64,000 nucleotides of DNA, from the IMG/VR virus record IMGVR_UViG_3300027749_000039, positions 1 to 64,000 of that record; one strand, written 5' to 3'. The notes below the pieces were generated by a model. It was not told the origin of the DNA. It did not search any database and was given only the letters and a program-made list of their open reading frames with translations. Within the stretch, counting starts at the first letter, position 1. Each line of letters begins with the position of its first letter. Origin of the DNA: a virus. The translations under genes were made by a program, and so were the position numbers. This document shows, in pieces, positions 1 through 64,000 of the stretch.

Positions 1-315
1 ATAACACCTTGTTTTAGAGATGAATTTGAATTAGATTACTTACACTCAAATTATTTTATGAAGGTAGAATTAATTGATACACTAAATCCGAATAAAAAGG
101 GATTAGATAGTATGATTGATTGCGCTTTGAAATTCTATTCACAATATTTAGAGGTTAGAGTATTAGAAATTGGAGATGAATTATATGATATAATTGACGT
201 AAAAAATAGCATAGAACTTGGTTCATATGGTACAAGACAATATAAAGATTTAAAATGGGTATTTGGGACAGGATTAGCTGAACCAAGATTAAGTAAAGTT
301 TTGAAATTACAATAA
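1..315 (+). CDS. Minimal class II aminoacyl-tRNA synthetase-like catalytic domain (5'-truncated by window edge)
   Basis: Frame is open from base 1: ITPCFRDEFELDYLHSNYFMKVEL (motif 2-like FRxE...H...F), IELGSYG, WVFGTGLAEPRL (motif 3-like). The ORF-track ATG at 58 is internal. Confidence 0.75.
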   Translation: MTPCFRDEFELDYLHSNYFMKVELIDTLNPNKKGLDSMIDCALKFYSQYLEVRVLEIGDELYDIIDVKNSIELGSYGTRQYKDLKWVFGTGLAEPRLSKVLKLQ

Positions 316-382
316 GAAATATATAAAAATCGCTGAAACTCTTATAAACATAAGCGTATAATAGCATAACTAATTTTTTAAA

Positions 383-2023
383 ATGCTATTAACGAAAAAT
401 AAACTAGAGGTATATAATGAATTATATTTTGATTTTTTAGAGCCAAAATTTAATAACTTTGAATTTTTCAAAAAGTTCAAAACTTCACTTATTAATCCAG
501 ATATAAAATTATCTGATATAAAGATAACATTTTTACATTTAGGTAAAAATGATTGCAGAATGAAAGCTTCTGATATAATTGATATAATGAAAAATATGGA
601 TAATAAAACAATATCTCGCTATGACTATTTCGAGAAAATACTAAATGAAATGGCTATTCCGTATCTAAATGTAGATGACGTGACAAAAGTTAAATTTGCG
701 GAAGTGTTTACTCCTATTTGGTTAATAGACGAGCAGTTAGATAACTGCTTTCCAAAGACAGACTGGTCTAATCCAAACTTAACTTGGTTAGATGCTTCTA
801 ATGGCATCGGAAATTATCTTATAAGAATTATACAAAGACTATTAATAGGATTAGCTAATGTCGAAGGCTTCGAAGATGAAGAAGTTAGATACAGACATAT
901 AATAGAAAAAATGGTTTATGCTTGTGAAATACAACCTATAAATATGTTTTCTTATATCTTTTTCATTGATCCAAAAGGAGAGTATAATACTAATTTTTAT
1001 AGAGGTGATTATTTGAATCCATTATTTAATCTTAATATGAGAGATAATTGGAAATTAATATCATTTGATAGAATACTTGGTAATCCACCTTACCATATAA
1101 AGGATAATGGCGCCAAAGCTTCTTCTAAACCTATTTATAATAAATTTATTGAGCAATCAATAAATATAAGTAATAAAAATACGATTATATCGTTTATAAC
1201 TCCATCTAGATGGTTTGCTGGTGGCAAAGGTTTAGATACATTTAGAAAAATGATGATGGAATCAAATAAATTATCTTGTATTAAGCATTTTGACGATGCA
1301 AGCACGGTTTTTGGTGAAGTTGATATTAAGGGTGGTGTATCATATTTTTCTTATGATAATTCGTTTAGTGGTAAATGTGATTTTAATGGTATTAATGTTA
1401 ATTTAAATAAATTTGATGTGATAGTATCAAATACTAGCTCCATGATGCTAATTTCTAAATTACTTGAAATGGAAAGTATAGCGGATATACATCATGCTCG
1501 TTCATATTTTAAAATTAGCACAAATGATAGTAGATTAGTTGATACACAACTAAATGATAATTATGCTTTATGTTATGTAGCACAACAAAAAGGATTTACT
1601 AAATGGATAGATAAAACTGATCTTAAAGTATCTAATACATGGAGAGTAGTTACACCAAGAGCCGCCACAAAAGGTGGATGTGGATTTGGTAATATATTTA
1701 TTTCTAAACCAGGTGAGTATTTAAATGATACTTATTTGTCTTTTTTTGTAAAAAGCGAAAATGAGGCTAAGTCATTAGCTTCTTATTTGAGAACAAAATT
1801 TGCTAATTATCTACTTTCTCTAAGAAAAGTTAGTCAAGACATTAGTAATGGAACTATTAAGTGGATACCAAAAGTTTCTTTTGATAGAGAGTGGAATGAT
1901 GAATTATTATTTAAGTATTTTAATTTAACAGAAGAAGAAATCAATTTAATCATAGAGGCAGATTTAGAAAAAAAAGTTGTAAAGAAAAAAAGAATAAAAA
2001 ATGATTACAGTAGAGCATTATAA
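383..2023 (+). CDS. N6-adenine DNA methyltransferase, Eco57I/TaqI-like with C-terminal target-recognition region
   Basis: Motif I WLDASNGIGNY, motif IV ILGNPPY, ITPSRWFAGGKG. Confidence 0.85.
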   Translation: MLLTKNKLEVYNELYFDFLEPKFNNFEFFKKFKTSLINPDIKLSDIKITFLHLGKNDCRMKASDIIDIMKNMDNKTISRYDYFEKILNEMAIPYLNVDDVTKVKFAEVFTPIWLIDEQLDNCFPKTDWSNPNLTWLDASNGIGNYLIRIIQRLLIGLANVEGFEDEEVRYRHIIEKMVYACEIQPINMFSYIFFIDPKGEYNTNFYRGDYLNPLFNLNMRDNWKLISFDRILGNPPYHIKDNGAKASSKPIYNKFIEQSINISNKNTIISFITPSRWFAGGKGLDTFRKMMMESNKLSCIKHFDDASTVFGEVDIKGGVSYFSYDNSFSGKCDFNGINVNLNKFDVIVSNTSSMMLISKLLEMESIADIHHARSYFKISTNDSRLVDTQLNDNYALCYVAQQKGFTKWIDKTDLKVSNTWRVVTPRAATKGGCGFGNIFISKPGEYLNDTYLSFFVKSENEAKSLASYLRTKFANYLLSLRKVSQDISNGTIKWIPKVSFDREWNDELLFKYFNLTEEEINLIIEADLEKKVVKKKRIKNDYSRAL

Positions 2024-2288
2024 TAATATAATTGATGAATATAAAAGGGGTAATTTTACTTTAAAAGAATATAAAAAAGTTAATTTTATCTTAAATGATA
2101 AGGAGTATTCGACATATGCTATGAATTACCTTATTTGGGAATTTATGAAATCTAAAAATGATAATAGATGGGAAATGCTTTTAGATTCAGTATTAGTTCC
2201 AAACAAACTTAATAGTAGTATTAAATTTGAAGAAATGGAATTTGAAGATTTTTTTAATTTTATGATTACTTTAAAAAATACAAATTAA
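2001..2288 (+). CDS. Hypothetical protein
   Basis: 95 aa ORF, co-oriented, overlaps upstream stop. Confidence 0.6.
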   Translation: MITVEHYNNIIDEYKRGNFTLKEYKKVNFILNDKEYSTYAMNYLIWEFMKSKNDNRWEMLLDSVLVPNKLNSSIKFEEMEFEDFFNFMITLKNTN

Positions 2289-2309
2289 TATATAAAACAA
2301 AAAACATAA

Positions 2310-2873
2310 ATGACACTCAAACCAGAAGTAAACAACATTATTTCATATCTTCTCAAAATAGAAGATAGTAATAGCTTTAGATGTATTGATTTATTAAACT
2401 TTTTTATGGATAAATATCCTGATGCTCCTGGTTCATCTGGTAATCATCAAGCTTATGAAGGTGGTTATTTTAAACATGTTAGTGATATTCTAGAATATGC
2501 CTCTACTATGTATAAATCGTTAATGAAGAAAGATAAATTAGGGTTTAGTCTTTCTGATGCTTTATTAGTTTTATTTTTACATGATATTGAAAAACCTATT
2601 AAATATAGTCCAATTTTAGTTAAAACTGGTGTTATAGATGAGAATTCTTTTATAGAAGAAGAGGTTTTAGAGTATGAGACTGATTCAGATGACGAAATTA
2701 GAAAAATGTTGATTGAAAAGTTCAATATAAAATTAACAGAAGAACATAAATTGGCATTGAAATATATTCATGGTGAGGGACATGATTATCGGAAAGATAA
2801 GAGAGTGATGTCACCTTTATGCGCTTTTTGCCATTGTTGCGATGTAATAAGTGCTAGAATATTTTTTGAATAA
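2310..2873 (+). CDS. HD-domain phosphohydrolase
   Basis: NHQAYEGGYFKHV, LFLHDIEK, HGE, HCCDVISAR metal-binding pattern. Confidence 0.8.
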   Translation: MTLKPEVNNIISYLLKIEDSNSFRCIDLLNFFMDKYPDAPGSSGNHQAYEGGYFKHVSDILEYASTMYKSLMKKDKLGFSLSDALLVLFLHDIEKPIKYSPILVKTGVIDENSFIEEEVLEYETDSDDEIRKMLIEKFNIKLTEEHKLALKYIHGEGHDYRKDKRVMSPLCAFCHCCDVISARIFFE

Positions 2874-2902
2874 AAAAAGCGGCTTTAAAAGCCGCTTTTT
2901 TT
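2872..2902. terminator. Bidirectional intrinsic terminator
   Basis: AAAAAAAGCGGC-TTTAAAA-GCCGCTTTTTTT between convergent genes. Confidence 0.85.
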
Positions 2903-3161
2903 ATTTTTTATCTTCTTTATCCTCTTCATTTTCAATAGCATCTAATTTATCTTTAATCTCATCCTTAGATAGAGACTGCATAGTTTTAGCTACATTATTA
3001 AAATGCATTTTTTTATTATTTGGTAATTCATACATATCATCTTCATTTTTATTAAATGATCTTTTTAATTTATTTAAATTTTCTTTCTCTTTTTTTGGAT
3101 CAAAATCTTTAAAAGGTTGAAGATATTTTGTATTGAAGTTTGGGTTATTATCTTTTCTCAT
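2901..3161 (-). CDS. Hypothetical protein
   Basis: 86 aa ORF ending at terminator. Confidence 0.65.
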   Translation of the reverse strand: MRKDNNPNFNTKYLQPFKDFDPKKEKENLNKLKRSFNKNEDDMYELPNNKKMHFNNVAKTMQSLSKDEIKDKLDAIENEEDKEDKK

Positions 3162-3173
3162 AATTTATATATT

Positions 3174-3860
3174 TTATTTTAAAAGTGTATTTAACATATC
3201 CACTATTTTATGTCCAATTAAAAAATGTATATTCAAAAGCTTGTCTACATCAATTGTTTCTGATTTATCTAATAATCTAAATCTAAACCTATAAAAAATT
3301 TTATCATCTACATTTTTATGTTTAGATATACATAATGAAAAATCATATTCACTATCACCACTAACTACATTAATGTCAAAATCAAACGTAGTTTCATTAC
3401 AAGGTTTTACTTTAAATTTTGGTTCATAAACAACATTACCTATACTATAATTTTCAATATTATTTTGTTCAAAATAATGGGAAATTAAAAGTCCAGGTGT
3501 ATCAATAAATTCGGATAATGTTTGTATATCTTTTCCGAATTTATTTGAGTCTATTATTTTTTTAATTTTATTTTCCAAATCAAATGCATCTTTAAATTCA
3601 ATTGTATGATAAATGCAATTTATATCATATAAATATAAAAATGAATTTTCCAAAATATTATTTTTCTCCAAATCAGTTTTGAATATAAATTTAGTATGTA
3701 TAATTAATGTATCTTGAACTCTTAAATCATGTATAGATATGATCAATTTTAAAAAATCTTCATCTTTCGATTTTTCATAAACACTATCAACGGTTTTTAT
3801 CAAACCTTTTTCATCCTCAAATACTTCTTTAAATAATGTTTTTATTTCAGATATTTTCAT
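3174..3860 (-). CDS. Hypothetical protein
   Basis: 228 aa ORF preceded by TTAATATATAG motif. Confidence 0.75.
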   Translation of the reverse strand: MKISEIKTLFKEVFEDEKGLIKTVDSVYEKSKDEDFLKLIISIHDLRVQDTLIIHTKFIFKTDLEKNNILENSFLYLYDINCIYHTIEFKDAFDLENKIKKIIDSNKFGKDIQTLSEFIDTPGLLISHYFEQNNIENYSIGNVVYEPKFKVKPCNETTFDFDINVVSGDSEYDFSLCISKHKNVDDKIFYRFRFRLLDKSETIDVDKLLNIHFLIGHKIVDMLNTLLK

Positions 3861-3890
3861 TTACTATATATTAAATATAAAGATTACTTA

Positions 3891-3898
3891 TATTTTTG
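3891..3898 (+). promoter_or_regulatory. Bacteroidota-type -7 promoter element (TAnnTTTG)
   Basis: TATTTTTG upstream of ORF 3970. Confidence 0.5.
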
Positions 3899-3969
3899 CA
3901 ATAATTATATATCAAATAATTAAGGAAGAAATAATTATTTGATATATAATTAAAAATAATTAAAATAAT

Positions 3970-4536
3970 ATGGAAAATATGGATTTTTTACCTAGAGAAA
4001 AACTAAATAAAGAAATAACTAAAGCGTCTGTGTATGATAGTTTAGTAGAACAAGCTAGATCTCTTAATCTAGAAGACGTTGTGTTTGATACAACGTTTGC
4101 TGATGCAGAAGTTTTGGCACAAAGACCAGTAAAAACAAAAATAGATAAACAAAAAGTTTATTTTTGGATAAGAGTTTACTTATCAGAAGATATGAATAAT
4201 ATAGAAGCTGGTGATGATGTTATGATTAACTATACTAGTACAGGAGAAGAATTAGAAACAAAATTTATTTGTTACGCTAAAATGGGTGCATCTCATATAG
4301 ATTATGAAGATGGTGAACCGGTAGTGGCAAATTATAATTCAGAAGATAATAAAAAATGTCTTTGTTTAATGGTTGACGAAGAAAGAATTAATTACGAATC
4401 AGATGATATACCATTTTTAAGAAAATTGTTTAGAATTGGTAGACATTATGAGTATGAATTAGTCAGAAGATCTGAATTAACTTTAACTAATAAAAGAACA
4501 GAAGAACAAATAGATTATTATGATATAGAATTCTAA
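3970..4536 (+). CDS. Hypothetical protein
   Basis: 188 aa acidic ORF followed by terminator. Confidence 0.75.
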   Translation: MENMDFLPREKLNKEITKASVYDSLVEQARSLNLEDVVFDTTFADAEVLAQRPVKTKIDKQKVYFWIRVYLSEDMNNIEAGDDVMINYTSTGEELETKFICYAKMGASHIDYEDGEPVVANYNSEDNKKCLCLMVDEERINYESDDIPFLRKLFRIGRHYEYELVRRSELTLTNKRTEEQIDYYDIEF

Positions 4537-4565
4537 AAAAAATGCGGCATTTGTCGCATTTTTTT
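4535..4565 (+). terminator. Intrinsic terminator
   Basis: A8-TGCGGC-ATTT-GTCGCA-T7 hairpin. Confidence 0.75.
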
Positions 4566-4574
4566 ATTTTTGAC

Positions 4575-4603
4575 TAAACTTTAGTTTAAAAAACTAATAT
4601 ATA
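4575..4603 (+). promoter_or_regulatory. Putative phage promoter TAAAC-N16-AATATATA
   Basis: Same bipartite motif upstream of DNA pol (5565), DinG helicase (10763), DnaB (13770), 26201 and 39590. Confidence 0.55.
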
Positions 4604-4671
4604 AAAAGATTGAAAAATCACATCTTAATTTGAGCCATTCACTCCGAATTGGCTCAAAAAAAAAATCCTTT

Positions 4672-5502
4672 ATGTACAACACAAAAATTTACAACACACT
4701 CGTCCAAAAAATGAGAGGCTTTTTCCTGGAAAAAGGTTTCATCGAAGTTCCAACACAATCTAGAACTTCAATTCTCGCAGCTTGCGAAAATCCACACTCA
4801 GTTATGACTTTTCAATTAGACGGAGAGGTTTGGCCATTAAAACAAACAGGTCAAATGGATCTTGAAGAAGAATTGCTTAAAAATCCGGATTGGCCAGGAT
4901 GCTTTTGCTTAACTACATCTTATAGAGATGAGAAAAATCCAATACCTGGTAGGCATAACAAAATATTTCCAATGTTTGAATTTGAAGCAAAAGGAAATAT
5001 TGAGCATTTAAAACAAATGGAAAAGGAATTAGTAGTATATCTTGGATTTGACACACCAGTTGAAGTTAAATATGAAGATATGTGTGCTAAATATGACGTT
5101 TCAATTCTTGAAAATGAACAAGAAATAGAAATGTGGAATGAATTAGGACACTCTGTTTCTTTACAACAATTTCCTCTGCGCACGAGCCCCTTCTATAACA
5201 TGTATATGAACCCTGATAAAACATTTAATAAAATAGATGTAATATTATATGGTCAAGAAACAATTGGTTCGGCTCAAAGATCATGTGACCCAAAAATAAT
5301 GCGTGAATTATTCTATACAATATCAGATGGTGAATATGCTGCAAAATTATTTCAATTATTTGGCAGGGAAAGAGTTGAGAAAGAGTTAAACGAATTCTTA
5401 TCACTTGAATTCTTTGAAAGATATGGTGGAGGCATAGGAATAACGCGTCTAAGTCGAGCATACGAAATGTTAATGGCAGAAAAAATGCAAGAAATGGTAT
5501 AA
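4672..5502 (+). CDS. Asp/Asn-tRNA-synthetase-like catalytic domain lacking the anticodon-binding domain (archaeal-type asparagine synthetase/AsnRS2-like)
   Basis: Motif 1 FFLEKGFIEVPT, motif 2 TTSYRDEKNPIPGRHNKIFPMFEFE, ETIGSAQRS, motif 3 YGGGIGITRL; no N-terminal OB fold; ATG 4672 preferred over TTG 4630. Confidence 0.8.
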   Translation: MYNTKIYNTLVQKMRGFFLEKGFIEVPTQSRTSILAACENPHSVMTFQLDGEVWPLKQTGQMDLEEELLKNPDWPGCFCLTTSYRDEKNPIPGRHNKIFPMFEFEAKGNIEHLKQMEKELVVYLGFDTPVEVKYEDMCAKYDVSILENEQEIEMWNELGHSVSLQQFPLRTSPFYNMYMNPDKTFNKIDVILYGQETIGSAQRSCDPKIMRELFYTISDGEYAAKLFQLFGRERVEKELNEFLSLEFFERYGGGIGITRLSRAYEMLMAEKMQEMV

Positions 5503-5508
5503 AAATAT

Positions 5509-5540
5509 AAGAAAAGAGGCTAATTTTAGCCTCTTTTCTT
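5509..5540 (+). terminator. Intrinsic terminator
   Basis: AAGAAAAGAGGCTA-ATTT-TAGCCTCTTTTCTT. Confidence 0.8.
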
Positions 5541-5597
5541 TCTTTATACGCATCTAAATTATATTAAACTTTGACTAACATTAAAAATATAAAATTA

Positions 5598-7142
5598 ATG
5601 CTAATAGACACTCAATATTTAAGTCACACAAGAAAGCTAGTTTTATCGTATGTAGATAAAACTGGTAAGACAAAAATGAAATACTTTGATTGGACAAACC
5701 CAATGAAGTATCAAAACTGCGATTCAACGGATCCAGATAAACATCCACGGTTTAAATCATGGGATGGCAAACCTGTTAAGAAAATTCCGGCAGGATATCC
5801 TGATAGATATGCAATTTATGAATTTTTAGATAATCTTCCAGAAGATGAAAAGACTGAAATCTTTGAATATAACGACCCTGAAATCTATTTTATAGATATT
5901 GAAACAGCGTTAGATCCAAATACAGGCGGTTATTCTCAACCAGAAGACCCAAATGGACAAATATTGTCTATATCTTTGGTTTATGCTGATAAAATAATTC
6001 TAATGGGATTGAAAGATATGCCAGATGATATGCAAAAACGGATTATTGATGATACTAATAAATACTTTGCAAAGTTTGACAGCCATTATAAGTTTAAGTA
6101 TATTAAATATAATGATGAATTTAGTATGATTAAATCTTTCTTTGAAGATTTTGTGCCAAAAATGACTTGTTTAACTGGTTGGAACTTTGTGGGTTATGAC
6201 TGGTTATATTTAGTAAATCGTGCTAGAAAACTAACTAAAATCATAAATGGTGAGCAATTAACTATTGATCCAAATATATCTTCTCCTACAAAGAGAATGA
6301 ATAAAGTGTGGATGACTAATTATGAATTACCAGCACATAGACTTATATTTGATTATATGCAGTTATATGAAATCTGTGATACTTCAATCAAGGTTAAAGA
6401 ATCATCATCACTCGACTTCGTAGCAGGCAAATTAGTTGGTGTTAATAAAATCAAATATACCGGTAATTTACATAAATTATACGAAGATGATTTTGAATTA
6501 TTCATGTATTATAACTGCGTTGACTCTGTGTTGGTTCAAAAAATACACGAAGCTAAAAATTATATATCAATCGTATATGCGGTTTCATCACTTGCTAAAA
6601 TACAAATTAAAGATGTAGTTAATCAATCTAAAGGAGCTTTAGCGTCATTAGCAATTACAGAAGGTGTATTAAGAGACAGATTTAGAGATATGGAAGACAT
6701 CGTTTTGTTTAAAAACGAAGATAGACCTTCTTATGACGCAGAAGATACCGCTTTAGCAGGTGGTTGGGTAAAAGACCCAGTGACAGGTATGAACTTATGG
6801 GTTGTTTGTTATGACTTTGCATCTCTTTATCCAACCACGATGTTGGAGTTCTTTATAGCTCCGGAGAATTTTGTAGGAGTGCAAAATTCGGAAAATAAAT
6901 CTGTTTGCACTAATGGTATGCCAATTGATTTAACGAAACATGTTGTTTGTATAAATGGTGTGGTATTTAAAAAACACAGGTCTCCAACAATCACTATGAT
7001 AGAAGATGTTTATGCAGATAGGAAAAAAGCTAAAAAAATTATGATGCAAAAAAAAGAGGAATATCAAAGAATAATAAACGAAATAAAAGAATTAGAAGCC
7101 GAACTGAGCTCCTGCGCCTACATAAGTAAGCAAAATAATTAA
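5598..7142 (+). CDS. Family B DNA polymerase, N-terminal subunit (3'-5' exonuclease + motif A + first finger helix; gp43A-like)
   Basis: ExoI FIDIET, ExoII GWNFVGYDW, ExoIII YNCVDS, motif A YDFASLYP; ends after YADRKKAK helix with no KxxxNSxYG or DTDS. Confidence 0.9.
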   Translation: MLIDTQYLSHTRKLVLSYVDKTGKTKMKYFDWTNPMKYQNCDSTDPDKHPRFKSWDGKPVKKIPAGYPDRYAIYEFLDNLPEDEKTEIFEYNDPEIYFIDIETALDPNTGGYSQPEDPNGQILSISLVYADKIILMGLKDMPDDMQKRIIDDTNKYFAKFDSHYKFKYIKYNDEFSMIKSFFEDFVPKMTCLTGWNFVGYDWLYLVNRARKLTKIINGEQLTIDPNISSPTKRMNKVWMTNYELPAHRLIFDYMQLYEICDTSIKVKESSSLDFVAGKLVGVNKIKYTGNLHKLYEDDFELFMYYNCVDSVLVQKIHEAKNYISIVYAVSSLAKIQIKDVVNQSKGALASLAITEGVLRDRFRDMEDIVLFKNEDRPSYDAEDTALAGGWVKDPVTGMNLWVVCYDFASLYPTTMLEFFIAPENFVGVQNSENKSVCTNGMPIDLTKHVVCINGVVFKKHRSPTITMIEDVYADRKKAKKIMMQKKEEYQRIINEIKELEAELSSCAYISKQNN

Positions 7143-7152
7143 TATATAAAAT

Positions 7153-8016
7153 ATGGAAGAAAAAAGATATTATATTTATGTATTTTTAGATAATACTAAA
7201 CCGGGTAAATATGTTTATGATAACTTAAAGTTTGACTATGAACCATTTTATATAGGAAAGGGAACTGATGATAGAATTATAACATCATTTTATGATAAAC
7301 AAACTTTCAAATCAAATAAGATTAAATCAATAAAAAATAAAGGTGGTGATGTTATTAGATATAAATTATATGAAAATCTAGAAAATTTTGAAGCACTAGA
7401 ATTAGAAAAGATTCTAATTTCAAAAATCGGTAGAAGAGATTTATATAAAGGAACTTTAACCAATCTAACTCATGGTGGTGATGGAAGATTAGCATCGCCA
7501 CATACTGAAGAAACTAAAATAAAAATATCCGAAACTAAGAAATCTCAACATTTACATTCTATTATTACAGATTCGCAAAAAGAATATCTTAGAGAAATTA
7601 ATTTAGGTGAAAAAAATCCTATGTATGGTAAAACACACACTGATGAAGTAAAAGAAAAGCAGTCTTTGTTAGTTTCTGGCTCAAATCATCCTATGTATGG
7701 TAAAAAACATAATGAAGAAACTATACAAAAGATAAAAGATAAAAGAAATAACGCTGTAAATCAAGAAACTGCAAATTTAGATTCTAAATTACGAAACAAT
7801 AAAGCAATTTTGCAATATGACTTAAATAATAATTTTATAGCAGAGTTTGAATCAATTAAGTTTGCCTCTATTGAATTGAAAATATCCGAATCTTTAATTG
7901 GTAAAACTTGTAGAGGAATTGTTAAAAATCCAAGAAAATTTATTTTCAAATTTAAGGAAGAAAGTGATAAGATATTAACTAATTCTTATGAATTAAAAGA
8001 AGGTGATATAGATTAA
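7153..8016 (+). mobile_element. Free-standing GIY-YIG homing endonuclease with NUMOD3/NUMOD1-like repeats; C-terminus apparently frameshifted
   Basis: YYIYVF...FYIGKG...R, NLTHGGDG, NPMYGKTH/HPMYGKKH, ILQYDLNNNFIAEFESIK; LIKRCKMTVIVEE continues in another frame to about 8120. Confidence 0.85.
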
Positions 8017-8119
8017 TTAAGAGATGTAAAATGACAGTAATTGTTGAGGAAAGTGGTATTGAAAAAATTTTAAGAAAAAAAGAATATCCTATTTTTTGGA
8101 ATAAAAAGAAATTAATTTA

Positions 8120-8914
8120 ATGGATAATATGATAAAGAAAAACACAATACATCATGGTGATTGTCTTGAAATAATGAAGAATATAGAAGATGAAAGCATA
8201 TCAATGATTTTGGCAGATCTCCCTTATGGATCGACAAAAGCAGCTTTTGATTCTTGTATAGATTTGGAAAAATTATGGGAGCAATATAAGAGAATAATTA
8301 AACCAAATGGAGCTATTCTTTTATTCGCACAAACTCCTTTTGATAAAGTATTAGGCGCTTCTAATTTAAAAATGCTTAAATATGAATGGATATGGGAGAA
8401 GACACAGGCAACTGGATTCTTAAATGCTAAGAAGATGCCTATGAAAGCACATGAAAACATATTAGTCTTCTATAAGAATGCACCAACATATAATCCACAA
8501 AAAACAACTGGGCATAAACCAACTAATTCTTATACAAAGCGAGCAAAAGTTCAGAATAAAACTGAATTATACGGTGCTGTTAAAGAAGATGTATCAGGTG
8601 GTGGTGATACAGATAGATATCCAAGATCAGTATTATTATTTCCATCTGATAAACAAATAATGAAAAATACACCATTTTTACATCCTATGCAAAAACCATT
8701 AGCTTTATGTGAATATCTAATTAAAACATATTCGAATGAAGGTGATGTAGTATTAGATAATGTATGTGGCTCAGGGACAACTGGTGTTGCAGCTAAAAAC
8801 TTAAAAAGAAATTATATCTTAATTGAAAAGGAAGAAAGATTCTACGATATGAGTCGCAGAAGACTTCAATTACTAGACGAAGTTAAAGAAGAAAATGATA
8901 TTAGTATTAAATAA
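8120..8914 (+). CDS. Beta-class N4/N6 DNA methyltransferase
   Basis: IHHGDCLE, ADLPYG, HPMQKP, VLDNVCGSGTTG. Confidence 0.9.
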   Translation: MDNMIKKNTIHHGDCLEIMKNIEDESISMILADLPYGSTKAAFDSCIDLEKLWEQYKRIIKPNGAILLFAQTPFDKVLGASNLKMLKYEWIWEKTQATGFLNAKKMPMKAHENILVFYKNAPTYNPQKTTGHKPTNSYTKRAKVQNKTELYGAVKEDVSGGGDTDRYPRSVLLFPSDKQIMKNTPFLHPMQKPLALCEYLIKTYSNEGDVVLDNVCGSGTTGVAAKNLKRNYILIEKEERFYDMSRRRLQLLDEVKEENDISIK

Positions 8915-9527
8915 TTCAGAGACAGCTCCACAAGGAGCTTTAGATATAAATGTAACCTCTAGATCAACAACTTGGTCTAGAGGTTTATCTCCTTTTATAA
9001 TAGAAGGTGGTAAAACTTGGACAGGCGATTTTGCCGAAAATGTAGAAAATATGTGGCAATTTTGTAAAGTATATGCTTGTCATGCCGATTCTAATGGCGA
9101 ACCCACTGATGAGTATTTTATCTGGGCAAAAAGAGGATGGAAATCTAAAGTAGGTATAAGATATCCTATGAATAAAGGAGCTATACCTTTATATTCATAT
9201 TGGAATGGCAAAAAATATGATTATTTAGATGCTAAAGAAAAATTATATGTTAAAATGTATTTTAGGGGAGTTAAAGATACAGAAGCATATAAAAAATTAG
9301 AAGAGTTATATAAAGAGTGCTTAAAAACAAAAACTACTTTGGTGTTAAGAGATTTCGATGCTTATAATCATGTTAATTTGAAATTAAGTCCTTATGAAGT
9401 TTTAAAACATCCTACTAAAAAGTTTGGACATGGATTTGTATTAATGTTTATGTTAATGGAATTACTAGATGAAAAAGGCAATTTTATAAGAGAAGTAAAG
9501 AATATAAATGATATAAAGTTTTTCTAA
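8895..9527 (+). CDS. Conserved phage protein (DUF6939-like, tentative)
   Basis: INVTSRS, LSPF, VENMWQFCKVY, FGHGFVL pattern. Confidence 0.5.
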   Translation: MILVLNNSETAPQGALDINVTSRSTTWSRGLSPFIIEGGKTWTGDFAENVENMWQFCKVYACHADSNGEPTDEYFIWAKRGWKSKVGIRYPMNKGAIPLYSYWNGKKYDYLDAKEKLYVKMYFRGVKDTEAYKKLEELYKECLKTKTTLVLRDFDAYNHVNLKLSPYEVLKHPTKKFGHGFVLMFMLMELLDEKGNFIREVKNINDIKFF

Positions 9528-9531
9528 ATAA

Positions 9532-9563
9532 TTTGCAATTGTCGATTTTTATTCATATCTTTG
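9532..9563 (+). promoter_or_regulatory. Bacteroidota primary-sigma promoter (-33 TTTG / -7 TAnnTTTG)
   Basis: TTTG 9532-9535, 20-nt spacer, TATCTTTG 9556-9563, ATG at 9568. Confidence 0.7.
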
Positions 9564-9567
9564 CTCT

Positions 9568-10395
9568 ATGCATTATATAATACAAGAAAATATATTCAAA
9601 GAATCTCACTATAATCTTCTCATAGATACTATGCAGAAGTTAAACTTACCACATCAAGTAGTTAGAATTTTTCCTTTTGTTGATAAAATTATTGATATAA
9701 ACGATATACCAGAAGATAATGACTTTAATGTAGATGAACTACCTGATGTTACTCCACCTGAAAATACACCGATATTTGTATTTGGTGCCGTTAAAATGGC
9801 ACGTATTTGCGCACAAAAGAATTGGACACCAGGTTCTTTATTAAATACTAATCATGATTTTGAGGTTTATAGCAAATATTATAAAGAAAATCTTTTAAAT
9901 TATGATTCCGAATTAGTTAAAGCTGGTAGTGACTTTAATTGGGACACTGAGCGCAAATTTATTCGCCCAACCAAAGATACAAAGGCATTTACTGGTAAAG
10001 TGTTTAAACAAGAAGATTGGATACAATTTATTACTGATAACATCGGTAATGAGAAAACATTATTAAATGAAAATACCACTATTCAAATTTCTTCTGTTAA
10101 AGAAATTTATAAAGAAATAAGATTCTGGGTAGTAAATGGTAAAATAATTACTGGTAGCCAATATGCTATAGGTGGTAAAGTATCCTATAATGAGTATTTC
10201 GAACCAGAAGCATTAGAATATGCACAAAAAATGGTAGATATATATCAGTTGGCAGATGCATTTGTAATAGATGTTTGTTTAACTGATGATGGATGGAAAA
10301 TTGTTGAGTGTAATTGCATTAATTGTGCAGGATTTTACTTGTGTAATATGCAGAAAATGATAATGGAATTAGAATATTTTTTTGATCCTTCTTAA
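9568..10395 (+). CDS. ATP-grasp domain protein (R2K/DUF4343-like)
   Basis: KFIRPTKDTKAFTG, EIRFWVVNGKIITGSQY, AFVIDV, KIVECNCINCAGFY. Confidence 0.8.
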   Translation: MHYIIQENIFKESHYNLLIDTMQKLNLPHQVVRIFPFVDKIIDINDIPEDNDFNVDELPDVTPPENTPIFVFGAVKMARICAQKNWTPGSLLNTNHDFEVYSKYYKENLLNYDSELVKAGSDFNWDTERKFIRPTKDTKAFTGKVFKQEDWIQFITDNIGNEKTLLNENTTIQISSVKEIYKEIRFWVVNGKIITGSQYAIGGKVSYNEYFEPEALEYAQKMVDIYQLADAFVIDVCLTDDGWKIVECNCINCAGFYLCNMQKMIMELEYFFDPS

Positions 10396-10405
10396 TTAAA
10401 TTAAT

Positions 10406-10765
10406 ATGATATATACAGATTTTGTAGAAAAATTATTTAACGATAGTAATATTTCGGAAGAAATAGTTAATTGTTTATTGTCTAAAATAGACATAGAAGA
10501 TAAATTTAGAAATCCACAAATACTTTGGGCTAGTAATAGTGATTTAAGCACATTTGATGGTATAGTAGAGGCTACTATACAATTTGAGTATATTCCACCT
10601 ATGGGAGAAGTATGGTCTGTTCCGCAAACATATGATGTAATATATTTTATTAAAGACGAAAATGGATTTAAATATATTCCAAATCCAAGAATTAAAAAAC
10701 CAATAGATTCTGTTATTACGGCATACCTTCGTCAAATGAGAATAGACGAGATTTTACAAGACTAA
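10406..10765 (+). CDS. Hypothetical protein
   Basis: 119 aa co-oriented ORF. Confidence 0.65.
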   Translation: MIYTDFVEKLFNDSNISEEIVNCLLSKIDIEDKFRNPQILWASNSDLSTFDGIVEATIQFEYIPPMGEVWSVPQTYDVIYFIKDENGFKYIPNPRIKKPIDSVITAYLRQMRIDEILQD

Positions 10766-10794
10766 ACAAAGTAAATTATAAGAATATAAATAGT

Positions 10795-12468
10795 ATGTCA
10801 ATAAGAAAAGATCTAGTTAAATTTACCCCAAGAGTAGAACAAGAAAAAGCTCTGGAATATATTAAAAATGTTATAGAAAAGAAACCTGATAATAAGTTTT
10901 TTCTTTTAAATATGCCTGTTGGTATAGGAAAATCGCATTTAGCTGTTATGATTTCCGATTATATAACAACAAAAGTTATGCCTGGTGCACAGGTTGATAT
11001 AATAACAGCTGGTAAGCTGTTACAGGATCAATATGAGCATACTTATGACGAGATTAAATCTTTAAGAGGTAAAGATAATTATGAATGCGCACAGTATTCT
11101 TGTTCTTGTGAGAAAGGCAAAGAATTCAACAAACTAAATAAGACAAAATGTGAATTTTGTCCTTATGATTCTGCTAAATTGGCATATATGACAAGTGAGG
11201 TTTCATTAACTAATTTTCATTTATATTTAATTAATGCAATTTATGGAACTACTATAATGAAAGATAGAGAATCTAGACTTTTGATAGTTGATGAAGCGCA
11301 TGAATTTGATGATGTGATGTCGGACTTTATATCTATAAAAATAACTGAAACTATTATTAAAAAGTTTAAGTTCAGTAATGAACCCGAAATAGTAAGGCAG
11401 TTAAAAGGTGTAGTTAATATTGAAACATATGTGGATTTCTTAAAGTATTTTTTAGATGAGATATTACACACCATATCTGAAATAGAGTCAGCTTTAATGG
11501 TTGCAAGAGTTGGTGATAAAAATCCTGGTAAAAGAGATAGTAGAGATATGAAAATTAACTCTATTCTAGATTTAGAATCAGACGATGTTAAATTAATGCA
11601 ATTGGTTAAAGATTTAGGACAATATTCTACTAAAATAGGTGTATTTATTAAAGAATATGAATTAACGCCGAATAACTGGGTTATTGAATCTCAATATAAC
11701 GAAAAGTTAAAGATAAATGAATTATCACTAGAGCCTATTTGGGCAAAAGATTACTTACAAAAGTTTATTTGGTCTAGATATGATATGGTAGTCTTAATGT
11801 CAGGAACTATTTTAGATAAAACTTTATTTTCTACTATTAATGGTATAGATCCGGAGAAAGCTGTTTATTATTCAGTTTCATCTCCATTTGCCCAAGAGAA
11901 TAGAAAGATATTTTATATGCCTTTAGGTAAAATGTCCTATACTAAAAAGACTGAAACATTTAAGAGTTATGTGCCATTTTTTAGTAAACTATTAAAAAAG
12001 TATCCAGATGTAAAAGGTATTATACATACTAACTCATTTGAGTTATCTAAATGGATAGAAGATTCTATCAGTGATAGTCGTTTAGTATTTCATGGTTCTG
12101 CTAATAAAGAAGAAATGTTAAGACATCACTTTACATCCGAAAAACCAACCGTAATAGTTAGTCCTTCTGTGTCAACTGGTGTTAGTTTTGATCATGAAAA
12201 GAGTAGATTTCAAGTAATCGCAAAAATACCATATCCTTCATTAGGCTCACAAAAAAATAAAATGAGACAAAAAACTTATCCAGAGTGGTATTCATGGAAA
12301 ACCGTAGCTGAATTGATACAAGCTTGTGGTAGAAGTGTAAGAAGTCACACTGATTATGCGGATACAATAATAATTGACGGCTCTTTTTCTGATGTATTAA
12401 GATTTTCATCGCATTATATGCCATTATGGTTTCAAGAATCTATAAAAACAGTAAAACCTGCTAGTTAG
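10795..12468 (+). CDS. DinG/XPD-like SF2 helicase
   Basis: Walker A MPVGIGKS, Cys cluster (CAQYSCSC...CEFCPY), LIVDEAH, MSGT, HTNS, TGVSF, QACGRSVR. Confidence 0.85.
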   Translation: MSIRKDLVKFTPRVEQEKALEYIKNVIEKKPDNKFFLLNMPVGIGKSHLAVMISDYITTKVMPGAQVDIITAGKLLQDQYEHTYDEIKSLRGKDNYECAQYSCSCEKGKEFNKLNKTKCEFCPYDSAKLAYMTSEVSLTNFHLYLINAIYGTTIMKDRESRLLIVDEAHEFDDVMSDFISIKITETIIKKFKFSNEPEIVRQLKGVVNIETYVDFLKYFLDEILHTISEIESALMVARVGDKNPGKRDSRDMKINSILDLESDDVKLMQLVKDLGQYSTKIGVFIKEYELTPNNWVIESQYNEKLKINELSLEPIWAKDYLQKFIWSRYDMVVLMSGTILDKTLFSTINGIDPEKAVYYSVSSPFAQENRKIFYMPLGKMSYTKKTETFKSYVPFFSKLLKKYPDVKGIIHTNSFELSKWIEDSISDSRLVFHGSANKEEMLRHHFTSEKPTVIVSPSVSTGVSFDHEKSRFQVIAKIPYPSLGSQKNKMRQKTYPEWYSWKTVAELIQACGRSVRSHTDYADTIIIDGSFSDVLRFSSHYMPLWFQESIKTVKPAS

Positions 12469-12478
12469 CAGGTTTTTT
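12453..12478. terminator. Bidirectional intrinsic terminator
   Basis: AAAACCTGCTA-GT-TAGCAGGTTTTTT between convergent genes. Confidence 0.75.
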
Positions 12479-12480
12479 AT

Positions 12481-13161
12481 TTATTGGTAATATTCTTTAT
12501 AGTCAATTATATATTTTGGGCTAATTCTTTGGTCTATAAATACTCCATTTGGATAATTTACATCTTTATAAAAATGTAGATTATTTTTAATTTTACTAAT
12601 ATCAATTGTTAGTATTACTGGTTGTTCAATATTAAAATTTACATTTTGAACTAGCATATCAATATCTTTTTTATCTTTGAGTAAATAAATTCTTTTTGGA
12701 TGGTAAGAAATCTTATTTGTATTTCTTGGTAGTAATCCTTTTGATTTTATATCAGATATATTATATTCATCTGTAATGTGGTATAATATATCTGGTATAT
12801 CTGTTATTTTTTCACCATAATAAGGTTCAAAATGTAGTGTTATTAACATTTCATCATCTAATCCTTCTAAATCTGTATCCTTAATCATTTTAGTTATTAG
12901 ACTATTTATATCCTTTCTAAATTCGTTAAAATCTACTTCTTCATCTTCGCCATAAAAATCGGTATGGTAACCAGCTAAAAAATACTTATAAGTTCTTTCT
13001 ATAGGTTTAAGTAAAGTTAAAACTTTTTCCCAATTAAACTGGTTTATTTCTATAAAAAGCGTTCCTTGATTAAAATAATATTCATCAGTATTTAGGTTCT
13101 TTAATAAGAAATCTTTAAGATGAGATAAAGATTCGGTTATAAATTCAACAAAAGTTTTCAT
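12481..13161 (-). CDS. Putative head-packaged protein with C-terminal ADP-ribosyltransferase/KptA-like domain
   Basis: N-terminus MKTFVEFITES; LYHITDEYNISDIKSKGLLP, RIYL, ILTID, ISPKYI. Confidence 0.55.
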   Translation of the reverse strand: MKTFVEFITESLSHLKDFLLKNLNTDEYYFNQGTLFIEINQFNWEKVLTLLKPIERTYKYFLAGYHTDFYGEDEEVDFNEFRKDINSLITKMIKDTDLEGLDDEMLITLHFEPYYGEKITDIPDILYHITDEYNISDIKSKGLLPRNTNKISYHPKRIYLLKDKKDIDMLVQNVNFNIEQPVILTIDISKIKNNLHFYKDVNYPNGVFIDQRISPKYIIDYKEYYQ

Positions 13162-13190
13162 TTATTATATATTAAATTAATATATAATAA
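13162..13190. promoter_or_regulatory. Back-to-back AATATATA promoters for divergent genes
   Basis: The whole 29-nt intergenic region is the inverted repeat TTATTATATATTAA-A-TTAATATATAATAA. Confidence 0.7.
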
Positions 13191-13772
13191 ATGAAAGTTT
13201 TAAATTATAGACAATTGGAATTAGCAGAAGAATTATTTAATTATTCTAATAATTCTATGTTAGAAACCAAATATAGTCTTCCTAAAAATACCTTTTTAGA
13301 TAAATTAAAAATACATAAATTATTAATAGACCAGAATCAAGATAAATTAGGTTTATTAGATAAAATTACCGAGCAATTAGTTAAAAACTCTAATCTAAAT
13401 ATTAGTGATGATGAAAAAACTATTACTTTGCTTTGCGTAGCTGCATTTTCAGCTAGCCAATTAGATAGCAAATTTATATTAGATAATAAGATAAATAAAG
13501 GAGAGTTTGAAAAAGAAATAAAATCTGTCTTAGAAGAATTAAAAATGATTGGAGTAGGCAATAATATAGTTAAAAACTTATCAAATTGCTTCAAATCTAT
13601 ACTCAAATTATCCAAATCAATAGAATCCATTTTATCATTTGTCGAAAAACATAAAGTAGCATTGACGGATTTAGAAGCTATTACTGACTATATAAAAGAT
13701 AGAGATTTCATAGCAAGTAAAGATAAGTCGCAGCCAGCAAAGGTTATGACGATAAATGAATTCAATTTATAA
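13191..13772 (+). CDS. Hypothetical protein
   Basis: 193 aa ORF. Confidence 0.7.
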   Translation: MKVLNYRQLELAEELFNYSNNSMLETKYSLPKNTFLDKLKIHKLLIDQNQDKLGLLDKITEQLVKNSNLNISDDEKTITLLCVAAFSASQLDSKFILDNKINKGEFEKEIKSVLEELKMIGVGNNIVKNLSNCFKSILKLSKSIESILSFVEKHKVALTDLEAITDYIKDRDFIASKDKSQPAKVMTINEFNL

Positions 13773-13821
13773 ACTTAAGATTTCATATTAGTATAATAAT
13801 AAATTAAAATTATTATTAATT

Positions 13822-15162
13822 ATGACTATCGGCATTGAAAAAATCTTTTTTGGCTATATACTGCAAAATAAAAAATACTTCTACATTATTGAACCTTATT
13901 TTTTCAAAAACAATGAAATACAATTTGTTTTTGATATAATAAGAAAATACATGCTGCAAGATGGTGACATTGAAATGCCATCTCCAAAACAAATTTTAGA
14001 AATGGTTAATCTTGAAGATAGAGAAGGACTCATTACTAAAGAAATCTTAAAAGCTATGCTTACGGTTACTCTTGAAGAGTATGATGAAGACAATTTCATT
14101 TTACCTAGATTTAATGCATGGATACTATCAAATCGCTTAAAAGCTGGAACGGTAGATATAGTTGAAGAAACTAGAAACCTTGATACTATAAATGATTTTG
14201 AATCTACATTAGTAACAGTTCAAAAAATTAAGGACATTGTTGAAAATATGTCTTCTCTTAACTTTGTTAATGATGATGAAGATATGGGTTCAGATTTTGA
14301 TGATGTTGAAGCACACGTTCAGGATTCATCTAAGTTTAAGATTAAGTCTGGATTTCCTACACTTGACCATATGCTAGGTGGTGGCTGGGATATAGGTACA
14401 TTGAATATGCTAATGGGTGAAACTAATTCAGGTAAATCTTTATGGATGCAAAATTTAGCAGTTAGTTCGGCTAACTGTGGATATAATGTTCTTTATGTAA
14501 CATTAGAAATGTCTGAAAGAAAGGTTATGAAAAGATTAGGTGCTATGCGATTAAAAATACCTATTAATGATTATGATGATGTTTCTAAAGATGTTGATTT
14601 CATAAAAAAGAGAATTGATCATTTGAAAAAGTCAGCGGGTAGTGGAAGTGATTTATTTGAGAAAAAAATAGGTAAAATTTACACTAAATTCTGGGCAGCT
14701 GGAACAACAAATGTAAATGACATAGATAAGTATTTACAAAAATTATGGGAGAGAAAGGGAATTAAAATTGATTTAGTAATTGTTGATTACTTAACATTAA
14801 TGGTCCCACCTGGTAAAACAGCTGGTGGTGATACACTTTATACCAAAGGTAAAGCTTTAGCTGAAGGTTTAAGAGCGTTAGGAGCTAAATATAAATGTCC
14901 TGTAATAAGTGCATTACAAGTAGCTAAAGACGCATGGAATTCATCTAATATATCATTAGAATCTGTTCCTGAATCAAAGGCGATTCCTGAGACTAGTGAC
15001 ACCTTCTTCGCCATTATCCGCACCGAGGAAATGAGAAGACAAAATCTATACAAACTAAAAATGCTAAAACAGCGGGATGGTGACTTCTTGAAATCACAGA
15101 TACGTATTAATTTAAATCCAACTTTTCTAACATTAGAGAATGATACTTTTATAGATGCATAA
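13822..15162 (+). CDS. dnaB: Replicative DnaB/gp41-like helicase
   Basis: Walker A GETNSGKS, VTLEMSE, VIVDYL, ISALQ, KQRDG. Confidence 0.9.
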   Translation: MTIGIEKIFFGYILQNKKYFYIIEPYFFKNNEIQFVFDIIRKYMLQDGDIEMPSPKQILEMVNLEDREGLITKEILKAMLTVTLEEYDEDNFILPRFNAWILSNRLKAGTVDIVEETRNLDTINDFESTLVTVQKIKDIVENMSSLNFVNDDEDMGSDFDDVEAHVQDSSKFKIKSGFPTLDHMLGGGWDIGTLNMLMGETNSGKSLWMQNLAVSSANCGYNVLYVTLEMSERKVMKRLGAMRLKIPINDYDDVSKDVDFIKKRIDHLKKSAGSGSDLFEKKIGKIYTKFWAAGTTNVNDIDKYLQKLWERKGIKIDLVIVDYLTLMVPPGKTAGGDTLYTKGKALAEGLRALGAKYKCPVISALQVAKDAWNSSNISLESVPESKAIPETSDTFFAIIRTEEMRRQNLYKLKMLKQRDGDFLKSQIRINLNPTFLTLENDTFIDA

Positions 15163-15210
15163 TTACAAAAAAAGTATCAAAGGTATCATACTAATTTTTA
15201 TATATAAAAT

Positions 15211-16059
15211 ATGAAAAGCGCAGAAAATATAAAAAAAGATTGGATACAAAAAATAGAAAAGAATGGTTTACAAGTAATTGAGTATATATCTATTAATGAG
15301 GTTAAATGTGTATGTAATGCTTGTGGTTATGTAAAAATAGATAATTGTAGAAATTTAGGTTATTTTAAATTTAAATGTAAATACTGTAATCTTTTATCAA
15401 AATCAATTCTTTTAAAGGAAAAACTAGTAGAGATACTTGAAATAAATGGTAATAAATTAAAATTGAAATGCAAGTTGAATCATATATATGAGCAGACCAG
15501 AGGTAATTTCTTGTGTAATAAAAAATGTAATAAATGTTATTTAGAAGATAAGATTTTTACAGAACAAGATATAAAAGAAAAAATAAAAGAAATACATGGA
15601 GATATGTATAAATATGATTTTAAAAATTTTAAAAATGTGCATTCTAAAATAGAAATAATTTGTAGAAAAAATCATATTTTCAAACAGAAAATTTCTAATC
15701 ATTTACAAGGAAAGGGATGTCCTATTTGTAGAGAATCATTAGGTGAAAGGACAATAGAAAATTATTTAATCTCAAAAAACATAAATTTTAAAAGGCAAAA
15801 GCAATTTGAAGATTGTAGAAATATTAATAAATTGAAATTTGATTTTTATTTAAAAGATTATAATTATATTATAGAATTTGACGGTATTCAACATTTTGAG
15901 CCAATAAAAATATTTGGAGGTGAAAAAAAGTTTGTTGAAACGGTTGTAAATGATAAAATTAAAAATGATTATTGTATAAAAAATAATATTAATTTATGTA
16001 GGATATCATATAAGGAAAATATAATTGATAAATTAAGAAGGATACCAATTTTAACATAG
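15211..16059 (+). mobile_element. Homing endonuclease-like protein (CxxC zinc-finger repeats + Vsr/DUF559-like PD-(D/E)xK domain)
   Basis: CNACG, CKYC, HLQGKGCPIC, ESLGERTIE, LKFDFYL, IIEFDGIQH. Confidence 0.8.
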
Positions 16060-16225
16060 TGACTCATTCTTTGCAATCATTAGAAATGAGGATATGAAAA
16101 GACAAAATTTATATAGATTAAAAATGTTAAAACAAAGAGATGGGGATTTTTTGAAATCACAAATTAGAATAAATCTAAATCCAGTATTCCTCACATTGGA
16201 AAATAATCAATTTATTGATGCATAA
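16058..16225 (+). pseudogene. Stranded duplicate of the dnaB 3' end (55 codons + stop)
   Basis: SDSFFAIIRNEDMKRQNLYRLKMLKQRDGDFLKSQIRINLNPVFLTLENNQFIDA* versus 14995-15162 SDTFFAIIRTEEMRRQNLYKLKMLKQRDGDFLKSQIRINLNPTFLTLENDTFIDA*; same length, no start codon. Confidence 0.9.
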
Positions 16226-16307
16226 ACACATTAAAAATGGATAATATATATAGATAGAAACTTATGGTTTTTTCTTAATATAATCCTATATAAAAAATAT
16301 TTTACAC

Positions 16308-17237
16308 ATGATAAATTTACACAATGATGAACCAATCGACCCGATTGATCCAAATGATATAGAGGATAAAGAAATAGAATTAGACGAAAATATGCTAGAT
16401 GATAGTATAGAATTAATTCTTGAAATAGAAGACGAGGATATTACTGATATAATTGATGAGGAAGACTTTATTGTTGAAGATAAATCTGATTCTGATATAA
16501 TCGATCTTATTGATGACGAGGATCCTGTTATGTCTAAGCATAAGATACAAGGTAAACATAGTTTGAAATATGATTCTATTTTTAAGGGTAAAAAAGAAGA
16601 CCCTTTATCAGAGGACGAATTTGAAACTACGTCAACTTATTTTAATGAAAACTTTGAAGTAGATAAAGGTTCGTTATATTGGTTTGAATCAATAGATAAT
16701 GAAAATTATATTAAAGAAAAAAGAATCAAAGAAAAAGTTTATGAGGTATTAATTAATAATACTGAATTAAATTTTCTAAATAATAGAAGAAAACCATCAA
16801 AATCTGATTTTAATAATTATTATTTTTTATTAAAGACACATTTAAAAGATGAATCTTTTACAAATGTTGAACTTTTTAATGAATTAGCAGTATATTTTTC
16901 AGACAATCTATTTAATATGTTTAAGTTATTAGACAATAAGTGGAGAAATCTTATAATTAGTGAATTACAGGAACATATTGGTAAATATAAATCAAATCCA
17001 GAAGTTTCATATAGAAATATTGCAATTGGAACTGAAGTTGAATTTGAATGGTTCGATGACTCTATAAGAGAGTTACAAATTATAACTGGTGTAGTTGAAG
17101 AAGTAGATGAAGATATATTTATAGTAGATTCCTATGAAAAAATATATCATTTGGAATTAAACCAAATTACTAAGATACTTAATAATACTAAATTTAAGTA
17201 TAATTTAAATAAATTAAATAATATAGATTTCCTATAA
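16308..17237 (+). CDS. Hypothetical protein with highly acidic N-terminus
   Basis: 309 aa, D/E-rich first 70 aa. Confidence 0.75.
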   Translation: MINLHNDEPIDPIDPNDIEDKEIELDENMLDDSIELILEIEDEDITDIIDEEDFIVEDKSDSDIIDLIDDEDPVMSKHKIQGKHSLKYDSIFKGKKEDPLSEDEFETTSTYFNENFEVDKGSLYWFESIDNENYIKEKRIKEKVYEVLINNTELNFLNNRRKPSKSDFNNYYFLLKTHLKDESFTNVELFNELAVYFSDNLFNMFKLLDNKWRNLIISELQEHIGKYKSNPEVSYRNIAIGTEVEFEWFDDSIRELQIITGVVEEVDEDIFIVDSYEKIYHLELNQITKILNNTKFKYNLNKLNNIDFL

Positions 17238-17362
17238 TTTGTTTTTTGAAAAATTTTCAACATTTGAAAATTTTAACATAAAAATTACTCAATATATAAT
17301 TAACAATTTTTAAAAAATTGTTGTTATTGGAATTTTATTCTAAAAAAAAATTAAAAATTATT

Positions 17363-18817
17363 ATGACAAAACAAATTTATGTCGTTAAAAGAGACGACAG
17401 GCGAGAGCTTTTGGATTACGAAAAGATAAATAAAGTTTTACTTTGGGCAACCGAGGATATTACCAATGTATCTGCTTCTGATGTTGCTATGAATGCTAAA
17501 TTACAAATTTTTGATGGTATCGCTAGTTCGGAAATACACAAAGTTCTTATTCAATCTGCGGTTGATATGATAAGTGAAGAAACACCAAACTATCAATACG
17601 TTGCTTCTAAATTAACTAATTTCTTATTGAGAAAAGAAGTATTTAATACATACAATATTTTCCCAAGACTTAAAACTTTTATTAAAGAAAACGCTGATAG
17701 AGAAGTTTATGATAGTGTGGTATTAACAAAATATACCGAAAGAGAAATAGATAAAATTGAACAATTTATTAAACATAAGAGAGATGAAGACTTGACATAT
17801 TCAGGTATTCAACAATTGATGGATAAATACTTAGTTCAAGACAGAAAAACTGGTAAACATTATGAAACACCACAATTTATGTATATCTTAATAGCCATGA
17901 CTTTATTTGCTTCTTATGCTGGTGAAGACAGATTGGAAAAAGTTAAGAAGTGTTATGAAATGCTATCTTTGCAAAAGATATCTCTTCCAACTCCTATATT
18001 AGCTGGTGTTAGAACTCCTAACCGTCAGTTTGCATCATGTGTATTAGTTGATGTTGCGGATGATTTAGATTCAATCGCTGCTTCTAATCATGCAGTGTTG
18101 AGATATATCTCTAATAGAGCTGGTATTGGCTTAAACTTCCGTTTAAGAGCAATTGGTTCTTCTGTGAATAATGGTGAAAAGATACATACTGGTATTATAC
18201 CTTTCCTAAAAATGTTTGAATCTTCTGTTAAATCTTGTTCACAAGGTGGTATCAGAGGTGGTGCCGCAACAGCTCACTATCCTTTTTGGCATAAAGAAAT
18301 AATGGATATATTAGTATTAAAAAATAATGCTGGTAATGAATTATCTCGTGTTAGAAGAATGGATCACTCTATTCAATTATGTAGATTATTTTATACAAGA
18401 TTTGTTAAGAAGGAAAATATTAGCCTATTTTCAGCAAATGATGTTCCAGAATTATACGAAGCATTTGGTTATGATAATGATAAGTTTGAAGCTTTATATG
18501 TTAAATACGAAAATGATCCTACAATTAATAAAACAACTATTGCAGCTGGTGAAGTAATGAACTTACTTTTACAAGAAAGATTAGAAAACGGTAGAATTTA
18601 TATACAAAATATAGACAATGCAAATATACACTCGGCATTTTTAGATAAGATAAATATGTCTAATCTTTGCCAAGAAATAACATTACCATCTAGTCCTATT
18701 TATGATATAAACGATGGTAAAATTATTAAAAGAAAAATCAAAATCAAAAAAGAAGATTTTAATAATTTTAAAGAATTATTAGGTAATAATAAAGAAATAA
18801 AAATTAAAGGCGAATAA
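17363..18817 (+). CDS. nrdA: Class Ia ribonucleotide reductase alpha subunit, N-terminal piece
   Basis: ATP-cone VVKRD, TPILAG, FASCVL, QGGIRGG, catalytic SNLCQEI; stops before the second redox Cys; ATG 17363 preferred. Confidence 0.9.
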   Translation: MTKQIYVVKRDDRRELLDYEKINKVLLWATEDITNVSASDVAMNAKLQIFDGIASSEIHKVLIQSAVDMISEETPNYQYVASKLTNFLLRKEVFNTYNIFPRLKTFIKENADREVYDSVVLTKYTEREIDKIEQFIKHKRDEDLTYSGIQQLMDKYLVQDRKTGKHYETPQFMYILIAMTLFASYAGEDRLEKVKKCYEMLSLQKISLPTPILAGVRTPNRQFASCVLVDVADDLDSIAASNHAVLRYISNRAGIGLNFRLRAIGSSVNNGEKIHTGIIPFLKMFESSVKSCSQGGIRGGAATAHYPFWHKEIMDILVLKNNAGNELSRVRRMDHSIQLCRLFYTRFVKKENISLFSANDVPELYEAFGYDNDKFEALYVKYENDPTINKTTIAAGEVMNLLLQERLENGRIYIQNIDNANIHSAFLDKINMSNLCQEITLPSSPIYDINDGKIIKRKIKIKKEDFNNFKELLGNNKEIKIKGE

Positions 18818-18854
18818 TACACATAGAGATATATTTTAATTTAATATATATTAT

Positions 18855-19826
18855 ATGAAAAATAATTATATAGGATTTATATACAAATGGACTAACAAAA
18901 ATAATAATATGTTTTATATAGGTTCGCATAAAGGTAATATAAATGATGGGTATGTTGGTTCTGGAACTTTATTTAAAGAAGAATATAAGCTAAATAAAAT
19001 TGATTTTGAAAGGAAAATATTAGAATATGTTAATAATGAAGAAAATATTTTAGTCAGAGAACAATTTTATTTAGATTTATATGATGTAAAAAATAATAAA
19101 TTATCTTATAATTTAAACCCAAAGACTTCTGGTGGATGGAAATTTTGTCACGAATCATCTTATCTAATAAACAAAAGAAATGATTCTATAAAAGATACAT
19201 TTAAAAATGGAAGAATTATTTATAATAAAGATAAGAAAATAGAAGAATTATATTCGGAGGATGTTGTTACTCGTTTGAAACAAAAGGCTTCTGAAAATAT
19301 TGGCGATAAATTTAATAGAAATAAAGGAAATAAAGGTGCTGGTATAAAAAATTCTAACTCAAAGATAGTACTAATTGAGTATTTACATGGTAATCTTAAA
19401 TTAATATGTAAAGGAACATTTAGAAAATGGTGTCATTCTGGATCTTATAAGAAAGATAATAAATCAATATGGAAGATATACTATTTAAATAATAGTTCTG
19501 ATTTGATCTTATATAATGATTATATAGAATATAATGGCGAAAAATATACAAAAGAATACCTTATTGGTATAACAAAAAATAAATTATTATTAGAAGTTCA
19601 TAACAGAAATTATTATTTAATAGAGCATATTGAAACAAACATACAATTTAAATCTGATATTCCTTTGGGTGTAATTAGAAAAAAATTAAAAGGTGGATTT
19701 GGTAAATTAATATGGAATTTTAATGAAATTTCTTACGAAGAATTCCTAAAAAAAGAAATAAAATATTATGATGGAAAAAGTAAAATTTGTGGAAACACAA
19801 TACGAGAATATTGTTCAATTTTGTAA
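18855..19826 (+). mobile_element. GIY-YIG homing endonuclease inserted within nrdA
   Basis: GFIYKWTN...FYIGSH, YVGSG, ILVREQFYLD, YNL. Confidence 0.85.
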
Positions 19827-20859
19827 TAATGACGAAATTGAAAATGATGAATATGTTTATATAGAGCAAGATTTTGAATATGTTTATGGTGATAAACCTG
19901 GGGAAATTCCACTTTGCGTATTAGCCGCATTTAATTTAGGTGCTATTAAGTCTCTAGATGAATTAGAAGAAATGGCAGAATATGCTGTAAGAATTTTAGA
20001 TTTTGTAATTGAAATGCAGGACTATCCAGTAGCAGCTGCTAGAAAAATGTTGAAAAGACGATCAATAGGTGTTGGTGTAACAAATTTCGCTTATTGGTTA
20101 GCAAAAAATAATTTAACTTATACTGATGACAAGTCATTAGTAGAAATTGATAGATTATTTGAACATGTTCAATATTATTTACTAAAGGCTTCTAATCAAT
20201 TAGCAAAAGAATTTGGGCCTTGTGAATACTTCGATAGAACTAAGTATTCTAAAGGATTACTTCCAATAGATCACTATAATAAAAATGTAGATTCTTTGGT
20301 TAAGAGAGAATATGATTTAGATTGGGAAGCTTTAAGAGCTGATATACTAGAATACGGTATAAGAAACTCTACTTTGACAGCACAAATGCCTACTGAATCA
20401 TCAGCGGTTGTATCAAATGCAACTAATGGTATTGAAGCACCGAGAAAGCTAATAACTACTAAAAAATCTAAATCCGGTGGACCATTACCATGTGTTGTTC
20501 CCGAAATGAATAAGTTAAAAAATAAATACCAATTCTCGTATGAATTTGATAATACAGCAATGAATAAAGTAGTATCTATTATACAAAAATGGTTTGACCA
20601 AGGTATATCAGTAAACCACTATTATGATAAGCGTCAATATACAGATGGTAATATTCCATTATCAGAAGTAGCAAAAGATTTATTAAACTTCTACAAATGG
20701 GGTGGTAAGCAAATCTACTACGCAAATAGTAAGGATTACAAATCAGATAAATTAGAAGATATGATTACATCGGAATCTACAATATCAGTTAAAGAGGCAG
20801 AAATGGAATTAGAAGATCCTAATATAGTTGGTTGTGAAGGAGGAGCATGTCATTTATAA
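19768..20859 (+). CDS. nrdA: Class Ia ribonucleotide reductase alpha subunit, C-terminal piece
   Basis: GEIPLCVLAAFNLG, RRSIGVGVTN, GIRNSTLTAQMPTESS, NGIE, QIYY, C-terminal CEGGACHL. Confidence 0.9.
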   Translation: MMEKVKFVETQYENIVQFCNNDEIENDEYVYIEQDFEYVYGDKPGEIPLCVLAAFNLGAIKSLDELEEMAEYAVRILDFVIEMQDYPVAAARKMLKRRSIGVGVTNFAYWLAKNNLTYTDDKSLVEIDRLFEHVQYYLLKASNQLAKEFGPCEYFDRTKYSKGLLPIDHYNKNVDSLVKREYDLDWEALRADILEYGIRNSTLTAQMPTESSAVVSNATNGIEAPRKLITTKKSKSGGPLPCVVPEMNKLKNKYQFSYEFDNTAMNKVVSIIQKWFDQGISVNHYYDKRQYTDGNIPLSEVAKDLLNFYKWGGKQIYYANSKDYKSDKLEDMITSESTISVKEAEMELEDPNIVGCEGGACHL

Positions 20860-20869
20860 TATATACTTT

Positions 20870-22075
20870 ATGATATATATAAATGAGGAACAAATAAATA
20901 ATAAAACTAGATTATCATCTTTGATTAAAACAATTGAGAAAATTGAATTAATCAAAGATGATAATTCTTTAATTGAAGAATACTATGGTATTAAATATAA
21001 GTTTAGTGCTAAAACTAAAATACAATTTCTTTTTCTTCTGAAGAAATATTTTAACGATAGAGCATGTTTAATTAATTTTATTAACCATAACGAACTTAAT
21101 ATATCTTTTGATGAAGATAGATTAATAAAATTCATTAAATATACCAAAGAAAATAATAAAGATAGATGTTCTAAGGAATATCTCTTACTTAAATATGGAT
21201 ATATTGACGAAGATTATTACAAAAATGTTTATGGTATAGGCAAAGAAAAGTTTATTAAAAAATATGGTGAAATTGAAGGAAATATAAAGTATGAAGAATT
21301 CAAAAATAAACATAAAAAAACTTCTAAAAGAAGTATAGGATATTGGCAAAATATGTTTGACAAAAGTGAAGCAAAGGAAAAACTAAAAGAATATCAGACA
21401 TCACATACAAAAAAACATTTTCAAGATAAAACTGAAGATTATATAAACAACTTTAATAGAGAAAATAGTAGATGGTGTAAAGAATATTATATTAAAAGAG
21501 GATATTCTTTAAAAGAAGCCAAACTTATTATAAGCGAAATTAAAAGAAAAGAATCAAAACTATCATTAGATTATTATATAGATAAGGGGTATTCTATTGA
21601 AGAAGGTAGAAAAATGAAAAATGATTATTGGATAGACAATTGTAATAATTTTCTAAATACAAGGCAAACCTCAAAAGAATCTCTTAAAGTTTTTGATAGA
21701 TTATATGAGTGGCTTATAGAAACATATAAAAAAATATCTTTATATTATGGTAATAATGGTAAGCAAGAATACTTTTTGTATGATAAAGAGAATAAAAAAT
21801 ATAATTTTTATGATTTTACTATTTTATATAAAGGAATCAAAATTATAATAGAATATAATGGAGAAAAGTTTCATCCTAATTATAATTTAACTAATGAAGA
21901 TTTAAGTAAATGGAGACAACTTTACACCAATAGAACTGCTGATGAAGTTATTAAAATGGATGAAGATAAAAAACAAATGGCTATTAATAATAATTTTGAA
22001 TATCTTGTTATTTGGTCGTTTGAAAAAAATAATCTAAATAAATGTAAAGATTTTTTATTTAAAAAATTAACTTAA
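20870..22075 (+). mobile_element. Putative homing endonuclease (helical repeats + C-terminal PD-(D/E)xK domain)
   Basis: Repeats YYIKRGYSLKEAK / YYIDKGYSIEEGR; QTSKES, FYDFTI, IIEYNGEKFH, YLVIW; ATG 20870 behind AATATATA. Confidence 0.65.
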
Positions 22076-22117
22076 TCGTTATTTAATAATATAATAATAT
22101 AAAAAAAAATATAAAAT

Positions 22118-22468
22118 ATGAAAAATTCAGAATTGATAGAAAACCAAATTATTGGTACTAAATTAGTAGATCAAAAATTTATTGATGATGTTAATACATC
22201 TACACACTTTACAAGTGGCAGAAAAATAGAGATTGGTGATAAATTGATACATGCTTTCTGCGAAAGTAAAGAAGGAGTTAATTGTAACTTGAGAATGATA
22301 AAGCTTCATCCAGAAGAATATGATATGATATATGAGGACGCTTTCGAAGACGCAAGAAGCGATAAATTTCCAACATTAAAACTGAAAAATGGATGGAGTC
22401 TTACTGATGACGGCTTAAAGTATGCTTATGAAGCAACCTACGATACTAATGGTAATTTCATAAAATAA
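22118..22468 (+). CDS. Hypothetical protein
   Basis: 116 aa ORF. Confidence 0.7.
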   Translation: MKNSELIENQIIGTKLVDQKFIDDVNTSTHFTSGRKIEIGDKLIHAFCESKEGVNCNLRMIKLHPEEYDMIYEDAFEDARSDKFPTLKLKNGWSLTDDGLKYAYEATYDTNGNFIK

Positions 22469-22518
22469 AAAATTACAAATTAAATATTAAAATATTTTTT
22501 ATTTCAGATAATTTTTCG

Positions 22519-22526
22519 TATTTTTG
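22519..22526 (+). promoter_or_regulatory. Bacteroidota-type -7 promoter element
   Basis: CG-TATTTTTG upstream of nrdB. Confidence 0.55.
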
Positions 22527-22556
22527 TAATAATTAAAATTAACAATAAATAAAAAT

Positions 22557-23630
22557 ATGCAACAAATAATTAATACAGATAACACAATTGACTATACCAA
22601 AATACCAGTATTTTTTGGTAATGATGGTATGGCACTTCAAAGATATGATAAGTTTAAATATCCAGGATTCTTTGAATTATTTAAAAATCAAATTAACTCT
22701 TTCTGGCTTCCAGAAGAAGTTGATTTATCAAAAGATCGTTTAGATTATAAAACATTAGGCGATAATGAGAAGTTTATATTTACTTCTAATTTAAAGTATC
22801 AAATACTTTTAGATTCAATTCAAAGTAGAGGTATTCCTAATTTAACAGAGAATTTATCTAACCTAGAAGTAGAAGCTTTTTGTGCGGCTTGGCAATTTTT
22901 TGAAACTATACACTCTTACGCATATACATTTATTATTAAAAATGTATATCACAGCCCAGGTGAGGTATTTGATAATATTTTAAATGATGAAGAAATACTT
23001 AAAAGGACTTCTTCTGTCACTAAATATTATAATTCCTTAATTAACTCTATTGGCGATTCGGAACATGAAAAGAAAAAGAAGTTATATCTAACTTTAATGT
23101 CGGTTAATATACTTGAAGGTATCCGCTTTTATGTTAGTTTTGCTTGTTCTTATGCTTTTGCACAAAATGGTAAAATGGAAGGTAATGCTAAGATTATATC
23201 TTTAATTAATAAAGATGAAAACTTACACCTTGGTTTTACTCAAAAAATGCTTAAAGATCTAAGAAATAGACAAGATGAAGGTTTTGCAGATGTAGTTAAA
23301 GAACTTGAACCAGTTGTAATACAAATGTTTAAAGATGCTGCACAAGAAGAAATGGAGTGGGCTGATTATCTTTTCAAAGATGGCTCAATGCTTGGATTAA
23401 ATGCTGATATCTTGAAAAAGTATATGATGTTTTTGACAAACATGCGTATGAAGTCTATTGATTTAGAACCTATTTTTGAGAAAACAGTTAATCCGATTAA
23501 CTGGATAAATGCATGGACTAATTCTGGTGGTGTTCAGGTGGCTCCGCAAGAAACAGAAAATGAGCAGTACAACAAGGCAGCAGTTAAAGCGGATCTAAAC
23601 GAAACTGACTTTAGTGATTTTGATTTCTAA
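22557..23630 (+). CDS. nrdB: Class Ia ribonucleotide reductase beta subunit
   Basis: FWLPEEVDL, LDSIQ, ETIHSYAY, ILEGIRFYVSF, DENLH, VAPQETE. Confidence 0.95.
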   Translation: MQQIINTDNTIDYTKIPVFFGNDGMALQRYDKFKYPGFFELFKNQINSFWLPEEVDLSKDRLDYKTLGDNEKFIFTSNLKYQILLDSIQSRGIPNLTENLSNLEVEAFCAAWQFFETIHSYAYTFIIKNVYHSPGEVFDNILNDEEILKRTSSVTKYYNSLINSIGDSEHEKKKKLYLTLMSVNILEGIRFYVSFACSYAFAQNGKMEGNAKIISLINKDENLHLGFTQKMLKDLRNRQDEGFADVVKELEPVVIQMFKDAAQEEMEWADYLFKDGSMLGLNADILKKYMMFLTNMRMKSIDLEPIFEKTVNPINWINAWTNSGGVQVAPQETENEQYNKAAVKADLNETDFSDFDF

Positions 23631-23642
23631 TAAAGACAAATT

Positions 23643-23680
23643 AAATAAAAAAGACTTACAATTGTAAGTCTTTTTTATTT
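23643..23680 (+). terminator. Intrinsic terminator
   Basis: AAATAAAAAAGACTTAC-AATT-GTAAGTCTTTTTTATTT. Confidence 0.85.
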
Positions 23681-23693
23681 TAATATATAGTTT

Positions 23694-24558
23694 ATGTTAA
23701 ATTATAATGAGTATTTATTAGAGTCCCAATTTAAAAAATGGGAAACTGAAATTTTAAATGAAAGTTTTGATAGTGTATATGATTCTATTCAACGTTTCTT
23801 GGATAAAGAATATGAGGTCGACACAACTAAGTTTGAGACAGTTGTAGCTAATTTATTTAAGCGATTTAAGAGTAAACTAAAAGTTATATCAATTATTGTT
23901 GGTTTACTAATATCTTCTTATATGGGTGTTGAGAAAGTTAAAGTATTTATTATTGAATAATGCTGGCTTTAATGAACAACAGCAAGAACAAATAATATCC
24001 GAAGCTGAAAGTGAAAAAGAATCTAAAATAAAACAATCTTCATTTATATCTAGTATAGATAATAAACTTAAACAAGGTAAAGACGCTGTGAAGCAAAATC
24101 TTTTTAAGGGCAAAAATGAAATTGGTAGATTTTTAAAAGCTTTAGCTAGTAAAGAATCAAGTTCTAATCCAAAATCAATAAACAACTTGGGTTATATTGG
24201 TAAATATCAAATGGGTAAAATGGCTTTACAAGATTTAGATTTAGATGATACTATAAATGCACATAAATTTAAGAAAAATCCTAGTATATTTCCAGAAAAA
24301 GCACAAGATAAAGCAATGGTTAAATTATTAAAGCTAAATATTCTTTATTTAGGTGATTATTTTAACGATTTTGATGGTAAAATTATTGGTGGGGTTAAAA
24401 TAACTAAATCGGGTTTGTTAGCTGGTTCGCATTTAGTGGGTGCCGGTGCAGTTAAGAAATTTTTAGATTCTAATGGACGAATAGTGCCAAGAGATGGAAA
24501 TGATGTTCCTGTTACAGAATATATACAAAAATTTGGTGGATATCAATTAACTTTTTAA
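23694..24558 (+). pseudogene. Lysozyme/lytic transglycosylase-like protein broken by a 1-nt frameshift near 23940 (ORFs 23694-23960 and 23926-24558)
   Basis: C-part ALASKESSSNP, YIGKYQMG, LLAGSHLVG; removing one base at GTTAAAGTA joins MLNYNEYLLES... to YLLLNNAGF. Confidence 0.65.
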
Positions 24559-24578
24559 ATTATTAACATATAAGGTAT

Positions 24579-24899
24579 ATGAGTAAGAAAAAATTTCCAA
24601 ATAATCTTTATTATTCTACTGATTCTGGGTTAGAAATAACGACAGAAGATATTAAAGCGATAGACTACTCGAAAAAAGTTTTCATCGCTTTAAATAAGTC
24701 TAAAAATAGCAAATTAATTACTTCTGTGAGCAATATTGATACAACAGAAGAAGAATTAAATAGAATTGCTAAAATTATAAAGACTAAATGTGGAACTGGT
24801 GGAAGTGTAAAAGAGGGTGAAATCCTTATTCAAGGAGACTTTAAAGAAAAAGTCTTTAATATTATCAAAGAATTAGGTTTTGATAATATCAAGAAATAA
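24579..24899 (+). CDS. yciH: SUI1/eIF1-like translation initiation factor (YciH family)
   Basis: IAKIIKTKCGTGGSVKEGEILIQGDFKEKV...LGF. Confidence 0.85.
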   Translation: MSKKKFPNNLYYSTDSGLEITTEDIKAIDYSKKVFIALNKSKNSKLITSVSNIDTTEEELNRIAKIIKTKCGTGGSVKEGEILIQGDFKEKVFNIIKELGFDNIKK

Positions 24900-24908
24900 G
24901 ATGTAATA

Positions 24909-25661
24909 ATGGATTCAAATGTAGCTGATATAATTGGCAGTCTAGTTTTAAAAACAAAAAGAATTGATATAAAAGACTTACCAACACAAGGATTTTTTTA
25001 TCAAGAAGATTTTACCTTATCTATAAGGAGAGCAAGTTTCGATGATATACTTTTATATAACTTTAATTATATAAAGGATGATATATCAAGTATTTTACAA
25101 GAAACAAAAAGGATTATAAAAAATAATATTATCTTAGGTGAAAACTATGAATATAATGATATAAAATCAAATGATTTACTTTATATTTTTTTTGAAATAG
25201 TAAAATTTACTATGAACCGTGATATATTAGTTCCATATAAAGATATATTTGATAATATATCTTATGTTCCATTTGAATCTAAATATTTTAACTATTTTAA
25301 TTATGATAGTTTAGGCTGTGAATATGATAGAGAAACTCGTGAGTTTACAAAAGATGGATATAAATTTTCATTACCATCAGTTGGTGTAGAAAATTGTGTA
25401 TTAGATTACATTTTTAGTGTAGATGAGGATATAGATAGAAATTATGATTTCTTATTCTTTTTAGGAAATAAAAAATATTTATCAAATGATGAAGTTGATA
25501 ATTTGGTTACTATTTTTACTGACGATTTAGATGATAATGAAAAAGGTAAAATAAAACAAATAATTAAATTAATTTATCCAGCAATTAGTTATACATTAAA
25601 ATGGAATAATAAAATTATAAATCTAGATTTGAAAATAGATTTTGAAACTTTGTTTATTTAA
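24909..25661 (+). CDS. Hypothetical protein, possibly baseplate hub/tail assembly chaperone-like
   Basis: IKDLPTQGFFY...LSIRRAS pattern reminiscent of myophage hub chaperones. Confidence 0.4.
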   Translation: MDSNVADIIGSLVLKTKRIDIKDLPTQGFFYQEDFTLSIRRASFDDILLYNFNYIKDDISSILQETKRIIKNNIILGENYEYNDIKSNDLLYIFFEIVKFTMNRDILVPYKDIFDNISYVPFESKYFNYFNYDSLGCEYDRETREFTKDGYKFSLPSVGVENCVLDYIFSVDEDIDRNYDFLFFLGNKKYLSNDEVDNLVTIFTDDLDDNEKGKIKQIIKLIYPAISYTLKWNNKIINLDLKIDFETLFI

Positions 25662-26178
25662 TTTTGAAACATTTCCCAGAATTTGAAAAAATTTCTTCAA
25701 ATTTAGTATAATTTTTACCAAAATAAACTATACAACAAGACATTGGTGCGCCTTTTTTATCTTCTACACCTTCGCTCCAAAATTTTAATCTTGTATCATT
25801 TAAAAAACATATACCACAACTTGCTTCAAAGATTAAATCTTTGAAGTGTTTTGTGTTTGTTGCAACTGGTATTAAATACAAAATTTCTGAGCCATATTCT
25901 TTATTTGTTTTAGTTCCTTTTTGAATCCAATTATAAATTGAGGTTTTTGTTTCTGGACTTTTACCATATGGTGGATTTACAAATATAGTTCTATAATTCC
26001 ATGATTCTTTTAATCCATCTATTGGTAAACAATATTTAGTAGATGAATTGATTAAACTATATTCATTTGAGCATGGATCTAATTCAATTTTTCCAAAAAA
26101 TTCCTCTATTAATTTAACATATTTTGGTGGTGTATTCCATGATTTATTTTTCGATACACTAATTCTACCTGCCGACAT
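25654..26178 (-). CDS. Phage Dam-like N6-adenine DNA methyltransferase
   Basis: SWNTPP, ELDPCS, IFVNPPY; ATG 26178 preferred. Confidence 0.85.
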   Translation of the reverse strand: MSAGRISVSKNKSWNTPPKYVKLIEEFFGKIELDPCSNEYSLINSSTKYCLPIDGLKESWNYRTIFVNPPYGKSPETKTSIYNWIQKGTKTNKEYGSEILYLIPVATNTKHFKDLIFEASCGICFLNDTRLKFWSEGVEDKKGAPMSCCIVYFGKNYTKFEEIFSNSGKCFKIK

Positions 26179-26249
26179 TATTTTTATTTTTATATATTTA
26201 TAAACAAAGTCTATATTTAACAATATATAAAATAAAAATAATTTATACA

Positions 26250-26648
26250 ATGATTAAAATAAAAAATGCGCAATTAAATAATGACGCTATTACCGCATTA
26301 AATAATTTAATTGAAATGGATATTAAAGCAGGTGCTGCTTTTAAATTAATGAGAATTATTAAAGAAATATCTTCTTTAGTTGAAGATAAATTAAAAATGG
26401 AACAAAAAATTCTCGAAAAATGGATTGAAACTGGAGTTGATGGTAAGCCTATCCCAGCTCTTGATGAAAAAGGCGAAATAGTTGAAGGTGCTGTTAAGAT
26501 TAAAGATATGAAAATGTTTCAAGTAGAGATGCAATCTTTATTAGAATCTGATTCTTCTATTAATTCAGAGCCAATTAACTTTGAAGATTTAGGATTAGAA
26601 ACTATTAAAATTAAAGATTTATTAAAAATAGATTTTATATTTTCATAA
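26250..26648 (+). CDS. Hypothetical protein
   Basis: 132 aa ORF with TAAAC-N16-AATATATA upstream. Confidence 0.7.
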   Translation: MIKIKNAQLNNDAITALNNLIEMDIKAGAAFKLMRIIKEISSLVEDKLKMEQKILEKWIETGVDGKPIPALDEKGEIVEGAVKIKDMKMFQVEMQSLLESDSSINSEPINFEDLGLETIKIKDLLKIDFIFS

Positions 26649-27433
26649 TGGCTAAGCTTATATTAGATAAATATTATACTGATATAAATATAGCTAAACA
26701 ATGTATAGAAAAAACTTACCAAATAATTGGTAAAGAAAATATTACAGAAATAGTAGAACCATCCGCAGGGAATGGTTCTTTTAGTTTACAATTAGAGTGT
26801 TTAGCATATGATATAGCTCCAGAAGGGGAAGATATAATAGAACAAGATTATTTAGAATTAAATCTACCTTATAAAAAAGGTAGATTAATTATTGGTAACC
26901 CACCATTTGGGTCACGTATGAATTTAGCTCAAAAATTCTTCAAAAAATCAGTTGAAATAGCTGATTTTATTGCATTTATATTACCTATAAGCCAACTAAA
27001 TAATTCATCTACTATGTTTGAGTTTGATTTGGTATATAGTGAAGATTTAGGTAGAATAAATTATTCGGATAGGATGTTACATTGTTGTTTTAACATATAT
27101 AAAAGACCAGAATTAGGTTTAAATAAGAAATTAGAAGCTAAATTAAAAGATATAGTAATAACAAGACAAGATAGTAAAGGGTATAATGAATTAACCTTTG
27201 ATATAAGGATGTGTTATTGGGGCAATGGTTCAGCTGGTAAAATATTAAAAGAAGGCGAAAAATATTCAGGTGAATATAAGATTAATATATTAAATAAAAA
27301 TTTAAAAGAAGATATAATAAAAGTTTTATCAACAGTTGATTGGAAATTAGAGCTAAATTGTATTGCGATGTTAAGGATAAAACAATATAATATTGTGGAA
27401 ATATTAAAGAAATATATTCCTCAAATTAAGTAA
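26648..27433 (+). CDS. SAM-dependent (N6-adenine DNA) methyltransferase
   Basis: KYYT, IVEPSAGNGSF, IIGNPPFG. Confidence 0.8.
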   Translation: MAKLILDKYYTDINIAKQCIEKTYQIIGKENITEIVEPSAGNGSFSLQLECLAYDIAPEGEDIIEQDYLELNLPYKKGRLIIGNPPFGSRMNLAQKFFKKSVEIADFIAFILPISQLNNSSTMFEFDLVYSEDLGRINYSDRMLHCCFNIYKRPELGLNKKLEAKLKDIVITRQDSKGYNELTFDIRMCYWGNGSAGKILKEGEKYSGEYKINILNKNLKEDIIKVLSTVDWKLELNCIAMLRIKQYNIVEILKKYIPQIK

Positions 27434-27472
27434 TAGTATTTTAATATATAAATAAATAATTTTAATATAACA

Positions 27473-29014
27473 ATGCCATCAACATATTCAATTAATCCTG
27501 GTACACCGACAGAAGCATTTAAATTGGCTGATATATATAGCGTTTTAAATGAATTACCAGATAATACGACTAAGTTAATTAATCCACATGATTTAAGAGA
27601 CGGTATTTATACTGCGTGGGAAAACATTGTAATAAAACCAACTCTTGTTAATAGTATTGAATATATTGGTATAGATAGGACTGACTTATATGAGAAAATA
27701 CTTCTTGGTAAAAAACAAATAAGTGGAACTAATATATTAACAACTAGTTTATTAAATTCCGATGTTGATTTATTTTTCTATAATACAAAAACTGATGCTA
27801 ATTTAAGTAATCAAAATACTAGAATAGGGTTTCTAGCAGGCACAGATAATACTTTGTTTTTTGGTTCTACATTATCTATTCCTTTAATTGAAACTAAACC
27901 TGTTGTTAAAACATATGGTGATGTTTTGGATTTCGATATTAAAAACTTCTCTTATGCACAAGTTGGTTCTTCAATTAGTGGCGGCGATATTAATATTTAT
28001 AGTAGATATGGTAATGTATTTATTAATGGTCTAATGTTTCCGACAATAGCGCAAAATAGCACAACTACAAATGGATATGTATTATCTTATGGTAGTGGAG
28101 GTAATTTACAATGGGCTCCTAATACTGTATCAGTAACTACAATAAGTCAATCTGGCACATTTTCTATTACAGCTAATCCACTATATATAAATGGTTACAA
28201 TGCTATGTTTAGTAGTGCTATACCAGTGCCATCTACGATTGGTGCAATATCAGCGGGTAGCACATTTAGTAATATAGCAGTTACTGAAATGATTAGATTG
28301 ATGTTATATCCATATATAGCTCCTACATTATCTTTAAGTTGTTATACACCTACCGTAGAAGCATTTACTTCGTTAAGTGTAACATTTAGTTATACAATAA
28401 CTAAATATATTTCTACATCAACGGTTAGTGTTGCAACAACACCTATATTTATAACTGATACAAATGCTGTGACATATTTAAATGCAGCGCCAACTATTAA
28501 TAGAACATATACTGGAACCGGTTCATATAATACATCATTTACAACACCATTAACATTTACTTTATCTGTTAGTGATGGTATTGGCACATATTCAAGTAAT
28601 ACAACAGTTAATATAGTTTATCCTATATTTTATGGAACAACGACAGTTGCGACTAGTTCTCAAACTGGTATACAAACAATATTAGGCACGTTTAGTAAAT
28701 TATTAAACAGTAATCCAAATCAAACAATAGTATTAAATGGTAATGGAGTTTGTTTCTATTATTTAGTTCCTAGTATTTATAATACTAGTGGTAGTATGTC
28801 AGCTTTATATACAGGAACTTCTTCATCATTTAATCAAAATAGTGTATTTAGAGGAAATGGAACACCATTTACTATGTCTTTAAATTCACCTTCGGTGGCT
28901 ACTTGGACTGGAATACAATATAATTGTTATATCTATTCACCATCAGGCTCACCGACAACAACAACATTGGGTTCATATCCATCATATTCAGCAAGTTATC
29001 AATTTGTTTTTTAA
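27473..29014 (+). CDS. Putative virion structural protein (Ser/Thr-rich, beta-rich)
   Basis: 513 aa, S/T/G/Y-rich composition, AATATATA upstream. Confidence 0.6.
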   Translation: MPSTYSINPGTPTEAFKLADIYSVLNELPDNTTKLINPHDLRDGIYTAWENIVIKPTLVNSIEYIGIDRTDLYEKILLGKKQISGTNILTTSLLNSDVDLFFYNTKTDANLSNQNTRIGFLAGTDNTLFFGSTLSIPLIETKPVVKTYGDVLDFDIKNFSYAQVGSSISGGDINIYSRYGNVFINGLMFPTIAQNSTTTNGYVLSYGSGGNLQWAPNTVSVTTISQSGTFSITANPLYINGYNAMFSSAIPVPSTIGAISAGSTFSNIAVTEMIRLMLYPYIAPTLSLSCYTPTVEAFTSLSVTFSYTITKYISTSTVSVATTPIFITDTNAVTYLNAAPTINRTYTGTGSYNTSFTTPLTFTLSVSDGIGTYSSNTTVNIVYPIFYGTTTVATSSQTGIQTILGTFSKLLNSNPNQTIVLNGNGVCFYYLVPSIYNTSGSMSALYTGTSSSFNQNSVFRGNGTPFTMSLNSPSVATWTGIQYNCYIYSPSGSPTTTTLGSYPSYSASYQFVF

Positions 29015-29030
29015 AAAATAATAATTAAAA

Positions 29031-30269
29031 ATGTCAATATCATTACTAACAAATTTTACATTAAATACTTTTGCACCAATAGACGACAGGATTATATCAA
29101 CTAATTCTGCCGCAAGAGATGCTATTCAATATAAGTATGACGGATTAACTGTATTTAAAACAGATGATAGAACATCATGGACTTGGAACGCAACAGCAGC
29201 AACATGGAGCTATAATTTAACTGGTAATGGTATTTATGCCGGTAATGGTAGTTTAGTTGGTGATACTTATATAAATATAGGTCCAATAAGTAATCCTCTA
29301 TCTTCTATAACAAAAAAGTTTGTTTTATCAGCATCTTCTTCTACATCAAATATTTATTATTCAACTTATTTTAATAGAACTATATCAGGCCTTGATTGGA
29401 GTAATGTTGAGGTAAAAACACAATGGGAACATGATTTAGATACTAGTAATATAGCTTATATATCATATAATCCATTAGATCCTATTTCAAATATATCTGG
29501 TGGTATAGATTTTGGGACAAATAATACAAGAAGATTAACAATTACTAAAAATGGTGTAGTAAGATTGTGGAGTCCAACATATTCTATGGATTTAAATGCA
29601 GGTTTGTTATCTGCTAATAGAACTTTAACATTACCTAATAAAACTGATACAATTGCAACTTTAGGTGATATTTCTGCATTAGCTGCAACTGTTTCTGCTA
29701 TTTCTTTACAAACTGTAACCAATGTTGGTGCAACTTCTTCTTATCCTATAACTTTAAACGCTACTTTTAGTTTAACTCAAAATGCAAAAGAAGTTGTATT
29801 TTTTGACACTAGTAATTATATTTTAAGTGGAGTCATTTCAGCAACAGCTGGATATAGAAATAATACTATTGGTAGCAACTATACTGAAACTTTTACCATA
29901 TTTAATACATCTGGAATTACTGGTGTAATTAGCTTAGAAGTTACTTGTAATGCTTCTGGATTATTCTCATATGTGCCGTCAGGTAGTAGCCCTGGTGCCT
30001 ATAGTAGATACAGCAGAGTTACTAAAGCATCCGCTTCTTTTTACTGGAATGGCACAGCTTATGTACAATTAGGATCCACTACCATTGTTTATACACAACC
30101 AGGTGGTCCTGGTACCTCATATGCACTACCTATTATTAATTTTCAAGTTTCTGGTGCAAATTTAAGATTTATTCAAGCAGCATATACATCTCCACCAGGA
30201 GATGACGATATATTTTTTAATTCGTTAAATACTAGAATTTATTATAAAATAAACATTTCAAAATATTAA
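29031..30269 (+). CDS. Putative virion structural/tail-fibre-associated protein
   Basis: APIDDR...YDGLTV N-terminal motif, ISLQTVTNVG repeat, S/T-rich. Confidence 0.6.
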   Translation: MSISLLTNFTLNTFAPIDDRIISTNSAARDAIQYKYDGLTVFKTDDRTSWTWNATAATWSYNLTGNGIYAGNGSLVGDTYINIGPISNPLSSITKKFVLSASSSTSNIYYSTYFNRTISGLDWSNVEVKTQWEHDLDTSNIAYISYNPLDPISNISGGIDFGTNNTRRLTITKNGVVRLWSPTYSMDLNAGLLSANRTLTLPNKTDTIATLGDISALAATVSAISLQTVTNVGATSSYPITLNATFSLTQNAKEVVFFDTSNYILSGVISATAGYRNNTIGSNYTETFTIFNTSGITGVISLEVTCNASGLFSYVPSGSSPGAYSRYSRVTKASASFYWNGTAYVQLGSTTIVYTQPGGPGTSYALPIINFQVSGANLRFIQAAYTSPPGDDDIFFNSLNTRIYYKINISKY

Positions 30270-30967
30270 ACGTTAATAAACCAATAATTAAAATAGACAA
30301 ACGAATTATTGCGAAGAATGTAAGAATCGTTATTATACTTAATAACGATTTTATTTTCGTTAGTAATAGTATCAATTACTTCAATAGTATCATCTTTTCT
30401 TATTGTTAATTCCGAACCAGTTTTAGTATTAAAAGCAATTACTTTATCTTGTATTGCTTTATATTTACCTGGTTCTACATTTAAAAATTGCTTAAATGAA
30501 TTAATTAATAAGCCTTTTAATCTAATTTGCCACTCTGGCATTTGAGTTAAAGTTTGATCTTTAAATACATCTGGTGAATCAAATATAGGCATTCTACTTA
30601 ACACATTTTTAATTACGCCATTATATTCTTTATCCTTTATCACAAAAGATAAGTAAACATAATAATCCGCATTTGTGGGAACAATTCTTATTATGTTAAG
30701 TTTTGTGGGATTTTGTTCTTGTAAAGATAATTTAGATTTTAAATTAGAATAAGCCGTTGTATTAGACAATGACTTCATTATATTATTAATTCTAGACATA
30801 CCAGTTCTAACCGTATCTTCGTGCCTATCAAATGCATTAACACTTAATGTATTATCTGGTGCAAGACCAATTGAAACATCAGTATTGTCACTATTGAAAC
30901 GATTAAAATTAAATTCCGAAGTTTCACGGATTATATTAAATTCACTATATTTATTTAAATACTTCAT
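30266..30967 (-). CDS. Hypothetical protein with MKYL-type leader
   Basis: MKYLNKYSEF...; 233 aa. Confidence 0.7.
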   Translation of the reverse strand: MKYLNKYSEFNIIRETSEFNFNRFNSDNTDVSIGLAPDNTLSVNAFDRHEDTVRTGMSRINNIMKSLSNTTAYSNLKSKLSLQEQNPTKLNIIRIVPTNADYYVYLSFVIKDKEYNGVIKNVLSRMPIFDSPDVFKDQTLTQMPEWQIRLKGLLINSFKQFLNVEPGKYKAIQDKVIAFNTKTGSELTIRKDDTIEVIDTITNENKIVIKYNNDSYILRNNSFVYFNYWFINV

Positions 30968-31040
30968 TTTATTATATATTATTTTTATTAAAATATGATT
31001 ATGTGAAATTAATAACCAACATTTTTAATATATAAGTTAT

Positions 31041-32135
31041 ATGGAAAATTTGAACAAAGAAAATTATAAAGAAAAATTTAAAAAAATACATGGCGAAAAA
31101 TTTATTTATAACATGGTTGAGTATAAAAACAATTCAACAAAAGTAAAAATAATATGTCCTGTGCATGGAGAATTCACACAAGCACCGAAAGATCATTATA
31201 AGGGACAAGGTTGTGCTAAATGTTTTAAAGATACTTTAAAATCTAGTAGAGAAGAATTTATAAAAAAAGCCATGAAAAAACATGATATTAAATATAATTA
31301 TGATAATGTTAATTACATTAATAGCAGAACAAAAGTTAAAATAATTTGTTATATACATGGGGAATTTGAAATACAGGCTAATAATCATTTAAACGGACAA
31401 GGATGTAGAAAATGTGCTGGCAAATCCGTGACAAATACAGATGAATTTATATTAAAAGCCGAGAAAATATATGCTGGTAAATATAAATATAATAACGTTA
31501 TTTATTTAAATAGTAATTCTAAAATAAATATAATATGTTCTAAACATGGAGAATTCACACAAAGAGCTAGTAGTCATTTAAACGGAAATGGATGTCCAAA
31601 ATGCCATAGTAATTCATTGTGTGATAATGATAAATTCATAGAAAAGGCTAAATTGAAACATAATAATATTTATGATTATTCTCTGACTGAATATAAAGGA
31701 TCTTTACAGAAAATTGAGATAATTTGCAAAAAACATGGCCAATTTTTGCAATTAGCACAAGGTCATTTATGTGGAAACGGATGTCCAAGATGTAAGAGGT
31801 CAAAAGGTGAAAATTTAATTGAAATTTTTCTAATTGAAAATAATATAAATTATAAACAACAATATACTTTTAGTGATTTGAAATATAAAAAAATGCTTCA
31901 GTATGATTTTGGTATAATAGATAATTTTGGCAATTTGAAATCATTAATCGAATATAATGGCGAACAGCATTATAAATATAATGAATTTATGTTTAAAACA
32001 CAAGAAGATTTTAAAATCTCACAAGCAAAATTTCAGATGAAATTTGACTATTGTAAAAAAAATAATATACCGCTTTTCATTATAAAATATAATGAAAATA
32101 TAAATTTAAAATTAAATGAAATTTTTAATATATAA
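31041..32135 (+). mobile_element. Homing endonuclease-like protein (four DUF723-like Zn-finger repeats + Vsr/DUF559-like nuclease)
   Basis: Four copies of Y..V.Y.....K..IIC..HG.F.Q....H..G.GC..C; SKGE, YDF, IEYNGEQHY. Confidence 0.8.
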
Positions 32136-32139
32136 TCTT

Positions 32140-32454
32140 ATGAAGTATCTAGTAAAATTTAACGAAGTAAATTCCGAACAAAAAATTCTATCTAATGATA
32201 GAATTGAAGAAATAATAAAGGATATAGCAAGTACCTCTTCTGAACTTGATAAGATTTATGAAAAGTACGAAACTATCGCAAATGAATTAGAGGAATATAC
32301 TTCTCAAAATAAATCGGCTAATAATCAAATAGATGATTCATTTGTAAATATTAACTCATTTACTGATAAATTACAGGAATGTAAAAACTTAATTTTACTT
32401 GTTTCCGGTAAATTAGAAGATTATACCAAAGACGGAGAAAAATATTTATCTTAA
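32140..32454 (+). CDS. Hypothetical coiled-coil protein with MKYL-type leader
   Basis: MKYLVKFNE; ATG 32140 behind AATATATA. Confidence 0.7.
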   Translation: MKYLVKFNEVNSEQKILSNDRIEEIIKDIASTSSELDKIYEKYETIANELEEYTSQNKSANNQIDDSFVNINSFTDKLQECKNLILLVSGKLEDYTKDGEKYLS

Positions 32455-32455
32455 T

Positions 32456-32857
32456 ATGAAATGGGTTAAAACTTTTGAATCTTATGTTGACACAGATAAG
32501 TTCAAGTTATGGTTTGAAGGTAGTAAAATTATCAATACTGATGGGACACCAAGAATAGTCTATCATGGTACAGACAAAAATTTTATAAATTTCAATTTGA
32601 ATTATTCAACTGAGGGTATAATTTGGTTTACTACTGATAAAACTGCTGTTGAAAAGGGTGAAATAGGTGCAGCTGGTAGTGGTTATATAAAAGAACTATA
32701 TATTAGTATGAAAAATCCTGCTGGTTGGGATGAGTATGAAAAATATTCACTAGTTCAATTAGAGGATTTGGGATATGATGGTGCTATATTACCTGATAAT
32801 GAAGATAAATATGATGGATTCGTATTTAATGTAAATCAAATAAAGATTGTTAGATGA
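32456..32857 (+). CDS. ADP-ribosyltransferase-like protein (ART-PolyVal/LPD23-like)
   Basis: FKLWFEGSKI...GTPRIVYHGT, IWFTTD, LYISMKNP, GYDGAI. Confidence 0.7.
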   Translation: MKWVKTFESYVDTDKFKLWFEGSKIINTDGTPRIVYHGTDKNFINFNLNYSTEGIIWFTTDKTAVEKGEIGAAGSGYIKELYISMKNPAGWDEYEKYSLVQLEDLGYDGAILPDNEDKYDGFVFNVNQIKIVR

Positions 32858-33450
32858 GGTACTTAAAATCTATAAATGAATATAATGAACAAGATATAAC
32901 TTCTTTAGACACGTTTAAAAATTGGTTTAAAGATAGTAGAGTCATTGATAAAAGAGGTAATCCATTAGTTGTGTATCATGGTAGCGAAGATATAAGAGGT
33001 ATAAAAACTGATTATATTTTTAAAACTAATCAAGAGAGAATTCTTGGTATCGATGTAAATAAAGCTTATTATTTCACTGATAGCTATTCAAAAGCTAATT
33101 CATATACTAAAAGATGGCCTTGGGATTATCAAGAAGCAATACCAGGTATATTAAATGTATATTTAAGTATTCAAAATCCATTAATAATAGATGCTGGTGG
33201 TAATATGTGGCGAAAATTTGAAACTGAAATAGAAGGTAAAAAATTAAAAGGCACAAAAGATATAGTTGAATTTGCAAGGCTGAAAAATTATGATGGAGTA
33301 ATAATTAAAAATGTATTAGATTATTATAATAATAATGATTTAAAAGTAAAAGTAGGTAATGTATATGTTACATTTAGCCAAGAACAAATAAAATTAGCCG
33401 ATGGAACTAATACTACATTTGATTCAAACAATCCAGATATTCGAAAATAA
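32854..33450 (+). CDS. ADP-ribosyltransferase-like protein (ART-PolyVal/LPD23-like)
   Basis: FKNWFKDSRVID..GNPLVVYHGS, YYFTDS, VYLSIQNP, NYDGVII, YVTFSQEQIK. Confidence 0.75.
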   Translation: MRYLKSINEYNEQDITSLDTFKNWFKDSRVIDKRGNPLVVYHGSEDIRGIKTDYIFKTNQERILGIDVNKAYYFTDSYSKANSYTKRWPWDYQEAIPGILNVYLSIQNPLIIDAGGNMWRKFETEIEGKKLKGTKDIVEFARLKNYDGVIIKNVLDYYNNNDLKVKVGNVYVTFSQEQIKLADGTNTTFDSNNPDIRK

Positions 33451-33467
33451 AAATTAATATATAACCT

Positions 33468-33668
33468 ATGAATAAATTTACATTAGTTGTTGAGAGCGAA
33501 GAAAATAAGCCTACTCCTGAACAAGAAGTTACTGCTGCTTGGAACGAATATAAGGAAAAAAATAAAAACAACACAAATATTAATATTAATTATGAATTTT
33601 ACCACGAAATGAGAGTTAAAAAATATGAAGGTACATTAATAATTAGTGTTATGGATAAAAATAAATAA
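33468..33668 (+). CDS. Hypothetical protein
   Basis: 66 aa, AATATATA upstream. Confidence 0.6.
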   Translation: MNKFTLVVESEENKPTPEQEVTAAWNEYKEKNKNNTNININYEFYHEMRVKKYEGTLIISVMDKNK

Positions 33669-33672
33669 AAAT

Positions 33673-34194
33673 ATGAAAAAATTTAGTGATTTTAAAATAG
33701 AAAGAACAAAGCTAATAAAAGAAGATGTATTTGTTCCAAATCAAGCAGAACTAAAAGGAATTGGTTCAGCTAATATGTCTATATCTGCCGGAGCAGAAAT
33801 GGCAAAAACTGAACAATCTGAGCCAGCTAAATTTGTTTCAAAATTATTTGAATCAAGAGAAATGGCACATGTTTATCATCTACAAATAACAGGCGAAGGT
33901 TCTTATGCAGGGCATAAAGCTTTAGATGAATATTATTCAGGGATATTAGATATAATAGATGAATTTATTGAGACATATTCTGGTCAATATGATATTATTG
34001 AACATTATGATATAATAGACACTTCAACAACATTAACTAAGATTCCAATTGATTATTTTATTGAATTAGCTGAGTTTATTAAATCAACAAGGAAAGTTGC
34101 ATTCTTAGAAGATGATACACATTTACAAAATATTATTGATGAAATGGTAGGTCTTATATATAGAACTCTATATAAATTAAAAAATTTAAAATAA
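33673..34194 (+). CDS. Ferritin/Dps-like protein (DUF5856-like)
   Basis: AHVYHLQ...SYAGHKALDEYY...DEFIETYSG, LQNIIDEM...YKL. Confidence 0.7.
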   Translation: MKKFSDFKIERTKLIKEDVFVPNQAELKGIGSANMSISAGAEMAKTEQSEPAKFVSKLFESREMAHVYHLQITGEGSYAGHKALDEYYSGILDIIDEFIETYSGQYDIIEHYDIIDTSTTLTKIPIDYFIELAEFIKSTRKVAFLEDDTHLQNIIDEMVGLIYRTLYKLKNLK

Positions 34195-34197
34195 TAT

Positions 34198-34851
34198 ATG
34201 AAATACTTAAAAATATTTGAAGATTTTTCAACAAATGAGGCTAAAACACATCCTTATGAACATTATTTGGAATCACTTTCTGTTTGGAAAAATTTTATTC
34301 ATAAATTTCAAAAAATTCGTGATGATATAAGAAGAAAGAAAAATATAAATTTATATAAGCAAGAAGATAGAGTGGCGGAACAACTTCCTTCTGCTAAATT
34401 TTTAGATGAATGGGATTTAGAATCAATTCATTATGATTGGAAATCCGGTTATATGAAACCTATACCTTGGGGAAGTGAGCGTGATAAAGCAGAAACTTTA
34501 AGATTTGATGGATTGAAAAATCCCGAAATTGGTGATATTTTAATTCATTTTAGAGGTGCTTGTTGGTTATTTAAACCAGACGCTAGTTTTAGATATAACT
34601 ATTCTTCTTCGGCTGTATGGGGTCATGATTCTAACCCTAATATGTGGGATGATATTTCATATTTAGATATGATGCTAAAATCATATACTTTTGAATTTAA
34701 AAAGGATGAAATACCAGTAATTTTTAGAGAAAAATTAGCAAGAAAAATTAGACGTACTGTGTATGATAAAGATGTAGAATATAAAAGAAGAAAGCCGATT
34801 GAGCAACCTTACACCATAGGTGGTAGAATGCCAGGATATACATTTAAATAA
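34198..34851 (+). CDS. Hypothetical protein with MKYL-type leader
   Basis: MKYLKIFEDFSTNEA. Confidence 0.7.
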   Translation: MKYLKIFEDFSTNEAKTHPYEHYLESLSVWKNFIHKFQKIRDDIRRKKNINLYKQEDRVAEQLPSAKFLDEWDLESIHYDWKSGYMKPIPWGSERDKAETLRFDGLKNPEIGDILIHFRGACWLFKPDASFRYNYSSSAVWGHDSNPNMWDDISYLDMMLKSYTFEFKKDEIPVIFREKLARKIRRTVYDKDVEYKRRKPIEQPYTIGGRMPGYTFK

Positions 34852-34868
34852 AAAGTCAGCTAAACAAA

Positions 34869-35228
34869 ATGTATAAAAAGATTAATGATTTTATAGGAGA
34901 TAAATTTTCATTTGCTTTATCAACTATGGAAATGTTTTGGATAGTACTAATACTAGTTCTATTTCCATTATTATTTCAAAAACCAGACACATTAATTGCG
35001 TGGATTCAGTATCTTAGCACCGCAGTTTTGCAAGCAGTAGCTTTACCCTTATTAGGTTATACTACTAAAAAAAGTGGTGAAACTCAAGAGAAGATAATCA
35101 AAGATACACATGAAATATTGATGAAAGAAATTAAAGAAACTAAACATATACATAAAGAGATTATGATAATGATGGAAGAAATTAAAGAAATTCATGAACA
35201 TTACCACGAAGAATTAAAAAAGAAATAA
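34869..35228 (+). CDS. Small membrane protein (DUF1003-like)
   Basis: Two hydrophobic segments, LQAVALPLL, coiled-coil tail. Confidence 0.6.
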   Translation: MYKKINDFIGDKFSFALSTMEMFWIVLILVLFPLLFQKPDTLIAWIQYLSTAVLQAVALPLLGYTTKKSGETQEKIIKDTHEILMKEIKETKHIHKEIMIMMEEIKEIHEHYHEELKKK

Positions 35229-35256
35229 AAAAGCCGCTCAATTGAGCGGCTTTTTT
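35227..35256. terminator. Bidirectional intrinsic terminator
   Basis: AAAAAAGCCGCTC-AATT-GAGCGGCTTTTTT. Confidence 0.85.
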
Positions 35257-35257
35257 A

Positions 35258-35533
35258 TTATATTACATATTCTTTTGCGTAGTATTCTTCAAATCCTTCA
35301 AGAGCTTTCGTCATACTATCTCTCTTATCAAGACCTATAATTTCATCAACTAAGCCAAATTTAAGAGCTTCATCTGAATTATACCATCTGTCTCTACGTG
35401 AGAACTCTAATACTTCTTCGAATGATTTACCACAATTAGCAGCAATCATTTTGAAAAGAATATAATTATACTTTTCAGCTTCCATTTGATTAATACGTGT
35501 ATCTTGTATATTACCACTTGTGCCATGAGATAC
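35258..35533 (-). pseudogene. Stranded duplicate of the clpP 3' end
   Basis: VSHGTSGNIQDTRINQMEAEKYNYILFKMIAANCGK... aligns with VSHATQGNLQDTRINQLEAEKYNYILFKILAENCGK... of the intact clpP. Confidence 0.9.
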
Positions 35534-35579
35534 ATTTTTTAATATTATAAATTAATATATAATAAAAATAAAATTTAAT

Positions 35580-36629
35580 ATGGAATGCAAAGTGAGTTAT
35601 ATTTATGGATTATACCAAATCGGTAAAGAGGAAGAAATACGATATATTGGCAAAAGTGATAATCCAAAGAAAAGATTAAGAGATCATAGAAATAGCAAAG
35701 ATAATAGTTATAAATCTTGTTGGATAAAAAGCGTATTAAAAAGTGGTGGTGATATAGGAATTAAAATTATAAAAGTTGTAGATAAAAACAAATGGAAAGA
35801 ATGTGAAATAGAAACCATTAAAGAATACAATCAAATATATAAATTAACAAATCTAACAAATGGAGGTGATGGTGAAATTACTATTTATAACAAATCTTTT
35901 GAAGAATGTAGAGAATTTATTATAACTAATAAACCAAATTGGGTTAATGATATTAAATCATATAAGATATGGTCTAAGCAAGAGGATTTTCCCATATTTT
36001 TACCAAAAGCACCTAACAGAGTTTTTGTTAACTGGACTAATTGGTATGATTTTTTGGGCAAAGATAAAAAAATATTCTTATCTTTTGATGAGTGTAAGAA
36101 ATATTTAAGAGAAAATTATGATATAAAAAACTCTAACCATTTTAGAAAAATACAAACATTGTTGCCCGAATTTATACCAAAAAAGCCATACATAACATAT
36201 TCTGAATGGCGTGGATGGGAAGATTTTTTACAATATAAATTTAAAAAGCGAGACACATCTAAATTTTTAGCATATGAAGATGCTAAAAATTGGATATCAA
36301 AAAATTTACCAAAAATAACAGCTGCAGAGTATAGGAAAATGTCTAGCACCGATACTTTACCAATTTTTTTACCAAAAAAACCGGAAAAATTCTATAAAGA
36401 ATTTAAATTTGGAGATTTTTTAGCGTTTAATAAAAAAAGTAAATCGAAAGATTTTTATTTAAAATATGAAGAAGCGATTAAGATAGTACATACATTAAAT
36501 ATAAAGACAAACATAGAATGGCGAAAATGGTGCAAAAATAAACCAGAAGAGTTTATTAGAATACCATCTTCGCCAAACAATGTTTATATTAATGAGTGGG
36601 TAAATTGGTTTTTATGGTTAGGTAAGTGA
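35580..36629 (+). mobile_element. GIY-YIG homing endonuclease with C-terminal repeats, antisense to clpP
   Basis: YIYGL...IRYIGKS..P..R...H, NLTNGGDG, repeats S/T.EE.K...IP..P...Y..W..W..FLG. Confidence 0.85.
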
Positions 36630-37367
36630 TTGTTTGAATACTTCTTTTTTGTAATATTCTTCAAAGCCTTCGAGTTTTTTGTCTATACTTCGATTTTTAT
36701 CAGTACCTATTATTTCATCAATTAGTCCAAATTTAAGTGATTCGTCTGAGTTAAACCATTTGTCTCTTCTGGAAGATTCCAACATCTCATCAAATGTTTT
36801 GCCACAATTTTCAGCAAGTATTTTGAAAAGTATATAATTGTATTTTTCCGCCTCAAGTTGATTGATTCGTGTATCCTGAAGATTACCTTGAGTTGCGTGA
36901 GACACCATGTGAGTCATAACTTTAGCATGTATTAAAGAAGCTCTTTTACCCTTTGTGCCGGAAGAAAGTAATACAGATCCCATAGAAGCAGCCATACCAG
37001 TATTAACTGTTGCTATATCACAAGGTACATAATTCATAACATCTACAATAGTTAAACCACTTTTAACAGAACCACCTGGTGAGTCAACATAAAGTGTAAT
37101 GTCATTTTTATCGGTTGTTGTTAAGAAAAGTAATTGTGCGGTTACTATTGAACTCATACGGTCATCTACACCACCGTTAAGAAAGATTATTCTATCTTTC
37201 ATTAATCTGGAAAATACATCCATTTGTGTAACATTCATTTGTCTTTCTTCTAGAATATAAGGAGTCATAGAAGCGTCTATTTGATGTGCGACAACAGCAT
37301 CAATTGTTGTACCATTGATACCGAGGTGCTTGACACCATAATCACGAAATTCTTTTGATAAATTCAT
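36618..37367 (-). CDS. clpP: ATP-dependent Clp protease proteolytic subunit
   Basis: SRLMKDRIIFL, YVDSPGGSV, GMAASMGSVLL, VMTH, GLIDEI. Confidence 0.95.
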   Translation of the reverse strand: MNLSKEFRDYGVKHLGINGTTIDAVVAHQIDASMTPYILEERQMNVTQMDVFSRLMKDRIIFLNGGVDDRMSSIVTAQLLFLTTTDKNDITLYVDSPGGSVKSGLTIVDVMNYVPCDIATVNTGMAASMGSVLLSSGTKGKRASLIHAKVMTHMVSHATQGNLQDTRINQLEAEKYNYILFKILAENCGKTFDEMLESSRRDKWFNSDESLKFGLIDEIIGTDKNRSIDKKLEGFEEYYKKEVFKQSLT

Positions 37368-37398
37368 TTGTTAAAGTTTAGTTAATTTTTAATTTATA

Positions 37399-37406
37399 CA
37401 AATATA
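37399..37406 (-). promoter_or_regulatory. Bacteroidota-type -7 promoter element
   Basis: TATATTTG on minus strand upstream of clpP. Confidence 0.55.
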
Positions 37407-37464
37407 CAACATTTTTTAAGAAAAACAAAAGATTTTTGTAGTTAATTTTTTAATATATATAGTT

Positions 37465-37830
37465 ATGAAATATGTTAAGACTTTTGAACAATTAGATTAT
37501 AGCACTCCTTTTGGTAAAGCGCAGGCATTAAAGATTACTAAAAAGAATAATATAGCTAATTCTAATTTTAAAAATGAATTTTTTAATGAGTTTCCAAAAG
37601 GAACTAAACTTACTTTTAAAGACAGGGAAGCAACCTATGATTTAGTATTATTTGATATTAAATTTGACGAAACAGGATACAAATTAATATTTAAAGCAGA
37701 AAATGGTAAAAAGATTGTAATATCAAATCCATTTCAAATAAGCGAACAAGATTTAGAAGAAATATCATTATTACCTGTCGAAATAACACCTGAGTCTAAA
37801 GAAATAGTAAATAAAATGTTAAATAAATAA
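37465..37830 (+). CDS. Hypothetical protein with MKYL-type leader
   Basis: MKYVKTFEQL. Confidence 0.7.
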   Translation: MKYVKTFEQLDYSTPFGKAQALKITKKNNIANSNFKNEFFNEFPKGTKLTFKDREATYDLVLFDIKFDETGYKLIFKAENGKKIVISNPFQISEQDLEEISLLPVEITPESKEIVNKMLNK

Positions 37831-37854
37831 AAAAGAGCCAATTGGCTCTTTTTT
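37829..37854. terminator. Bidirectional intrinsic terminator
   Basis: AAAAAAGAGCC-AATT-GGCTCTTTTTT. Confidence 0.8.
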
Positions 37855-38800
37855 ATTTTACCTTTATATTACAGAATAACCAAAATTGTTTATCTGTTGT
37901 TATTGACATTTCTAATTGTTCCGAACCTTTTATTTTTGATAAATGTTGTCTAAAAGCTTCGGTTATAGTTGCTAAATCTTGTAATTTACCTTCACTCCAT
38001 GTTCCAAGACCTTGATAACCAAATTGTAATACCCCATCAACTATTTTAAATGAGCGATTATCGGTATTTCCTGGATGATAAGATTTCATATGTTTAGATA
38101 TGTTAGAAATAAATTTTAATTTATCCGGATTAATATAAGCTAACTCTCTTTTTAAATGTGCCGCTGATGGAGAATCTAATAATTGTAAATAATTTAAAGC
38201 CGCTTTATTAATTGCAAATGAACCAATTGGTATTAATTTTTCACCAACAAACCCAAAATTAAATGTCATGTCATTTTTTATACCAAAATATAATTTAGGA
38301 TTATCTGGTATTCTATTTGCGAAATAACTTAAAGACGGAAATCTTAATATTCTAGTTGATAAGTCGTTATAATTCGTATTATATTCAAAAAATAAAAGAA
38401 AACTATCCGGTATACTATCCCACTTTGGAGTAATATCTTTTAAACCAAGTGATGTAACTACTTTTAAAAATGTTGTAAATACATTTTTACCAGCTTTTAA
38501 ATCTTCTGTAATTGACTCGTTTGTTAAATTAACAAATGTTCTAACATCGGTTTTTCTACCAGAATCATTTAAATGATCAGTAATTATTTTATAAACAGAA
38601 CTTTTATCTGACTCATCTAACACATTTATAGTATTTGCTATTCTAACCGAAGGATTAGTTTCTTTTATATAAGGATTTATTAAATCTAAAATATCTTTAT
38701 CTGTTTTACATAAATCCTCAACCCATTCACCTAATGAATGATGCTCTGCTTCAATATTTTTGATATTTTCGGTAATAAATTGTAGATATTTCTTTATCAT
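37853..38800 (-). CDS. Hypothetical protein with leader MIKKYLQFITEN
   Basis: 315 aa ORF. Confidence 0.75.
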   Translation of the reverse strand: MIKKYLQFITENIKNIEAEHHSLGEWVEDLCKTDKDILDLINPYIKETNPSVRIANTINVLDESDKSSVYKIITDHLNDSGRKTDVRTFVNLTNESITEDLKAGKNVFTTFLKVVTSLGLKDITPKWDSIPDSFLLFFEYNTNYNDLSTRILRFPSLSYFANRIPDNPKLYFGIKNDMTFNFGFVGEKLIPIGSFAINKAALNYLQLLDSPSAAHLKRELAYINPDKLKFISNISKHMKSYHPGNTDNRSFKIVDGVLQFGYQGLGTWSEGKLQDLATITEAFRQHLSKIKGSEQLEMSITTDKQFWLFCNIKVK

Positions 38801-38851
38801 ACTCTATATATTAATTTCCTTATTTTAATATATATTAAAACAATATTAATT

Positions 38852-39592
38852 ATGATAACATATACTATTTTCAACCAATCTACTGTTGTTAACTCAACTA
38901 ATTTAACAAATATGGTTAAAGCAATAAATATGCTATTAACTAGTTTATCCACTGATTGGGGATTAGCTGCTACTCAACTTGTAGTTGGAACTGGTAATCG
39001 TTATCCAAATAATACTATTCTATTACAAGATTTAACTGACGATCCAGGTGCATTAGGATATCACTATGAAGATAATGGAAAAGTAATAGGAAAAGTATTT
39101 GCAAAAACTATAATAAATTATGGTGGCGTAGTTTTATATAGAGATAATTATACTTTTACCGTTGCACAATGTGTAAGTCATGAATTGTTTGAAATGATTG
39201 GTAATCAACAAATTAATAAATGGTATTTAGATAATTATGGTATATTTTGGGCTGGCGAACTATGTGATCCAGTTGAAAGTAATTTAGTTGTTTATACATT
39301 ACCAGGGAATATTAAAGTTGGATTATCTGATTATGTTTTACCATCATGGTTTAGTCCTGATATAATAACAAGACCTTTTAATAAACTGAATACTTTAACT
39401 GCTCCATTTAGATTATCACCAGGTGGTTATGCTATAATAATAGATAATTATACTGTTGAAGCAATATATGGTATGTCAAATACTGCTACTTATAGTATAG
39501 GTACTTATTCATCTTCTTATGCATTACTTAATATAAAAGCAGCGGATAGAGCAAAAGAAGTTGCTGAATTACAATTTAAATTTAAGAAATAA
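38852..39592 (+). CDS. Zincin-like metallopeptidase-domain protein
   Basis: GALGYH, VSHELFEM, ELCDPVE, LSDYVLPSWF. Confidence 0.6.
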   Translation: MITYTIFNQSTVVNSTNLTNMVKAINMLLTSLSTDWGLAATQLVVGTGNRYPNNTILLQDLTDDPGALGYHYEDNGKVIGKVFAKTIINYGGVVLYRDNYTFTVAQCVSHELFEMIGNQQINKWYLDNYGIFWAGELCDPVESNLVVYTLPGNIKVGLSDYVLPSWFSPDIITRPFNKLNTLTAPFRLSPGGYAIIIDNYTVEAIYGMSNTATYSIGTYSSSYALLNIKAADRAKEVAELQFKFKK

Positions 39593-39621
39593 ACTTTTAT
39601 GATATTTATCATATAGTAAAT

Positions 39622-40068
39622 ATGGTAGATAAATCACATTGGTCTAAAATATGGCCACATCCTTACTCACCCTCCGAAGAAGATGTCCAATTATATAAAA
39701 ATTATATGGTCGAAGGGACATCTCTTTTATTAGGATGTACAAGACAACTAGTTAATTTGAGTAATAAACAAATGGATATTGATCCATTTTTAGATGCACC
39801 TACAGTTATTGTAGGTGATTGGACAAAAAATACTACTTACTATGATAATATCATAGGTGATGGTGTTGTTAACTTTACAAAAGAATTAGAAGAAAAATTA
39901 TTAAAAATGTCTTCTAAATATTGTAAAAGATTTATAGTTAGAGCATTTAATTATAAATTAGATAAAATGCGAATAGCTGCTAATTTTCCAAAAGCAGAAG
40001 ATTTTTCAATTAAGCCAACAGAGATAAAAAAATTTAAAGAATATACATTTTTTGTATGGCATTTTTAA
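39622..40068 (+). CDS. Putative small SAM-dependent methyltransferase-fold protein
   Basis: LLLGCT, MDID, GDW, YDNIIGDGVVNF. Confidence 0.45.
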   Translation: MVDKSHWSKIWPHPYSPSEEDVQLYKNYMVEGTSLLLGCTRQLVNLSNKQMDIDPFLDAPTVIVGDWTKNTTYYDNIIGDGVVNFTKELEEKLLKMSSKYCKRFIVRAFNYKLDKMRIAANFPKAEDFSIKPTEIKKFKEYTFFVWHF

Positions 40069-41288
40069 GTCAAGAAAAATTAGAAACTGATGTAAAAAGG
40101 ATATTAGAATCATTTGATAGAACACAATGGACTCATAGAGTAAATTTTAATTTAATTAAAAATTTACCTATCTTAACTAGAGAAGATTTGCGAAAAATAA
40201 ATATGCGACCTGATTTTTATGCTTCTAAAACATCAGGTTCTACTGGCGAACCTGTTAGTATAGAAAAAACTTATGCTGATTATATTTGGTATTTAGCTAC
40301 TAATATTAGAGAAATGTTATGGCGAAAATGGGATTTTACTAAAAAATTAGCAATTATTAAACCTGGTTCTAAGACAGAAGATAAAAATGATTGGGGTATA
40401 CCAAAAAATATAGTTCAAAATCAAGGTAAATCTTTTAAAATTGGATACGAACCTATTTCTATTTTGCAAAAATGGTTAGAAGAAAAACAACCAGATTATT
40501 TAAATTGTCCTCCAACAATAGTTGAGCAATTAGATTTAACTAAATTAAATATAATTGATATAAAAGGCACTGGTGAAATGGGTGGTAGTATGTATTCTTC
40601 TGAAGAGTGTGGAACAATTGCTATTAATTGCCCTGATAATCCTTCTGTTAAACATGTAATGGAAAATATAATATGTGAAGTTGATACAGATGGTGGTATT
40701 ATAATAACAAGTTTAAGTAATCCTTATATTAAGCGATATAAACATGGCGACCATATTGAACTTGGTCAATGCACTTGTGGTAGAAAATTACAAACCATAA
40801 CAGACATAAAAGGTAGAGTGAGAAATATGTTTATTATGGAAAATGGTGATAAAAAATGGCCTTTATTTGGTAGTAGAGATTTTTATCATAAATATGGAAT
40901 AACAAAATTAAAAGCAATACAAACAGCTATTGGTGAAATTGAGTTACAGATAATATCTAATAAACTAAGTGATTTTCAAGAAGAAGATATAAAAACTACA
41001 ATAAATACTTATATAGGATGTGTTGTAAATGTAACTATAAAATATGTAGAAAGTTTCCCAAATTATAAATTTGAAGAATTTGTATCATCAATAAATCCTA
41101 ATGCAAAATTTATATATCCAGGATTAGAGTTGTCAAAAATATTTGTTATAATTTGTGGATTAGTCTTATTAGGTAAAGATTTTAAATTAAACCATGTATC
41201 AATTGTGAATTTATTTAAATCACCTAAATCTTTTCCAGTAGCATATTGTCCATTTGAACTGTTGAAATATATAGAACCATTTTCATAA
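40056..41288 (+). CDS. Phenylacetate-CoA ligase/CapK-like adenylating enzyme (ANL superfamily)
   Basis: KTSGSTGEP P-loop, YSSEECGTIA, ENIICEV, RYKHGD, GRVRNM; last about 65 aa run antisense through the neighbouring gene. Confidence 0.8.
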   Translation: MAFLSQEKLETDVKRILESFDRTQWTHRVNFNLIKNLPILTREDLRKINMRPDFYASKTSGSTGEPVSIEKTYADYIWYLATNIREMLWRKWDFTKKLAIIKPGSKTEDKNDWGIPKNIVQNQGKSFKIGYEPISILQKWLEEKQPDYLNCPPTIVEQLDLTKLNIIDIKGTGEMGGSMYSSEECGTIAINCPDNPSVKHVMENIICEVDTDGGIIITSLSNPYIKRYKHGDHIELGQCTCGRKLQTITDIKGRVRNMFIMENGDKKWPLFGSRDFYHKYGITKLKAIQTAIGEIELQIISNKLSDFQEEDIKTTINTYIGCVVNVTIKYVESFPNYKFEEFVSSINPNAKFIYPGLELSKIFVIICGLVLLGKDFKLNHVSIVNLFKSPKSFPVAYCPFELLKYIEPFS

Positions 41289-41962
41289 ATTGGTGATTTT
41301 TGTAATTCAAAATTATTGCCATTACCAGATATATCATTCCAATATGTATTAATAGTATCTTTTGCACCAAATTCAATATTAGTTAAACTTGCACCAGAAT
41401 CTAAAAAAGTCATATATAAATATAAAGGATTGGTAGGTAAAGGACTATATATTGAAGTATATACTAAAACATCATCAATATAATACTTAACAGATGTTCC
41501 ATCATAAATAACGCTATAAAAAGAAGATGGTAAATATGGTCCAGGTATTTGATATATTTCCCATATTGCAGGATTGCCTGGAACACCAGATGCTTTATTT
41601 TCGGCTATTGTCACATAGTCCTGTTGGAAATAAAATCCATAATTTATATTAGTATAAGTTCCACCATCACTCATATCTGAAAATCCACACATTGAACGGT
41701 TTGTCTTTTTAAATTTTAATTTAATTTTACCACTATATGATTCAACAGATCTAATATATGTAACCCATCCGCCACTTCCTATAGAAGTTGCTGAATTAGA
41801 GCTATATGTCACCCCATAACTATTTAAATCATCAAATGTAAATGTTGTAGAATAAATATAAGGATCATAAAAATATGAATCTAATGATAGCAATAATTTA
41901 GTCGGAGTGCCATGACTAAATGCTGAAAATGGACCAGAAAAATTTGAAAATTTACTAAACAT
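41063..41962 (-). CDS. Structural protein with truncated C-terminal LamG/concanavalin-like domain
   Basis: WNDISGNGN, IYFN...QY, FTIDTWFN; stops mid-domain. Confidence 0.65.
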   Translation of the reverse strand: MFSKFSNFSGPFSAFSHGTPTKLLLSLDSYFYDPYIYSTTFTFDDLNSYGVTYSSNSATSIGSGGWVTYIRSVESYSGKIKLKFKKTNRSMCGFSDMSDGGTYTNINYGFYFQQDYVTIAENKASGVPGNPAIWEIYQIPGPYLPSSFYSVIYDGTSVKYYIDDVLVYTSIYSPLPTNPLYLYMTFLDSGASLTNIEFGAKDTINTYWNDISGNGNNFELQKSPIYENGSIYFNSSNGQYATGKDLGDLNKFTIDTWFNLKSLPNKTNPQIITNIFDNSNPGYINFALGFIDDTNSSNL

Positions 41963-41965
41963 AAA

Positions 41966-42469
41966 TTATATATTAAATAGGCCAATAACTAAATCAATTT
42001 TATCTCTTAATTTACCAGCATTATTTATCCAATATCCATCTATTTGAATATGTCTATTTGAACCAATATAATCTCCTATCACTAAATCATCAATAGCAAT
42101 CCAATTTTGTATTTTGTTTCCATCTACATATAATAATATTTCTTGACTTCTTAATTTAGTTCTATGCTCTACTGTTACGTTACCTAATAGACCAAATTTT
42201 AATGTAGTAAAATCTATTAAATACTCTGGATTTATACCATAATTTTCAAATATTTTCCTCATTTGTAAAAATGAATATTTGAATCTCCAATCAGATGATA
42301 ATACCAATTTACTATTTGTTTTTTCAACAATTGTATTTAAAGCTTTGCAATCCTCTATATCCCATGAGTATGGAATATTAAATTGATTTGGACCTTTATC
42401 TATTAATACTTCATTTCTTGGTTTAATAGAAGATAAAGGTCCATCAATATCTATAAAAATTATATTCAT
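41966..42469 (-). CDS. HAD-family phosphatase (Swiss-Army-knife RNA-repair type)
   Basis: IIFIDIDGPL, LVLSSDWR, WIAIDD. Confidence 0.75.
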   Translation of the reverse strand: MNIIFIDIDGPLSSIKPRNEVLIDKGPNQFNIPYSWDIEDCKALNTIVEKTNSKLVLSSDWRFKYSFLQMRKIFENYGINPEYLIDFTTLKFGLLGNVTVEHRTKLRSQEILLYVDGNKIQNWIAIDDLVIGDYIGSNRHIQIDGYWINNAGKLRDKIDLVIGLFNI

Positions 42470-45171
42470 TTATAATAAGTTTTCATATGTTGGATTAATT
42501 CTTCCAATGTAGGTGTAGTATTTGTTACAACAAAATTTTCGGATACTTCAACCAATGGTTGTTCACCTAATCTAAATCCATCATAGTATTCTTTTGTTAA
42601 ACCTTCAAATTTGTCAAAAGGAATTATTTGTCTATCATCTTTAACAAACTTCATATCTTTAATTGGATAAATATTATTCAATCTAACCGAAGTTAATAGA
42701 GTATTAGTAAACATATTTAAGTGTCCAAATGTTACTATATTATAGATTTCAACTAATCCTTCATTTTCTTCTCTACTAATTAATGTAACAATCTCACCTT
42801 TATCATTAAATGTATGTGTTCCAATTGGAGTATCTTCTTCGGATATTAAATAAGTAAACTCACCTTTTTCTAAATTGAATATACGATGGCTTGTATTTTT
42901 AACACCTATTTTACGTGCTATTAATTCTGTTCCATCACTAAATTTAGATATAAAAGTATTAGATGTAGTAATTGGTTTCATCATCCAAATTGGTTTTGCT
43001 GAATCAAATTTAGATTCGTCAAAATTCCAAACTAATAATAAGTCATCATAAGTTATATCCTCTATTTTCTTTTTAGAACCATCACTTAATGTAACTAATG
43101 TTCCTTTAGCAAAACAATAAAGACCATGGAATGTAATTGGATCACCATATGCTATACCAGTACTATTTTTCGCATATGCTCTACCATAATGATTATTTGC
43201 ACCAATATTGTAGATATTGACTGAAAATGCTCCTGCTCCAGAAGAAGTAGCTGACACAACAGTATCCAATATTGTTGGTGATGAATTAGTATCGCTATAT
43301 ACAAATCCTCTTTCTGTAACAGAAGAACTACCTTCATCTGTTACATTACCATCTGCAACACAAGTTGAGTTACCTGAACTTATATTGTCAGATGTAACGG
43401 TTGGTAATGTACCATTAGATAAAAATGTACTCAATTGACCTAATACTTTAAAACTATTTCCAAAATTTATGAAACTAAGTCCTATTACATCAGTTTGATT
43501 TATATTACCAGTTGGTATATCACCATTAGACCAATATATATCATATATATAATCATTTATACGCAGTACTCCCGGTGTATAAGCAGTAGCACCTTGATTT
43601 ATTATTATTGTAGTAGTAATTACTCTATTATCTGTTGTTGGTATATTTATAAAATTTGCATAATAATTATCTATTAAGTCATCATGTATCCAAATACTAC
43701 CTAATGTATAATCATATGTTATAGTTGATGGCGAAGTTCCTAAATTAATACTAGTAGTATTTAATATCTCAATTGTTTGTTGAAATTGAGTTGTCCCTTC
43801 TAATAAAGTATCTCCAATAACAGAAAATGTATTACCTGTAAATGTTAAATTAGTTTCGATATTTACACCATTTGAATTACCATTAGATGTTAATAACCCA
43901 TATTGATATGCACTACTAAAAGATAAACCAATACCATCAACACCTGGAATACCTGATATATTTATATACCACTCACTACTTGTAGCTCCTATTGTATTAG
44001 ATTTTTGGCATACTGTAATCAATTCCCCTGTTACAGAATCATAACTATCAATAACAGCATAAAAATTAATACCAGCAACATCATCTACATCATAATCACC
44101 AACAGTATAATAAGAATCTTTACTATTTGATATAAATAACCATTGACCAGAAGTGTAGGCTAATTCAGGTTGTGTTTCAAAAACTACAACACCATCAACA
44201 ATTGGTATTGTATTATATGTATATGATACACTATAATATCTATCACCAGATATACCTCTTTTACCAGTTGGGTAGTAAAGTACATCAGTAAATGTTATAT
44301 CATTTGCTAAAGTTATTATAGGATAGCTATAAAAATAATAAGTATCTGCTGAATATGTAGTTGAAATTATTGTATTTCCATCTATTTCATAATAAACTTC
44401 TCTACCATCTGAATATAATGAAAATCTAAATGCATCACTATATGTGCCTGAATAAAGAGTGTTATTATTATTATAATATAATTCATATGCACCTATATCA
44501 CTTATATCATTGCTGATTTTTATACCATAAGAATTATCTAATCCATCTAATTTTAAATTAACATAGTAACTATTTGCTGGATATTCTGGTATACCAACTT
44601 GCATAAAAAACCCTTGTGAGTTGTCATAAGATTCTAAAGAATGCACATTTGTAGTATCACTTGCACCACTAAAAAATGTAAAAGAAGAAGGTGAACTTAT
44701 CGTTGCTGATAGAGTAGGAATTAAAGTTACTAATGATGAACCATTTATACCATTTATTCCGCTTGACCCCGTAGCACCTCTTGGGCCAGTTGACCCCGTA
44801 GCACCTCTTGGGCCAGTTGACCCCGTAGCACCTTGAGAACCAGTAGCACCTCTTGTAGCTTCTGTTATTTTACTATCTATGTAAAGCATGATGTCTTTAT
44901 CAATTTCAAAAGGCGTTACATCATTTAGTGTAGTAATTGCATCTTTTAATTTTGATAAAGCTATTTTAGATTCATAAACATTATTAAAATCTATTAAAAT
45001 AAAATCACCATTGGTGAAATTAATTTTAATATTATTATTTTGTATAATATAGGATTTTATTTTAAATGGTGAAATAGACCATACAACCTCATTATTTATA
45101 TTTTTAATAAATAATTTTGTATCATTAGCCGCCGGTGTTTTAAAGAAATCTAAATAATTAAAGTTAGCCAT
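42466..45171 (-). CDS. Large virion protein with collagen-like repeat, FN3-like module and C-terminal Hint domain
   Basis: (GATGSTGPR)n, SSVTERGFVYS...YGRAYAKN, CFAKGTLVTLSDGSKKKIEDI...IYNIV...HLNMFTN. Confidence 0.75.
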   Translation of the reverse strand: MANFNYLDFFKTPAANDTKLFIKNINNEVVWSISPFKIKSYIIQNNNIKINFTNGDFILIDFNNVYESKIALSKLKDAITTLNDVTPFEIDKDIMLYIDSKITEATRGATGSQGATGSTGPRGATGSTGPRGATGSSGINGINGSSLVTLIPTLSATISSPSSFTFFSGASDTTNVHSLESYDNSQGFFMQVGIPEYPANSYYVNLKLDGLDNSYGIKISNDISDIGAYELYYNNNNTLYSGTYSDAFRFSLYSDGREVYYEIDGNTIISTTYSADTYYFYSYPIITLANDITFTDVLYYPTGKRGISGDRYYSVSYTYNTIPIVDGVVVFETQPELAYTSGQWLFISNSKDSYYTVGDYDVDDVAGINFYAVIDSYDSVTGELITVCQKSNTIGATSSEWYINISGIPGVDGIGLSFSSAYQYGLLTSNGNSNGVNIETNLTFTGNTFSVIGDTLLEGTTQFQQTIEILNTTSINLGTSPSTITYDYTLGSIWIHDDLIDNYYANFINIPTTDNRVITTTIIINQGATAYTPGVLRINDYIYDIYWSNGDIPTGNINQTDVIGLSFINFGNSFKVLGQLSTFLSNGTLPTVTSDNISSGNSTCVADGNVTDEGSSSVTERGFVYSDTNSSPTILDTVVSATSSGAGAFSVNIYNIGANNHYGRAYAKNSTGIAYGDPITFHGLYCFAKGTLVTLSDGSKKKIEDITYDDLLLVWNFDESKFDSAKPIWMMKPITTSNTFISKFSDGTELIARKIGVKNTSHRIFNLEKGEFTYLISEEDTPIGTHTFNDKGEIVTLISREENEGLVEIYNIVTFGHLNMFTNTLLTSVRLNNIYPIKDMKFVKDDRQIIPFDKFEGLTKEYYDGFRLGEQPLVEVSENFVVTNTTPTLEELIQHMKTYYK
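44763..44833. repeat. 27-bp tandem repeat (about 2.6 copies) encoding collagen-like Gly-X-Y
   Basis: TTGACCCCGTAGCACCTCTTGGGCCAG at 44763 and 44790, partial copy at 44817. Confidence 0.9.
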
Positions 45172-45186
45172 TTATTTTAATATTTT

Positions 45187-46368
45187 TTATGTTGTTACAC
45201 TCATTAATACATAAGTGTCTTTGTTAATAACATTACCAGCTAAATCACTTACATTAAAGTATAAGCTATAAGTACCAGTAGCCGCAATAGAAGCTATATT
45301 ATTAGAATCATAATCTTTTAATAGCATATCGGCGTCATCTAATGTAATAGCACCATCTCTATTATCAGCCGCACCACTTATCATTATATCATATAATCTA
45401 GATTTAGTTATTGTATATGAAGAGTAATATATATCACCATATTCCGATAATGAGAATGTAGTTGAGAATGTAATACCTGATGTTGTTAATCCAGTATTAT
45501 ACGGAACACCTGATGTTGCTCCACCCATAGTAATATAACTGCCAGAAGAGGTATTTCCAATATTAGGATAGAAATAAACTATTGGTGCTATAGTATCAAC
45601 ATTTGGACCATTTACAACTACATCATGTGTTTGTAAAATCCAATTTATTAAAGAATATGCTTGTTTAGCATCCGCAACTGATATAAATTGTAAGAATATT
45701 TTACCTAATGTTTGAGAATCAATTATAACCAAATCATTATTCCTATTAACAGAAGAAATATCCACATTTGTTATGTATGCTAATGCATTTCTTGATGTAT
45801 TTGTATCGTAAATAACAATTGATTCATTTGTTACAAAGGTATTTATACAATTAACCGTAGCATTACATTGTAAATCGAAGAAAGATAAGCCAGTTTGATT
45901 TGTGTTGTCGTTAAAGTATGTGTAAGTATCATCGATAACAGCAACCATTATATCTAATTGAACGTTATATGTGGTATTTGGATTGTTGAAATATAATTGT
46001 GGTATTCTATGAGTTGAATTGCCAGTTAATATCATAACTTGATCCATTGCTCTAATTATACCTGGATCATCATAATAATAGTATTCTACATAATTATCTT
46101 CCTCATTAACTGATTTAGGATCATATCTAGCAATTATAGCGACAAATGTGGCATTATCGCCTAAACCAAGGTGATTCATTAAATAATTAGTTTGACCAGC
46201 TTTTAATTGTAATCTACCTTTTAATACTTGTTTATAAGGTATTTTTAAATCACCAGCTATTAATCTCTCCAATGTATTAGGACCTTCAATGGCAACAATA
46301 TCACTATTAAGAAACTTAATGTAATTATTCGCACCAAAGATTGAATTAATTCCTATTTGACAACTCAT
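45187..46368 (-). CDS. Putative virion structural protein
   Basis: 393 aa, N/T-rich, in structural cluster. Confidence 0.6.
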   Translation of the reverse strand: MSCQIGINSIFGANNYIKFLNSDIVAIEGPNTLERLIAGDLKIPYKQVLKGRLQLKAGQTNYLMNHLGLGDNATFVAIIARYDPKSVNEEDNYVEYYYYDDPGIIRAMDQVMILTGNSTHRIPQLYFNNPNTTYNVQLDIMVAVIDDTYTYFNDNTNQTGLSFFDLQCNATVNCINTFVTNESIVIYDTNTSRNALAYITNVDISSVNRNNDLVIIDSQTLGKIFLQFISVADAKQAYSLINWILQTHDVVVNGPNVDTIAPIVYFYPNIGNTSSGSYITMGGATSGVPYNTGLTTSGITFSTTFSLSEYGDIYYSSYTITKSRLYDIMISGAADNRDGAITLDDADMLLKDYDSNNIASIAATGTYSLYFNVSDLAGNVINKDTYVLMSVTT

Positions 46369-46407
46369 AATATGTTTTATTTTTATATATTAAAAATAAG
46401 GAACATA

Positions 46408-49122
46408 TTAATACACTTCTTTCAAAATTAAATACCTATCACTAAATGCTGAAGTATTTGTAGAATCTACTCTTGTTATACTAAACTTATAACCTCTATT
46501 AAAACTAAAATATGGTAAGTTATTTAATAAATAATTTGCATTATCATTAAATATTAACGGTAATGAACTTGATGCACCATAACTTATTAATGTAGTATTT
46601 TGACTTACATCTAAATAAATATAAGAATTAGTAGCGCCAATTGATTTAATAGTATATTGTCCTGAGAAATCTATTGTGCTAGCAGTTCCAATGCTAAAAT
46701 CATTTAATTTTAACACATCACCAGCTTTAAATGAATTAGATACTAAATATGGATTTGAATCAATTGGTATTTCCAAAATAGAACCTAAATTAAGTCTTAA
46801 TGGACTATTCATATCTATATTATATTTAAAATCACTCCAATTATAAGCGGAATTTGTATTTTTAGTGAGTTTATTATAATAAACAGGTAAATCTAAATTA
46901 TCAATCATTTTTGTTAAAACCGGAGTTCCGCCATTTTGACTATAATTTATAAATACATTTAACTTTTTATTTTCCGAACTTATTGTATTAGCTTCTATAA
47001 CCAAATCCATTGTTTGATTAGCATCTAAATCTCTATTTAAACTTAATGTTAAAACACCATTATTTGATAAAGTTAAAACAGTTTGATCGTTATTAATTAA
47101 TGTAATAAGAAAATCTTTATTAGTAGGTACTGTATAATTAACTGGAACAGCTCCACTAACATTATACATATTTGTAGCTAACAAATTAGTAGTAGATGAA
47201 TATTTAGCATCTATACTATTTAACTGAATCATTGGCATACCACCAATAGTTAAATTATTAACCGCTATTGTATCCGAACTTATTAATTGATTAGATTTAT
47301 ATAATGTTAATAAATTATTTAAATTACTAATTTGTTGATTAATAGCATTAATACTTGGTTGATTATATACTTGTTGTGTTAAATTACTTAATGCTGTCTT
47401 AATTTGTGCATTTTCGGCTATTATATCGGAAAATGAATCATTTAATGTAGCCAAATTTTGCATAGCTTGGTTAAATAAATTAAATGAATATAAAGAATTT
47501 ATAGCTTCTGGATTAAATGTGTCTTGTGGATTTTCATTTACTATATTGAAATTTAAATCTAAAGAAAAATCATATGCGGTACCATCTTGTGTATCCGTAG
47601 CTACTAATTTTTGAGCTAATGGAAACTCATATCCAGTTTTAACTTCGCTGTTAATTGGATTATCTAAAAATGATATACCATATAAATCTTTACTTGTGTT
47701 ACCATTTACATCTTCATAAGTATAATACCATAAAATAGCATTAAATTGGAAATTAGACGGTGGTAGATTATTAATCATTAACGCATTAAATTGTTCAAAG
47801 TTAGTTACTTCTCTACCATAGATGTTCATCTTAGAGTAATGCGAAGGATTGAAATCAATAGAAAGTCCATCTATATCATTTGAATTAACAACTGGTGTAT
47901 CTGTTGTGCCACTTATACCAAAATAGTCACCACTTCTTCTTAAAGAATCACCATTTGATGTTAAATAAGTAAAATCAGTTGTATCAAATTGTCCATAATA
48001 ACTACCTGGATAATCTTGTGGATTAACTACAATTGGACTTGTATATATTTCAGCACCAACTATTTCTGGTTGATATTGAGAAGGTAAAATTGGAAAAACT
48101 AAATTAGGTTTGTAATTAGTATCAGTCATAGTTCTAAAAAGAACGTCTGGTGTAGCACCATTTTGACCAGAAACTTGTGCATAAACCTCTGTATAAGACA
48201 TGTTAGCTTCTTGAACATTATTTATACCATTAACTTCTCCAATATATTGAACTAATTTATTATAAACTATTGTCACATCACCTGTTAAATAATTAGCATA
48301 TGTGCCAGCTGATGTTGGTAATCCAGATATAGCTGGTATACTTGTGCTATTTAAATTTAAAATAATTTTTTGTCCAAGTAAAGCAGTTGGTGCTATTATA
48401 TTTAATACTTTTCCTTTTACTCCATTTAAAAATGATATAGAAGTATTTGTTTCATTATTTATTTGAACAATATCACCTATTTTAAAATTAGTAGTTGTTT
48501 GAAAAATAATTTGAATATAACCATTATATGTACCACCAGAAACTTTAAATATATCAAACATAGGATATGAATCCATACTTCTTTCAGTCCACAAAACTTC
48601 ATTAAAATAAGAATTATCTAGTGGACTATTTGATGCAAACTCAGATAAACTACCGATATATTGATCTCCATTATTAGCTGGCTCTAAATCTATTAAGTTT
48701 AAATGTTTAGCCCATTTGAAAAATATTTTTTCAGCGGGAGTATCTATTGAATTATTATTATAATAATAATCAGTGGTATTTAATTTAGAAGACATCATGG
48801 TTTCTTCATAATTAGCTACATAATTTCTTAAAGATTCTATAACCTGATCGCCAAATGAAGCTGGTGGTGTAGCTCCTGGAGCTTGTTGAAATCCATAACC
48901 TTGTCCAGCAGCGTTAGTAAAGTCCCAATAAATAGGAGTATTACTATTAGTTCCAGAACCAGCATAAAGATTTTGTGCTGGGAAATTTAATAAAACATAG
49001 TTAGAAAAAAACATTTTATTATTTTGATTCTGGTATGCAGCTGACATCTTTTCAGCAGCAGAAGGAAACGCATAGAAGGAAGTTCCATTTTTTTTTAATT
49101 GGCGAAATAAGGGCGTAGACAT
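46408..49122 (-). CDS. Large putative virion structural protein
   Basis: 904 aa, N/S/T-rich, central coiled coil, AATATATA promoter. Confidence 0.65.
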   Translation of the reverse strand: MSTPLFRQLKKNGTSFYAFPSAAEKMSAAYQNQNNKMFFSNYVLLNFPAQNLYAGSGTNSNTPIYWDFTNAAGQGYGFQQAPGATPPASFGDQVIESLRNYVANYEETMMSSKLNTTDYYYNNNSIDTPAEKIFFKWAKHLNLIDLEPANNGDQYIGSLSEFASNSPLDNSYFNEVLWTERSMDSYPMFDIFKVSGGTYNGYIQIIFQTTTNFKIGDIVQINNETNTSISFLNGVKGKVLNIIAPTALLGQKIILNLNSTSIPAISGLPTSAGTYANYLTGDVTIVYNKLVQYIGEVNGINNVQEANMSYTEVYAQVSGQNGATPDVLFRTMTDTNYKPNLVFPILPSQYQPEIVGAEIYTSPIVVNPQDYPGSYYGQFDTTDFTYLTSNGDSLRRSGDYFGISGTTDTPVVNSNDIDGLSIDFNPSHYSKMNIYGREVTNFEQFNALMINNLPPSNFQFNAILWYYTYEDVNGNTSKDLYGISFLDNPINSEVKTGYEFPLAQKLVATDTQDGTAYDFSLDLNFNIVNENPQDTFNPEAINSLYSFNLFNQAMQNLATLNDSFSDIIAENAQIKTALSNLTQQVYNQPSINAINQQISNLNNLLTLYKSNQLISSDTIAVNNLTIGGMPMIQLNSIDAKYSSTTNLLATNMYNVSGAVPVNYTVPTNKDFLITLINNDQTVLTLSNNGVLTLSLNRDLDANQTMDLVIEANTISSENKKLNVFINYSQNGGTPVLTKMIDNLDLPVYYNKLTKNTNSAYNWSDFKYNIDMNSPLRLNLGSILEIPIDSNPYLVSNSFKAGDVLKLNDFSIGTASTIDFSGQYTIKSIGATNSYIYLDVSQNTTLISYGASSSLPLIFNDNANYLLNNLPYFSFNRGYKFSITRVDSTNTSAFSDRYLILKEVY

Positions 49123-49201
49123 AATTTAATATAAGATTTAGAATATATATTAACTATTTACATTTACATATTTTTAACTTTTCTCTTTCAATTTTTATTT
49201 G

Positions 49202-49209
49202 TATCTTTG
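49202..49209 (+). promoter_or_regulatory. Bacteroidota-type -7 promoter element
   Basis: TATCTTTG 15 nt upstream of ATG 49225. Confidence 0.65.
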
Positions 49210-49224
49210 TAAAAATTATAAGAT

Positions 49225-49866
49225 ATGCGTTATAACAATTTTTCTTACATCTACCCACCACGTCCAAAAAATGCGGCACCAATTATTGATATACAAAAAT
49301 ATGATAATGGTATGATGCTTGGACAGCCAAAGTTTAATGGCTCTAATTGCACTATTTATACAAATGGGCATGAATTTAAAATATTTAACCGCCATAAAGA
49401 TAAATTAACTAATTTTAATCTTACCACCGAAGAAATGTCCGCTAATCTTTTCAAATGCGAAAAGGGTAAATGGATGGCTATAAATGGTGAATATCTTAAT
49501 AAGAATAAAAATGATGAAACTGGTGTTCCATTTAATCATAAGCTAATTATATTTGATATATTAGTTTTTGATTCAGATTATCTTTTAAGCAAATCTTTTG
49601 AAAATAGAGTTAATCTTTTAGATGATATTTACGGCACTAATGAGACGAAAAAAAATTATTTATATCAAATATCGGATAATATCTATAGAACAAAAACTTA
49701 CAATACAGGATTTGTTAATCTATATACAGATTTATCTAAAATTGATTTAGTTGAAGGATTAGTTTTAAAACGTGCAAATGCAAAATTAGAACTCGGTCTT
49801 ACAGAGGACAACAACTCTAAGAGTCAAATAAAATTTAGGAAACCCACAAAAAATTACCAATTTTAA
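49225..49866 (+). CDS. ATP-dependent ligase adenylation (nucleotidyltransferase) domain, no OB domain
   Basis: Motif I QPKFNG, III INGEY, IIIa IIFDIL, IV EGLVLK, V QIKFR. Confidence 0.8.
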   Translation: MRYNNFSYIYPPRPKNAAPIIDIQKYDNGMMLGQPKFNGSNCTIYTNGHEFKIFNRHKDKLTNFNLTTEEMSANLFKCEKGKWMAINGEYLNKNKNDETGVPFNHKLIIFDILVFDSDYLLSKSFENRVNLLDDIYGTNETKKNYLYQISDNIYRTKTYNTGFVNLYTDLSKIDLVEGLVLKRANAKLELGLTEDNNSKSQIKFRKPTKNYQF

Positions 49867-49867
49867 T

Positions 49868-50155
49868 ATGAAAGAATTACTTAGAATATATACCGATTCA
49901 ATTACAAAGATATTTGAAAATTTCGGTTTAAAAAATGGATATGGTGAAATCAGCATACACACCAATGTTAAATGGTGCCTAAACACTGATGAAGAAGTTA
50001 GATGGATAGAAGGTGGTTGTTTATATGCAAATGAAATTATAGGTAAGCCACATTATTATCAAAATTATATGATGGCTTATGTAAATGATGGTTGTGGTAA
50101 TAGTTATTACCAAATATTTGATATTAATTTAATGGATAACGAAATAGAAGAATGA
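49868..50155 (+). CDS. Hypothetical protein
   Basis: 95 aa. Confidence 0.65.
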   Translation: MKELLRIYTDSITKIFENFGLKNGYGEISIHTNVKWCLNTDEEVRWIEGGCLYANEIIGKPHYYQNYMMAYVNDGCGNSYYQIFDINLMDNEIEE

Positions 50156-50706
50156 AAGTTGAGTTTGTAAAATTACAGGGAAAAACTATAACTAATATAG
50201 AGATATCTAATTATAGATATTCTATGAAAATCACATGTGATGACGGATATGTATATGATATCCGTCATGATCAAAATTGTTGTGAAGATGTTCATTTGGA
50301 AGATATATGCGGTGATTTAGAAGATTTAATCGGAACGCCAATCTTATTAGCTCAGGAATCTACTTCGGATAAAGATCCTTTGCCTGACGCTGATTATTTT
50401 AAATGGACATTCTATACTTTAAGGACAATTAAAGGAACAGTCTCTTTAAGATGGTGGGGTAATTCAAATGGTTATTATTCTGTTGATGTCGAGGTGCATG
50501 AAATTGTCTCTCAAGAATTGAGAGGACATACCTTTGGTGATGCACTTGTTAAAATACAAGAGACGATAGATAAAGGCGAAGGAATTGTATTTTTTGATTA
50601 TAAAGACTATCTTTTAGAAGACTTTATGAGAAATCATTATGATAATATCTATAAAATAGATTACTCTATTGAAGATAATTGGATTTCTATAACTTTTAAT
50701 AAATAA
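50152..50706 (+). CDS. Conserved phage protein (DUF7448-like)
   Basis: HDQNCCEDVHLEDICGDLEDLIGTPIL...WTFY...RWWGNSNGYYS. Confidence 0.6.
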   Translation: MKVEFVKLQGKTITNIEISNYRYSMKITCDDGYVYDIRHDQNCCEDVHLEDICGDLEDLIGTPILLAQESTSDKDPLPDADYFKWTFYTLRTIKGTVSLRWWGNSNGYYSVDVEVHEIVSQELRGHTFGDALVKIQETIDKGEGIVFFDYKDYLLEDFMRNHYDNIYKIDYSIEDNWISITFNK

Positions 50707-50709
50707 ATT

Positions 50710-51099
50710 ATGTTTAGCGATTTTACTTCATTTATATATACGCTTAATCCAGAGCAAAGATTAAGATTTGCTAATTTCCTACAAACTCTCATAGACGATG
50801 GTATAGAAGTTGCCTATAAACATAGGCATAGAGATATTAAGATATCTTCTGTAATTGAAGAGATGCATGAAATCACCGAGTGGGAAAAGATTAAAGAAGC
50901 CCAGGAATTAGCTGCTTCAAAAGGTGAAACAACTATACCAGAAGATGATTGGGGTGTTCATAGAACACACTGTTGTAATAAACATGGTTGTAAATATGGT
51001 GATCCAGATTGTCCTGTTGCGATAAATCTATTAAAACAGGATTATCCATGTGAAACATGTCACTATGATAATGATTATTTTCTAAATTTACCCGGATAA
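50710..51099 (+). CDS. Hypothetical protein with Cys/His-rich C-terminal motif
   Basis: VHRTHCCNKHGCKYGDPDCPV...PCETC. Confidence 0.7.
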   Translation: MFSDFTSFIYTLNPEQRLRFANFLQTLIDDGIEVAYKHRHRDIKISSVIEEMHEITEWEKIKEAQELAASKGETTIPEDDWGVHRTHCCNKHGCKYGDPDCPVAINLLKQDYPCETCHYDNDYFLNLPG

Positions 51100-51396
51100 A
51101 TAGAACGTAAAGGATGCCCTTGTGGTATATCTTTGGCTCTCATTCCAAATATTTTTGGCTCTGGACACATATCTTTACCATCCATTAGATAGTTATTATT
51201 ACAACACCAAGTTTCTATTCCTCTATTATACGGTTGTCCTTCTTCGTATGTGAATCTGATACCATCAGGTTTTACTATATTTTGTATTCTACCACCAATT
51301 ACATCAAATGTAATTATTAGTGTATTATTGCGTTTGTTTTTAAGTTCAACGCTTCTTTTATAGGCTTCGTTAATAAAGTCATCTAAATTTTTCCAT
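51075..51396 (-). CDS. Hypothetical protein; natural ATG (51396) is one base out of frame
   Basis: ATG GAA AAA TTT AGA TGA versus in-frame NLDDFINEAY; promoter directly upstream. Confidence 0.55.
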
Positions 51397-51400
51397 ATAG

Positions 51401-51416
51401 TATATATTAATATATA
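51401..51416. promoter_or_regulatory. Perfect palindrome forming divergent AATATATA promoters
   Basis: TATATATTAATATATA between divergent starts at 51396 and 51421. Confidence 0.7.
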
Positions 51417-51420
51417 GTTT

Positions 51421-51981
51421 ATGAAAAAATTTAGTAGATTAAAACCTGAGGATAAAAAAGTTGACAATTCAAATAAAGTAGCTTATAAGGATAAAAACTT
51501 AACAATTACAAAGTATGAAGATTGGAGTATTGTGACTGATAGAGATGTAGTTGTTTGTATTCCATATTTAATTGAATTAAATAAATTTATAATACGCCAA
51601 GAATATATTCCTTCATATAAATATTCTGACGGACAAGAATTACACATTTGTTTAGTTGGCGGTGGTATTGAAAAAGGTGAAACACCAGAAGCAGCATTAT
51701 TAAGAGAACTTCAAGAAGAAGCTGGTATAGTAGTAAGACCTAATTTTAAAGTTGAGATAGATAAACCTTTATTTATGTTTAAAGGTGGTTCAAATAAATA
51801 TTATATGTCTATTTTAACTTTAACTGAAAATGACTACCATGAAATTGCGGTTGATAAAACACAAGAACATAGATTAGATATGGCTGCTAAGGTTGATATA
51901 AAGTATATAAATTCTTTAAATGTAAGTGATGTTATCACGGAATTAATGTTGGAAAGATTTAAAAAATATGCTAATCTATGA
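51421..51981 (+). CDS. NUDIX hydrolase
   Basis: Nudix box GGGIEKGETPEAALLRELQEEAG. Confidence 0.9.
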   Translation: MKKFSRLKPEDKKVDNSNKVAYKDKNLTITKYEDWSIVTDRDVVVCIPYLIELNKFIIRQEYIPSYKYSDGQELHICLVGGGIEKGETPEAALLRELQEEAGIVVRPNFKVEIDKPLFMFKGGSNKYYMSILTLTENDYHEIAVDKTQEHRLDMAAKVDIKYINSLNVSDVITELMLERFKKYANL

Positions 51982-52441
51982 TATATTTAAAATATTTTGA
52001 AGATACTTCCAATTTCGAATTCAAAAAAACTCAAAAAGATGAAAATACCGAAATAGTTGCCTATTTTAAAGGCAGAGAAAAGGTAAAATCTGGTTCAATA
52101 ATATATCAAACCTTGTTTGATGATAGTGGTTGGTATTGGTTTGATGGATTAATATCCGAAGAGCAATATGTAGATTTATTTGAGGATAAAAATTTTGTTA
52201 TAATTGAGAATATAAAAGTTGATCCAAATTTCCAAAAATCCAAAAATCTGGATTAGGCACTTTTTTAATGAATAAAGCATTGGAATTAATCCAAAAAAAT
52301 GGAATTAAATTAATTGTATTAAATGCTAGTCCATTAGGACAAGATATATCTTTAGATAATTTAGTAGTATTTTACAAAAAATTTGGATTTAAAATATTTA
52401 AAAATCAAGGTAATAATGTTATAATGATTAAAAGATTTTAA
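51978..52441 (+). pseudogene. GNAT acetyltransferase disrupted by an 8-bp tandem duplication
   Basis: CCAAAAAT x2 at 52232-52247; removing one copy gives IENIKVDPNFQKSGLGTFLMNKALELI...LNASPLG...LVVFYKKFGF. Confidence 0.8.
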
Positions 52442-52998
52442 TCTATAGGATCACTAAATCTATCGAGATTTCTTATATTTTGTTTTATATTTGGTGATGT
52501 ATATTCAATTGGTGCAAATTTATAATTAACACGCTTTTCTTTTTGAATTATATCCATAATTTGTTCTCTACATTTTTCTGGAATTGTATCAAATTTATCA
52601 ATAAATTCTTGTATTTTATATGCTTTACTTCCATTATTGAAAATTTCCCTTTCGATTTCTTCTTTTGTTATAAAAAACGGATCATCTGATATTTTTTCAA
52701 AAAAATGCACACTTGACTTATCAGACCAATCCATATTTTTAGATACCAAATCATAACTTAATCTCATTTTATAACCATCTTTAAATAAAAATCTAAATAA
52801 AACTTTATCACCATCTTCGGCTATTTCATCAAAAGTATTTATTTTAGTTGAGCACCACCAAGTTTTATGACCATAAATATGTGAAGCTCTTTGAGTTTTT
52901 GGTATTAGACAAATTAAATTAGAATCTCGGTAGATTATATCTACTTCTTCTTTAATATCGCATTTATTTAGTTCCTCAAATAGTTTTAAATATTTCAT
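52438..52998 (-). CDS. Hypothetical protein with MKYL-type leader
   Basis: MKYLKLFEEL; LIPKTQRASHIYGHKTWWCST motif. Confidence 0.7.
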   Translation of the reverse strand: MKYLKLFEELNKCDIKEEVDIIYRDSNLICLIPKTQRASHIYGHKTWWCSTKINTFDEIAEDGDKVLFRFLFKDGYKMRLSYDLVSKNMDWSDKSSVHFFEKISDDPFFITKEEIEREIFNNGSKAYKIQEFIDKFDTIPEKCREQIMDIIQKEKRVNYKFAPIEYTSPNIKQNIRNLDRFSDPID

Positions 52999-53009
52999 AT
53001 ACTATATAT

Positions 53010-53039
53010 AAAAAAAGCCACCAAATTTGGTGGCTTTTT
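53010..53039 (-). terminator. Intrinsic terminator
   Basis: AAAAAAAGCCACCA-AATT-TGGTGGCTTTTT. Confidence 0.8.
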
Positions 53040-53058
53040 GGCTGTTCGCTGTTAAATT

Positions 53059-53946
53059 TTAGATTCTTGTTCCACAAGAAGGACAGAATTTTTCTGTTCC
53101 CTTTAATTTGTTTCCACAATCAGAACAAAAGTTCTTCTTTAATTCCGATGTTTCTACTGGTTTCTTGCTATTTGGAAGTAATTGATAAGAAACTTTACTG
53201 ACACAGTATGCTTCAAAATCCATTTCAATTGCTTCAAATTTTTGTTGTGATTTATCACCTTTTTCTATTCTACCAGTCTCAGTTGTATCAGAAAGTGTTT
53301 TATTCTTAGATTTAGACCTAAGAATATCTGAACTTTTTGATTGCTCCGAAGTATTAGAATAAGATCTAATAGTGTTTGATGTATTTGATATGTTTGATGT
53401 ATAAAAACAATTACTACTTCCTAATGACATATTATTAATACTTACTTGAGAAGTAGTAATTAATGGATTTGTCCCAAATGTTATATTTCCACCATTCGTA
53501 GGTATAATAGTGTTATCAACTGTCCAAGTAATATTTGGATTACTATTTAGATTAACATAAGTATAACTGTTGGCGATAAATTTTGGTGTAGTTCTTTCTT
53601 TAAAGAAAGAAACTTCTACAAATCCATTATTAGCAACGGCATTTAATGCTTCTGTTGAGTTTTCTACGTCATAGGTTTTAAATAAAAATTTCTTTTTATC
53701 ATCTAAAAAGCAATCTAAATAAAATCTTTGTCCTGGTCTTAAAATTAAACCATTTTCTGAAACTTTTTTACCATTGATTTTAATTTCAGCTAATACTGAA
53801 TCTTGAAGTGGATTAAAGAGTTCGATTATAAACTCTTGGTTATTGTCTAAATAGACTTTATTATTAAGATATATTTTTTTACGTCCTCTATCTTTTGAGT
53901 TGACGATCCATGCGGAAGGATTTCCGTTGTTTGATGTGTAATACAT
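53059..53946 (-). CDS. Conserved phage protein with C-terminal double zinc ribbon
   Basis: IELFNP...ING...GLILRPGQRFYL; FCSDCG...FCPSCG. Confidence 0.7.
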   Translation of the reverse strand: MYYTSNNGNPSAWIVNSKDRGRKKIYLNNKVYLDNNQEFIIELFNPLQDSVLAEIKINGKKVSENGLILRPGQRFYLDCFLDDKKKFLFKTYDVENSTEALNAVANNGFVEVSFFKERTTPKFIANSYTYVNLNSNPNITWTVDNTIIPTNGGNITFGTNPLITTSQVSINNMSLGSSNCFYTSNISNTSNTIRSYSNTSEQSKSSDILRSKSKNKTLSDTTETGRIEKGDKSQQKFEAIEMDFEAYCVSKVSYQLLPNSKKPVETSELKKNFCSDCGNKLKGTEKFCPSCGTRI

Positions 53947-54098
53947 ACTATTCTTTTTGTTTTATATCCTGTATCTTTATCCTCCTTGTAAAGGACTCAA
54001 AGCAACCTAAAATTACTCGACACAAGTTAAGCGAACAGCTCAATCATATATATCGAAAATATATTCTTCTCTTTTCTTGTTTTTTGAAATTTTTTTCG

Positions 54099-54106
54099 TA
54101 TCTTTG
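54099..54106 (+). promoter_or_regulatory. Bacteroidota-type -7 promoter element at head of the tRNA/Pth2/HD cluster
   Basis: CG-TATCTTTG upstream of ATG 54114. Confidence 0.65.
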
Positions 54107-54113
54107 TAAAGAA

Positions 54114-54230
54114 ATGAAAAGAAACAAGATTAATAAATATCAATTAGAAAATCTAATGTTCTATATATTAGGATGTTTAATGATTGCAGCATTATTAGCT
54201 TGTATATATACAATAACTTATCAACCATGA
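54114..54230 (+). CDS. Small membrane protein (38 aa)
   Basis: MKRNKINKYQLENLMFYILGCLMIAALLACIYTITYQP; single TM segment. Confidence 0.5.
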   Translation: MKRNKINKYQLENLMFYILGCLMIAALLACIYTITYQP

Positions 54231-54406
54231 AAATATCAATTTCAGCAACAACATTAACAATAATACTAGCAATCCTTAAACTAACTGGTGTATTTGCATT
54301 ATCTTGGTTATGGGTGTTTTGTCCAATTTGGATACCAATAGCCTTATTTGCTGTATATTTATTATTAATGGTATTATTTGTTTTTATTGCAATTTTGTTT
54401 TCATAA
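54227..54406 (+). CDS. Small membrane protein
   Basis: LAILKLTGVFALSWLWVFCPIWIP motif typical of small phage membrane proteins; ATG 54227. Confidence 0.7.
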   Translation: MKISISATTLTIILAILKLTGVFALSWLWVFCPIWIPIALFAVYLLLMVLFVFIAILFS

Positions 54407-54411
54407 ATATT

Positions 54412-54484
54412 GAGGGTATAGCTCAGTTGGAAGAGCATCTGACTCTAAATCAGAGAGTCGTGGGTTCGAGCCCCACTATCCTCT
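54412..54484 (+). tRNA. Amber suppressor tRNA (anticodon CUA)
   Basis: Acceptor GAGGGTA/TATCCTC, D-stem GCTC/GAGC, anticodon arm TCTGA-CTCTAAA-TCAGA (CTA at 54445-54447), T-arm GTGGG-TTCGAGC-CCCAC, N73=U, CCA not encoded. Confidence 0.92.
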
Positions 54485-54491
54485 CTTAAAT

Positions 54492-54573
54492 GCGGTCTGA
54501 GTTTTAAATCTATCCTGGCGGAAGAGCATGGCACTAAACTATGTAACATTGGGTTCGAATCCTACAGATCGCG
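54492..54573 (+). tRNA. Atypical/degenerate tRNA-like element, probable anticodon CUA
   Basis: Acceptor GCGGTCT/AGATCGC, T-loop TTCGAAT, anticodon arm CATGG-CACTAAA-CTATG (A33 instead of U33), oversized D region. Confidence 0.55.
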
Positions 54574-54587
54574 CTAAAAATTAAAAT

Positions 54588-54812
54588 ATGATATCAATAA
54601 TATTATTAGCACTTACTATATGGTGTGGTTATAAGCTTGTTACAAGCGAGAATAAATTACTTTATTCAACATTAGTATTACTTATTGATGGCGCTTGGAT
54701 TGCATATAACTTATATACACATAGTTATATATATGCTGCATTTTGGGTAGTATTACTATTGTTTGATACAAGAACATACCAAAGATATAAAAATGAGCAA
54801 GAAGAAGATTAG
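54588..54812 (+). CDS. Small membrane protein
   Basis: 74 aa, three hydrophobic segments; ends in TAG. Confidence 0.65.
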   Translation: MISIILLALTIWCGYKLVTSENKLLYSTLVLLIDGAWIAYNLYTHSYIYAAFWVVLLLFDTRTYQRYKNEQEED

Positions 54813-55104
54813 AGAAATTTTTAGAAATGATGTCTTAAAAAGAGATAAGAATAAATGCCGCATATGTGGTGATTCTAAATCTAATCTAGATGCTCACCAT
54901 ATTACTGATAGGCATGAAATGCCTAGTGGTGGCTATGTTAAAGAAAATGGTATAACCCTCTGTGATAAAGAGGGTGGATGTCATATGAAAGCAGAACAAT
55001 ATCATATAGGTAATAAAGTTGAAGAAGGATTTATGCCAGATGATTTATATAAATTAATTAATTCAAGCTACGAAATAGCTTATTACGAATCTTTAAATCT
55101 TTAA
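54793..55104 (+). CDS. HNH endonuclease
   Basis: VLKRDKNKCRICG...LDAHHI...ENGITLC...CH; ATG 54793. Confidence 0.85.
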   Translation: MSKKKIREIFRNDVLKRDKNKCRICGDSKSNLDAHHITDRHEMPSGGYVKENGITLCDKEGGCHMKAEQYHIGNKVEEGFMPDDLYKLINSSYEIAYYESLNL

Positions 55105-55105
55105 T

Positions 55106-55273
55106 ATGGAGTATTTAGAAAAAACTAGACAAGAATTTTATAAATTAATACAAAGGCAAAACTTTAAATGGGAATTAATTGATAATATGCTTCTTGAAGA
55201 AGACGAACCAGCTAAACCTCTTAAAATAAGAGAAAAGAAAATTAAGGCAAAAATTGAATTAACAACAAATTAA
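55106..55273 (+). CDS. Small hypothetical protein (55 aa)
   Basis: MEYLEKTRQEF... fills the gap between co-oriented genes. Confidence 0.5.
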   Translation: MEYLEKTRQEFYKLIQRQNFKWELIDNMLLEEDEPAKPLKIREKKIKAKIELTTN

Positions 55274-55306
55274 AAAATAAATATATAAAAATAAAAACAA
55301 TTACTT

Positions 55307-55672
55307 ATGTTGTAGAACAAATTTAACGAAACAAAATTAGTGATAATATCTAGACAAGATATGTCATCAGGCTACCAAGTGGTCCAATCAGCACATGCTA
55401 TTGCGGATTTCGCAAGCGAACATCCCGAAACTTTTGAACAATGGAAAAAAGAATCTAATTCCATTATTTGCCTCTCAATCAAAGATGAGGAAACTTTATT
55501 AAAACTTCACGAAAAATTATCAAAGAAAACAGCAAGTTCATCATTTTATGAACCTGATGTTAATGCTTTTACGGCAATTTGTGTCTATGGCACACCTGAA
55601 ATCCGTAAAAGTCTTTCGCATTTGCCATTAGTTTTAAATAAAAAATCAAAAGATGGCGAAACGTGGTCGTGA
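55307..55672 (+). CDS. Pth2-like peptidyl-tRNA hydrolase with in-frame TAG at codon 3
   Basis: ATG TTG TAG AAC AAA TTT AAC GAA ACA AAA TTA GTG in frame with KLVIISRQD...YQVVQSAHA...SIICL...FYEPDV...TAIC...SHLPL. Confidence 0.75.
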
Positions 55673-55690
55673 TAAGTTAATATATACTTT

Positions 55691-56485
55691 ATGTATATAC
55701 GAAATTGTCCATCTTGTGGAAAAGAATTGACCTACACTACTAATTATAGTAAAAATAGGCAAGAAAAACTAAATAAATCTTGTAGAAGCTGTACTACCAA
55801 AAAGGAATATGTTATAAATCCGGATAAAAATAAAGGAGAAGAAAATGGTAGATTTGGAAAATCATTATTAGAAGTAATGAACAACAAATATGGTGAAAAA
55901 AAAGCAGAAATTAATTATAATAATTGGAAAAATAACAAAAATTCTTTTGGGATTAAAGAAAAAAATCCACAATATGGTATTTCCCCATTTAAGAATAATG
56001 GAATGTCATATAAGGGATGGTATAAAGGAATGTTTTTTAGAAGTAGTTTTGAATTGATGTTTATATTTGAAAATTATGATAAAAAAATAATTTCCGCAGA
56101 AACAAAAGAATATAGAGTTAGTTATAATTATTTAGGTAATGAAACACATTATTATCCGGATTTTTATAGCGAAACAAATAATACCATTTACGAAATAAAA
56201 TCTAAAAAATGGTTATTAGATAGTAAAAATCTTCTAAAAATAGAAGCAGGTAAGGAAGAATTTAAAAAAAGAGGAATTAAATATGAGGTATTATGTGAAT
56301 ATGATATGGATATATTTAAAAAATATAATTCTGATTGGCAGAAAATTATTTATGATTTTCTTTATGAATTAGTCATTTATAATGAAGTTAATTTAACAGA
56401 CTTGTCTTTTAAAAAATTAAAATTAAAATTGTTAAAAACAAAAAGGATTACAAAACTAAAAACAATAGAAAATACTATGAAGTAG
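55691..56485 (+). mobile_element. Putative homing endonuclease (zinc ribbon + NUMOD3-like + TnsA-like PD-(D/E)xK)
   Basis: CPSCG...CRSC, GEENGRFGK, NPQYG, FRSSFEL, HYYPDF, IYEIKS; ends at the TAG of the next gene's start. Confidence 0.7.
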
Positions 56486-57055
56486 ATAACATTATCAGCA
56501 TTAAGAGAAGCGATGGAAAGTTGCGAACAAACAAAGGGGGTCTCTACCTTACAACATGGTCTATCCGTTAAAAATTATTTATTTGATTTACTAACTCATT
56601 TAAGAAATGAAACGCCATTAAAATATGAATGGTCATTACCAAAATGGGTAATTGAGAACAAAGAATTTTTATTAGATAATTTATCTGATGATAAAACGCT
56701 ATCATTATATACCGAGTATCATGATTGTGGAAAATGGTCATGTCTTGAAGTTGATGATGACGGCAAAAGACACTTTCCAAATCATGCTGAGAAATCCTAT
56801 GATATTTTTAAACAAACATTTAAAAACCAAATAGCAGCTATATTAGTTAAACATGATATGGATATACATACTTTAAAAGCAGATGGTGTTGAAAACTTCT
56901 GTAAAAATCCATTAGCAATAACATTGTTATTAACTGGACTTGCAGAGATACACTCAAATGCTAGTATATTTGGTGGTATTGATAGCACAAGTTTTAAGAT
57001 TAAATTAAAAAGTATAACACAAAGAGGAAAACAAATTTTAAATATTCTAAAATGA
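56477..57055 (+). CDS. HD-domain hydrolase with in-frame TAG at codon 3
   Basis: ATG AAG TAG ATA ACA TTA TCA GCA TTA AGA GAA GCG ATG... in frame with CEQTKG...QHGLSV, YHDCGK, HFPNHAEKS, HDMDIH, AEIHSN; ATG 56513 is the alternative start. Confidence 0.7.
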
Positions 57056-57354
57056 TAGAAGTAATACAAGATACTACATCAAAATATGGACCATGGTTAG
57101 CCGAATTTGGAACTTATGAATTAGTAGACGACGGTATACTAACCGCAGATGAATCACAAATACTAGATGATTCTTCTGGTGAATATGAAGTATTGAAATG
57201 TAAATTGAAAAACATTGATTTCACAAAACTTCAATATGGTAGCAAATTTTTGAAAGTCAAAAGAAGTAATGGTAATATTGAAACTTGGTCATATGGTGGT
57301 CAAAGTAGAATTATTCCAGAAGAAAATTTTAGTTTTTTTACAAGACCGATATGA
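57052..57354 (+). CDS. Hypothetical protein
   Basis: 100 aa. Confidence 0.65.
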   Translation: MIEVIQDTTSKYGPWLAEFGTYELVDDGILTADESQILDDSSGEYEVLKCKLKNIDFTKLQYGSKFLKVKRSNGNIETWSYGGQSRIIPEENFSFFTRPI

Positions 57355-58391
57355 ATATAAAAGAAACATTTTTAAAACTAACTAGTAGAACTTATCCATA
57401 TGGTAATGAGCATCGTTTACGATCCTCATTGCCTAAAGATACTAAACGTGATAAACACGGTAATTTCTACTATAAAATAGGTTCATCAAGAACTATTTTT
57501 GCCTGTCATCTAGACACTGTTTCAAAAAAATATGAAGAAGTTGCTCATGTTTTTGACGGCAACATCATTAGAACAGACGGTAAAACAATACTAGGTGCTG
57601 ATGATAAAGCTGGTATGTGTGTGTTATTATATATGATTGACCAAAAAGTTCCTGGAACATATTTCTTCTTTGTGGGAGAAGAAGTTGGTTGTATTGGCAG
57701 TAAAGCAGCAGCATCAAAAGATAAGGATTTCTTTTTTGAATATGATAAGATAATATCTTTTGATAGGAAAGATACTTGTTCTATTATAACCCACCAAAGT
57801 TGGGAAAGATGCTGTTCAAATGATTTTGCAAAAGCTTTATCAAAAGAATATACCGATTTAGGTTTAGAACTAATACCTGATGATACAGGTGTTGGAACTG
57901 ATTCCGCCCAATTTACCGATATAATTCCTGAATGTACAAATATATCAGTAGGATATTATAAGGAGCATACACATGAAGAGCATCAAGATATAGATTTCTT
58001 GGAAAGACTTTGTATGGCTTCCGCTATTATTGACTGGGAAAGTTTACCGACTGCAAGAGATCCAAAAATAAAAGAATACAAAGAATATGATTATGATAAT
58101 CATTATTCAAAATGGATTAATAAGGAGCGTGAACGTGAAAAAGTATGTAAATGGAATTATGCCGATAATAGAAGAAAAGATAGAGTTGATTTAAGAAAAA
58201 CATACGGCTATAATGAAGATTTACCTATTGATGAAGAACTAAGAAGTAGATTGAATGATGCATCTTTATATGGAACTACGGATAGAAAAGATATATTTTT
58301 CGTATTCAGAGAATCTATGTTAGATAGAGGATTTTCAGCAGCAGAATATGGTATAATCGAGGAACAATATATTGATAACTATTTAGTTTAA
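57351..58391 (+). CDS. M28/M20-like zinc peptidase/amidohydrolase
   Basis: ACHLDTV, LGADDKAG, GEEVGCIGS, SFDR, SVGYYKEH. Confidence 0.8.
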   Translation: MNIKETFLKLTSRTYPYGNEHRLRSSLPKDTKRDKHGNFYYKIGSSRTIFACHLDTVSKKYEEVAHVFDGNIIRTDGKTILGADDKAGMCVLLYMIDQKVPGTYFFFVGEEVGCIGSKAAASKDKDFFFEYDKIISFDRKDTCSIITHQSWERCCSNDFAKALSKEYTDLGLELIPDDTGVGTDSAQFTDIIPECTNISVGYYKEHTHEEHQDIDFLERLCMASAIIDWESLPTARDPKIKEYKEYDYDNHYSKWINKEREREKVCKWNYADNRRKDRVDLRKTYGYNEDLPIDEELRSRLNDASLYGTTDRKDIFFVFRESMLDRGFSAAEYGIIEEQYIDNYLV

Positions 58392-58621
58392 ATCTTACTA
58401 ATAATTTGTGATGGTTTGATTAATTCATCAGGTGCATTTTGAATTTTCGACTTTTCATTATTATGAGAAACGAGGAATTTTTTCCCTTGTTTCTCTTTTA
58501 TTTTTACGGGAGTTATCATTTTTTTATACCAATATTCGATATAAACAATATCTCCTTCATCATAAGCAGATTTCTTTTCTAAAAGTGTCTCAAAATTTGA
58601 ATATTTAACTAAATAGTTCAT
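58388..58621 (-). CDS. Hypothetical protein with leader MNYLVKYSNFETLLE
   Basis: 77 aa, SH3-like size. Confidence 0.65.
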   Translation of the reverse strand: MNYLVKYSNFETLLEKKSAYDEGDIVYIEYWYKKMITPVKIKEKQGKKFLVSHNNEKSKIQNAPDELIKPSQIISKI

Positions 58622-58632
58622 ACACTATATAT

Positions 58633-58668
58633 AAAAAAAGAACCGATAATTATCGGTTCTTTTTTTTT
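58633..58668 (-). terminator. Intrinsic terminator
   Basis: AAAAAAAGAACCGAT-AATT-ATCGGTTCTTTTTTTTT. Confidence 0.8.
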
Positions 58669-59467
58669 AATATTTCTTTTTCCAAGGTTGTTCTTGTTGA
58701 ACAACTTTATCGTTTTCTGTTTTCCATTTCTCGTATTTATTTACGATATTAATTAAGAACTTATTTCTTACTATATCTTCCGCCGCAAATGCAAAATTAA
58801 AAATGTCTTCATCTTGATTATAAAGATTTATAAAATCCAAAAATCTTGAATCTGATTTCCTAATATCATATTGAGATATATCACCCATCATAATAGCTTT
58901 TGAATTATTACCAAGCCTTGTTACCCATAACATCAATTGTGTCATTGTTGAGTTTTGCGCTTCATCCATTAACATAATACAATTATCATAAGTAGTCCCT
59001 CTCATATACGCAAGTGGTTCAACTACTATTTCTCCGGTTGCTCTCATCCACTCTAAAGAACCTCTTCCGATTATTTTTTCAAAATTAGAAAAATAAGATT
59101 TCATATAAGGATCAGTTTTTTCCTGAATTGTTCCAGGTAAAAATCCTAAATTTTCACCTGATTCTTGAATTGGTTTAGTTAAAACAATTCTTTCTATTTT
59201 TTGGTCAGCTAAAAGTGCTAATGCTGTGTAGCAGGCTGTGAAGGTTTTTGAGGTACCTGCTGGACCTTGGCATATAGTTAAGGTATTATTTCTAATTCCC
59301 TTATATAATTCTAATTGTCTTGGATTGAGAACTATACCTGATCTTTCTAAATCAGCTCTACTGAATCTACTTTTTTTAGAAGAATTGGCTTCTCTTTGTG
59401 TGAGAAGTTCTTCGGCTTCAATGTAGGCTTCTTTTTTAGATCTTTGTTTAATTTTGGGATTTGCCAT
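58667..59467 (-). CDS. phoH: PhoH-like ATPase
   Basis: GPAGTSKT, LGFLPG, PLAYMRGTT, MDEAQN, GDISQYD, VRN. Confidence 0.9.
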   Translation of the reverse strand: MANPKIKQRSKKEAYIEAEELLTQREANSSKKSRFSRADLERSGIVLNPRQLELYKGIRNNTLTICQGPAGTSKTFTACYTALALLADQKIERIVLTKPIQESGENLGFLPGTIQEKTDPYMKSYFSNFEKIIGRGSLEWMRATGEIVVEPLAYMRGTTYDNCIMLMDEAQNSTMTQLMLWVTRLGNNSKAIMMGDISQYDIRKSDSRFLDFINLYNQDEDIFNFAFAAEDIVRNKFLINIVNKYEKWKTENDKVVQQEQPWKKKY

Positions 59468-59542
59468 TAGTTTTTTTTATTTTTATATATTATTTTAACA
59501 TTTGTTTAAGCGTATAACAGATATAAAATAATATATAAAATA

Positions 59543-59758
59543 ATGAAACAAACTGATGATTTAATATACGAGTTAATATTTTCGGAAGGCAAAGAATTTA
59601 ACATTATCGTCTCTGATTATATTACTGATATATATGCTTATGATAAATTTATCAGGCAAATAAAAGCAATTTTGAAAAAATCAAAAGTTTTAATTATAAA
59701 AGAATCTGTTGAAGTCTCAATGGATTATGTTAAATGGAATTTAAAAGTAAAGAAATAA
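59543..59758 (+). CDS. Hypothetical protein
   Basis: 71 aa. Confidence 0.6.
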   Translation: MKQTDDLIYELIFSEGKEFNIIVSDYITDIYAYDKFIRQIKAILKKSKVLIIKESVEVSMDYVKWNLKVKK

Positions 59759-59759
59759 T

Positions 59760-62700
59760 ATGTATATATACAACACTGATACCAGAATGTGGGTTAAACA
59801 AACCGATACTTTAAGTAAGGATAATTATGATAATCTTAAACAAGATTTATCTAAAATGCAACTTTATTCAAGAGCTTTAAGCGGCGCTACTTATTTACAC
59901 ATAAGTAATACTGATGACGTTTATGACTCTTTAAAATATAAAGATAATACTACATGGTTTTATAGTCCGGCTTCTTCTGTTTATAACACTATGACTGGTC
60001 TTCCGACTAGTGGTAATTCTATTGATCCTTCAACTTTAAATACTTTTGAAGATTATTCTTATGAATATGGATTTACTTTAAATAATTTCTTTACTCCTAC
60101 CAAAGCAATTGATAACACAAATTCTATTATTGTAAATGTCGCAACTACAACAGCTATTGATTTAAATTCAACAACATTTAGTGTAATTGATGGAATCAAA
60201 TTATTAGAAGGTAATTTAGTTTTAGTTAAAGATCAAATATCAACTGTTGATTTAGGTTTCTCTGTTGACCCGGATACATATTTTTCTGGTAATTATTATC
60301 TAATTAATAATAACATAGCTGATATGACATATCAGTATTATAATAAAGATAATGGTGTTTATATATTTACTGACAGAACATTAGTAAAAATGACAATGGC
60401 TACATATAGCTTAACTAGTGATTTAAATGTTTATGTAAATATAGGTAATGTAAATCAAGATAAACAATTTTCTTTATCAAGATTATTAAATAATTATTAT
60501 CCAGTAGAAGGACAACCATTTGAGTTTAAAGAAAGTCATAATTATTTATTAAGAAATCAAGTTGATTATCATAATTTATATGAAAATAATTATTTAGATG
60601 TATTAAAACACGGTATTCAATACTTAACTATTGAAGGATATACATATACTATTCCAGAAAGATTGTTATATATAGGTGATTTTGGTGTCATTTTAAATCT
60701 ACAATCTTTAACATATTCACAATATGTATTTAACCAATACAAAGAAAATTTAAAATCTATAACACAAACATCTGCTTATTATTGGTTATGTGGTAATAAT
60801 GGAACAATTCTAAAAATGTCAAAATTAGATTTCACTATTACTAAAATAGATTTAGGTGAAGAATACCATAATTTAACATCTATTTCATTTTTAGATGATA
60901 TTAATGGTATAGTAGTTGGTAAATATAATACAATCTATCATACTTTTGATGGTGGTTATACATGGAAAAAAGTATCAATTGGTGAACAAAATTACTCTTA
61001 TAATAAAGTTATATTTTATAATTATAATTTAATTTATATTGGAGGCGAAAATGGTATATTCTGTGAATTAACTTATTCATATTTAACTGGATATTCGCCT
61101 AATTTTATTAATTTGGTTAAAAATTTAACCTTAACAGATACATATGATTTAATTGAGGATATTAATGATATGTATTATACACATTTTGATACTTACGAAA
61201 CAGGATGGGGTTTAACATACTCTACTCAAGTGGATTTAATGGCTGGAAATGGTATAACATATTCTATGGATTGTCTATTTATAGTAACAAATAATAGTAA
61301 CATACTATGTTATGAGATTAATCATTTTGTAACTGAGCATGGTGTTTTGTATTTATCATTTAGTCAATCAATAGGTGATTTAACTTGTATAACTAGACAA
61401 CGTGGTACTAATAATATGATTGTGTCTGGTGATAACATAATTGAGTTTGATATAAATACGTTTAAATATTTATCAACAACTTCTAATTTAATATCAGGTA
61501 CTTCTTATTCAATAATATCATCTGATTATAGTAATCGTTTATTTGATTATAATGGACAAGATTTATATAATGTTGGTAACTTTGCTTTAATAAATGATTA
61601 TAATTATGCTTCAGCTAGTTATACACCTATTATAACTGAAACAATAGTTCCAAAAATGTTATTTATGGAATATGATATAGCTGATAAGTTAAACTTTTTT
61701 GATTCTAATTATGATTATAGGTTACCAAATTCTGTAACATTTAGTTCAGGTTTATCTAATTTAAATATCAATAGCATTAGCTCAACATGGTTAGATTACT
61801 TAATAGATTCATATAAAACATATGGTGTAAATAGTGATACTTCTACTGGTAATCCAATTTTATTAAATACTAATTTTATAAACGGAACATCATCACTCAC
61901 ATTTAGTAGTTCTCAAATTACTACTACTCTAAGTAGTATTACTGGATTATATCCAAATGTTGCTAGTTCAACAGCTTCGAGATATAAGAATTTTACACCA
62001 GTAGTGACTTCTAGTTCTTATAGTATATTCATGTATGGGTATATTAGTATATTTAAGTTACCATCTACTTTTTGTAATGTAGGTGATATATTACAAATTT
62101 CTTGTCAGAGTGTTAAAGCAAATGTTATGATTAACTACGTCTTTTCGGGTTATTATTATGCGTTTAATGACTTCAATCAGTCGATTCTAAACGCTATAAA
62201 GAGCAGTAGCACACTTACTATTACTAACTTAAATAAGTTCGAAAATTCGTCTGTATTGCTGTCTAATTTTGAAGCACATCCTATATCTAATGGCTATAAT
62301 TTAACTTATGATAGCAATATTTACACTATTGCGCCAAGATTTAATAATTATACTGCTTATAAGTCATTAGAAACCGATATAAATAGCGTATATGGTTCTA
62401 TTGCTTATACATCAAGTATGATATATGCTAATACATATAATCTATTTGGATATACTCCAAAGTATAGTTTATTAAATTATTTATCATCTATAAATAGTGG
62501 ATTTACTGCAAGTAAAAAATTCTTTACTATGCCAGAATATAGCAATCTTCCTTGTAATCATGCGGGTAGTTTTACTTCAAGTAATATCTACTACGATTCA
62601 AATCAACCTATGGTTGGAACTGCAAGTTATCCTAAAAATAAATTATTATTTGGTAATGATTTAAAATTTGAATATGAATCATTATGGATTAATACATTTG

Positions 62701-64000
62701 TTGATTTAACTTTACATACTGATATGGGTATTTTCACTAAAACAAGAGCTTTAATAACTGATAAGTATTATGATTCTAGTTTTAATGGATGGGCATTAAT
62801 TTTTAGCGATAATATAATTAAAACTGATGATGGTATAACACATTATGGTATTTCATTAAATACCATAGATATAATTTCAAGAAATACATTAGATAAAATT
62901 TCCGAAGATTTAGAAATATTTAATAATTTAAATAAACCATTAGTATCTAAAAAATACAATTCGGGTTTATATTATATGAATATTTATGATAATCCAATTA
63001 AAACTAAATTAAACACAGATTCTTATACTAAAATATTATTATCCGATGGTGATATTAAGAAATATATAAGTTCAATTATTTATACTAATTCAGGTAATAT
63101 ACTTACATTAAATGTATTAAACATTGCTAAAACCGAAGTTTTAAATATAAATAATACATTTAATGTAAGTAGTAAATTAGCATTAAATACAGTCGGATTG
63201 GACTCAATAAATGGAACACTATTAGGATATATTAATTTTACTGGTGGAACTGGTTCATCACAACAATTAAATCCAAGTTATAATGGTATAAATTCTATTA
63301 CTAAATTAGATAATTATGATGTATTAGTTAATACATCTTATTTGAATATACCTTCTGCATTAGATACTGGAACATTAACAGTTAATATATTTGATCCATT
63401 TTTTAACTATCAGCCAGTTAATCTTTTAGATGTGGGAGATGACGCAATGTATAAAATACCTACTATATTAAATAATTCTAATTTATATTCGTTAGGATTA
63501 ACAAATAGTTTAGTTAATTTGAATACAGATAAACCCGCTTTTAGATTAGTTGATGGTTTAGATATAGATACATTAGCAGCTAATTATCACTGGATTTTAG
63601 AAGCTGAAATATCAGATGCGATAATTGGATTAGATACAAATGGAATAGTTTGGTATAAAGGTATATGGCATTATGGTCGTTGGTTTGGCGGAACTTGGTA
63701 TTCAGGAACTTGGATTACCGGAGATTGGTATAAAGGTAATTGGCATTCAATGGAAATAACTGATAATGTTACTAGTGTTAGCGTAGGCAATTCATCTTAC
63801 GATAATTACAATTCCATATGGTATAATGGACGTTGGTATGATGGTAAATGGGAATCTGGTACATGGCTTAACGGTCGTTGGTATGGTGGAACTTGGACTA
63901 CTGGTTTATGGTATAATGGCGTTTGGAATGACGGAACATGGATGTCTGGTTTATTCTCTGGTGGTGTCTGGGTAAGAGGTAATTGGAAATCAGGAACTTT
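59760..64000 (+). CDS. Very large putative virion protein (over 1400 aa, 3'-truncated) with BNR/YCF48-like propeller repeats and W-x-x-G-x repeats
   Basis: Frame from ATG 59760 translates cleanly where spot-checked (start, end) and has no stop in the ORF track; IVVGKYNTIYHTFDGGYTWKK; WYKGIWHYGRWFGGTWYSGTW... Confidence 0.8.
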   Translation, partial: MYIYNTDTRMWVKQTDTLSKDNYDNLKQDLSKMQLYSRALSGATYLHISNTDDVYDSLKYKDNTTWFYSPASSVYNTMTGLPTSGNSIDPSTLNTFEDYSYEYGFTLNNFFTPTKAIDNTNSIIVNVATTTAIDLNSTTFSVIDGIKLLEGNLVLVKDQISTVDLGFSVDPDTYFSGNYYLINNNIADMTYQYYNKDNGVYIFTDRTLVKMTMATYSLTSDLNVYVNIGNVNQDKQFSLSRLLNNYYPVEGQPFEFKESHNYLLRNQVDYHNLYENNYLDVLKHGIQYLTIEGYTYTIPERLLYIGDFGVILNLQSLTYSQYVFNQYKENLKSITQTSAYYWLCGNNGTILKMSKLDFTITKIDLGEEYHNLTSISFLDDINGIVVGKYNTIYHTFDGGYTWKKVSIGEQNYSYNKVIFYNYNLIYIGGENGIFCELTYSYLTGYSPNFINLVKNLTLTDTYDLIEDINDMYYTHFDTYETGWGLTYSTQVDLMAGNGITYSMDCLFIVTNNSNILCYEINHFVTEHGVLYLSFSQSIGDLTCITRQRGTNNMIVSGDNIIEFDINTFKYLSTTSNLISGTSYSIISSDYSNRLFDYNGQDLYNVGNFALINDYNYASASYTPIITETIVPKMLFMEYDIADKLNFFDSNYDYRLPNSVTFSSGLSNLNINSISSTWLDYLIDSYKTYGVNSDTSTGNPILLNTNFINGTSSLTFSSSQITTTLSSITGLYPNVASSTASRYKNFTPVVTSSSYSIFMYGYISIFKLPSTFCNVGDILQISCQSVKANVMINYVFSGYYYAFNDFNQSILNAIKSSSTLTITNLNKFENSSVLLSNFEAHPISNGYNLTYDSNIYTIAPRFNNYTAYKSLETDINSVYGSIAYTSSMIYANTYNLFGYTPKYSLLNYLSSINSGFTASKKFFTMPEYSNLPCNHAGSFTSSNIYYDSNQPMVGTASYPKNKLLFGNDLKFEYESLWINTFVDLTLHTDMGIFTKTRALITDKYYDSSFNGWALIFSDNIIKTDDGITHYGISLNTIDIISRNTLDKISEDLEIFNNLNKPLVSKKYNSGLYYMNIYDNPIKTKLNTDSYTKILLSDGDIKKYISSIIYTNSGNILTLNVLNIAKTEVLNINNTFNVSSKLALNTVGLDSINGTLLGYINFTGGTGSSQQLNPSYNGINSITKLDNYDVLVNTSYLNIPSALDTGTLTVNIFDPFFNYQPVNLLDVGDDAMYKIPTILNNSNLYSLGLTNSLVNLNTDKPAFRLVDGLDIDTLAANYHWILEAEISDAIIGLDTNGIVWYKGIWHYGRWFGGTWYSGTWITGDWYKGNWHSMEITDNVTSVSVGNSSYDNYNSIWYNGRWYDGKWESGTWLNGRWYGGTWTTGLWYNGVWNDGTWMSGLFSGGVWVRGNWKSGT

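Follow-up and report, generated by a model that had tools for sequence, protein, structure and literature searches.

Known systems built on a class II core

Several described systems use a class II aminoacyl-tRNA synthetase (aaRS) core, or a protein resembling one, and differ in what the core serves. Seryl-tRNA synthetase (SerRS), a class IIa enzyme represented here by the TIGR00414 model and by PDB entries 7u2a, 6ote, 2dq0 and 1ser, binds tRNA-Ser through its N-terminal arm and its motif 2 loop, and PylRS (catalytic domain, PDB 2zni and 2q7g) is proof that a bare class II core can charge tRNA. The amino acid:carrier-protein ligases, exemplified by Bll0957 (PDB 3mey), descend from methanogen-type SerRS; they activate an amino acid and hand it to an acceptor other than tRNA. 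HisZ has lost the class II catalytic residues and is a non-catalytic protein that binds HisG, and the small pyrophosphatase HisE acts one step after HisZ-HisG in histidine synthesis. EpmA (PoxA/GenX) has a LysRS-type, i.e. class IIb, core. The phage locus described below encodes a core that shares traits with these systems; it stands nearest to SerRS both by sequence and by fold, as judged from profile alignments and a structure model, and it is almost always paired with a small MazG/HisE-like protein.

A truncated gene at the start of a phage contig

The window, meaning the whole 64,000-nt stretch of DNA that was analysed, forms the beginning of one virus record of 190,602 bp with a CheckV completeness of ~31%. 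The frame at its left edge is open at the 5' end and, as read, comprises 104 residues (ITPCFRDEFELDYLHSNYFMKVEL...IELGSYGTRQYKDLKWVFGTGLAEPRLSKVLKLQ) followed by a TAA stop at 313-315; because the record is a ~31%-complete fragment of a huge phage, the frame is cut at the contig end. The first features of the window are as follows.

1..315, plus strand: 3' part (104 codons and TAA) of the SerRS-type mini-core gene, class II; based on the match to PHROG 4806 (E 2.7e-21), identity with the whole protein P0013 and the modelled fold of its relative P0001
316..382, plus strand: 67-nt spacer from the mini-core gene to the next gene; equal spacing on two other assemblies with the whole gene
383..2023, plus strand: Eco57I-type DNA methyltransferase-like gene; syntenic in the closest relatives only (L004/L014 and L005) and outside the conserved gene pair

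All of the elements that the original prediction had placed within about 100 aa are present in the frame, namely class II motif 2 (TPCFRDE), H..YFMKVEL, ELGSYG and motif 3 (GTGLAEPRL), with the motif 2 Arg at residue 6 and the motif 3 Arg at residue 97 of the fragment. The protein ends 7 residues past motif 3, so that a C-terminal domain is absent, just as had been proposed for the anticodon-binding domain.

The remainder of the frame was not found at the other contig end, where there is no terminal overlap and the tail codes on the opposite strand, and searching the contig itself turned up neither the missing N-terminal half nor the partner gene. Recovery of the upstream sequence, suggested from the outset as a check, was achieved from other assemblies. 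They yielded the whole protein, P0013, of 183 aa, which is 100% identical to the fragment over all 104 residues; the fragment corresponds to its residues 80-183, which leaves an upstream part of ~79 residues missing from the window. Motif 1 lies in P0013, and motifs 2 and 3 lie in the window. The P0013 gene sits on a 1,136-bp contig, where a truncated ORF runs 14 nt into its start; on an 11.2-kb contig with an identical methyltransferase downstream, the 183-aa gene again has a truncated ORF before it with a 14-nt overlap. On both assemblies, whose core genes are identical or near-identical to that of the window, the methyltransferase follows 67 nt 3' of the gene, matching the window, and the overlap at the start is the same as in locus L014. 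Since the contig is cut at this point, the partner gene is missing from the window and lies beyond the contig start. The fragment is the C-terminal 57% of the 183-aa protein, which we read as a SerRS-derived catalytic core.

The break inside the mini-core gene recurs: in three independent assemblies of this phage the ends fall only a few bases apart (at window position 1, and in loci L071 and L072, which retain 1-306 and 1-297, respectively). Such near-coincident breaks suggest strain variation or a repeat just upstream.

A catalogued phage family with cellular members

The window copy is a contig-truncated member of an already catalogued phage family, PHROG 4806, which is labelled 'histidyl tRNA synthetase'. 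The fragment covers profile positions 81-184 of 190, and full-length relatives match the same profile at E values of 1e-59 to 1e-77. Against Pfam and NCBIfam the fragment gave nothing above threshold; the full-length relatives gave weak, mixed matches to PheRS, SerRS, D/K/N-type and PylS models. With tblastn the family was met in 274-276 phage records, and these matches, together with the PHROG 4806 E value, imply that the motifs of the fragment did not arise by chance. Its carriers include phi92-, rV5- and CR3-like phages of enterobacteria, T4-like Acinetobacter and Morganella phages, Caulobacter/Brevundimonas jumbo phages, Microcystis phages and huge metagenomic phages.

When 1.84 billion representatives were searched with a profile, 1,466 clusters, mostly viral, came out at E <=1e-10 and just 158 more down to 1e-3, a distribution which sets the family sharply apart from true synthetases. 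Among species-representative genomes it was found 30 times, chiefly in CPR and DPANN bins. At least some of these members must be truly cellular, because a Saccharibacteria gene adjoins rpsL, rpsG and rpoC; a NUDIX gene is also found beside that pair.

Thirteen positions (P82, C83, F84, R85, F97, K99, E101, E149, S152, T167, G168, A170 and R173) are invariant in 51 diverse members, a degree of conservation that favours an active enzyme. The proteins are acidic (median pI 5.2; 4.8 for the window protein), which is a weak argument against strong RNA binding. Genomes holding the pair also encode a full SerRS. Genome papers name the mini-core gene SerRS (e.g. PMC8953757), and our literature search for a functional study of the pair turned up only annotation-level mentions and one neighbourhood reading.

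With ~183 aa, the mini core belongs to the smallest class II synthetase cores found in nature. Judged from sequence, it appears to be catalytically intact and locked to a tiny putative pyrophosphatase in ~1,500 sequence clusters. The public labels 'histidyl' and 'seryl tRNA synthetase' have no support from tRNA charging, and correcting them bears on phage annotation as well as on claims of phage-borne synthetases or recoding machinery. The window copy itself, a truncated gene of a known family, adds little to this.

Fold and nearest relative

A structure model was made for P0001, a relative 65% identical to the fragment, from a 51-sequence alignment (pLDDT 95.9, pTM 0.91), and it displays a class II core. 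It matched 69 solved chains at Z >=8, and the best 50 of these 69 were all class II aaRSs or class II-like proteins, which bears out the original assignment to the class II aaRS-like domains. Foldseek placed SerRS on top (E ~3e-10) and PylRS next (E ~2e-9). The exhaustive structural aligner VIA likewise ranked SerRS 7u2a first, with Z 19.6, an rmsd of 2.7 and all 184 residues aligned; below it came HisZ/HisRS (17.7, 17.0 and 16.5), PylRS (17.3), Bll0957 (16.3) and EpmA/GenX (13.4). The P0001 model aligns to 200 residues of PylRS versus 238 of SerRS.

The sequence comparisons likewise put SerRS first. Searched against PDB sequences, the family profile found SerRS at E 4e-5 and PheRS weakly, and hhalign against four bacterial SerRS gave 96.5% probability (E 7.5e-10), with family positions 5-184 laid onto SerRS 167-401 of 425, so that the core aligns end to end. 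TPCFR-E is identical in the two; S58-x-E60 falls onto the SerRS T-x-E, F97-x-K99-x-E101 onto F-x-K-V-E and G-T167-G-x-A170-x-x-R173 onto G-S-G-L-A-x-G-R, giving S/T-x-E, F-x-K-V-E and G-S/T-G-L-A-x-x-R as elements common to both. Hence R85, F97, E101, T167, R173 and the S/T-x-E element line up with SerRS counterparts, which we take to be serine and ATP binders. E149-x-x-S152 has the spacing of the SerRS E-x-x-S, yet it lies two columns off in hhalign, so that its equivalence to the SerRS Mg/ATP residues is tentative.

Compared with SerRS, the mini core begins ~166 residues later and has no coiled-coil arm; its motif 2 loop is shorter by 7 residues, three further insertions of 7, 9 and 7 residues are gone, and so is the C-terminal tail, which reduces ~425 aa to 183. 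Its scores are far under the family cut-off: the fragment gave no match to TIGR00414 (cut-off 301.65 bits) and the Vibrio phage homologue only 19.6 bits. Pfam tRNA-synt_2 gave sub-threshold matches at most on the family, and a profile of the C-terminal 50 residues alone returned chance-level matches only from the PDB sequences. A further departure from SerRS is the constant pairing with the MazG/HisE-like protein.

These results place the other systems at varying distances. The PylRS-like compactness that had been noted for the fragment holds as a description of size, as does the missing anticodon-binding domain, but not as kinship: SerRS is ahead on the PDB profile search, on VIA Z and in hhalign, there is no family-level sequence match to PylRS, no pyl genes were found on the contig, and the family mostly occurs without tRNA(CUA). 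The carrier-protein ligases share an armless class II core (182 residues aligned with Bll0957), but are ~300 aa long and work with a carrier protein, and they are 9% identical to the mini core, whose partner has a pyrophosphatase rather than a carrier-protein fold. HisZ and HisE offer a parallel in composition, since there, too, a class II aaRS-like protein goes with a pyrophosphatase that is small and all-alpha, and HisE is the top Foldseek match of the partner; unlike HisZ, however, the mini core keeps the catalytic residues and is closest to SerRS, and no HisG was seen near the pair. Finally, the alternative offered originally, an EpmA-like ligase, fits in that the anatomy is in kind that of a stand-alone ligase, whereas descent from EpmA does not, as GenX, with its LysRS-type core, scores well below SerRS in VIA. 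Read loosely, as a stand-alone amino-acid ligase of the EpmA sort, the proposal is plausible.

The MazG/HisE-like partner

An ~82-aa gene of PHROG 6408 lies just upstream of the core, on the same strand, in 13 of 13 loci whose GC content ranges from 25% to 54%, and the partner adjoins the core in 27 of the 30 loci of species genomes, i.e. in 40 of 43 loci overall. Among phage records, 279 contain the partner and 276 the core, and their host breakdown is equal. In 12 of the species-genome loci the partner is instead directly downstream, 8-28 bases from the core match, which suggests fusion by distance, the reading frame not entering into that estimate. Core-partner fusions of ~265 aa, in which the small domain follows the core, are represented by P0075, P0054, P0080, P0097, P0118, P0091, P0241 and P0372. 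A search for longer fused forms found one, likewise a MazG fusion; in addition, P0283 (443 aa) has an extra 266-residue tail with no Pfam match.

The partner is best described as a trimmed MazG/HisE-type nucleotide pyrophosphohydrolase, a prediction drawn from its sequence and modelled fold. Its invariant acidic residues E24, E25, E28, E44 and D47 form the pattern EE-x-x-E ... E-x-x-D, four of four members gave sub-threshold matches to Pfam PRA-PH (HisE), and some depositors have labelled it MazG-like. The predicted fold has three helices (pLDDT 91.5) and is without the first helix of MazG domains. HisE and MazG occupy the top Foldseek rows at probability 0.99 but E 0.3, and the VIA Z of 6.4 is within the helical background. 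A complex prediction for core and partner scored 0.00; run without controls, it weighs neither way on binding.

What might the pair do?

The explanation that we favour, at a probability of about 0.55, is that the SerRS-derived, adenylate-forming core and the MazG/HisE-like partner make up one two-part enzyme. The armless core would contribute the class II ATP-binding residues that it appears to keep, along with the residues aligned with the serine ligands of SerRS; the partner, a three-helix half of ~82 aa whose gene lies directly 5' with an overlap of 14 nt, or which is joined to the core C-terminus, would contribute the second activity. We infer catalysis, with serine as the probable substrate, along the following lines: the core would bind ATP together with serine or another small amino acid like it, and form an aminoacyl-adenylate; the acyl group would then pass to a nucleophile that enters without ordinary tRNA-identity recognition; and the partner would hydrolyse or prepare a nucleotide-type substrate at a coupled step.

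As to the acceptor, something other than the candidates named here, or no transfer at all, has close to an even chance. An RNA or tRNA 3' end, in a setting of RNA maintenance, is a tentative suggestion; a free nucleotide or other small molecule linked to dNTP metabolism is rather unlikely, and a protein somewhat less likely still. It is a long shot that the pair forms one enzyme whose chemistry is new for aaRS relatives; it might, for instance, aminoacylate a nucleotide or an RNA 3' end regardless of tRNA identity, so as to shield, mend or label RNA ends or to change the dNTP pool of the infected cell. If this proves true, it would represent a new class of amino-acid/nucleotide ligase common to large phages, CPR bacteria and DPANN archaea. 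Against the favoured explanation count the weak structure matches of the partner, the offset of E149/S152, the fact that PylRS, a bare class II core, charges tRNA, and a gene context that points both to dNTP metabolism and, by way of RlaP, a CCA-adding enzyme and YqeY, to RNA ends.

Gene neighbourhoods and the rival explanations

Apart from the partner, the neighbours of the pair differ by lineage; many belong to deoxynucleotide metabolism, and others suggest a link with RNA ends. In Morganella phage MP1 the pair is flanked by frd and td, with ribonucleotide reductase ~2 kb further; XM05 and KMB37 have ribonucleotide reductase genes after the pair, and so does PsgM04F by annotation, with no Pfam match for the gene. 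XM05 also has a dNMP kinase and a canonical MazG upstream. The CPR/DPANN loci feature NrdR, a radical SAM gene that is MoaA/viperin/NrdG-like, NUDIX, canonical MazG and an AAA_28 P-loop protein; this AAA_28 kinase, known near the pair elsewhere, is absent from the contig studied here. In five CPR/DPANN-labelled loci (L033, L043, L056, L057 and L061) a fused mini-core~MazG gene directly adjoins the radical SAM gene, which encodes ~227 aa and gives MoaA-, viperin- and NrdG-like matches, and NrdR is near in L033, L040, L054 and L056. RlaP nucleotidyltransferase genes lie near the pair in CR8 and in the Vibrio phage, CR8 has a CCA-adding enzyme in the gene run of the pair, and in KMB37 a YqeY-type protein follows it. 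RlaP adds nucleotides to damaged RNA 3' ends (preprint 10.64898/2025.12.29.696909), and a neighbourhood of rV5-like phages with a MazG-superfamily gene has been read as RNA-end repair (Iyer et al., PMC9503650). Within the window, one further gene downstream of the methyltransferase recurs with the pair.

2310..2873, plus strand: 187-aa HD-domain-like protein, with motifs recognized by eye and a weak match to the HD region of YhaM; PHROG 5889

It lies at most ~4 kb from the pair in five loci, two of them in 455-463-kb phages, and is possibly an accessory gene.

Could the mini core be a genuine minimal synthetase after all, seryl or other, that charges phage tRNAs (tRNA-Ser or any acceptor stem) in support of translation in tRNA-rich phages, with the MazG-like protein as an accessory? 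The catalytic residues appear intact, and all ten genomes in which tRNA sets were compared (nine others carrying the pair, plus the window contig) have 7-69 tRNA matches each, the window contig having 46, with tRNA-Ser in every one. The YqeY-type protein after the pair in KMB37 (the YqeY domain binds tRNA), and the CCA-adding enzyme and RlaP in CR8, point the same way. Large genomes, however, confound tRNA richness; the parts through which SerRS holds tRNA-Ser are gone or, in the motif 2 loop, 7 residues shorter; the family is acidic; and a full SerRS is already present in the pair genomes. Moreover, we know of no precedent for a strict coupling of a synthetase to a pyrophosphatase, and on balance a minimal synthetase seems unlikely.

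Another possibility is that the mini core is a non-catalytic regulatory subunit which, in the manner of HisZ with HisG, responds to ATP or an amino acid and thereby steers the MazG/HisE-like pyrophosphatase when nucleotide pools are managed. HisZ and HisRS are among its top structural matches, the partner resembles HisE, and the pair is often found beside ribonucleotide reductase, NrdR and thymidylate genes. By sequence, however, it is nearest to SerRS, not HisRS, and its class II catalytic residues are all invariant in the 51 diverse members, which, HisZ having lost such residues, is not expected of a purely regulatory paralogue; we consider this role improbable.

The suppressor-tRNA question

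The fragment had been put forward as a candidate synthetase for a phage suppressor tRNA, and the contig does carry one tRNA(CUA) in addition to 45 other tRNAs.

54412-54485, plus strand: tRNA(CUA), 74 nt long and short in its variable arm; none of the other 45 tRNAs of the contig is close to it

Its 'Pyl' label in ARAGORN derives from the anticodon alone. The co-occurrence test proposed with the candidate does not favour it: three of the nine other pair genomes, two 455-463-kb phages and Acinetobacter phage AM101, have a tRNA(CUA), and six (Morganella MP1, Cronobacter CR8, Vibrio 2.275.O, Escherichia KMB37, Erythrobacter XM05 and Pseudomonas PsgM04F) have none. The tRNA(CUA) genes found in pair genomes are short-armed and mutually unrelated in sequence. 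With this contig included, four of ten genomes carry tRNA(CUA), which may amount to a loose association with the pair; the constant companion is the MazG/HisE-like gene.

Against PylS_Cterm (TIGR02367, cut-off 178 bits) the fragment gave no match at E up to 1; the only match on the contig, of 13.5 bits, is at another gene, and the CR8 homologue reaches 14.7 bits. PylD was not found on the contig, itself 31% complete. Nor is there a clear sign of amber recoding of the contig, where TAG terminates 10 of 181 long frames: of two frames that run past TAG, one restarts at an ATG two codons on and the other (55676-57060) resembles two genes. With tRNA(CUA) missing in six of nine genomes, and no PylS or PylD on the contig, the suppressor-synthetase reading is not supported. 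A PylRS-like enzyme specifically charging phage tRNA(CUA) to read amber codons, for which the compact core, the tRNA(CUA) of this contig and of three other pair genomes and the weak PylS_Cterm match in CR8 could be cited, is therefore very improbable, the existing tRNA(CUA) genes being unrelated and SerRS standing above PylRS by every measure used.

Other features of the contig

Downstream of the HD-domain-like gene, the window holds three further features that deserve mention.

4630-5502, plus strand: second class II aaRS-like gene that stands alone; product of 290 aa, matching Pfam tRNA-synt_2 (D/K/N type) at E 2.9e-9; PHROG 29758
5571-8016, plus strand: family B DNA polymerase region; the 523-aa frame spans the exonuclease domain and ends a third of the way into the polymerase domain
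9568-10395, plus strand: R2K-clade ATP-grasp protein (Pfam R2K_3 E 2.7e-23), predicted to be a peptide or amino-acid ligase

The first of these gives weak AspRS matches, has no anticodon-binding domain and keeps its place in the gene order of the closest relatives; at the DNA level it is similar to the 'tRNA ligase' of Prochlorococcus phages P-SSM2, P-SSM5 and P-SSM7. The polymerase gene seems to be split, its remaining part not having been located: a GIY-YIG/NUMOD homing-endonuclease gene comes directly after the polymerase frame, followed by a DNA methylase. Outside the window, the contig, with 46 tRNA genes in all, has tRNA genes at 129-173 kb, including one of 90 nt at 133744-133833 with a four-base anticodon (ctga) according to ARAGORN. 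The gene behind the 13.5-bit PylS_Cterm match is a 502-codon open frame on the minus strand at ~73.3-73.8 kb; it also gives a weak tblastn match to the mini core and may be a third aaRS-like gene.

Follow-up and report, generated by a model that had tools for sequence, protein, structure and literature searches.

A proposed suppressor-tRNA-operated translational gate on two phage genes for enzymes predicted to act on tRNA 3' ends

A 190.6 kb freshwater phage genome with a GC content of 27.9% carries a tRNA gene with the anticodon CUA on the same strand as two genes, coding for a Pth2-like hydrolase and an HD-type phosphohydrolase, that each begin with ATG, one sense codon and an in-frame TAG. 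We propose that these early TAG codons constitute a translational gate, operated by the suppressor tRNA, on two enzymes of the tRNA 3' end, a reading to which we assign a probability of about 0.7. The core of the original prediction was that the ambers at codon 3 work as gates and that the phage tRNA(CUA) reads them. Sequence comparisons and structural models argue for it, as the early TAG is kept among relatives, a tRNA(CUA) is linked to it, and the residues that follow the TAG are conserved and lie within the fold. The cluster is located in the window, i.e. the whole stretch of 64,000 nucleotides that was analysed, and includes the following features.

54412..54485, + strand: amber-suppressor tRNA (anticodon CUA), proposed as the 'key' (ARAGORN, cta; Rfam RF00005)
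54492..54574, + strand: degenerate CUA tRNA-like element, in tandem with the first (covariance model R1)
54793..55104, + strand: HNH endonuclease gene between the tRNAs and Pth2 (Pfam HNH, E 5e-4)
55307..55315, + strand: proposed gate 1, ATG-TTG-TAG, codons 1-3 of the Pth2-like gene (direct reading; TAG at 55313)
55307..55672, + strand: Pth2-like hydrolase gene, 121 codons including the TAG (Pfam PTH2, fold)
55691..56485, + strand: Zn-finger/TnsA-like endonuclease ORF, 264 aa, an insertion (Pfam, PHROG)
56477..56485, + strand: proposed gate 2, ATG-AAG-TAG, codons 1-3 of the HD gene (direct reading; TAG at 56483)
56477..57055, + strand: HD-type phosphohydrolase gene, 192 codons including the TAG (motif, fold, PHROG)

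The tRNA(CUA), the two genes and their setting

The tRNA(CUA) at 54412-54485 folds into a canonical cloverleaf with the anticodon loop CUCUAAA. ARAGORN and Rfam agree on this gene, which had been described as a well-formed tRNA(CUA) in a co-oriented cluster; it scores 69.1 bits with RF00005 (E 2.7e-14) and 77.9 bits with R1, a covariance model built from 33 phage tRNA(CUA) genes. It is the only tRNA called by ARAGORN in the window and lies 0.8 kb from the Pth2-like gene; the other 45 tRNAs of the genome are found at 129-173 kb, 75-118 kb off. As to its amino-acid identity, the nearest tRNAs are just 64-79% identical and of mixed types. A second CUA tRNA-like element, also predicted, is present at 54492-54574 in a degenerate form that is matched only by the purpose-built R1, over its full length (25.9 bits, E about 2e-6), and is missed by ARAGORN with default settings and by Rfam at E≤10. 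Its anticodon position reads CUA, but position 33 is A where U is universal, the D-loop measures 17 nt and the T-stem contains a mismatch; the fold z-score is no better than -1.44. We consider the element tRNA-derived and of doubtful function. Canonical tRNA(CUA) genes form tandem pairs in LR756501 and in locus L112.

In the Pth2-like gene, ATG 55307 and TAG 55313 are in frame with GTG 55340 and the frame continues to 55672, which bears out the ATG-NNN-TAG start originally noticed in frame with the catalytic domain. The protein matches Pfam PTH2 (PF01981) with 36.3 bits for a cut-off of 23 (E 7.4e-9), and the family profile A3 aligns over its full length with the Pth2 of PDB entry 2zv3 (E 1.2e-9). 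A Foldseek search of the PDB with the AlphaFold model (pLDDT 92.3) returned archaeal Pth2 and human Bit1 as top matches (2zv3, 3erj, 1wn2 and 1q7s, the latter being Bit1), with a probability of 1.0 and TM values of 0.68-0.73. The Q-x-x-H and E-P-D...T motifs are invariant in the family. We use the label Pth2-like because the scores with the NCBIfam Pth2 equivalog models (32 and 28 bits) fall below the cut-offs of 126 and 82, and because the GKGK loop of archaeal Pth2 aligns with P-G-Y. The eight codons between TAG 55313 and GTG 55340 encode NKFNETKL, with no start codon among them. This peptide is retained in L004 and L005 via synonymous changes, and among these residues upstream of the GTG, L8 is invariant and K7 nearly so.

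The HD gene has ATG 56477 and TAG 56483 in frame with ATG 56513 and extends to 57055. Its product displays the H...HD...H...D metal-binding motif, residues H24, H79-D80, H100 and D124 being invariant in 10 sequences of 40-69% identity. It has no match in Pfam or NCBIfam and is matched by PHROG 14850, the fused Pth2-HD form (E 3e-60). In the AlphaFold model (pLDDT 96), a confidently predicted helix, 3-12, is made up of the residues that separate the TAG from ATG 56513. The best Foldseek matches are 3wfo-3wfs, 'tRNA processing enzyme' (E 6e-3, TMq 0.57-0.62), and matches to the HD proteins PhnZ, PgpH and HD-GYP are weak. Judged from this model, the protein is similar to that half of class-II tRNA nucleotidyltransferases which contains the HD domain, and its fold to the half of CCA-adding enzymes concerned with repair. 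The natural-looking start attributed to this gene needs one reservation: ATG-AAG-TAG is in frame at 56477-56485, but the same three codons are the last ones of an inserted endonuclease ORF. This ORF (55691-56485) shows a weak match to the Pfam TnsA-like N-terminal domain (E 1e-4) and a match to PHROG 15427 'endonuclease' (E 1.5e-10). The closest relative, L004/L093, has no such ORF between Pth2 and HD; the ORF is probably a homing endonuclease and is not part of the ancestral module. The HNH gene at 54793-55104, matched by 14 PHROG families (11 'HNH endonuclease', the best one 'RNA ligase'), is probably mobile.

ORFs of at least 100 aa span 83% of the genome in the standard code, and TAG is the rarest of the stops used by 179 ORFs (TAA 148, TGA 23, TAG 8). 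Reading TAG as sense adds no coverage (83.6% versus 83.3% under the standard code). Internal in-frame TAGs are enriched neither in this genome, with 4 TAG joins versus 40 TAA joins, nor in pT24. Genome-wide recoding of TAG or TGA was rejected since coverage is unchanged, and the initial description of a standard code with mostly TAA stops and no genome-wide code-15 recoding is thus upheld. TAG still terminates 8 of 179 genes here, 27 of 233 in pT24 and 55 of 688 in LR745206. No signal of C-terminal read-through past TAG-ended genes was detected in pT24 and LR745206; in this genome, the extensions have a median of 30.5 versus 5 codons (n=8, p=0.17). A misreading of CAG or AAG as TAG had been named as a possible flaw. 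TAG holds at both sites, as contigs from the independent freshwater runs X2 and X3 are identical at the gates (gate 1 in X3, gate 2 in both). A promoter and terminator scan of 53900-57400 was uninformative, at chance level, with no + strand terminator within the cluster.

Early TAG codons among relatives

The original prediction called for a TAG near codons 2-4 in Pth2-like and HD homologues together with a tRNA(CUA), and both are found. The TAG lies immediately 5' of the conserved N-terminus in 75 of the 80 IMG/VR relatives (36-81% identity), and is preceded by an ATG at 1-4 codons in at least 67 of the 80; two relatives have a plain ATG start and no amber. Eight GenBank huge or jumbo phages share this design, as do the cultured phages pT24 (Pth2-HD fusion), XacN1 (HD-Pth2 fusion) and mycobacteriophage IkeLoa. 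Phages with this design, GC-rich mycobacteriophages among them, infect hosts of Bacteroidota, Proteobacteria and Actinobacteria. An early-TAG start as in gate 2 is also observed on the HD genes of 15 relatives and on 3 fusions, and fusions of Pth2 and HD, in one order or the other, occur in pT24, L115 and XacN1. In the fusion of XacN1 (ORF364), an in-frame ATG-AAG-TAG is located five codons upstream of the annotated ATG, and a Shine-Dalgarno-like AGAGGA is found 9 nt before the first ATG, ahead of the TAG. The Pth2 gene of LR756501 contains a second TAG in the middle of the domain. Homologues from Lak phages are without an early TAG.

Early-TAG ORFs from the 80 relatives and 3 genomes fell into one BLAST cluster of 88, comprising Pth2-like (69), HD (15) and fused (3) proteins. 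The same clustering of TAA and TGA control ORFs gave no cluster larger than 3, and the clustering of early TAG is far beyond chance. Other early-TAG candidates of this genome (134774, 148376, 186491 and 5195) have no homologues in the early-TAG set and were taken as chance occurrences; 134774, 148376 and 5195 have a canonical start within 3-11 codons. At the roughly 75 loci that conserve the feature, the ORFs are otherwise intact, well-folding and under purifying selection.

A tRNA(CUA) is present within 3.5 kb in 50 of the 80 loci; all 51 such tRNAs are co-oriented with the gene and 12 lie within 200 nt upstream. The other 30 loci have no CUA tRNA within this distance. Phage pT24 has three tRNAs in all, one of which is CUA and lies 2.5 kb from the gated fusion. 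Two CUA tRNAs are found 2.1 kb away in LR756501, one 0.8 kb away in LR756500, and one 250 nt downstream in IkeLoa. LR745206, LR756504 and LR756502 carry the gates and a CUA tRNA-like element that is only non-canonical and far from the genes. The proposal that aaRS-like genes of the window charge this tRNA was not borne out. For the class-II aaRS core without anticodon-binding domain encoded at 4630-5499, neither pT24, LR745206 nor the 80 loci contain a homologue. The piece at 1-312, which matches PHROG 'histidyl tRNA synthetase', has homologues only in LR745206 and L131, the latter being one of the two loci without amber. Neither is co-conserved with the module, which pT24 possesses with its three tRNAs, and both were rejected as conserved chargers because their homologues are absent or rare.

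The sequence that follows the TAG was analysed in 64 non-redundant genes. ATG, GTG and TTG are absent from the 15 codons after the TAG in 44 of them. The codon next to the TAG is ATT in 40 genes, ATA in 7, ATG or ATC in 2, and a non-start codon in about 15 (GTA in 8, AAC, ACC-type, AGC, CTT, TTA). In these 15 or so, which include the Pth2 gene of the window, the conserved strand begins 1-9 residues further on with no start between. The stretch after the TAG is coding, and its residues are conserved and part of the fold. Most genes have no start codon after the TAG, and in these the UAG would have to be decoded. Termination followed by reinitiation could work in the genes with ATT or ATA, which are weak starts. 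In the mycobacteriophages Myrna and IkeLoa, which read RTG-TAG-GTG with a Shine-Dalgarno sequence 7 nt before the GTG directly after the TAG, the gene could start at this GTG without read-through. The UAG itself is placed in a leader of variable and poorly conserved sequence, at a distance from the fold that varies between 1 and 10 residues. A purine is found 3' of the gate TAG in 62 of 64 genes (A in 53) versus 45 of 90 gene-terminal TAGs (Fisher p 2.6e-11). In E. coli, a 3' purine favours amber suppression.

A proposed gate on two predicted tRNA 3'-end enzymes and its alternatives

According to the gate model, ribosomes would begin each of the two genes, Pth2-like and HD, at a normal ATG, with the UAG following as codon 3. 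There, RF1 would release only a dipeptide, and decoding by the phage tRNA(CUA), encoded upstream on the same strand, would yield the full enzyme. Because the suppressor would be opposed to RF1 at this codon, how much of both enzymes is made would depend on, and scale with, the ratio of functional, charged suppressor to RF1. The predicted site of action of both enzymes is the tRNA 3' end, at which the Pth2 fold would hydrolyse a peptidyl- or acyl-tRNA ester; in some phages they would be produced as a fusion behind a single gate. We infer that this tRNA(CUA) decodes these UAGs and that the gate is regulatory. It might match the dose of the enzymes to suppressor activity, form a feedback loop on tRNA charging, or set timing. 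Two considerations weigh on the model: a gate whose key is adjoining and probably co-transcribed has no obvious regulatory input, and an efficient suppressor would cost read-through elsewhere, since TAG ends other genes in this genome, pT24 and LR745206.

A more specific version, possible though rather unlikely in our view, holds that the tRNA(CUA) is a dedicated reporter ('canary') tRNA that closes a loop with both enzymes, by which the state of tRNA 3' ends in the infected cell would be measured and set. These gates would be its sole coding role. Synthesis of the enzymes would increase only as long as this tRNA stays intact, charged and ahead of RF1, and would fall once they hydrolyse it to excess. 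Such a loop may provide homeostasis or counteract host toxins that block tRNA ends; if true, it would represent a natural tRNA-operated genetic switch common to jumbo phages of several host phyla.

The UAG would never be decoded if it closed a start-stop mini-ORF, with termination at the TAG and restart at the adjacent ATT, ATA or GTG. Such a mini-ORF would serve to load ribosomes or to throttle them, and the tRNA(CUA) nearby would be there for some other purpose. Minimal AUG-stop uORFs are known regulators elsewhere, and the idea suits the frequent ATT and ATA after the TAG, the RTG-TAG-GTG of mycobacteriophages with its Shine-Dalgarno sequence, and the LR745206-type phages without a canonical CUA tRNA. 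We nevertheless regard it as unlikely: the genes with a non-start codon after the TAG offer no start before the conserved strand, the stop is always TAG and never TAA or TGA though TAA is dominant, and the mid-gene TAG of LR756501 is not accounted for, nor are the co-oriented tRNA(CUA) in 50 of 80 loci and the three-tRNA set of pT24. Incipient or relict code-15 recoding, by which TAG would drift to sense in a low-GC lineage with no regulatory meaning, appears very unlikely. In its favour, distantly related Lak phages are reported to translate TAG as sense, this low-GC genome uses TAG least among its stops, and LR756501 has an extra internal TAG. A path from TAG loss at low GC to the gain of a suppressor tRNA and then to recoding has also been proposed (Borges et al., 10.1101/2021.08.26.457843). 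However, drift predicts scattered positions and genes, whereas TAG is confined to codons 2-5 of two functionally linked families, down to 36% identity and across three host phyla including GC-rich mycobacteriophages; other in-frame TAGs are not enriched here or in pT24, and the Lak homologues lack the early TAG.

The UAG might also insert a special, non-standard or otherwise unavailable residue near both N-termini through a dedicated tRNA and charging system. The phage tRNA(CUA) family has a conserved anticodon arm and no clear isoacceptor parent, and the phage encodes the aaRS core without anticodon-binding domain. Yet this core is missing from pT24, LR745206 and all 80 loci, the UAG sits at varying distance in a variable leader, and two relatives do without it, which makes this reading highly improbable. 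Sequencing errors or pseudogenes, to which nothing points beyond the in-frame stop itself, are effectively refuted by the identical sequence in independent runs and by the presence of the feature in about 75 loci with intact ORFs under purifying selection.

Comparison with known systems

The proposed suppressor-operated gate recalls prfB, which encodes RF2 and senses its own product by a +1 frameshift at an early in-frame UGA, codon 26. Both involve a gene of the translation apparatus with an early in-frame stop, and in the module synthesis would likewise be set by termination versus recoding. There, however, the frame would be kept and a dedicated tRNA is the proposed effector; only the early stop in a gene related to translation is seen in both. 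Minigenes of two or three codons, such as lambda bar, cause peptidyl-tRNA drop-off and are toxic when Pth is limiting; they are free-standing and end with any stop. The likeness is in form alone, ATG plus 1-3 codons and a stop, here before a peptidyl-tRNA-hydrolase-like gene. Unlike in bar, the stop of the module is always TAG, in frame with a conserved ORF and linked to the matching suppressor tRNA. The drop-off and sensor logic of the original prediction is speculative.

XacN1 carries two tRNA(CUA) genes and uses the standard code, and its authors found no target for them through read-through of gene-terminal TAGs (PMC5852040). ORF364 is now proposed as this target, and the module would supply a conserved, specific target for the orphan suppressor tRNAs of standard-code phages. 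The early amber, the linked tRNA(CUA) and the HD partner all go unmentioned in a survey of PTH2 in jumbo phages (Iyer et al. 2021, PMC7824862), and our literature search turned up no account of a Pth2 or HD gene gated by an amber codon. Such genes are now called from internal starts or split, for example BPT24_235 of pT24, ORF364 of XacN1 and gene 151 of IkeLoa. Tenacibaculum phage pT24, Xanthomonas phage XacN1 and Bixzunavirus mycobacteriophages in M. smegmatis are cultured systems for the module. If the model is true, the tRNA and leader would constitute a natural orthogonal pair for gene control.

The phages recoded to code 15 (TAG = Gln), among them crAss-like and Lak phages, likewise have a phage tRNA(CUA), low GC and TAG depleted as a stop, and their in-frame TAGs have likewise been proposed to tie the translation of certain genes to a phage tRNA (10.1101/2021.08.26.457843, PMC9523058). 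There, many genes contain in-frame TAGs, late and lysis genes for the most part, and code 11 gives a low coding density. The genome described here has the suppressor tRNA(CUA), but neither many in-frame TAGs nor a better density with TAG as sense. The module instead combines the standard code with a single conserved TAG at codons 2-5 of two genes, and also occurs in GC-rich mycobacteriophages. An early stop read by a dedicated neighbouring tRNA appears to be an old and widespread control of two tRNA-end enzymes, distinct from a wholesale change of code.

The gated genes and their genome

The window spans the first 64 kb of one contig of 190,602 bp, with a GC content of 27.9%, which the sequencing-run records trace to freshwater metagenomes. 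In the standard code, 83% of the genome lies inside open reading frames (ORFs) of at least 100 aa, which end in TAA (148), TGA (23) or TAG (8). Reading TAG or TGA as sense gained no coverage across the whole genome, and long open frames joined by an in-frame TAG are rarer in it than TAA or TGA joins. Thus, the original prediction was correct that the code is not recoded genome-wide. Since TAG still ends some genes in these phages, suppression of UAG must be partial or context-dependent. Outside the window, on the minus strand, a single TAG at genome position 188103 joins in frame two open frames of 833 and 947 codons, with an ATG two codons past it; these could be two neighbouring genes or a read-through fusion.

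We use the term gate for a start codon followed by zero to three codons and an in-frame TAG at the opening of a Pth2-like or HD gene. The two gated genes and the other features considered here are as follows.

Features of the window
1-312, C-terminal part of a small HisRS-like protein (PHROG 4806)
383-2023, protein with an Eco57I-type methylase domain
4630-5499, class-II (Asp/Asn/Lys-type) aminoacyl-tRNA synthetase (aaRS) catalytic core without the anticodon-binding domain (PHROG 29758)
5571-7142, family-B DNA polymerase
54412-54485, canonical tRNA with anticodon CUA, the sole tRNA gene of the window
54492-54574, second tRNA(CUA)-like element, 6 bases downstream of the tRNA(CUA)
55307-55672, Pth2-like gene: ATG 55307, TTG, TAG 55313, eight codons without a possible start, GTG 55340, end at 55672
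55691-56485, Zn-finger/TnsA-like endonuclease ORF of 264 aa, between the Pth2-like and HD genes
56477-57055, HD gene: ATG 56477, AAG, TAG 56483, ATA, eight more codons, ATG 56513, end at 57055
57351-58391, M28/M20-like peptidase

The methylase, polymerase and peptidase genes are ordinary phage cargo. The two aaRS-like genes, proposed earlier as candidate charging enzymes, are real as annotations but do not travel with the gated module. In the GenBank phage genome LR745206, a full-length class-IIb aaRS lies directly upstream of the gated Pth2 gene.

The sequence across both gate TAGs is identical in two independent freshwater sequencing runs (X2 and X3). The last three codons of the endonuclease ORF are the ATG-AAG-TAG start of the HD gene. 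This ORF is absent between Pth2 and HD in the closest relative (L004/L093, Pth2 81% identical), where about 50 nt after the Pth2 stop are followed by the same ATG-AAG-TAG-ATA-ACA, which indicates that the endonuclease gene is an insertion running into a pre-existing gate. Suppression at the HD gate TAG would give an endonuclease-HD fusion of 454 aa. A similar ORF of 272 codons runs into the HD gate of another relative (L096), and in L126 a Vsr-like endonuclease ORF just upstream of Pth2 itself opens with ATG-AAG-TAG. In LR745206 (L001 2870-2960; outer stem about 9 bp long, UCCUCCUUA/UAAGGAGGA) and LR756502 (L003, about 2900-2965), the Pth2 mini-ORF is closely preceded by a long hairpin, whereas the window has none.

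For the Pth2-like family, the match to Pfam PTH2 exceeds the threshold, and Pth2 structures in the PDB match both by profile (E 1.2e-9) and by fold (TM about 0.7). Its scores fall far short of the NCBIfam equivalog cut-offs, and the loop holding the GKGK motif in archaeal Pth2 is different, so we call it Pth2-like. In the HD protein, the H, HD, H and D residues are invariant. Structurally, the protein most resembles the C-terminal half of class-II tRNA nucleotidyltransferases (3wfo-3wfs); HD enzymes match it less well. Pth2-like/HD fusions occur in either order in several phages. Both proteins are plausibly tRNA 3'-end enzymes.

Conservation of the early TAG and its linkage to tRNA(CUA)

In all eight phages examined first (LR745206, LR756504, LR756502, LR756500, LR756501, two IMG/VR contigs and the cultured Tenacibaculum phage pT24), an ATG, zero to two codons and a TAG immediately precede the Pth2-like N-terminus; the HD genes of LR745206 and L004 also carry an early TAG. 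A scan of IMG/VR with the family alignment gave 80 loci of 36-81% identity. The TAG lies directly 5' of the conserved N-terminus in 75 of them, an in-frame ATG is present 1-4 codons upstream in at least 67, and only two (L131 and L165) have a plain ATG start. The early TAG is also seen in cultured phages whose hosts belong to other phyla (Xanthomonas phage XacN1 and the mycobacteriophages IkeLoa and Myrna). Homologues from Lak phages lack it.

We also performed an unbiased scan for ATG, zero to three codons, a stop and at least 70 open codons across the genome studied here, the 80 loci, LR745206, pT24 and a few additional stretches from GenBank. The TAG set contained one BLAST cluster of 88 members (69 Pth2-like, 15 HD, 3 fused), and the TAA and TGA control sets contained no cluster larger than three. 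The TAG occupies codon 3 in 44 of 64 non-redundant gates; in the others it is codon 4 (14 gates), codon 5 (four) or codon 2 (two). The base after it is A in 53 and G in nine, versus a purine after 45 of 90 gene-terminal TAGs (p 2.6e-11).

In 50 of the 80 loci, ARAGORN detects a tRNA(CUA) within 3.5 kb. All 51 such tRNAs are on the strand of the gene, 28 upstream (12 of these within 200 nt) and 23 downstream. In pT24, the gated Pth2-HD fusion is the one convincing early-TAG gene, and the only three tRNAs of that genome (one CUA, two Ile-UAU) are all located about 2-2.5 kb upstream of it. LR756501 has two CUA tRNAs 2.1 kb from its Pth2 gene, and LR756500 has one 0.8 kb from its gated Pth2. A canonical CUA tRNA is absent from LR745206, LR756504 and LR756502, which share a conserved non-canonical tRNA-like element far from the gated genes (L092 2045-2122, equal to LR745206 507344-507421; also in L090 and L091). 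An A.C or C.C mismatch closes its anticodon loop, UUCUAAC, and in the LR756504 copy ARAGORN calls a four-base anticodon, UCUA. The CUA tRNAs share the anticodon arm CGGU-CUCUAAA-ACCG and have no clear isoacceptor parent; the tRNA(CUA) of the window is closest to a tRNA-Asn of LR745206.

The element at 54492-54574 is called by neither ARAGORN nor Rfam. A covariance model derived from 33 phage tRNA(CUA) genes matches it over its full length (25.9 bits). Its acceptor stem is 7 bp long, its T arm is nearly canonical and CUA occupies the anticodon position; it also shows A33, a D-loop of 17 nt and a fold z-score that is weak. We read it as a second copy, decayed or aberrant. In two relatives (LR756501 and L112), a tandem of two CUA tRNAs is intact. 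Of the 46 tRNA genes in the genome studied here, 45 lie in arrays at 129-173 kb. Many in these arrays, outside the window, form tandem groups of two or three for a single isoacceptor, in which one copy is 86-90 nt long (for example, 172625-172711, 171262-171351, 162373-162458 and 133744-133833), a habit shared by LR745206. One array tRNA has an 8-nt anticodon loop, read by ARAGORN as "ctga".

Decoding or reinitiation

Sequence conservation and structural models together suggest that the gate UAG must be decoded. Past the TAG, the encoded residues are kept through synonymous changes: the NKFNETKL of the window shows four synonymous differences and no replacement relative to L005, and relative to L004 one residue is replaced (N to D) and the other changes are synonymous. 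Counted after the TAG, L8 is invariant and K7 nearly so in 37 Pth2-like sequences; both would be lost by a start at GTG 55340. The first β-strand of the modelled Pth2-like fold starts at residue 7, and residues 3-12 of the HD model form a confident helix. LR756501 has a second TAG, in mid-domain. Public annotation starts pT24 BPT24_235 (L008 1453-2400), ORF364 of Xanthomonas phage XacN1 (L178) and gene 151 of mycobacteriophage IkeLoa (L174) at an internal ATG or GTG past the amber, and these starts trim conserved N-terminal residues.

The main rival to decoding is termination at the TAG followed by reinitiation at the next ATT, ATA or GTG, which may apply to a subset of the genes, notably in mycobacteriophages. 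The IkeLoa "peptidyl tRNA hydrolase" gene opens with ATG-TAG-GTG, and that of mycobacteriophage Myrna with GTG-TAG-GTG; in both, the Shine-Dalgarno sequence is positioned to serve the GTG that follows the TAG. Reinitiation leaves unexplained why the stop is always TAG, the non-start codon directly after it in about 15 of the 64 genes, and the linkage to tRNA(CUA), which in IkeLoa lies 250 nt downstream of the gene. Moreover, in 44 of the 64 genes the 15 codons past the TAG include no canonical start. In XacN1, ORF364 is an HD-Pth2 fusion with an in-frame ATG-AAG-TAG five codons upstream of the annotated ATG, and a Shine-Dalgarno-like AGAGGA lies 9 nt before the first ATG, the one preceding the TAG. 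The XacN1 authors reported two CUA suppressor tRNAs and could not identify their targets (PMC5852040).

We found no published description of an amber-gated Pth2/HD module. We favour, with a probability of roughly 70%, a translational gate in which both enzymes would be made only if the tRNA(CUA) encoded by the phage decodes the early UAG. Such a gate may serve to match the dose of tRNA-end repair to suppressor activity, to feed back on tRNA charging, or to set timing; alternatively, the tRNA may act as a reporter of attack on tRNA ends. With the stop at codons 2-5, failed attempts would be cheap. In E. coli, release is inefficient at such early stops, and a 3' purine favours amber suppression.

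What the first reader, a model, noticed from the sequence alone, without database searches (positions are those of the whole stretch)
54412..54484. Amber suppressor tRNA with no obvious host identity set
Seen: canonical cloverleaf, anticodon loop CUCUAAA, G1-C72, A2-U71, discriminator U73. The body looks tRNA-Lys-like (GAGCATCTGACT..AATCAGA), and the loop is the same CUCUAAA as tRNA-Pyl. It lacks the usual bacterial tRNA-Gln elements (U1-A72, G73). Inference: the inserted residue may not be Gln, and charging may need a phage enzyme.
Basis: partly seen in the sequence, partly recalled or inferred. Interest (0 to 1): 0.8.

Follow-up and report, generated by a model that had tools for sequence, protein, structure and literature searches.

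The report
Megaphage amber suppressor tRNA, Lys-like body
A giant phage that otherwise uses the normal genetic code carries a well-formed tRNA that reads the UAG stop codon; its body looks like a lysine tRNA and its acceptor end matches no known charging rule, so the inserted amino acid is still unknown.

Summary
Window 54412-54484(+) is a canonical 73-nt tRNA with loop CUCUAAA, G1-C72, A2-U71 and U73. At 69.1 bits it is the best-scoring tRNA in the 190-kb record.

The record is about 31% of a roughly 600-kb low-GC megaphage. Its closest complete relatives (LR756502, LR745206) use the standard code throughout and have no CUA tRNA.

- **Not tRNA-Pyl:** the cloverleaf is ordinary, and the 190 kb holds no PylRS.
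- **Not Gln-like:** it matches neither E. coli rules nor this clade's own tRNA-Gln pattern (U1-A72, A73), although the phage encodes a true GlnRS 118 kb away.
- **Lys-like:** this holds for the 5' half, A31-U39 and the G1-C72/A2-U71 pairs, but every Lys tRNA in the clade has A73.

New here:
- The tRNA is the first of a tandem pair. The second is a non-canonical CUA tRNA-like RNA (54492-54573, G73).
- The pair recurs at the same spot in three related metagenomic phage lineages. There the acceptor stem (including G5·U68) and U73 are kept, but the anticodon loop has 8 nt.

I found no link to the phage aaRS-like cores. My estimate for the inserted residue is Lys about 0.4, Gln about 0.3, other about 0.3. 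Other first-stage notes on this genome had already flagged the pair and the nearby UAG-at-codon-3 genes.

The parts
54412..54484 (+). tRNA 'A': canonical amber suppressor tRNA with anticodon CUA, G1-C72, A2-U71, G5.U68 and U73; no CCA is encoded
   Evidence: ARAGORN. Rfam RF00005 at 69.1 bits. Cloverleaf is the minimum-energy fold. Orthologs with the same acceptor stem and U73 occur in L260, L263/L264 and L265, with 5 pairs showing compensatory change.
54492..54573 (+). Element 'B': non-canonical CUA tRNA-like RNA. It has an 8-bp acceptor stem, a 9-nt linker, a 6-bp D stem with a 4-nt loop, anticodon loop CACUAAA (A33), a GGUUCGAAUCC T loop and G73
   Evidence: ARAGORN and RF00005 miss it; it gets a weak tRNA-Sec match of 16 bits. 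It is conserved in tandem with A in L260, L263 and L265. In the consensus fold, 7 of 23 pairs show compensatory change. nhmmer finds no copy in W01 or W02.
54227..54406 (+). 59-aa hydrophobic small ORF whose TAA stop lies 5 nt before tRNA A; it sits in the same position in the relatives that carry the pair
   Evidence: Sequence. Homologous ORF directly upstream of A' in L260, L264 and L265.
54763..55104 (+). HNH endonuclease-like ORF inside the variable island that holds the tRNA pair
   Evidence: PF01844 match, E 5.8e-4, just below the Pfam cut-off. Its homolog in W02 sits at an unrelated place, 465.7 kb.
55307..55672 (+). PTH2-like gene whose frame opens ATG-TTG-TAG-A; a possible UAG target of the tRNA
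   Evidence: PF01981 covers profile positions 2-78 only if the frame is read from 55307 through the TAG, against positions 12-78 from the GTG start. The ATG-N(1-2 codons)-TAG leader is conserved in W01, W02, L262, L267 and L268.
56477..57055 (+). HD-type gene (the HD call comes from a weak PF01966 record for homologs) preceded in frame by ATG-AAG-TAG-A and nine conserved codons; a possible UAG target
   Evidence: The leader M-x-TAG-I-T-L-x-x-x-x-x-A-M is conserved with synonymous changes in W02, L256, L260, L262, L267 and L268. PF01966 is recorded as weak for homologs.
4630..5502 (+). Stand-alone class IIb aaRS catalytic core (Asp/Asn/Lys type) with no anticodon-binding domain; considered as a charging enzyme, no link found
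   Evidence: PF00152 at 36.9 bits. Weak AspRS matches in PDB. More than 7,700 homologs at about 70% identity. No homolog in W01 or W02. Present in a relative that lacks A/B at the syntenic locus.
1..315 (+). C-terminal part of a roughly 180-aa minimal class II aaRS-like core, cut by the record's start; considered as a charging enzyme, no link found
   Evidence: No family hit for the fragment. Full-length homologs in W01 and W02 give borderline PF01409 and PF00152 matches. Both of those genomes lack any CUA tRNA.

Best explanation
Window 54412-54484 is a working phage-encoded UAG-decoding (amber suppressor) tRNA. It is the canonical member of a conserved two-RNA cassette: tRNA A plus the odd tRNA-like B, both presenting N-C-U-A-A in the anticodon loop. 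The cassette sits in a variable island of a megaphage lineage that otherwise uses the standard code. Its body is of the bacterial Lys/Asn type. I infer that it is charged mainly through its anticodon stem-loop (C34, U35, A37, A31-U39) by a class IIb-type LysRS or by a GlnRS of the host or phage. Lysine is the single most likely residue (about 0.4) and glutamine the next (about 0.3). Its likely targets are the few UAG codons that matter in this lineage. These are the conserved AUG-NNN-UAG-A leaders of the PTH2-like and HD genes 0.8-2 kb downstream, and possibly genes in the unsequenced roughly 70% of the genome. Shown: the tRNA, the tandem partner, the orthologs, the standard code of the available DNA and of the two complete relatives, and the conserved UAG leaders. 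Inferred: expression, charging, the residue inserted and the targets.
For: tRNA quality.
Selection on UAG reading: C-U-A-A is invariant in the loops of A, A', B and B', while the stems covary and position 33 is U, C, A or G in the four forms.
Lys-type body:
- 88 of 114 typed cellular tRNAs with the same 5' half are Lys(UUU).
- The tRNA-Lys(CUU) of this phage and of W02 share G1-C72/A2-U71. This phage's copy has loop CUCUUAA, one base from CUCUAAA.
- The best tRNA match in the relatives is a bacterial-type tRNA-Asn, 86% over positions 8-65.
E. coli biochemistry:
- Amber suppressors with U35 are lysylated, and C34 is well accepted by LysRS.
- A31-U39 favours LysRS, whereas C31-G39 shifts acceptance toward GlnRS (PMC1483225; PMC9976931).
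Standard code:
- Coding density is about 0.9 under table 11 in this record, and no convincing internal TAG was found.
- W01 and W02 are standard code throughout and lack CUA tRNAs.
Island: the flanking genes 53059-53946 and 57351-58391 are adjacent in W02.
UAG leaders.
Against: - U73 is not the Lys discriminator. All 10 Lys tRNAs in the three phages have A73, and A73 contributes to E. coli Lys identity (PMC9976931).
- U36 is also lost.
- U73 and G5.U68 are kept in all orthologs. Purely anticodon-driven charging does not explain that, and it hints at a dedicated acceptor-end reader.
- The orthologs have C31-G39 and an 8-nt loop, so the Lys-favouring features are not conserved.
- The UAG leaders are also conserved in relatives with no A/B pair (W01, W02, L256, L262, L267), so those sites do not depend on this tRNA.
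- All recoded phages described so far read TAG as Gln (10.1101/2021.08.26.457843), and this phage has its own GlnRS.
- No expression data could be obtained.
Confidence: 0.5

Rival explanations
1. It is an ordinary code-15-type suppressor. It inserts Gln after charging by the phage's own GlnRS or the host's. It serves TAG-recoded late (structural and lysis) genes that lie in the roughly 70% of the genome not in this record.
For: - TAG to Gln is the only TAG reassignment reported in phages with standard-code hosts. Suppressor genes there sit in standard-code regions (10.1101/2021.08.26.457843; PMC9523058).
- A true GlnRS (TIGR00440, 613 bits) lies in the same record.
- None of the ten large proteins outside the window that were tested against PHROGs was a recognisable structural protein, so late genes may be unsampled.
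- TAG is the rarest stop codon, ending 12 of 224 genes.
- E. coli GlnRS readily mischarges CUA tRNAs (PMC9976931).
Against: - Both complete relatives use the standard code across 634-642 kb, structural regions included, and have no suppressor.
- The tRNA lacks every acceptor feature of the clade's tRNA-Gln (weak 1-72 pair, A73) and of E. coli tRNA-Gln (G73, G2-C71, U38).
- A31-U39 is the LysRS-favoured pair (PMC1483225).
- The GlnRS sits beside three ordinary tRNA-Gln genes 118 kb away, and W01 and W02 have the same GlnRS without a suppressor.
- TAG scarcity follows GC content: 5.4% here, 8.3% in W02 and 17.3% in W01.
Confidence: 0.25
2. It forms an orthogonal pair. The conserved acceptor end (G1-C72, A2-U71, G5.U68, U73) is the identity set for a dedicated enzyme that ignores the anticodon. 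That enzyme could be one of the phage's anticodon-domain-less class II cores, or a U73-reading synthetase such as GlyRS or CysRS. The residue at UAG would then be neither Gln nor Lys.
For: - The acceptor stem and U73 are invariant across four lineages, apart from one compensatory change at 6-67, while the anticodon arm is remodelled.
- In this clade U73 marks Thr (8/8), Gly (7/8) and Cys (2/2).
- U73 alone confers Cys identity on minihelices (PMC9976931).
- CUA tRNAs with G1-C72/A2-U71/U73 recur in unrelated IMG/VR phages (L036b, L038b, L042, L043b).
- The window encodes two class II cores without anticodon domains.
Against: - No co-occurrence was found. One core is conserved in W01 and W02, which lack the tRNA. 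The other belongs to a family of more than 7,700 members and occurs in a relative that lacks the pair at the syntenic locus.
- C2-G71 (Gly, Thr) and G2-C71/C3-G70 (Cys) are not met.
- No enzymology exists for these cores.
Confidence: 0.15
3. It does not act as a decoder. It is either a recently acquired passenger in a mobile island next to an HNH gene, or a tRNA-shaped RNA with another role such as a decoy for a host nuclease.
For: - It lies in a 3.4-kb island that is absent from the two complete relatives.
- Its orthologs and its partner B lack U33 or have 8-nt loops, which are poor features for decoding.
- No internal TAG was found in 190 kb.
Against: - It has a perfect canonical cloverleaf and the highest tRNA score in the record.
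- C-U-A-A is conserved in two structurally different RNAs across four lineages, with covarying stems. That points to selection on UAG pairing.
Confidence: 0.1

Closest known systems
Phage-encoded TAG suppressor tRNAs of stop-codon-recoded phages (crAss-like, Lak, Agate, etc.; Borges et al., 10.1101/2021.08.26.457843; Peters et al., PMC9523058)
   Same: It is a phage-borne tRNA with a CUA anticodon, in a low-GC genome with rare TAG stops, located in a standard-code region. How such tRNAs are charged is an acknowledged open question in that work.
   Different: The available 190 kb and both complete relatives use the standard code. The body is Lys-like rather than Gln-like. The discriminator is U73. 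It comes as a conserved tandem with a non-canonical second CUA RNA. No release factor gene was found in the 190 kb.
E. coli amber suppressors that insert lysine (tRNA-Lys-derived, and the 'class III' synthetic CUA suppressors; cited through PMC9976931 and PMC1483225)
   Same: C34-U35-A36 anticodon, A37, A31-U39, a class I tRNA with a 5-nt variable loop, and a tRNA-Lys-like D arm and T arm.
   Different: U73 instead of A73, and a G5.U68 wobble pair. It is natural and phage-borne. The host is unknown, with Bacteroidota only suspected from kinship to published huge phages (my inference).
tRNA-Pyl (pylT)
   Same: Anticodon loop CUCUAAA and reading of UAG.
   Different: tRNA-Pyl, from my knowledge and PMC1851642 (title and abstract only), has a 6-bp anticodon stem, a 3-nt variable loop, a small D loop without G18G19, an atypical T loop and G73. 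This tRNA has none of these, and no PylRS is present in the 190 kb.
Huge-phage tRNA/aaRS repertoires (Al-Shayeb et al. 2020, PMC7162821; genomes LR756502 and LR745206)
   Same: Same phage lineage, at 50-70% protein identity with synteny. It shows large tRNA arrays beside GlnRS, AsnRS and AspRS genes.
   Different: Those two complete genomes have no CUA tRNA and no B element.

Membership tests
tRNA (Rfam RF00005), canonical class I cloverleaf | 7/4/5/5-bp stems, U8, A14, G18G19, U33, G53-T54-psi55-C56, and a score above the gathering threshold | tested here: met
   69.1 bits against a threshold of 29. Invariant bases read. Cloverleaf is the minimum-energy fold.
Amber (UAG) suppressor tRNA | Anticodon CUA in a 7-nt loop with U33 and a purine at 37 | tested here: met
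   Loop CUCUAAA.
Amber (UAG) suppressor tRNA | Expressed, CCA-tailed, aminoacylated, and able to read UAG on the ribosome | not testable with these tools
tRNA-Pyl | 6-bp anticodon stem, 3-nt variable loop, shortened D loop lacking G18G19, and G73 | tested here: not met
   The sequence shows a 5-bp anticodon stem, a 5-nt variable loop, the 8-nt D loop AGUUGGAA and U73.
tRNA-Pyl | PylRS encoded alongside | tested here: not met
   NF007083 gives only a 16-bit match inside the AspRS gene. The record is 31% complete, so absence holds only for these 190 kb.
tRNA-Gln-type suppressor (supE-like) | Weak 1-72 pair (U1-A72), G2-C71, G3-C70, and G73 (or A73 in this phage clade) | tested here: not met
   The tRNA has G1-C72, A2-U71 and U73. 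The clade's tRNA-Gln set has a weak 1-72 pair in 10/10 (U1-A72 in 8) and A73 in 8/10.
tRNA-Lys-type suppressor | U35, a tRNA-Lys body and the A31-U39 pair | tested here: met
   Sequence. 88 of 114 typed cellular tRNAs sharing the 5' half are Lys(UUU). The role of the 31-39 pair comes from PMC1483225.
tRNA-Lys-type suppressor | Discriminator A73 | tested here: not met
   The tRNA has U73. Lys tRNAs of this phage, W01 and W02 have A73 in 10/10.
Stop-codon-recoded (code 15) phage | In-frame TAG codons in many genes, with coding density restored only when TAG is read as sense | tested here: not met
   for this record, and for the complete relatives. The roughly 70% of this genome that is missing could not be tested.

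The most novel reading that the evidence does not exclude
The phage lineage carries a self-contained UAG-decoding device made of two co-transcribed CUA RNAs. One is a canonical tRNA with a private acceptor identity (G1-C72, A2-U71, G5.U68, U73). The other has a non-canonical architecture with G73. A dedicated enzyme would charge them independently of the anticodon, possibly with a residue other than Gln. The device would switch on genes such as the PTH2-like and HD genes, whose frames open AUG-NNN-UAG-A, in an otherwise standard-code virus.
Probability: 0.15. Interest if true: 0.85.

Novelty: new variant of a known kind. Interest (0 to 1): 0.55.

Why it matters
Nobody has shown how phage suppressor tRNAs get charged, and the main survey of recoded phages says so. 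All phage TAG reassignments inferred so far are to glutamine.

This case is a clean natural amber suppressor that is clearly not Gln-like. Its acceptor end is conserved across related phages, it has a conserved odd partner RNA, and the genome offers a short list of candidate enzymes: the phage GlnRS and two class II cores without anticodon domains.

That makes the question directly testable with a handful of transcripts and enzymes. If the residue is Lys or something else, it would show that phage stop-codon read-through is not limited to Gln. It would also offer a natural orthogonal tRNA scaffold. If LysRS or GlnRS simply charges it, this is one more ordinary suppressor, carried by a standard-code relative of recoded phages.

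Tried and rejected
1. Exact anticodon-arm search in IMG/VR: the only hit was a chance match inside a coding region.
2. Single-protein searches of IMG/VR with two neighbouring genes: no close relatives found.
3. Megablast of 10 kb against phages: no match.
4. blastn of the tRNA against phages: only generic tRNA similarity, with tRNA-Gly of Pseudomonas phages on top. This says little about isotype.
5. Three complete megaphages that carry similar CUA tRNAs (G001-G003): they are unrelated to this phage and encode GluRS-type enzymes, not GlnRS. I did not use them to infer the amino acid.
6. In-frame TAG search over the whole record: the only two cases with coding sequence on both sides of a TAG are adjacent genes, each with its own ATG.
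7. ARAGORN at relaxed thresholds: noise only, and element B was still missed.
8. Patterns specific to A and to B in IMG/VR: nothing found.
9. Recoding near other phages' CUA tRNAs: no signal, so no amino acid could be read from alignments.
10. TAG-stop depletion and tandem stops after TAG: the differences follow GC content and the sample (12 genes) is too small.
12. The genome search 'relatives' and a handle from an ENA contig are not available for this kind of record.
13. Release factor genes and PylRS: none in the 190 kb.
14. Co-occurrence of the class II cores with the tRNA pair: not found.

Full report
**1. The object**

ARAGORN finds one tRNA in the 64-kb window, at 54412-54485(+), with anticodon CTA. 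Rfam's tRNA model scores it 69.1 bits (E 5e-13) over the full model. That is the highest of the 45 tRNA matches in the whole record. RNAfold returns the cloverleaf as the minimum-energy structure.

- G1-C72, A2-U71, loop CUCUAAA, discriminator U73, and no encoded CCA.
- In addition, a G5.U68 wobble pair, A31-U39 at the base of the anticodon stem, a 5-nt variable loop, and all the usual invariant bases.

**2. The genome**

The window is the first 64 kb of a 190,602-bp IMG/VR virus record. CheckV rates it 31% complete, which implies roughly 600 kb. GC content is 25-29%.

The record holds 46 tRNAs by ARAGORN. All the others sit in arrays at 129-173 kb. Three synthetases lie outside the window:
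- a true GlnRS (TIGR00440, 613 bits) directly after three tRNA-Gln genes;
- a non-discriminating-type AspRS;
- an AsnRS.

The DNA reads well in the standard code:
- Coding density is about 0.9 under table 11, and reading TAG as sense adds almost nothing.
- Stop codon use is TAA 184, TGA 28 and TAG 12.
- Only two places have coding-like sequence on both sides of a TAG, and both are adjacent genes with their own ATG.
- None of the ten large proteins outside the window that I tested against PHROGs was a recognisable structural protein. Late genes may therefore lie in the missing part.

**3. Relatives**

By tblastn the nearest complete genomes are LR756502.1 (642 kb, here W01) and LR745206.1 (634 kb, here W02). 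These are 'uncultured phage' huge-phage assemblies with 50-70% protein identity and shared gene order. I fetched both whole.

Both use the standard code along their entire length. Neither has a CUA tRNA by ARAGORN, by Infernal with RF00005, or by nhmmer profiles of the A and B families.

The genes flanking the tRNA here, 53059-53946(-) and 57351-58391(+), are adjacent in W02. The tRNA therefore sits in a 3.4-kb variable island. The island also holds an HNH-like ORF, a PTH2-like gene, a TnsA-like ORF and an HD-type gene.

**4. A conserved tandem pair**

Seven bases downstream of the tRNA lies a second element, B (54492-54573). ARAGORN and RF00005 both miss it.

A family search with the neighbouring M28-like protein led to closer relatives at 65-70% identity. 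One metagenome pattern scan added more. Three further lineages carry the same tandem pair at the same spot: after the 59-aa membrane ORF, and before the HNH-like ORF, the HD gene (plus a PTH2-like gene in L268/L269) and the M28-like gene. They are:
- L260;
- L263/L264;
- L265, which is the same contig as L268/L269.

*Family A.* The acceptor stem is identical except for one compensatory change at 6-67. G5.U68 and U73 are invariant. The anticodon stem covaries. The three orthologs, however, have an 8-nt loop GCCCUAAC with C33 and C31-G39. Only the window's copy has the canonical 7-nt loop.

*Family B.* The consensus fold has an 8-bp acceptor stem, a 9-nt single-stranded linker, a 6-bp D stem with a 4-nt loop, the loop C(A/G)CUAAA, an ordinary T loop and G73. 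Seven of its 23 pairs show compensatory change.

Across both families the only constant part of the loop is N-C-U-A-A, and position 33 is U, C, A or G in the four forms. Two differently built RNAs that both keep CUA point to selection for pairing with UAG.

The pair is absent from W01, W02, L256, L262, L267 and L271.

**5. Which amino acid?**

*Not Pyl.* None of the Pyl-specific architecture is present, and a PylRS model finds only a 16-bit match inside the AspRS gene.

*Not Gln-like.* I tabulated acceptor ends for all tRNAs of this phage, W01 and W02. tRNA-Gln has a weak 1-72 pair in 10/10 (U1-A72 in 8) and A73 in 8/10. The suppressor has a strong G1-C72, A2-U71 and U73. It also lacks the E. 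coli elements G73, G2-C71 and U38.

*Lys-like in several respects.*
Of the 114 typed hits, 88 were tRNA-Lys(UUU) and 21 were tRNA-His, where the first G is G-1. The pattern fixes the acceptor and D arm, so this is a biased sample.
- The tRNA-Lys(CUU) of this phage and of W02 share G1-C72/A2-U71. This phage's copy has the loop CUCUUAA, one base away from CUCUAAA.
- In E. coli, CUA suppressors with U35 tend to be lysylated, C34 is well accepted by LysRS, and A31-U39 favours LysRS. C31-G39 lowers Lys acceptance about 100-fold and allows faint Gln acceptance (PMC1483225; PMC9976931).

*Against Lys.*
- All 10 Lys tRNAs in the clade have A73.
- In this clade U73 belongs to Thr (8/8), Gly (7/8), Cys (2/2) and some Asn (2/7). 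The second base pair of each of those sets is not met.
- The closest single tRNA in the relatives is a bacterial-type tRNA-Asn(GUU), 86% identical over positions 8-65 but with a different acceptor stem.
- The family-A profile hits Gly(GCC), Lys(UUU) and Asn(GUU) about equally.

My estimate is Lys 0.4, Gln 0.3 and other 0.3.

**6. Does charging need a phage enzyme?**

I found nothing that links the tRNA to the two aaRS-like proteins in the window.
- The fragment at 1-315 is the end of a roughly 180-aa minimal class II core. Its full-length homologs are conserved in W01 and W02, which have no suppressor.
- The class IIb core at 4630-5502 keeps the catalytic motifs and lacks an anticodon-binding domain. 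It belongs to a family with more than 7,700 homologs at about 70% identity.
- One relative carries an 82%-identical copy of that core but has no A/B pair at the syntenic locus.

The conserved U73 and G5.U68 still leave room for a reader of the acceptor end, so I keep that as a rival at 0.15.

**7. What might it read?**

The PTH2-like gene (55307) and the HD-type gene (56477) both open ATG-NNN-TAG-A in frame with their domains. Other first-stage notes had already flagged this.

I found the same leader, ATG, one or two codons, then TAG-A, in front of one or both of these genes in every relative examined: W01, W02, L256, L260, L262, L267 and L268.
- The nine codons after the TAG of the HD gene are conserved at the protein level with synonymous changes, for example TTA against CTC for Leu.
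- The Pfam PTH2 match reaches profile position 2 only if the codons just after the TAG are translated.

So that stretch is translated. But the leader is just as conserved in phages that have no A/B pair, so it does not depend on this tRNA.

In those phages the codon after the TAG is ATT or ATA. In the window's PTH2-like gene that codon is missing. This fits read-through here and a non-canonical restart elsewhere, but that is inference only.

**8. Comparison with what is known**

Phage suppressor tRNAs for TAG are well described in recoded phages. The authors of the main survey state that the charging mechanism is unresolved and that only TAG to Gln has been seen. The TGA suppressors they found in standard-code relatives of TGA-recoded phages are read there as a step before recoding (10.1101/2021.08.26.457843).

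This tRNA fits that picture as a suppressor in a low-GC, TAG-poor, standard-code megaphage. It differs in four ways:
- its Lys-type body;
- its conserved U73 and G5.U68 acceptor end;
- its tandem partner of unusual build;
- the 8-nt loops of its orthologs.

CUA tRNAs with G1-C72/A2-U71/U73, often in tandem with a G73 CUA tRNA, also turned up in unrelated IMG/VR contigs. That suggests the pattern is not unique to this lineage.

**9. Verdict**

This is a real amber suppressor tRNA. It is a new variant of a known kind. Its interest is moderate, because the inserted residue and the charging enzyme are open and can be tested directly.

Noticed in passing
window 55307-55315 and 56477-56485; also W02 338155 and 339164, W01 212125(-), L262, L267, L268, L256, L260: A leader of ATG, one or two codons, then TAG-A lies in frame before the PTH2-like and HD-type genes and is conserved across the clade. 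This includes phages with no CUA tRNA. The codons after the TAG are conserved at the protein level. A 2-3-codon mini-ORF in front of a peptidyl-tRNA-hydrolase-like gene recalls the lambda 'bar' minigenes (from my own knowledge).
   Followed up: partly
record G000:C1 134768 and 148370 (outside the window): Two more ATG-NNN-TAG starts are each followed by open frames of 84 and 99 codons. In this record the pattern ATG-NNN-TAG-plus-ORF occurs 5 times, against 2 for TAA and 1 for TGA, although TAA trinucleotides are 2.6 times more common. W01 and W02 show no such excess.
   Followed up: no
L260 7944-8017, L263 2043-2116(-), L265 3848-3921: The orthologs of the tRNA have an 8-nt anticodon loop, GCCCUAAC, closed by a covarying stem. 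It could present CUA with C33, or a 4-base anticodon CCUA that would pair with UAGG.
   Followed up: partly
window 5571-7142 with 7153-8016, and 17318-18817 with 18855-19826: The family B DNA polymerase and the ribonucleotide reductase large subunit each cover only part of their Pfam profiles within one ORF. The genes look split, perhaps by introns or inserted endonuclease genes.
   Followed up: no
record G000:C1 172625-172711 and 171262-171351 (outside the window); W01 and W02 arrays: Several phage tRNAs have isotype-atypical long variable arms: Gln(UUG) of 87 nt, Asp(GUC) of 90 nt, and Lys and Asn of 84-89 nt in W01 and W02. One has a 4-base anticodon call (ctga at 133744).
   Followed up: no
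L036 10427-10664(-), L038 2819-3056, L043 1929-2082, L044 12747-12903(-): Unrelated IMG/VR phages, including a complete 578-kb genome, carry tandem pairs of CUA tRNAs. One member has G73 and the other has G1-C72/A2-U71 with U73 or A73.
   Followed up: partly
window 4630-5502: A stand-alone class IIb aaRS catalytic core of about 276 aa belongs to a very large and highly conserved family, with more than 7,700 homologs at about 70% identity, many on contigs of 0.2-0.6 Mb. No function is assigned.
   Followed up: partly

Follow-up and report, generated by a model that had tools for sequence, protein, structure and literature searches.

The synthesis of two enzymes of the tRNA 3' end is probably gated, in the phage genome described here, by the programmed read-through of an amber codon that follows the start codon of each gene almost immediately and that is decoded by a tRNA(CUA) encoded by the phage itself. 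The stretch of DNA that was analysed, called the window below, comprises the initial 64 kb of a virus record of 190.6 kb (designated G000 where coordinates of the full record are given) with a G+C content of 27-28%. The completeness of this record was estimated by CheckV at about 31% of a genome, so that it represents a fragment of a huge phage. The features on which the argument is built are the following:

54412..54485, + strand: canonical cloverleaf tRNA with the anticodon CUA (amber suppressor), detected by ARAGORN and matched by the Rfam tRNA model (69.1 bits, E 1.5e-14)
54492..54573, + strand: non-canonical tRNA-like RNA with CUA in an anticodon-like loop, recognized by covariation with related elements
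55280..55288, + strand: AATATATAA, a promoter-like motif 27 nt 5' of the ATG at 55307, with a function suggested by its recurrence
55307..55675, + strand: gene of Pth2 fold, made of ATG, TTG, TAG (codon 3), 118 codons and a tandem TGA TAA (Pfam PTH2, profile comparison, Foldseek)
55313..55315, + strand: proposed programmed in-frame amber codon (the gate), with A as the next base; TAG is found at the homologous place in 155 of 162 loci
55691..56485, + strand: TnsA-like ORF (PHROG "endonuclease") between the two gated genes (Pfam Tn7_TnsA-like_N, E 4e-5; phrog_15427)
56477..57055, + strand: HD-domain gene beginning with ATG, AAG, TAG (56483-56485), ATA and encoding a 189-residue protein, with the same N-terminal amber gate

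The beginning of the Pth2-like gene had been outlined in a preliminary description, and its elements were all found again, namely AATATATA at 55280-55287, ATG at 55307-55309, TTG at 55310-55312 and TAG at 55313-55315. Behind this TAG, the same frame reads NKFNETKLVIISRQD... until the TGA at 55670-55672, with a TAA directly 3' of it. The motif AATATATAA can be observed at a similar spacing before the homologous gene in many loci, and it stands 12-30 nt 5' of many other gene starts in the same phage, which puts the ATG at 55307 in the usual position of a gene start. This motif occurs 34 times on the + strand and 23 times on the - strand of the record (in the window, for example, at 2287, 7141, 13179, 26222, 27443, 31027, 35554, 55280 and 59530) and is probably the main promoter or leader motif of the phage. 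On the best reading, the ATG at 55307 is the real start of the gene and the full product has 121 residues. The first canonical start 3' of the TAG is the GTG at 55340, coding for V12; a further one in the window is the ATG at 55361. This GTG had been placed inside the first beta-strand, and an AlphaFold model (pLDDT 89, built on 37 relatives) bears this out, since strand 1 is formed by residues 10-16. Initiation at the GTG would delete K10 and L11, two residues that are invariant in the family. Truncated products may arise in the window from the starts located past the TAG.

A protein search returned 130 homologs, and the full-length ones start with MLQI[DN]KF.ETKL... When the window's M-L-TAG-N-K-F-N-E-T-K-L is aligned with them, the TAG falls opposite their Q. 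On the contigs of homolog P0004, this Q proves to be the TAG itself, translated as Q by the gene caller. The homologs therefore do not start at the Val, and the N-terminal extension is kept across the TAG, as the preliminary description had anticipated. The gate was scored in 162 loci, comprising 158 from viral and metagenome collections, three cultured-phage records and the window. The nearest in-frame upstream stop is a TAG in 155 of them (124 distinct sequence contexts), 6-15 codons before strand 1. These contexts share 30-86% identity and are related by descent, hence they do not constitute independent trials. Neither TAA nor TGA was found at the gate position among the 155 gated loci, and the main stop codon of these genomes is TAA. 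The gene itself ends with TAA in 84 contexts, with TGA in 38 and with TAG in two, and the gene bodies contain 739 CAA or CAG codons and no further in-frame TAG. The base 3' of the gate is A in 104 contexts and G in the other 20, a pyrimidine being found in none. In E. coli, a purine at this position favors amber suppression, and its invariable presence here fits a selection for efficient suppression. The TAG is followed by ATT in 93 of the 124 contexts, by ATA in five and by GTN in 19; in the window the next codon is AAC, and AAC, ACA, AGC, GAG and ACT are among those seen in other loci.

The region 5' of the gate is constrained in phase and variable in sequence. An ATG is present 1-9 codons before the TAG in 120 of the 124 contexts, most commonly at a distance of two, and 131 of the 133 ATGs located within 30 nt of the TAG on its 5' side are in frame with it, each of the other two frames containing a single one. 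The most frequent leader peptides (n=121) are MK (41), MNN (15) and ML (14), and forms such as M alone or MKKDLTTL also occur; the last sense codon varies between Lys, Asn, Leu, Thr and Met. The fixed fMet-Leu minigene put forward in the preliminary description is therefore not a conserved feature, as the leader runs from one to nine codons with a variable sequence. From the first codon after the TAG, the column entropy by codon position is 0.80/0.42/1.32, and this periodicity is absent upstream. Furthermore, 17 distinct relatives are devoid of any ATG, GTG or TTG 3' of the TAG, and the first start of many others comes at least 17 codons past it, deep in the domain. The coding periodicity beginning right after the TAG, the 17 relatives without a later start and the invariance of K10 and L11 imply that translation must cross the TAG. 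The gate is not obligatory for the enzyme, since a few relatives are without it (loci L055, L067 and L068, the Lak phages and probably RaK2). On the 190.6-kb record, the bare pattern of an ATG, 0-4 codons, a TAG and a purine, with 60 or more open codons behind it, occurs at five places (six overlapping matches), and at 0-5 in shuffled sequences; taken alone it is within chance, and its significance rests on the conservation observed in 155 of the 162 loci.

The gate can be found in cultured phages as well:

Mycobacteriophage Bxz1, gp154: ATG TAG GTN, the codon after the TAG being the annotated start
Mycobacteriophage Myrna, gp84: GTG TAG GTN, the Val codon past the TAG being the annotated start
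Tenacibaculum phage pT24: MK-TAG-I
XacN1, ORF364 (HD-Pth2 fusion): MK-TAG-T, with ATG AAG TAG in frame 5' of the annotated start
Xoo-sp13: MKK-TAG-N
Pectobacterium phage CBB: MAQ-TAG-N
Acinetobacter phage ME3: MT-TAG-I, with a tRNA(CUA) 430 nt upstream
Ralstonia phage RsoM2USA, HD gene: MKS-TAG-I
Huge phage LR745206: MNN-TAG-I

The gene start has been placed past the TAG in every annotated record of these phages. A tRNA(CUA) lies 300 nt downstream of gp154 in Bxz1, where it bears the database label "tRNA-OTHER". In CBB (L191, NC_041878, 286.0-286.9 kb), an internal TAG some 35 codons into the HD gene splits it, in the annotation, into small ORFs.

The identification of the first gated product as a Pth2-like protein, proposed at the outset, has been strengthened by three types of comparison. 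With the TAG read through, Pfam PTH2 matches residues 10-80 with 36.3 bits for a gathering cut-off of 23. Profile comparison retrieves the archaeal Pth2 2zv3 (E 2e-7), and the ten best Foldseek matches of the model are all Pth2 or Bit1 structures (E 3e-7 to 6e-5, TM 0.62-0.73), including 2zv3, 3erj, 1wn2, 1q7s (human Bit1) and 1xty, for which the TM is 0.66-0.73 and the identity only 18-26%. The scores obtained with the NCBIfam equivalog models (32 and 27.5 bits) are far below the respective cut-offs of 126 and 82, which makes the protein a superfamily member and not an equivalog. In profile alignments to 2zv3, 24bt and 1rzw, the Lys in the archaeal G-K motif aligns with a nearly invariant Tyr23 and the Asp in the D-A-G motif with an invariant Glu82, while Gln27, His30 and Thr89 are kept. 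Work on the S. solfataricus Pth2 reportedly assigned catalysis to that Lys and that Asp, together with a Thr. The replacement of this Lys by Tyr makes classical Pth activity uncertain; judged from the residues aligned, it is plausible but not assured. Only two cellular matches were obtained among 185,579 species genomes, both on tiny MAG contigs, and this subfamily is essentially phage-only. PHROGs labels both the Pth2-like and the HD family "unknown function". One of its entries, phrog_14850 (270 positions), combines a truncated Pth2 part (3-74) with an HD part (79-266) and was apparently built from fusion proteins with starts called past the TAG.

The second gated gene encodes an HD protein. 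Its homologs in 63 loci (50 distinct) start with M, 0-6 codons and a TAG, followed by ATT in 42 of the 50; in the window, the canonical start past the gate is the ATG at 56513. The Pfam HD model matches 20 of 23 relatives and not the window's own copy, and the metal-binding residues H27, H82-D83, H103 and D127 are invariant. The best structural match of its model (pLDDT 96) is found with residues 250-447 of 3wfo_A, a class II CCA-adding enzyme (Z 12.7), a region that is also retrieved by profile comparison (E 0.0025). The gated neighbor is thus an HD phosphohydrolase of the CCA-adding-enzyme type. The presence of the same gate on this gene goes against a gate logic specific to peptidyl-tRNA recycling, which the preliminary description had favored. 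The Pth2-like and HD genes abut or overlap in most relatives (-14 to +12 nt), and 0.4-1.3 kb are inserted between them in others. Moreover, 13 loci as well as Tenacibaculum phage pT24 have a Pth2-HD fusion behind a single N-terminal TAG, and XacN1 and Xoo-sp13 have the fusion in reverse order (HD-Pth2) behind ATG, one or two codons and TAG. These fusions argue that the two proteins act together.

The window shows the order tRNAs, HNH, Pth2, TnsA-like and HD, the second element being an HNH endonuclease ORF at 54763-55104. The HNH and TnsA-like ORFs are shared by close relatives and absent from most others, as expected for mobile insertions. The frame of the TnsA-like ORF terminates on the very TAG that gates the HD gene, and suppression of this terminal TAG would join its product to the HD protein. 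A 295-aa protein with a C-terminal zinc ribbon, encoded on the minus strand at 53059-53946, is found beside the module in the closest relatives only.

The canonical tRNA(CUA) is carried by the same strand as the Pth2-like gene, 820 nt upstream of it. It has a G1-C72 pair, the discriminator U73 and a variable loop of 5 nt; U73 and G1-C72 are presumably not identity marks of bacterial tRNA-Gln. This tRNA, which had escaped the preliminary description, supports the read-through proposed there and replaces leaky termination by dedicated suppression as its basis. With ARAGORN, a tRNA(CUA) was found on the same strand within 3 kb of the gene in 42 loci, distant homologs included. All five large records examined for lack of an ARAGORN match near the gene have a canonical or odd-shaped CUA tRNA elsewhere. 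The full record contains 46 tRNA genes, and the other 45 are clustered at G000 129434-172865. A derivation of the suppressor from one of the phage's own tRNAs, such as tRNA-Gln, was discarded, as its identity to these 45 is at most 68%. According to ARAGORN, the tRNA at G000 133744-133833 has a four-base anticodon (ctga). A glutamine-tRNA ligase gene (G000 172882-174471, outside the window; positions 1444-3033 of L197) scores 613 bits with TIGR00440 (cut-off 426) and lies directly 3' of three tRNA-Gln genes; it could have a bearing on the residue inserted at the UAG.

The tRNA-like RNA at 54492-54573 is not called a tRNA by Rfam or ARAGORN. It displays an 8-bp acceptor stem (read by eye only), a long connector before a 5-bp D-like stem, a 9-nt anticodon loop containing YUCUAAA and a 4-bp T stem. 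In other loci, 21 related elements are located 13-170 nt 5' of the Pth2-like gene. Applied to the 22 copies, RNAalifold recovers three of these stems (D-like, anticodon and T), and 12 of 14 pairs are backed by compensatory changes. A quadruplet reading of TAGA by the 9-nt loop was discarded, since triplet register is kept from the ATG through the TAG to the frame downstream. In the code-15 Prevotella phage Lak-B5 (L187, MK250024, at 340.1 kb), a tRNA(UUA) is present about 600 nt 5' of a Pth2-like homolog that is not TAG-gated. This tRNA and an upstream M-N-I-TAA-I were considered as a possible co-variation of gate codon and anticodon, which was abandoned since the stretch is not conserved.

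Outside the two gated genes, the record uses the standard code. ORFs of at least 100 codons cover 0.877 of it with code 11, and this fraction rises to 0.900 when TAG is read through and to 0.903 when TGA is; genome-wide recoding was rejected, as read-through of TAG adds no more cover than read-through of TGA. Among 180 long non-overlapping ORFs, 149 stop at TAA, 23 at TGA and eight at TAG. No backup stop indicative of suppression was seen after these eight TAG-ending ORFs. The open stretch that follows them has a median of 45.5 codons versus 6 after TAA, a figure based on n=8 and confounded by overlaps with neighboring genes. Read-through extensions of such ORFs are possible. On the minus strand at G000 185257-190467, two ORFs of 788 and 948 aa share the same frame and are split only by TAG TAT ATG. 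A scan of the 190.6-kb record for ATG, 0-4 codons, TAG and a purine revealed no convincing gated gene beyond the Pth2-like and HD genes. Its remaining matches are one antisense artefact and two weak candidates at G000 134768 and 148367 (L195 and L196), with MR-TAG-I and 84 aa, and MMK-TAG-K and 99 aa, respectively; these two ORFs have no Pfam match and contain an ATG 6-11 codons later, and their gates may be due to chance. An excess of ATGNNNTAGATW in the window (11 copies versus about 4 expected) was likewise set aside, since all copies except that at 56477 lie inside other genes, in other frames. Further TAG-bearing genes may exist elsewhere in the genome, of which the record represents about 31%.

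Read with the standard code, the gene would begin at the GTG at 55340 (or the ATG at 55361), ATG-TTG-TAG would be a very short upstream ORF acting only on initiation, through coupling or occlusion, and the tRNA(CUA) would serve other purposes. This is indeed what annotation suggests: ORF callers pick the GTG at 55340, the database caller reports a 103-residue product from the ATG at 55361, and the GenBank starts of Bxz1, Myrna, pT24, XacN1 and Xoo-sp13 are all past the TAG. A coupling ORF, however, need neither be in frame with the enzyme nor avoid TAA, whereas the mini-ORF always stops with TAG and is always in frame. Furthermore, the residues from the TAG to the GTG at 55340 are conserved as protein, with third-position wobble, K10 and L11 never vary, and 17 distinct relatives have no canonical start to offer past the TAG, which renders this explanation unlikely. 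Initiation at the codon after the TAG itself, with ATT, ATA or GTN as rare starts and ATG-x-TAG as a start-stop element for re-initiation, would agree with the prevalence of these codons at that position (93, 5 and 19 of 124 contexts) and with the annotated starts of Bxz1 and Myrna. It is highly improbable in view of the AAC found there in the window and of the AAC, ACA, AGC, GAG and ACT found elsewhere, GTA and GTT being poor starts in any case; a TAA, moreover, would serve re-initiation as well and yet never occurs, and the linked tRNA(CUA) is left without explanation. A recent nonsense mutation or an assembly error in a dying gene could in principle result from a single C-to-T change turning CAG into TAG. 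This idea, to which practically no weight can be given, is refuted by the conservation data: the same TAG recurs in 124 contexts, in many samples and in cultured phages of three bacterial phyla, and purifying selection acts on the remainder of the gene, which is intact.

The remaining alternative also makes use of read-through. Drop-off at ATG-NNN-TAG would yield dipeptidyl-tRNA and read-through would yield the hydrolase, so that the supply of enzyme would be tied to termination efficiency and to the peptidyl-tRNA load. The lambda bar minigenes are free-standing ATG-NNN-stop units of two or three codons that are toxic via drop-off. Most leaders have this same size of 2-3 codons, and the Pth2 fold of the gated protein provides a thematic link to peptidyl-tRNA hydrolysis. 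ATG-TTG-TAG differs from them in that it is not a free-standing ORF, its stop being in frame with a sequence conserved as coding from the next codon onwards; in that this stop is always TAG; and in that it lies beside a tRNA(CUA). Drop-off explains neither the exclusive use of TAG nor the linked suppressor. The leaders extend from one to nine codons with a variable last sense codon, the same gate is present on an HD phosphohydrolase gene, and the Tyr opposite the G-K Lys makes classical Pth activity uncertain. As the sole explanation, a minigene feedback is thus improbable; it could act on top of suppression, and the read-through reading does not need it.

According to the suppression model preferred here, ribosomes would initiate at the ATG at 55307 and reach the UAG at codon 3. 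Without tRNA(CUA), they would terminate and release a dipeptide, and no enzyme would be made. With the charged phage tRNA(CUA), the UAG would be read as a sense codon and the 121-residue protein would be produced. The reader of the UAG may be the canonical tRNA at 54412-54485, the odd RNA at 54492-54573 or both. The HD gene (ATG at 56477, AAG, TAG) would obey the same rule, and the output of both enzymes would depend on how strongly the suppressor competes with release factor 1. The suppressor tRNA or tRNAs and two enzymes with folds pointing to the tRNA 3' end would make up a conserved and phage-specific module, enzymes of the Pth2 fold being known to hydrolyze the ester bond at A76. With a gate right after the start, termination costs next to nothing, and whatever residue is inserted can be tolerated. 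We infer from this arrangement that the tRNA(CUA) is charged and reads the gate TAG, and the roles of the two enzymes are deduced in the same way. The reason for the gating may be a feedback on the suppressor, the recycling of its peptidyl form or a checkpoint on the tRNA pool.

More tentatively, the trio might regulate itself, as a circuit that controls either UAG decoding or the pool of phage tRNAs, with the odd CUA RNA as its dedicated key; this is a possibility to be held with considerable doubt. In one form of such a circuit, the enzymes could free the suppressor when it is in a peptidyl or aminoacyl form, or act on its 3' end by trimming or repair, and the early UAG could then create a feedback, by analogy with prfB, that holds suppression at a set level. 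In another form, the suppressor could report that the phage tRNA set is mature and charged, the 3'-end enzymes being released only then; they could be used against host tRNA-targeting defences or against host tRNAs.

These genes can be compared with several known systems. As in prfB, the gene of release factor 2, an in-frame stop occurs early and synthesis depends on its decoding; prfB relies on a +1 frameshift and encodes a protein that acts on this same stop, whereas here the frame is unchanged and a reading by a dedicated tRNA is proposed. In comparison with Pth2 (PF01981), the phage family shares the fold, a detectable sequence relation and the core Gln, His and Thr, and it differs by the N-terminal extension that bears the gate and by the Tyr and Glu that replace Lys and Asp. 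Code-15 phages (Lak, crAss-like and others), in which TAG stands for Gln, encode their own suppressor tRNAs, and in-frame stops have been proposed to control the timing of protein synthesis in recoded phages (10.1101/2021.08.26.457843). Neither Pth nor any other hydrolase is mentioned in that preprint. The likeness lies in a phage tRNA(CUA) that overrides UAG in a standard-code host. Those phages have many genes, mainly structural and lysis genes, with many in-frame TAGs, and a low code-11 coding density, whereas a single TAG just past the start of two enzyme genes is kept here across distant phages. In the approximately 31% of the genome that is covered, the tRNA(CUA) was found, and neither widespread in-frame TAGs nor a low code-11 density accompanies it. 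Standard-code jumbo phages of the XacN1 type share the many tRNAs and the one or two tRNA(CUA). Two CUA suppressor tRNAs without an identifiable target were described in XacN1, the authors reading past 18 terminal amber stops (PMC5852040). From its sequence, XacN1 ORF364 is a candidate target of these tRNAs. A literature search outside subscription journals retrieved no published description of an N-terminal amber gate.

The sequences compared indicate that this gate design is common to more than 100 distant phages, several of them grown in the laboratory. It offers a concrete and conserved target for the orphan amber-suppressor tRNAs of standard-code jumbo phages (cf. PMC5852040), and the culture of several carriers makes the gate idea directly testable. 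It also revises the start codons assigned so far to a family of genes that hundreds of annotated phage genomes contain, among them the cluster C mycobacteriophages and the groups of pT24, XacN1, Xoo-sp13, CBB and ME3, and it links a Pth2-fold enzyme and an HD domain of CCA-enzyme type as one functional unit. If true, this gate would be a natural example of a translational switch that is operated by a tRNA and placed right where a gene begins.
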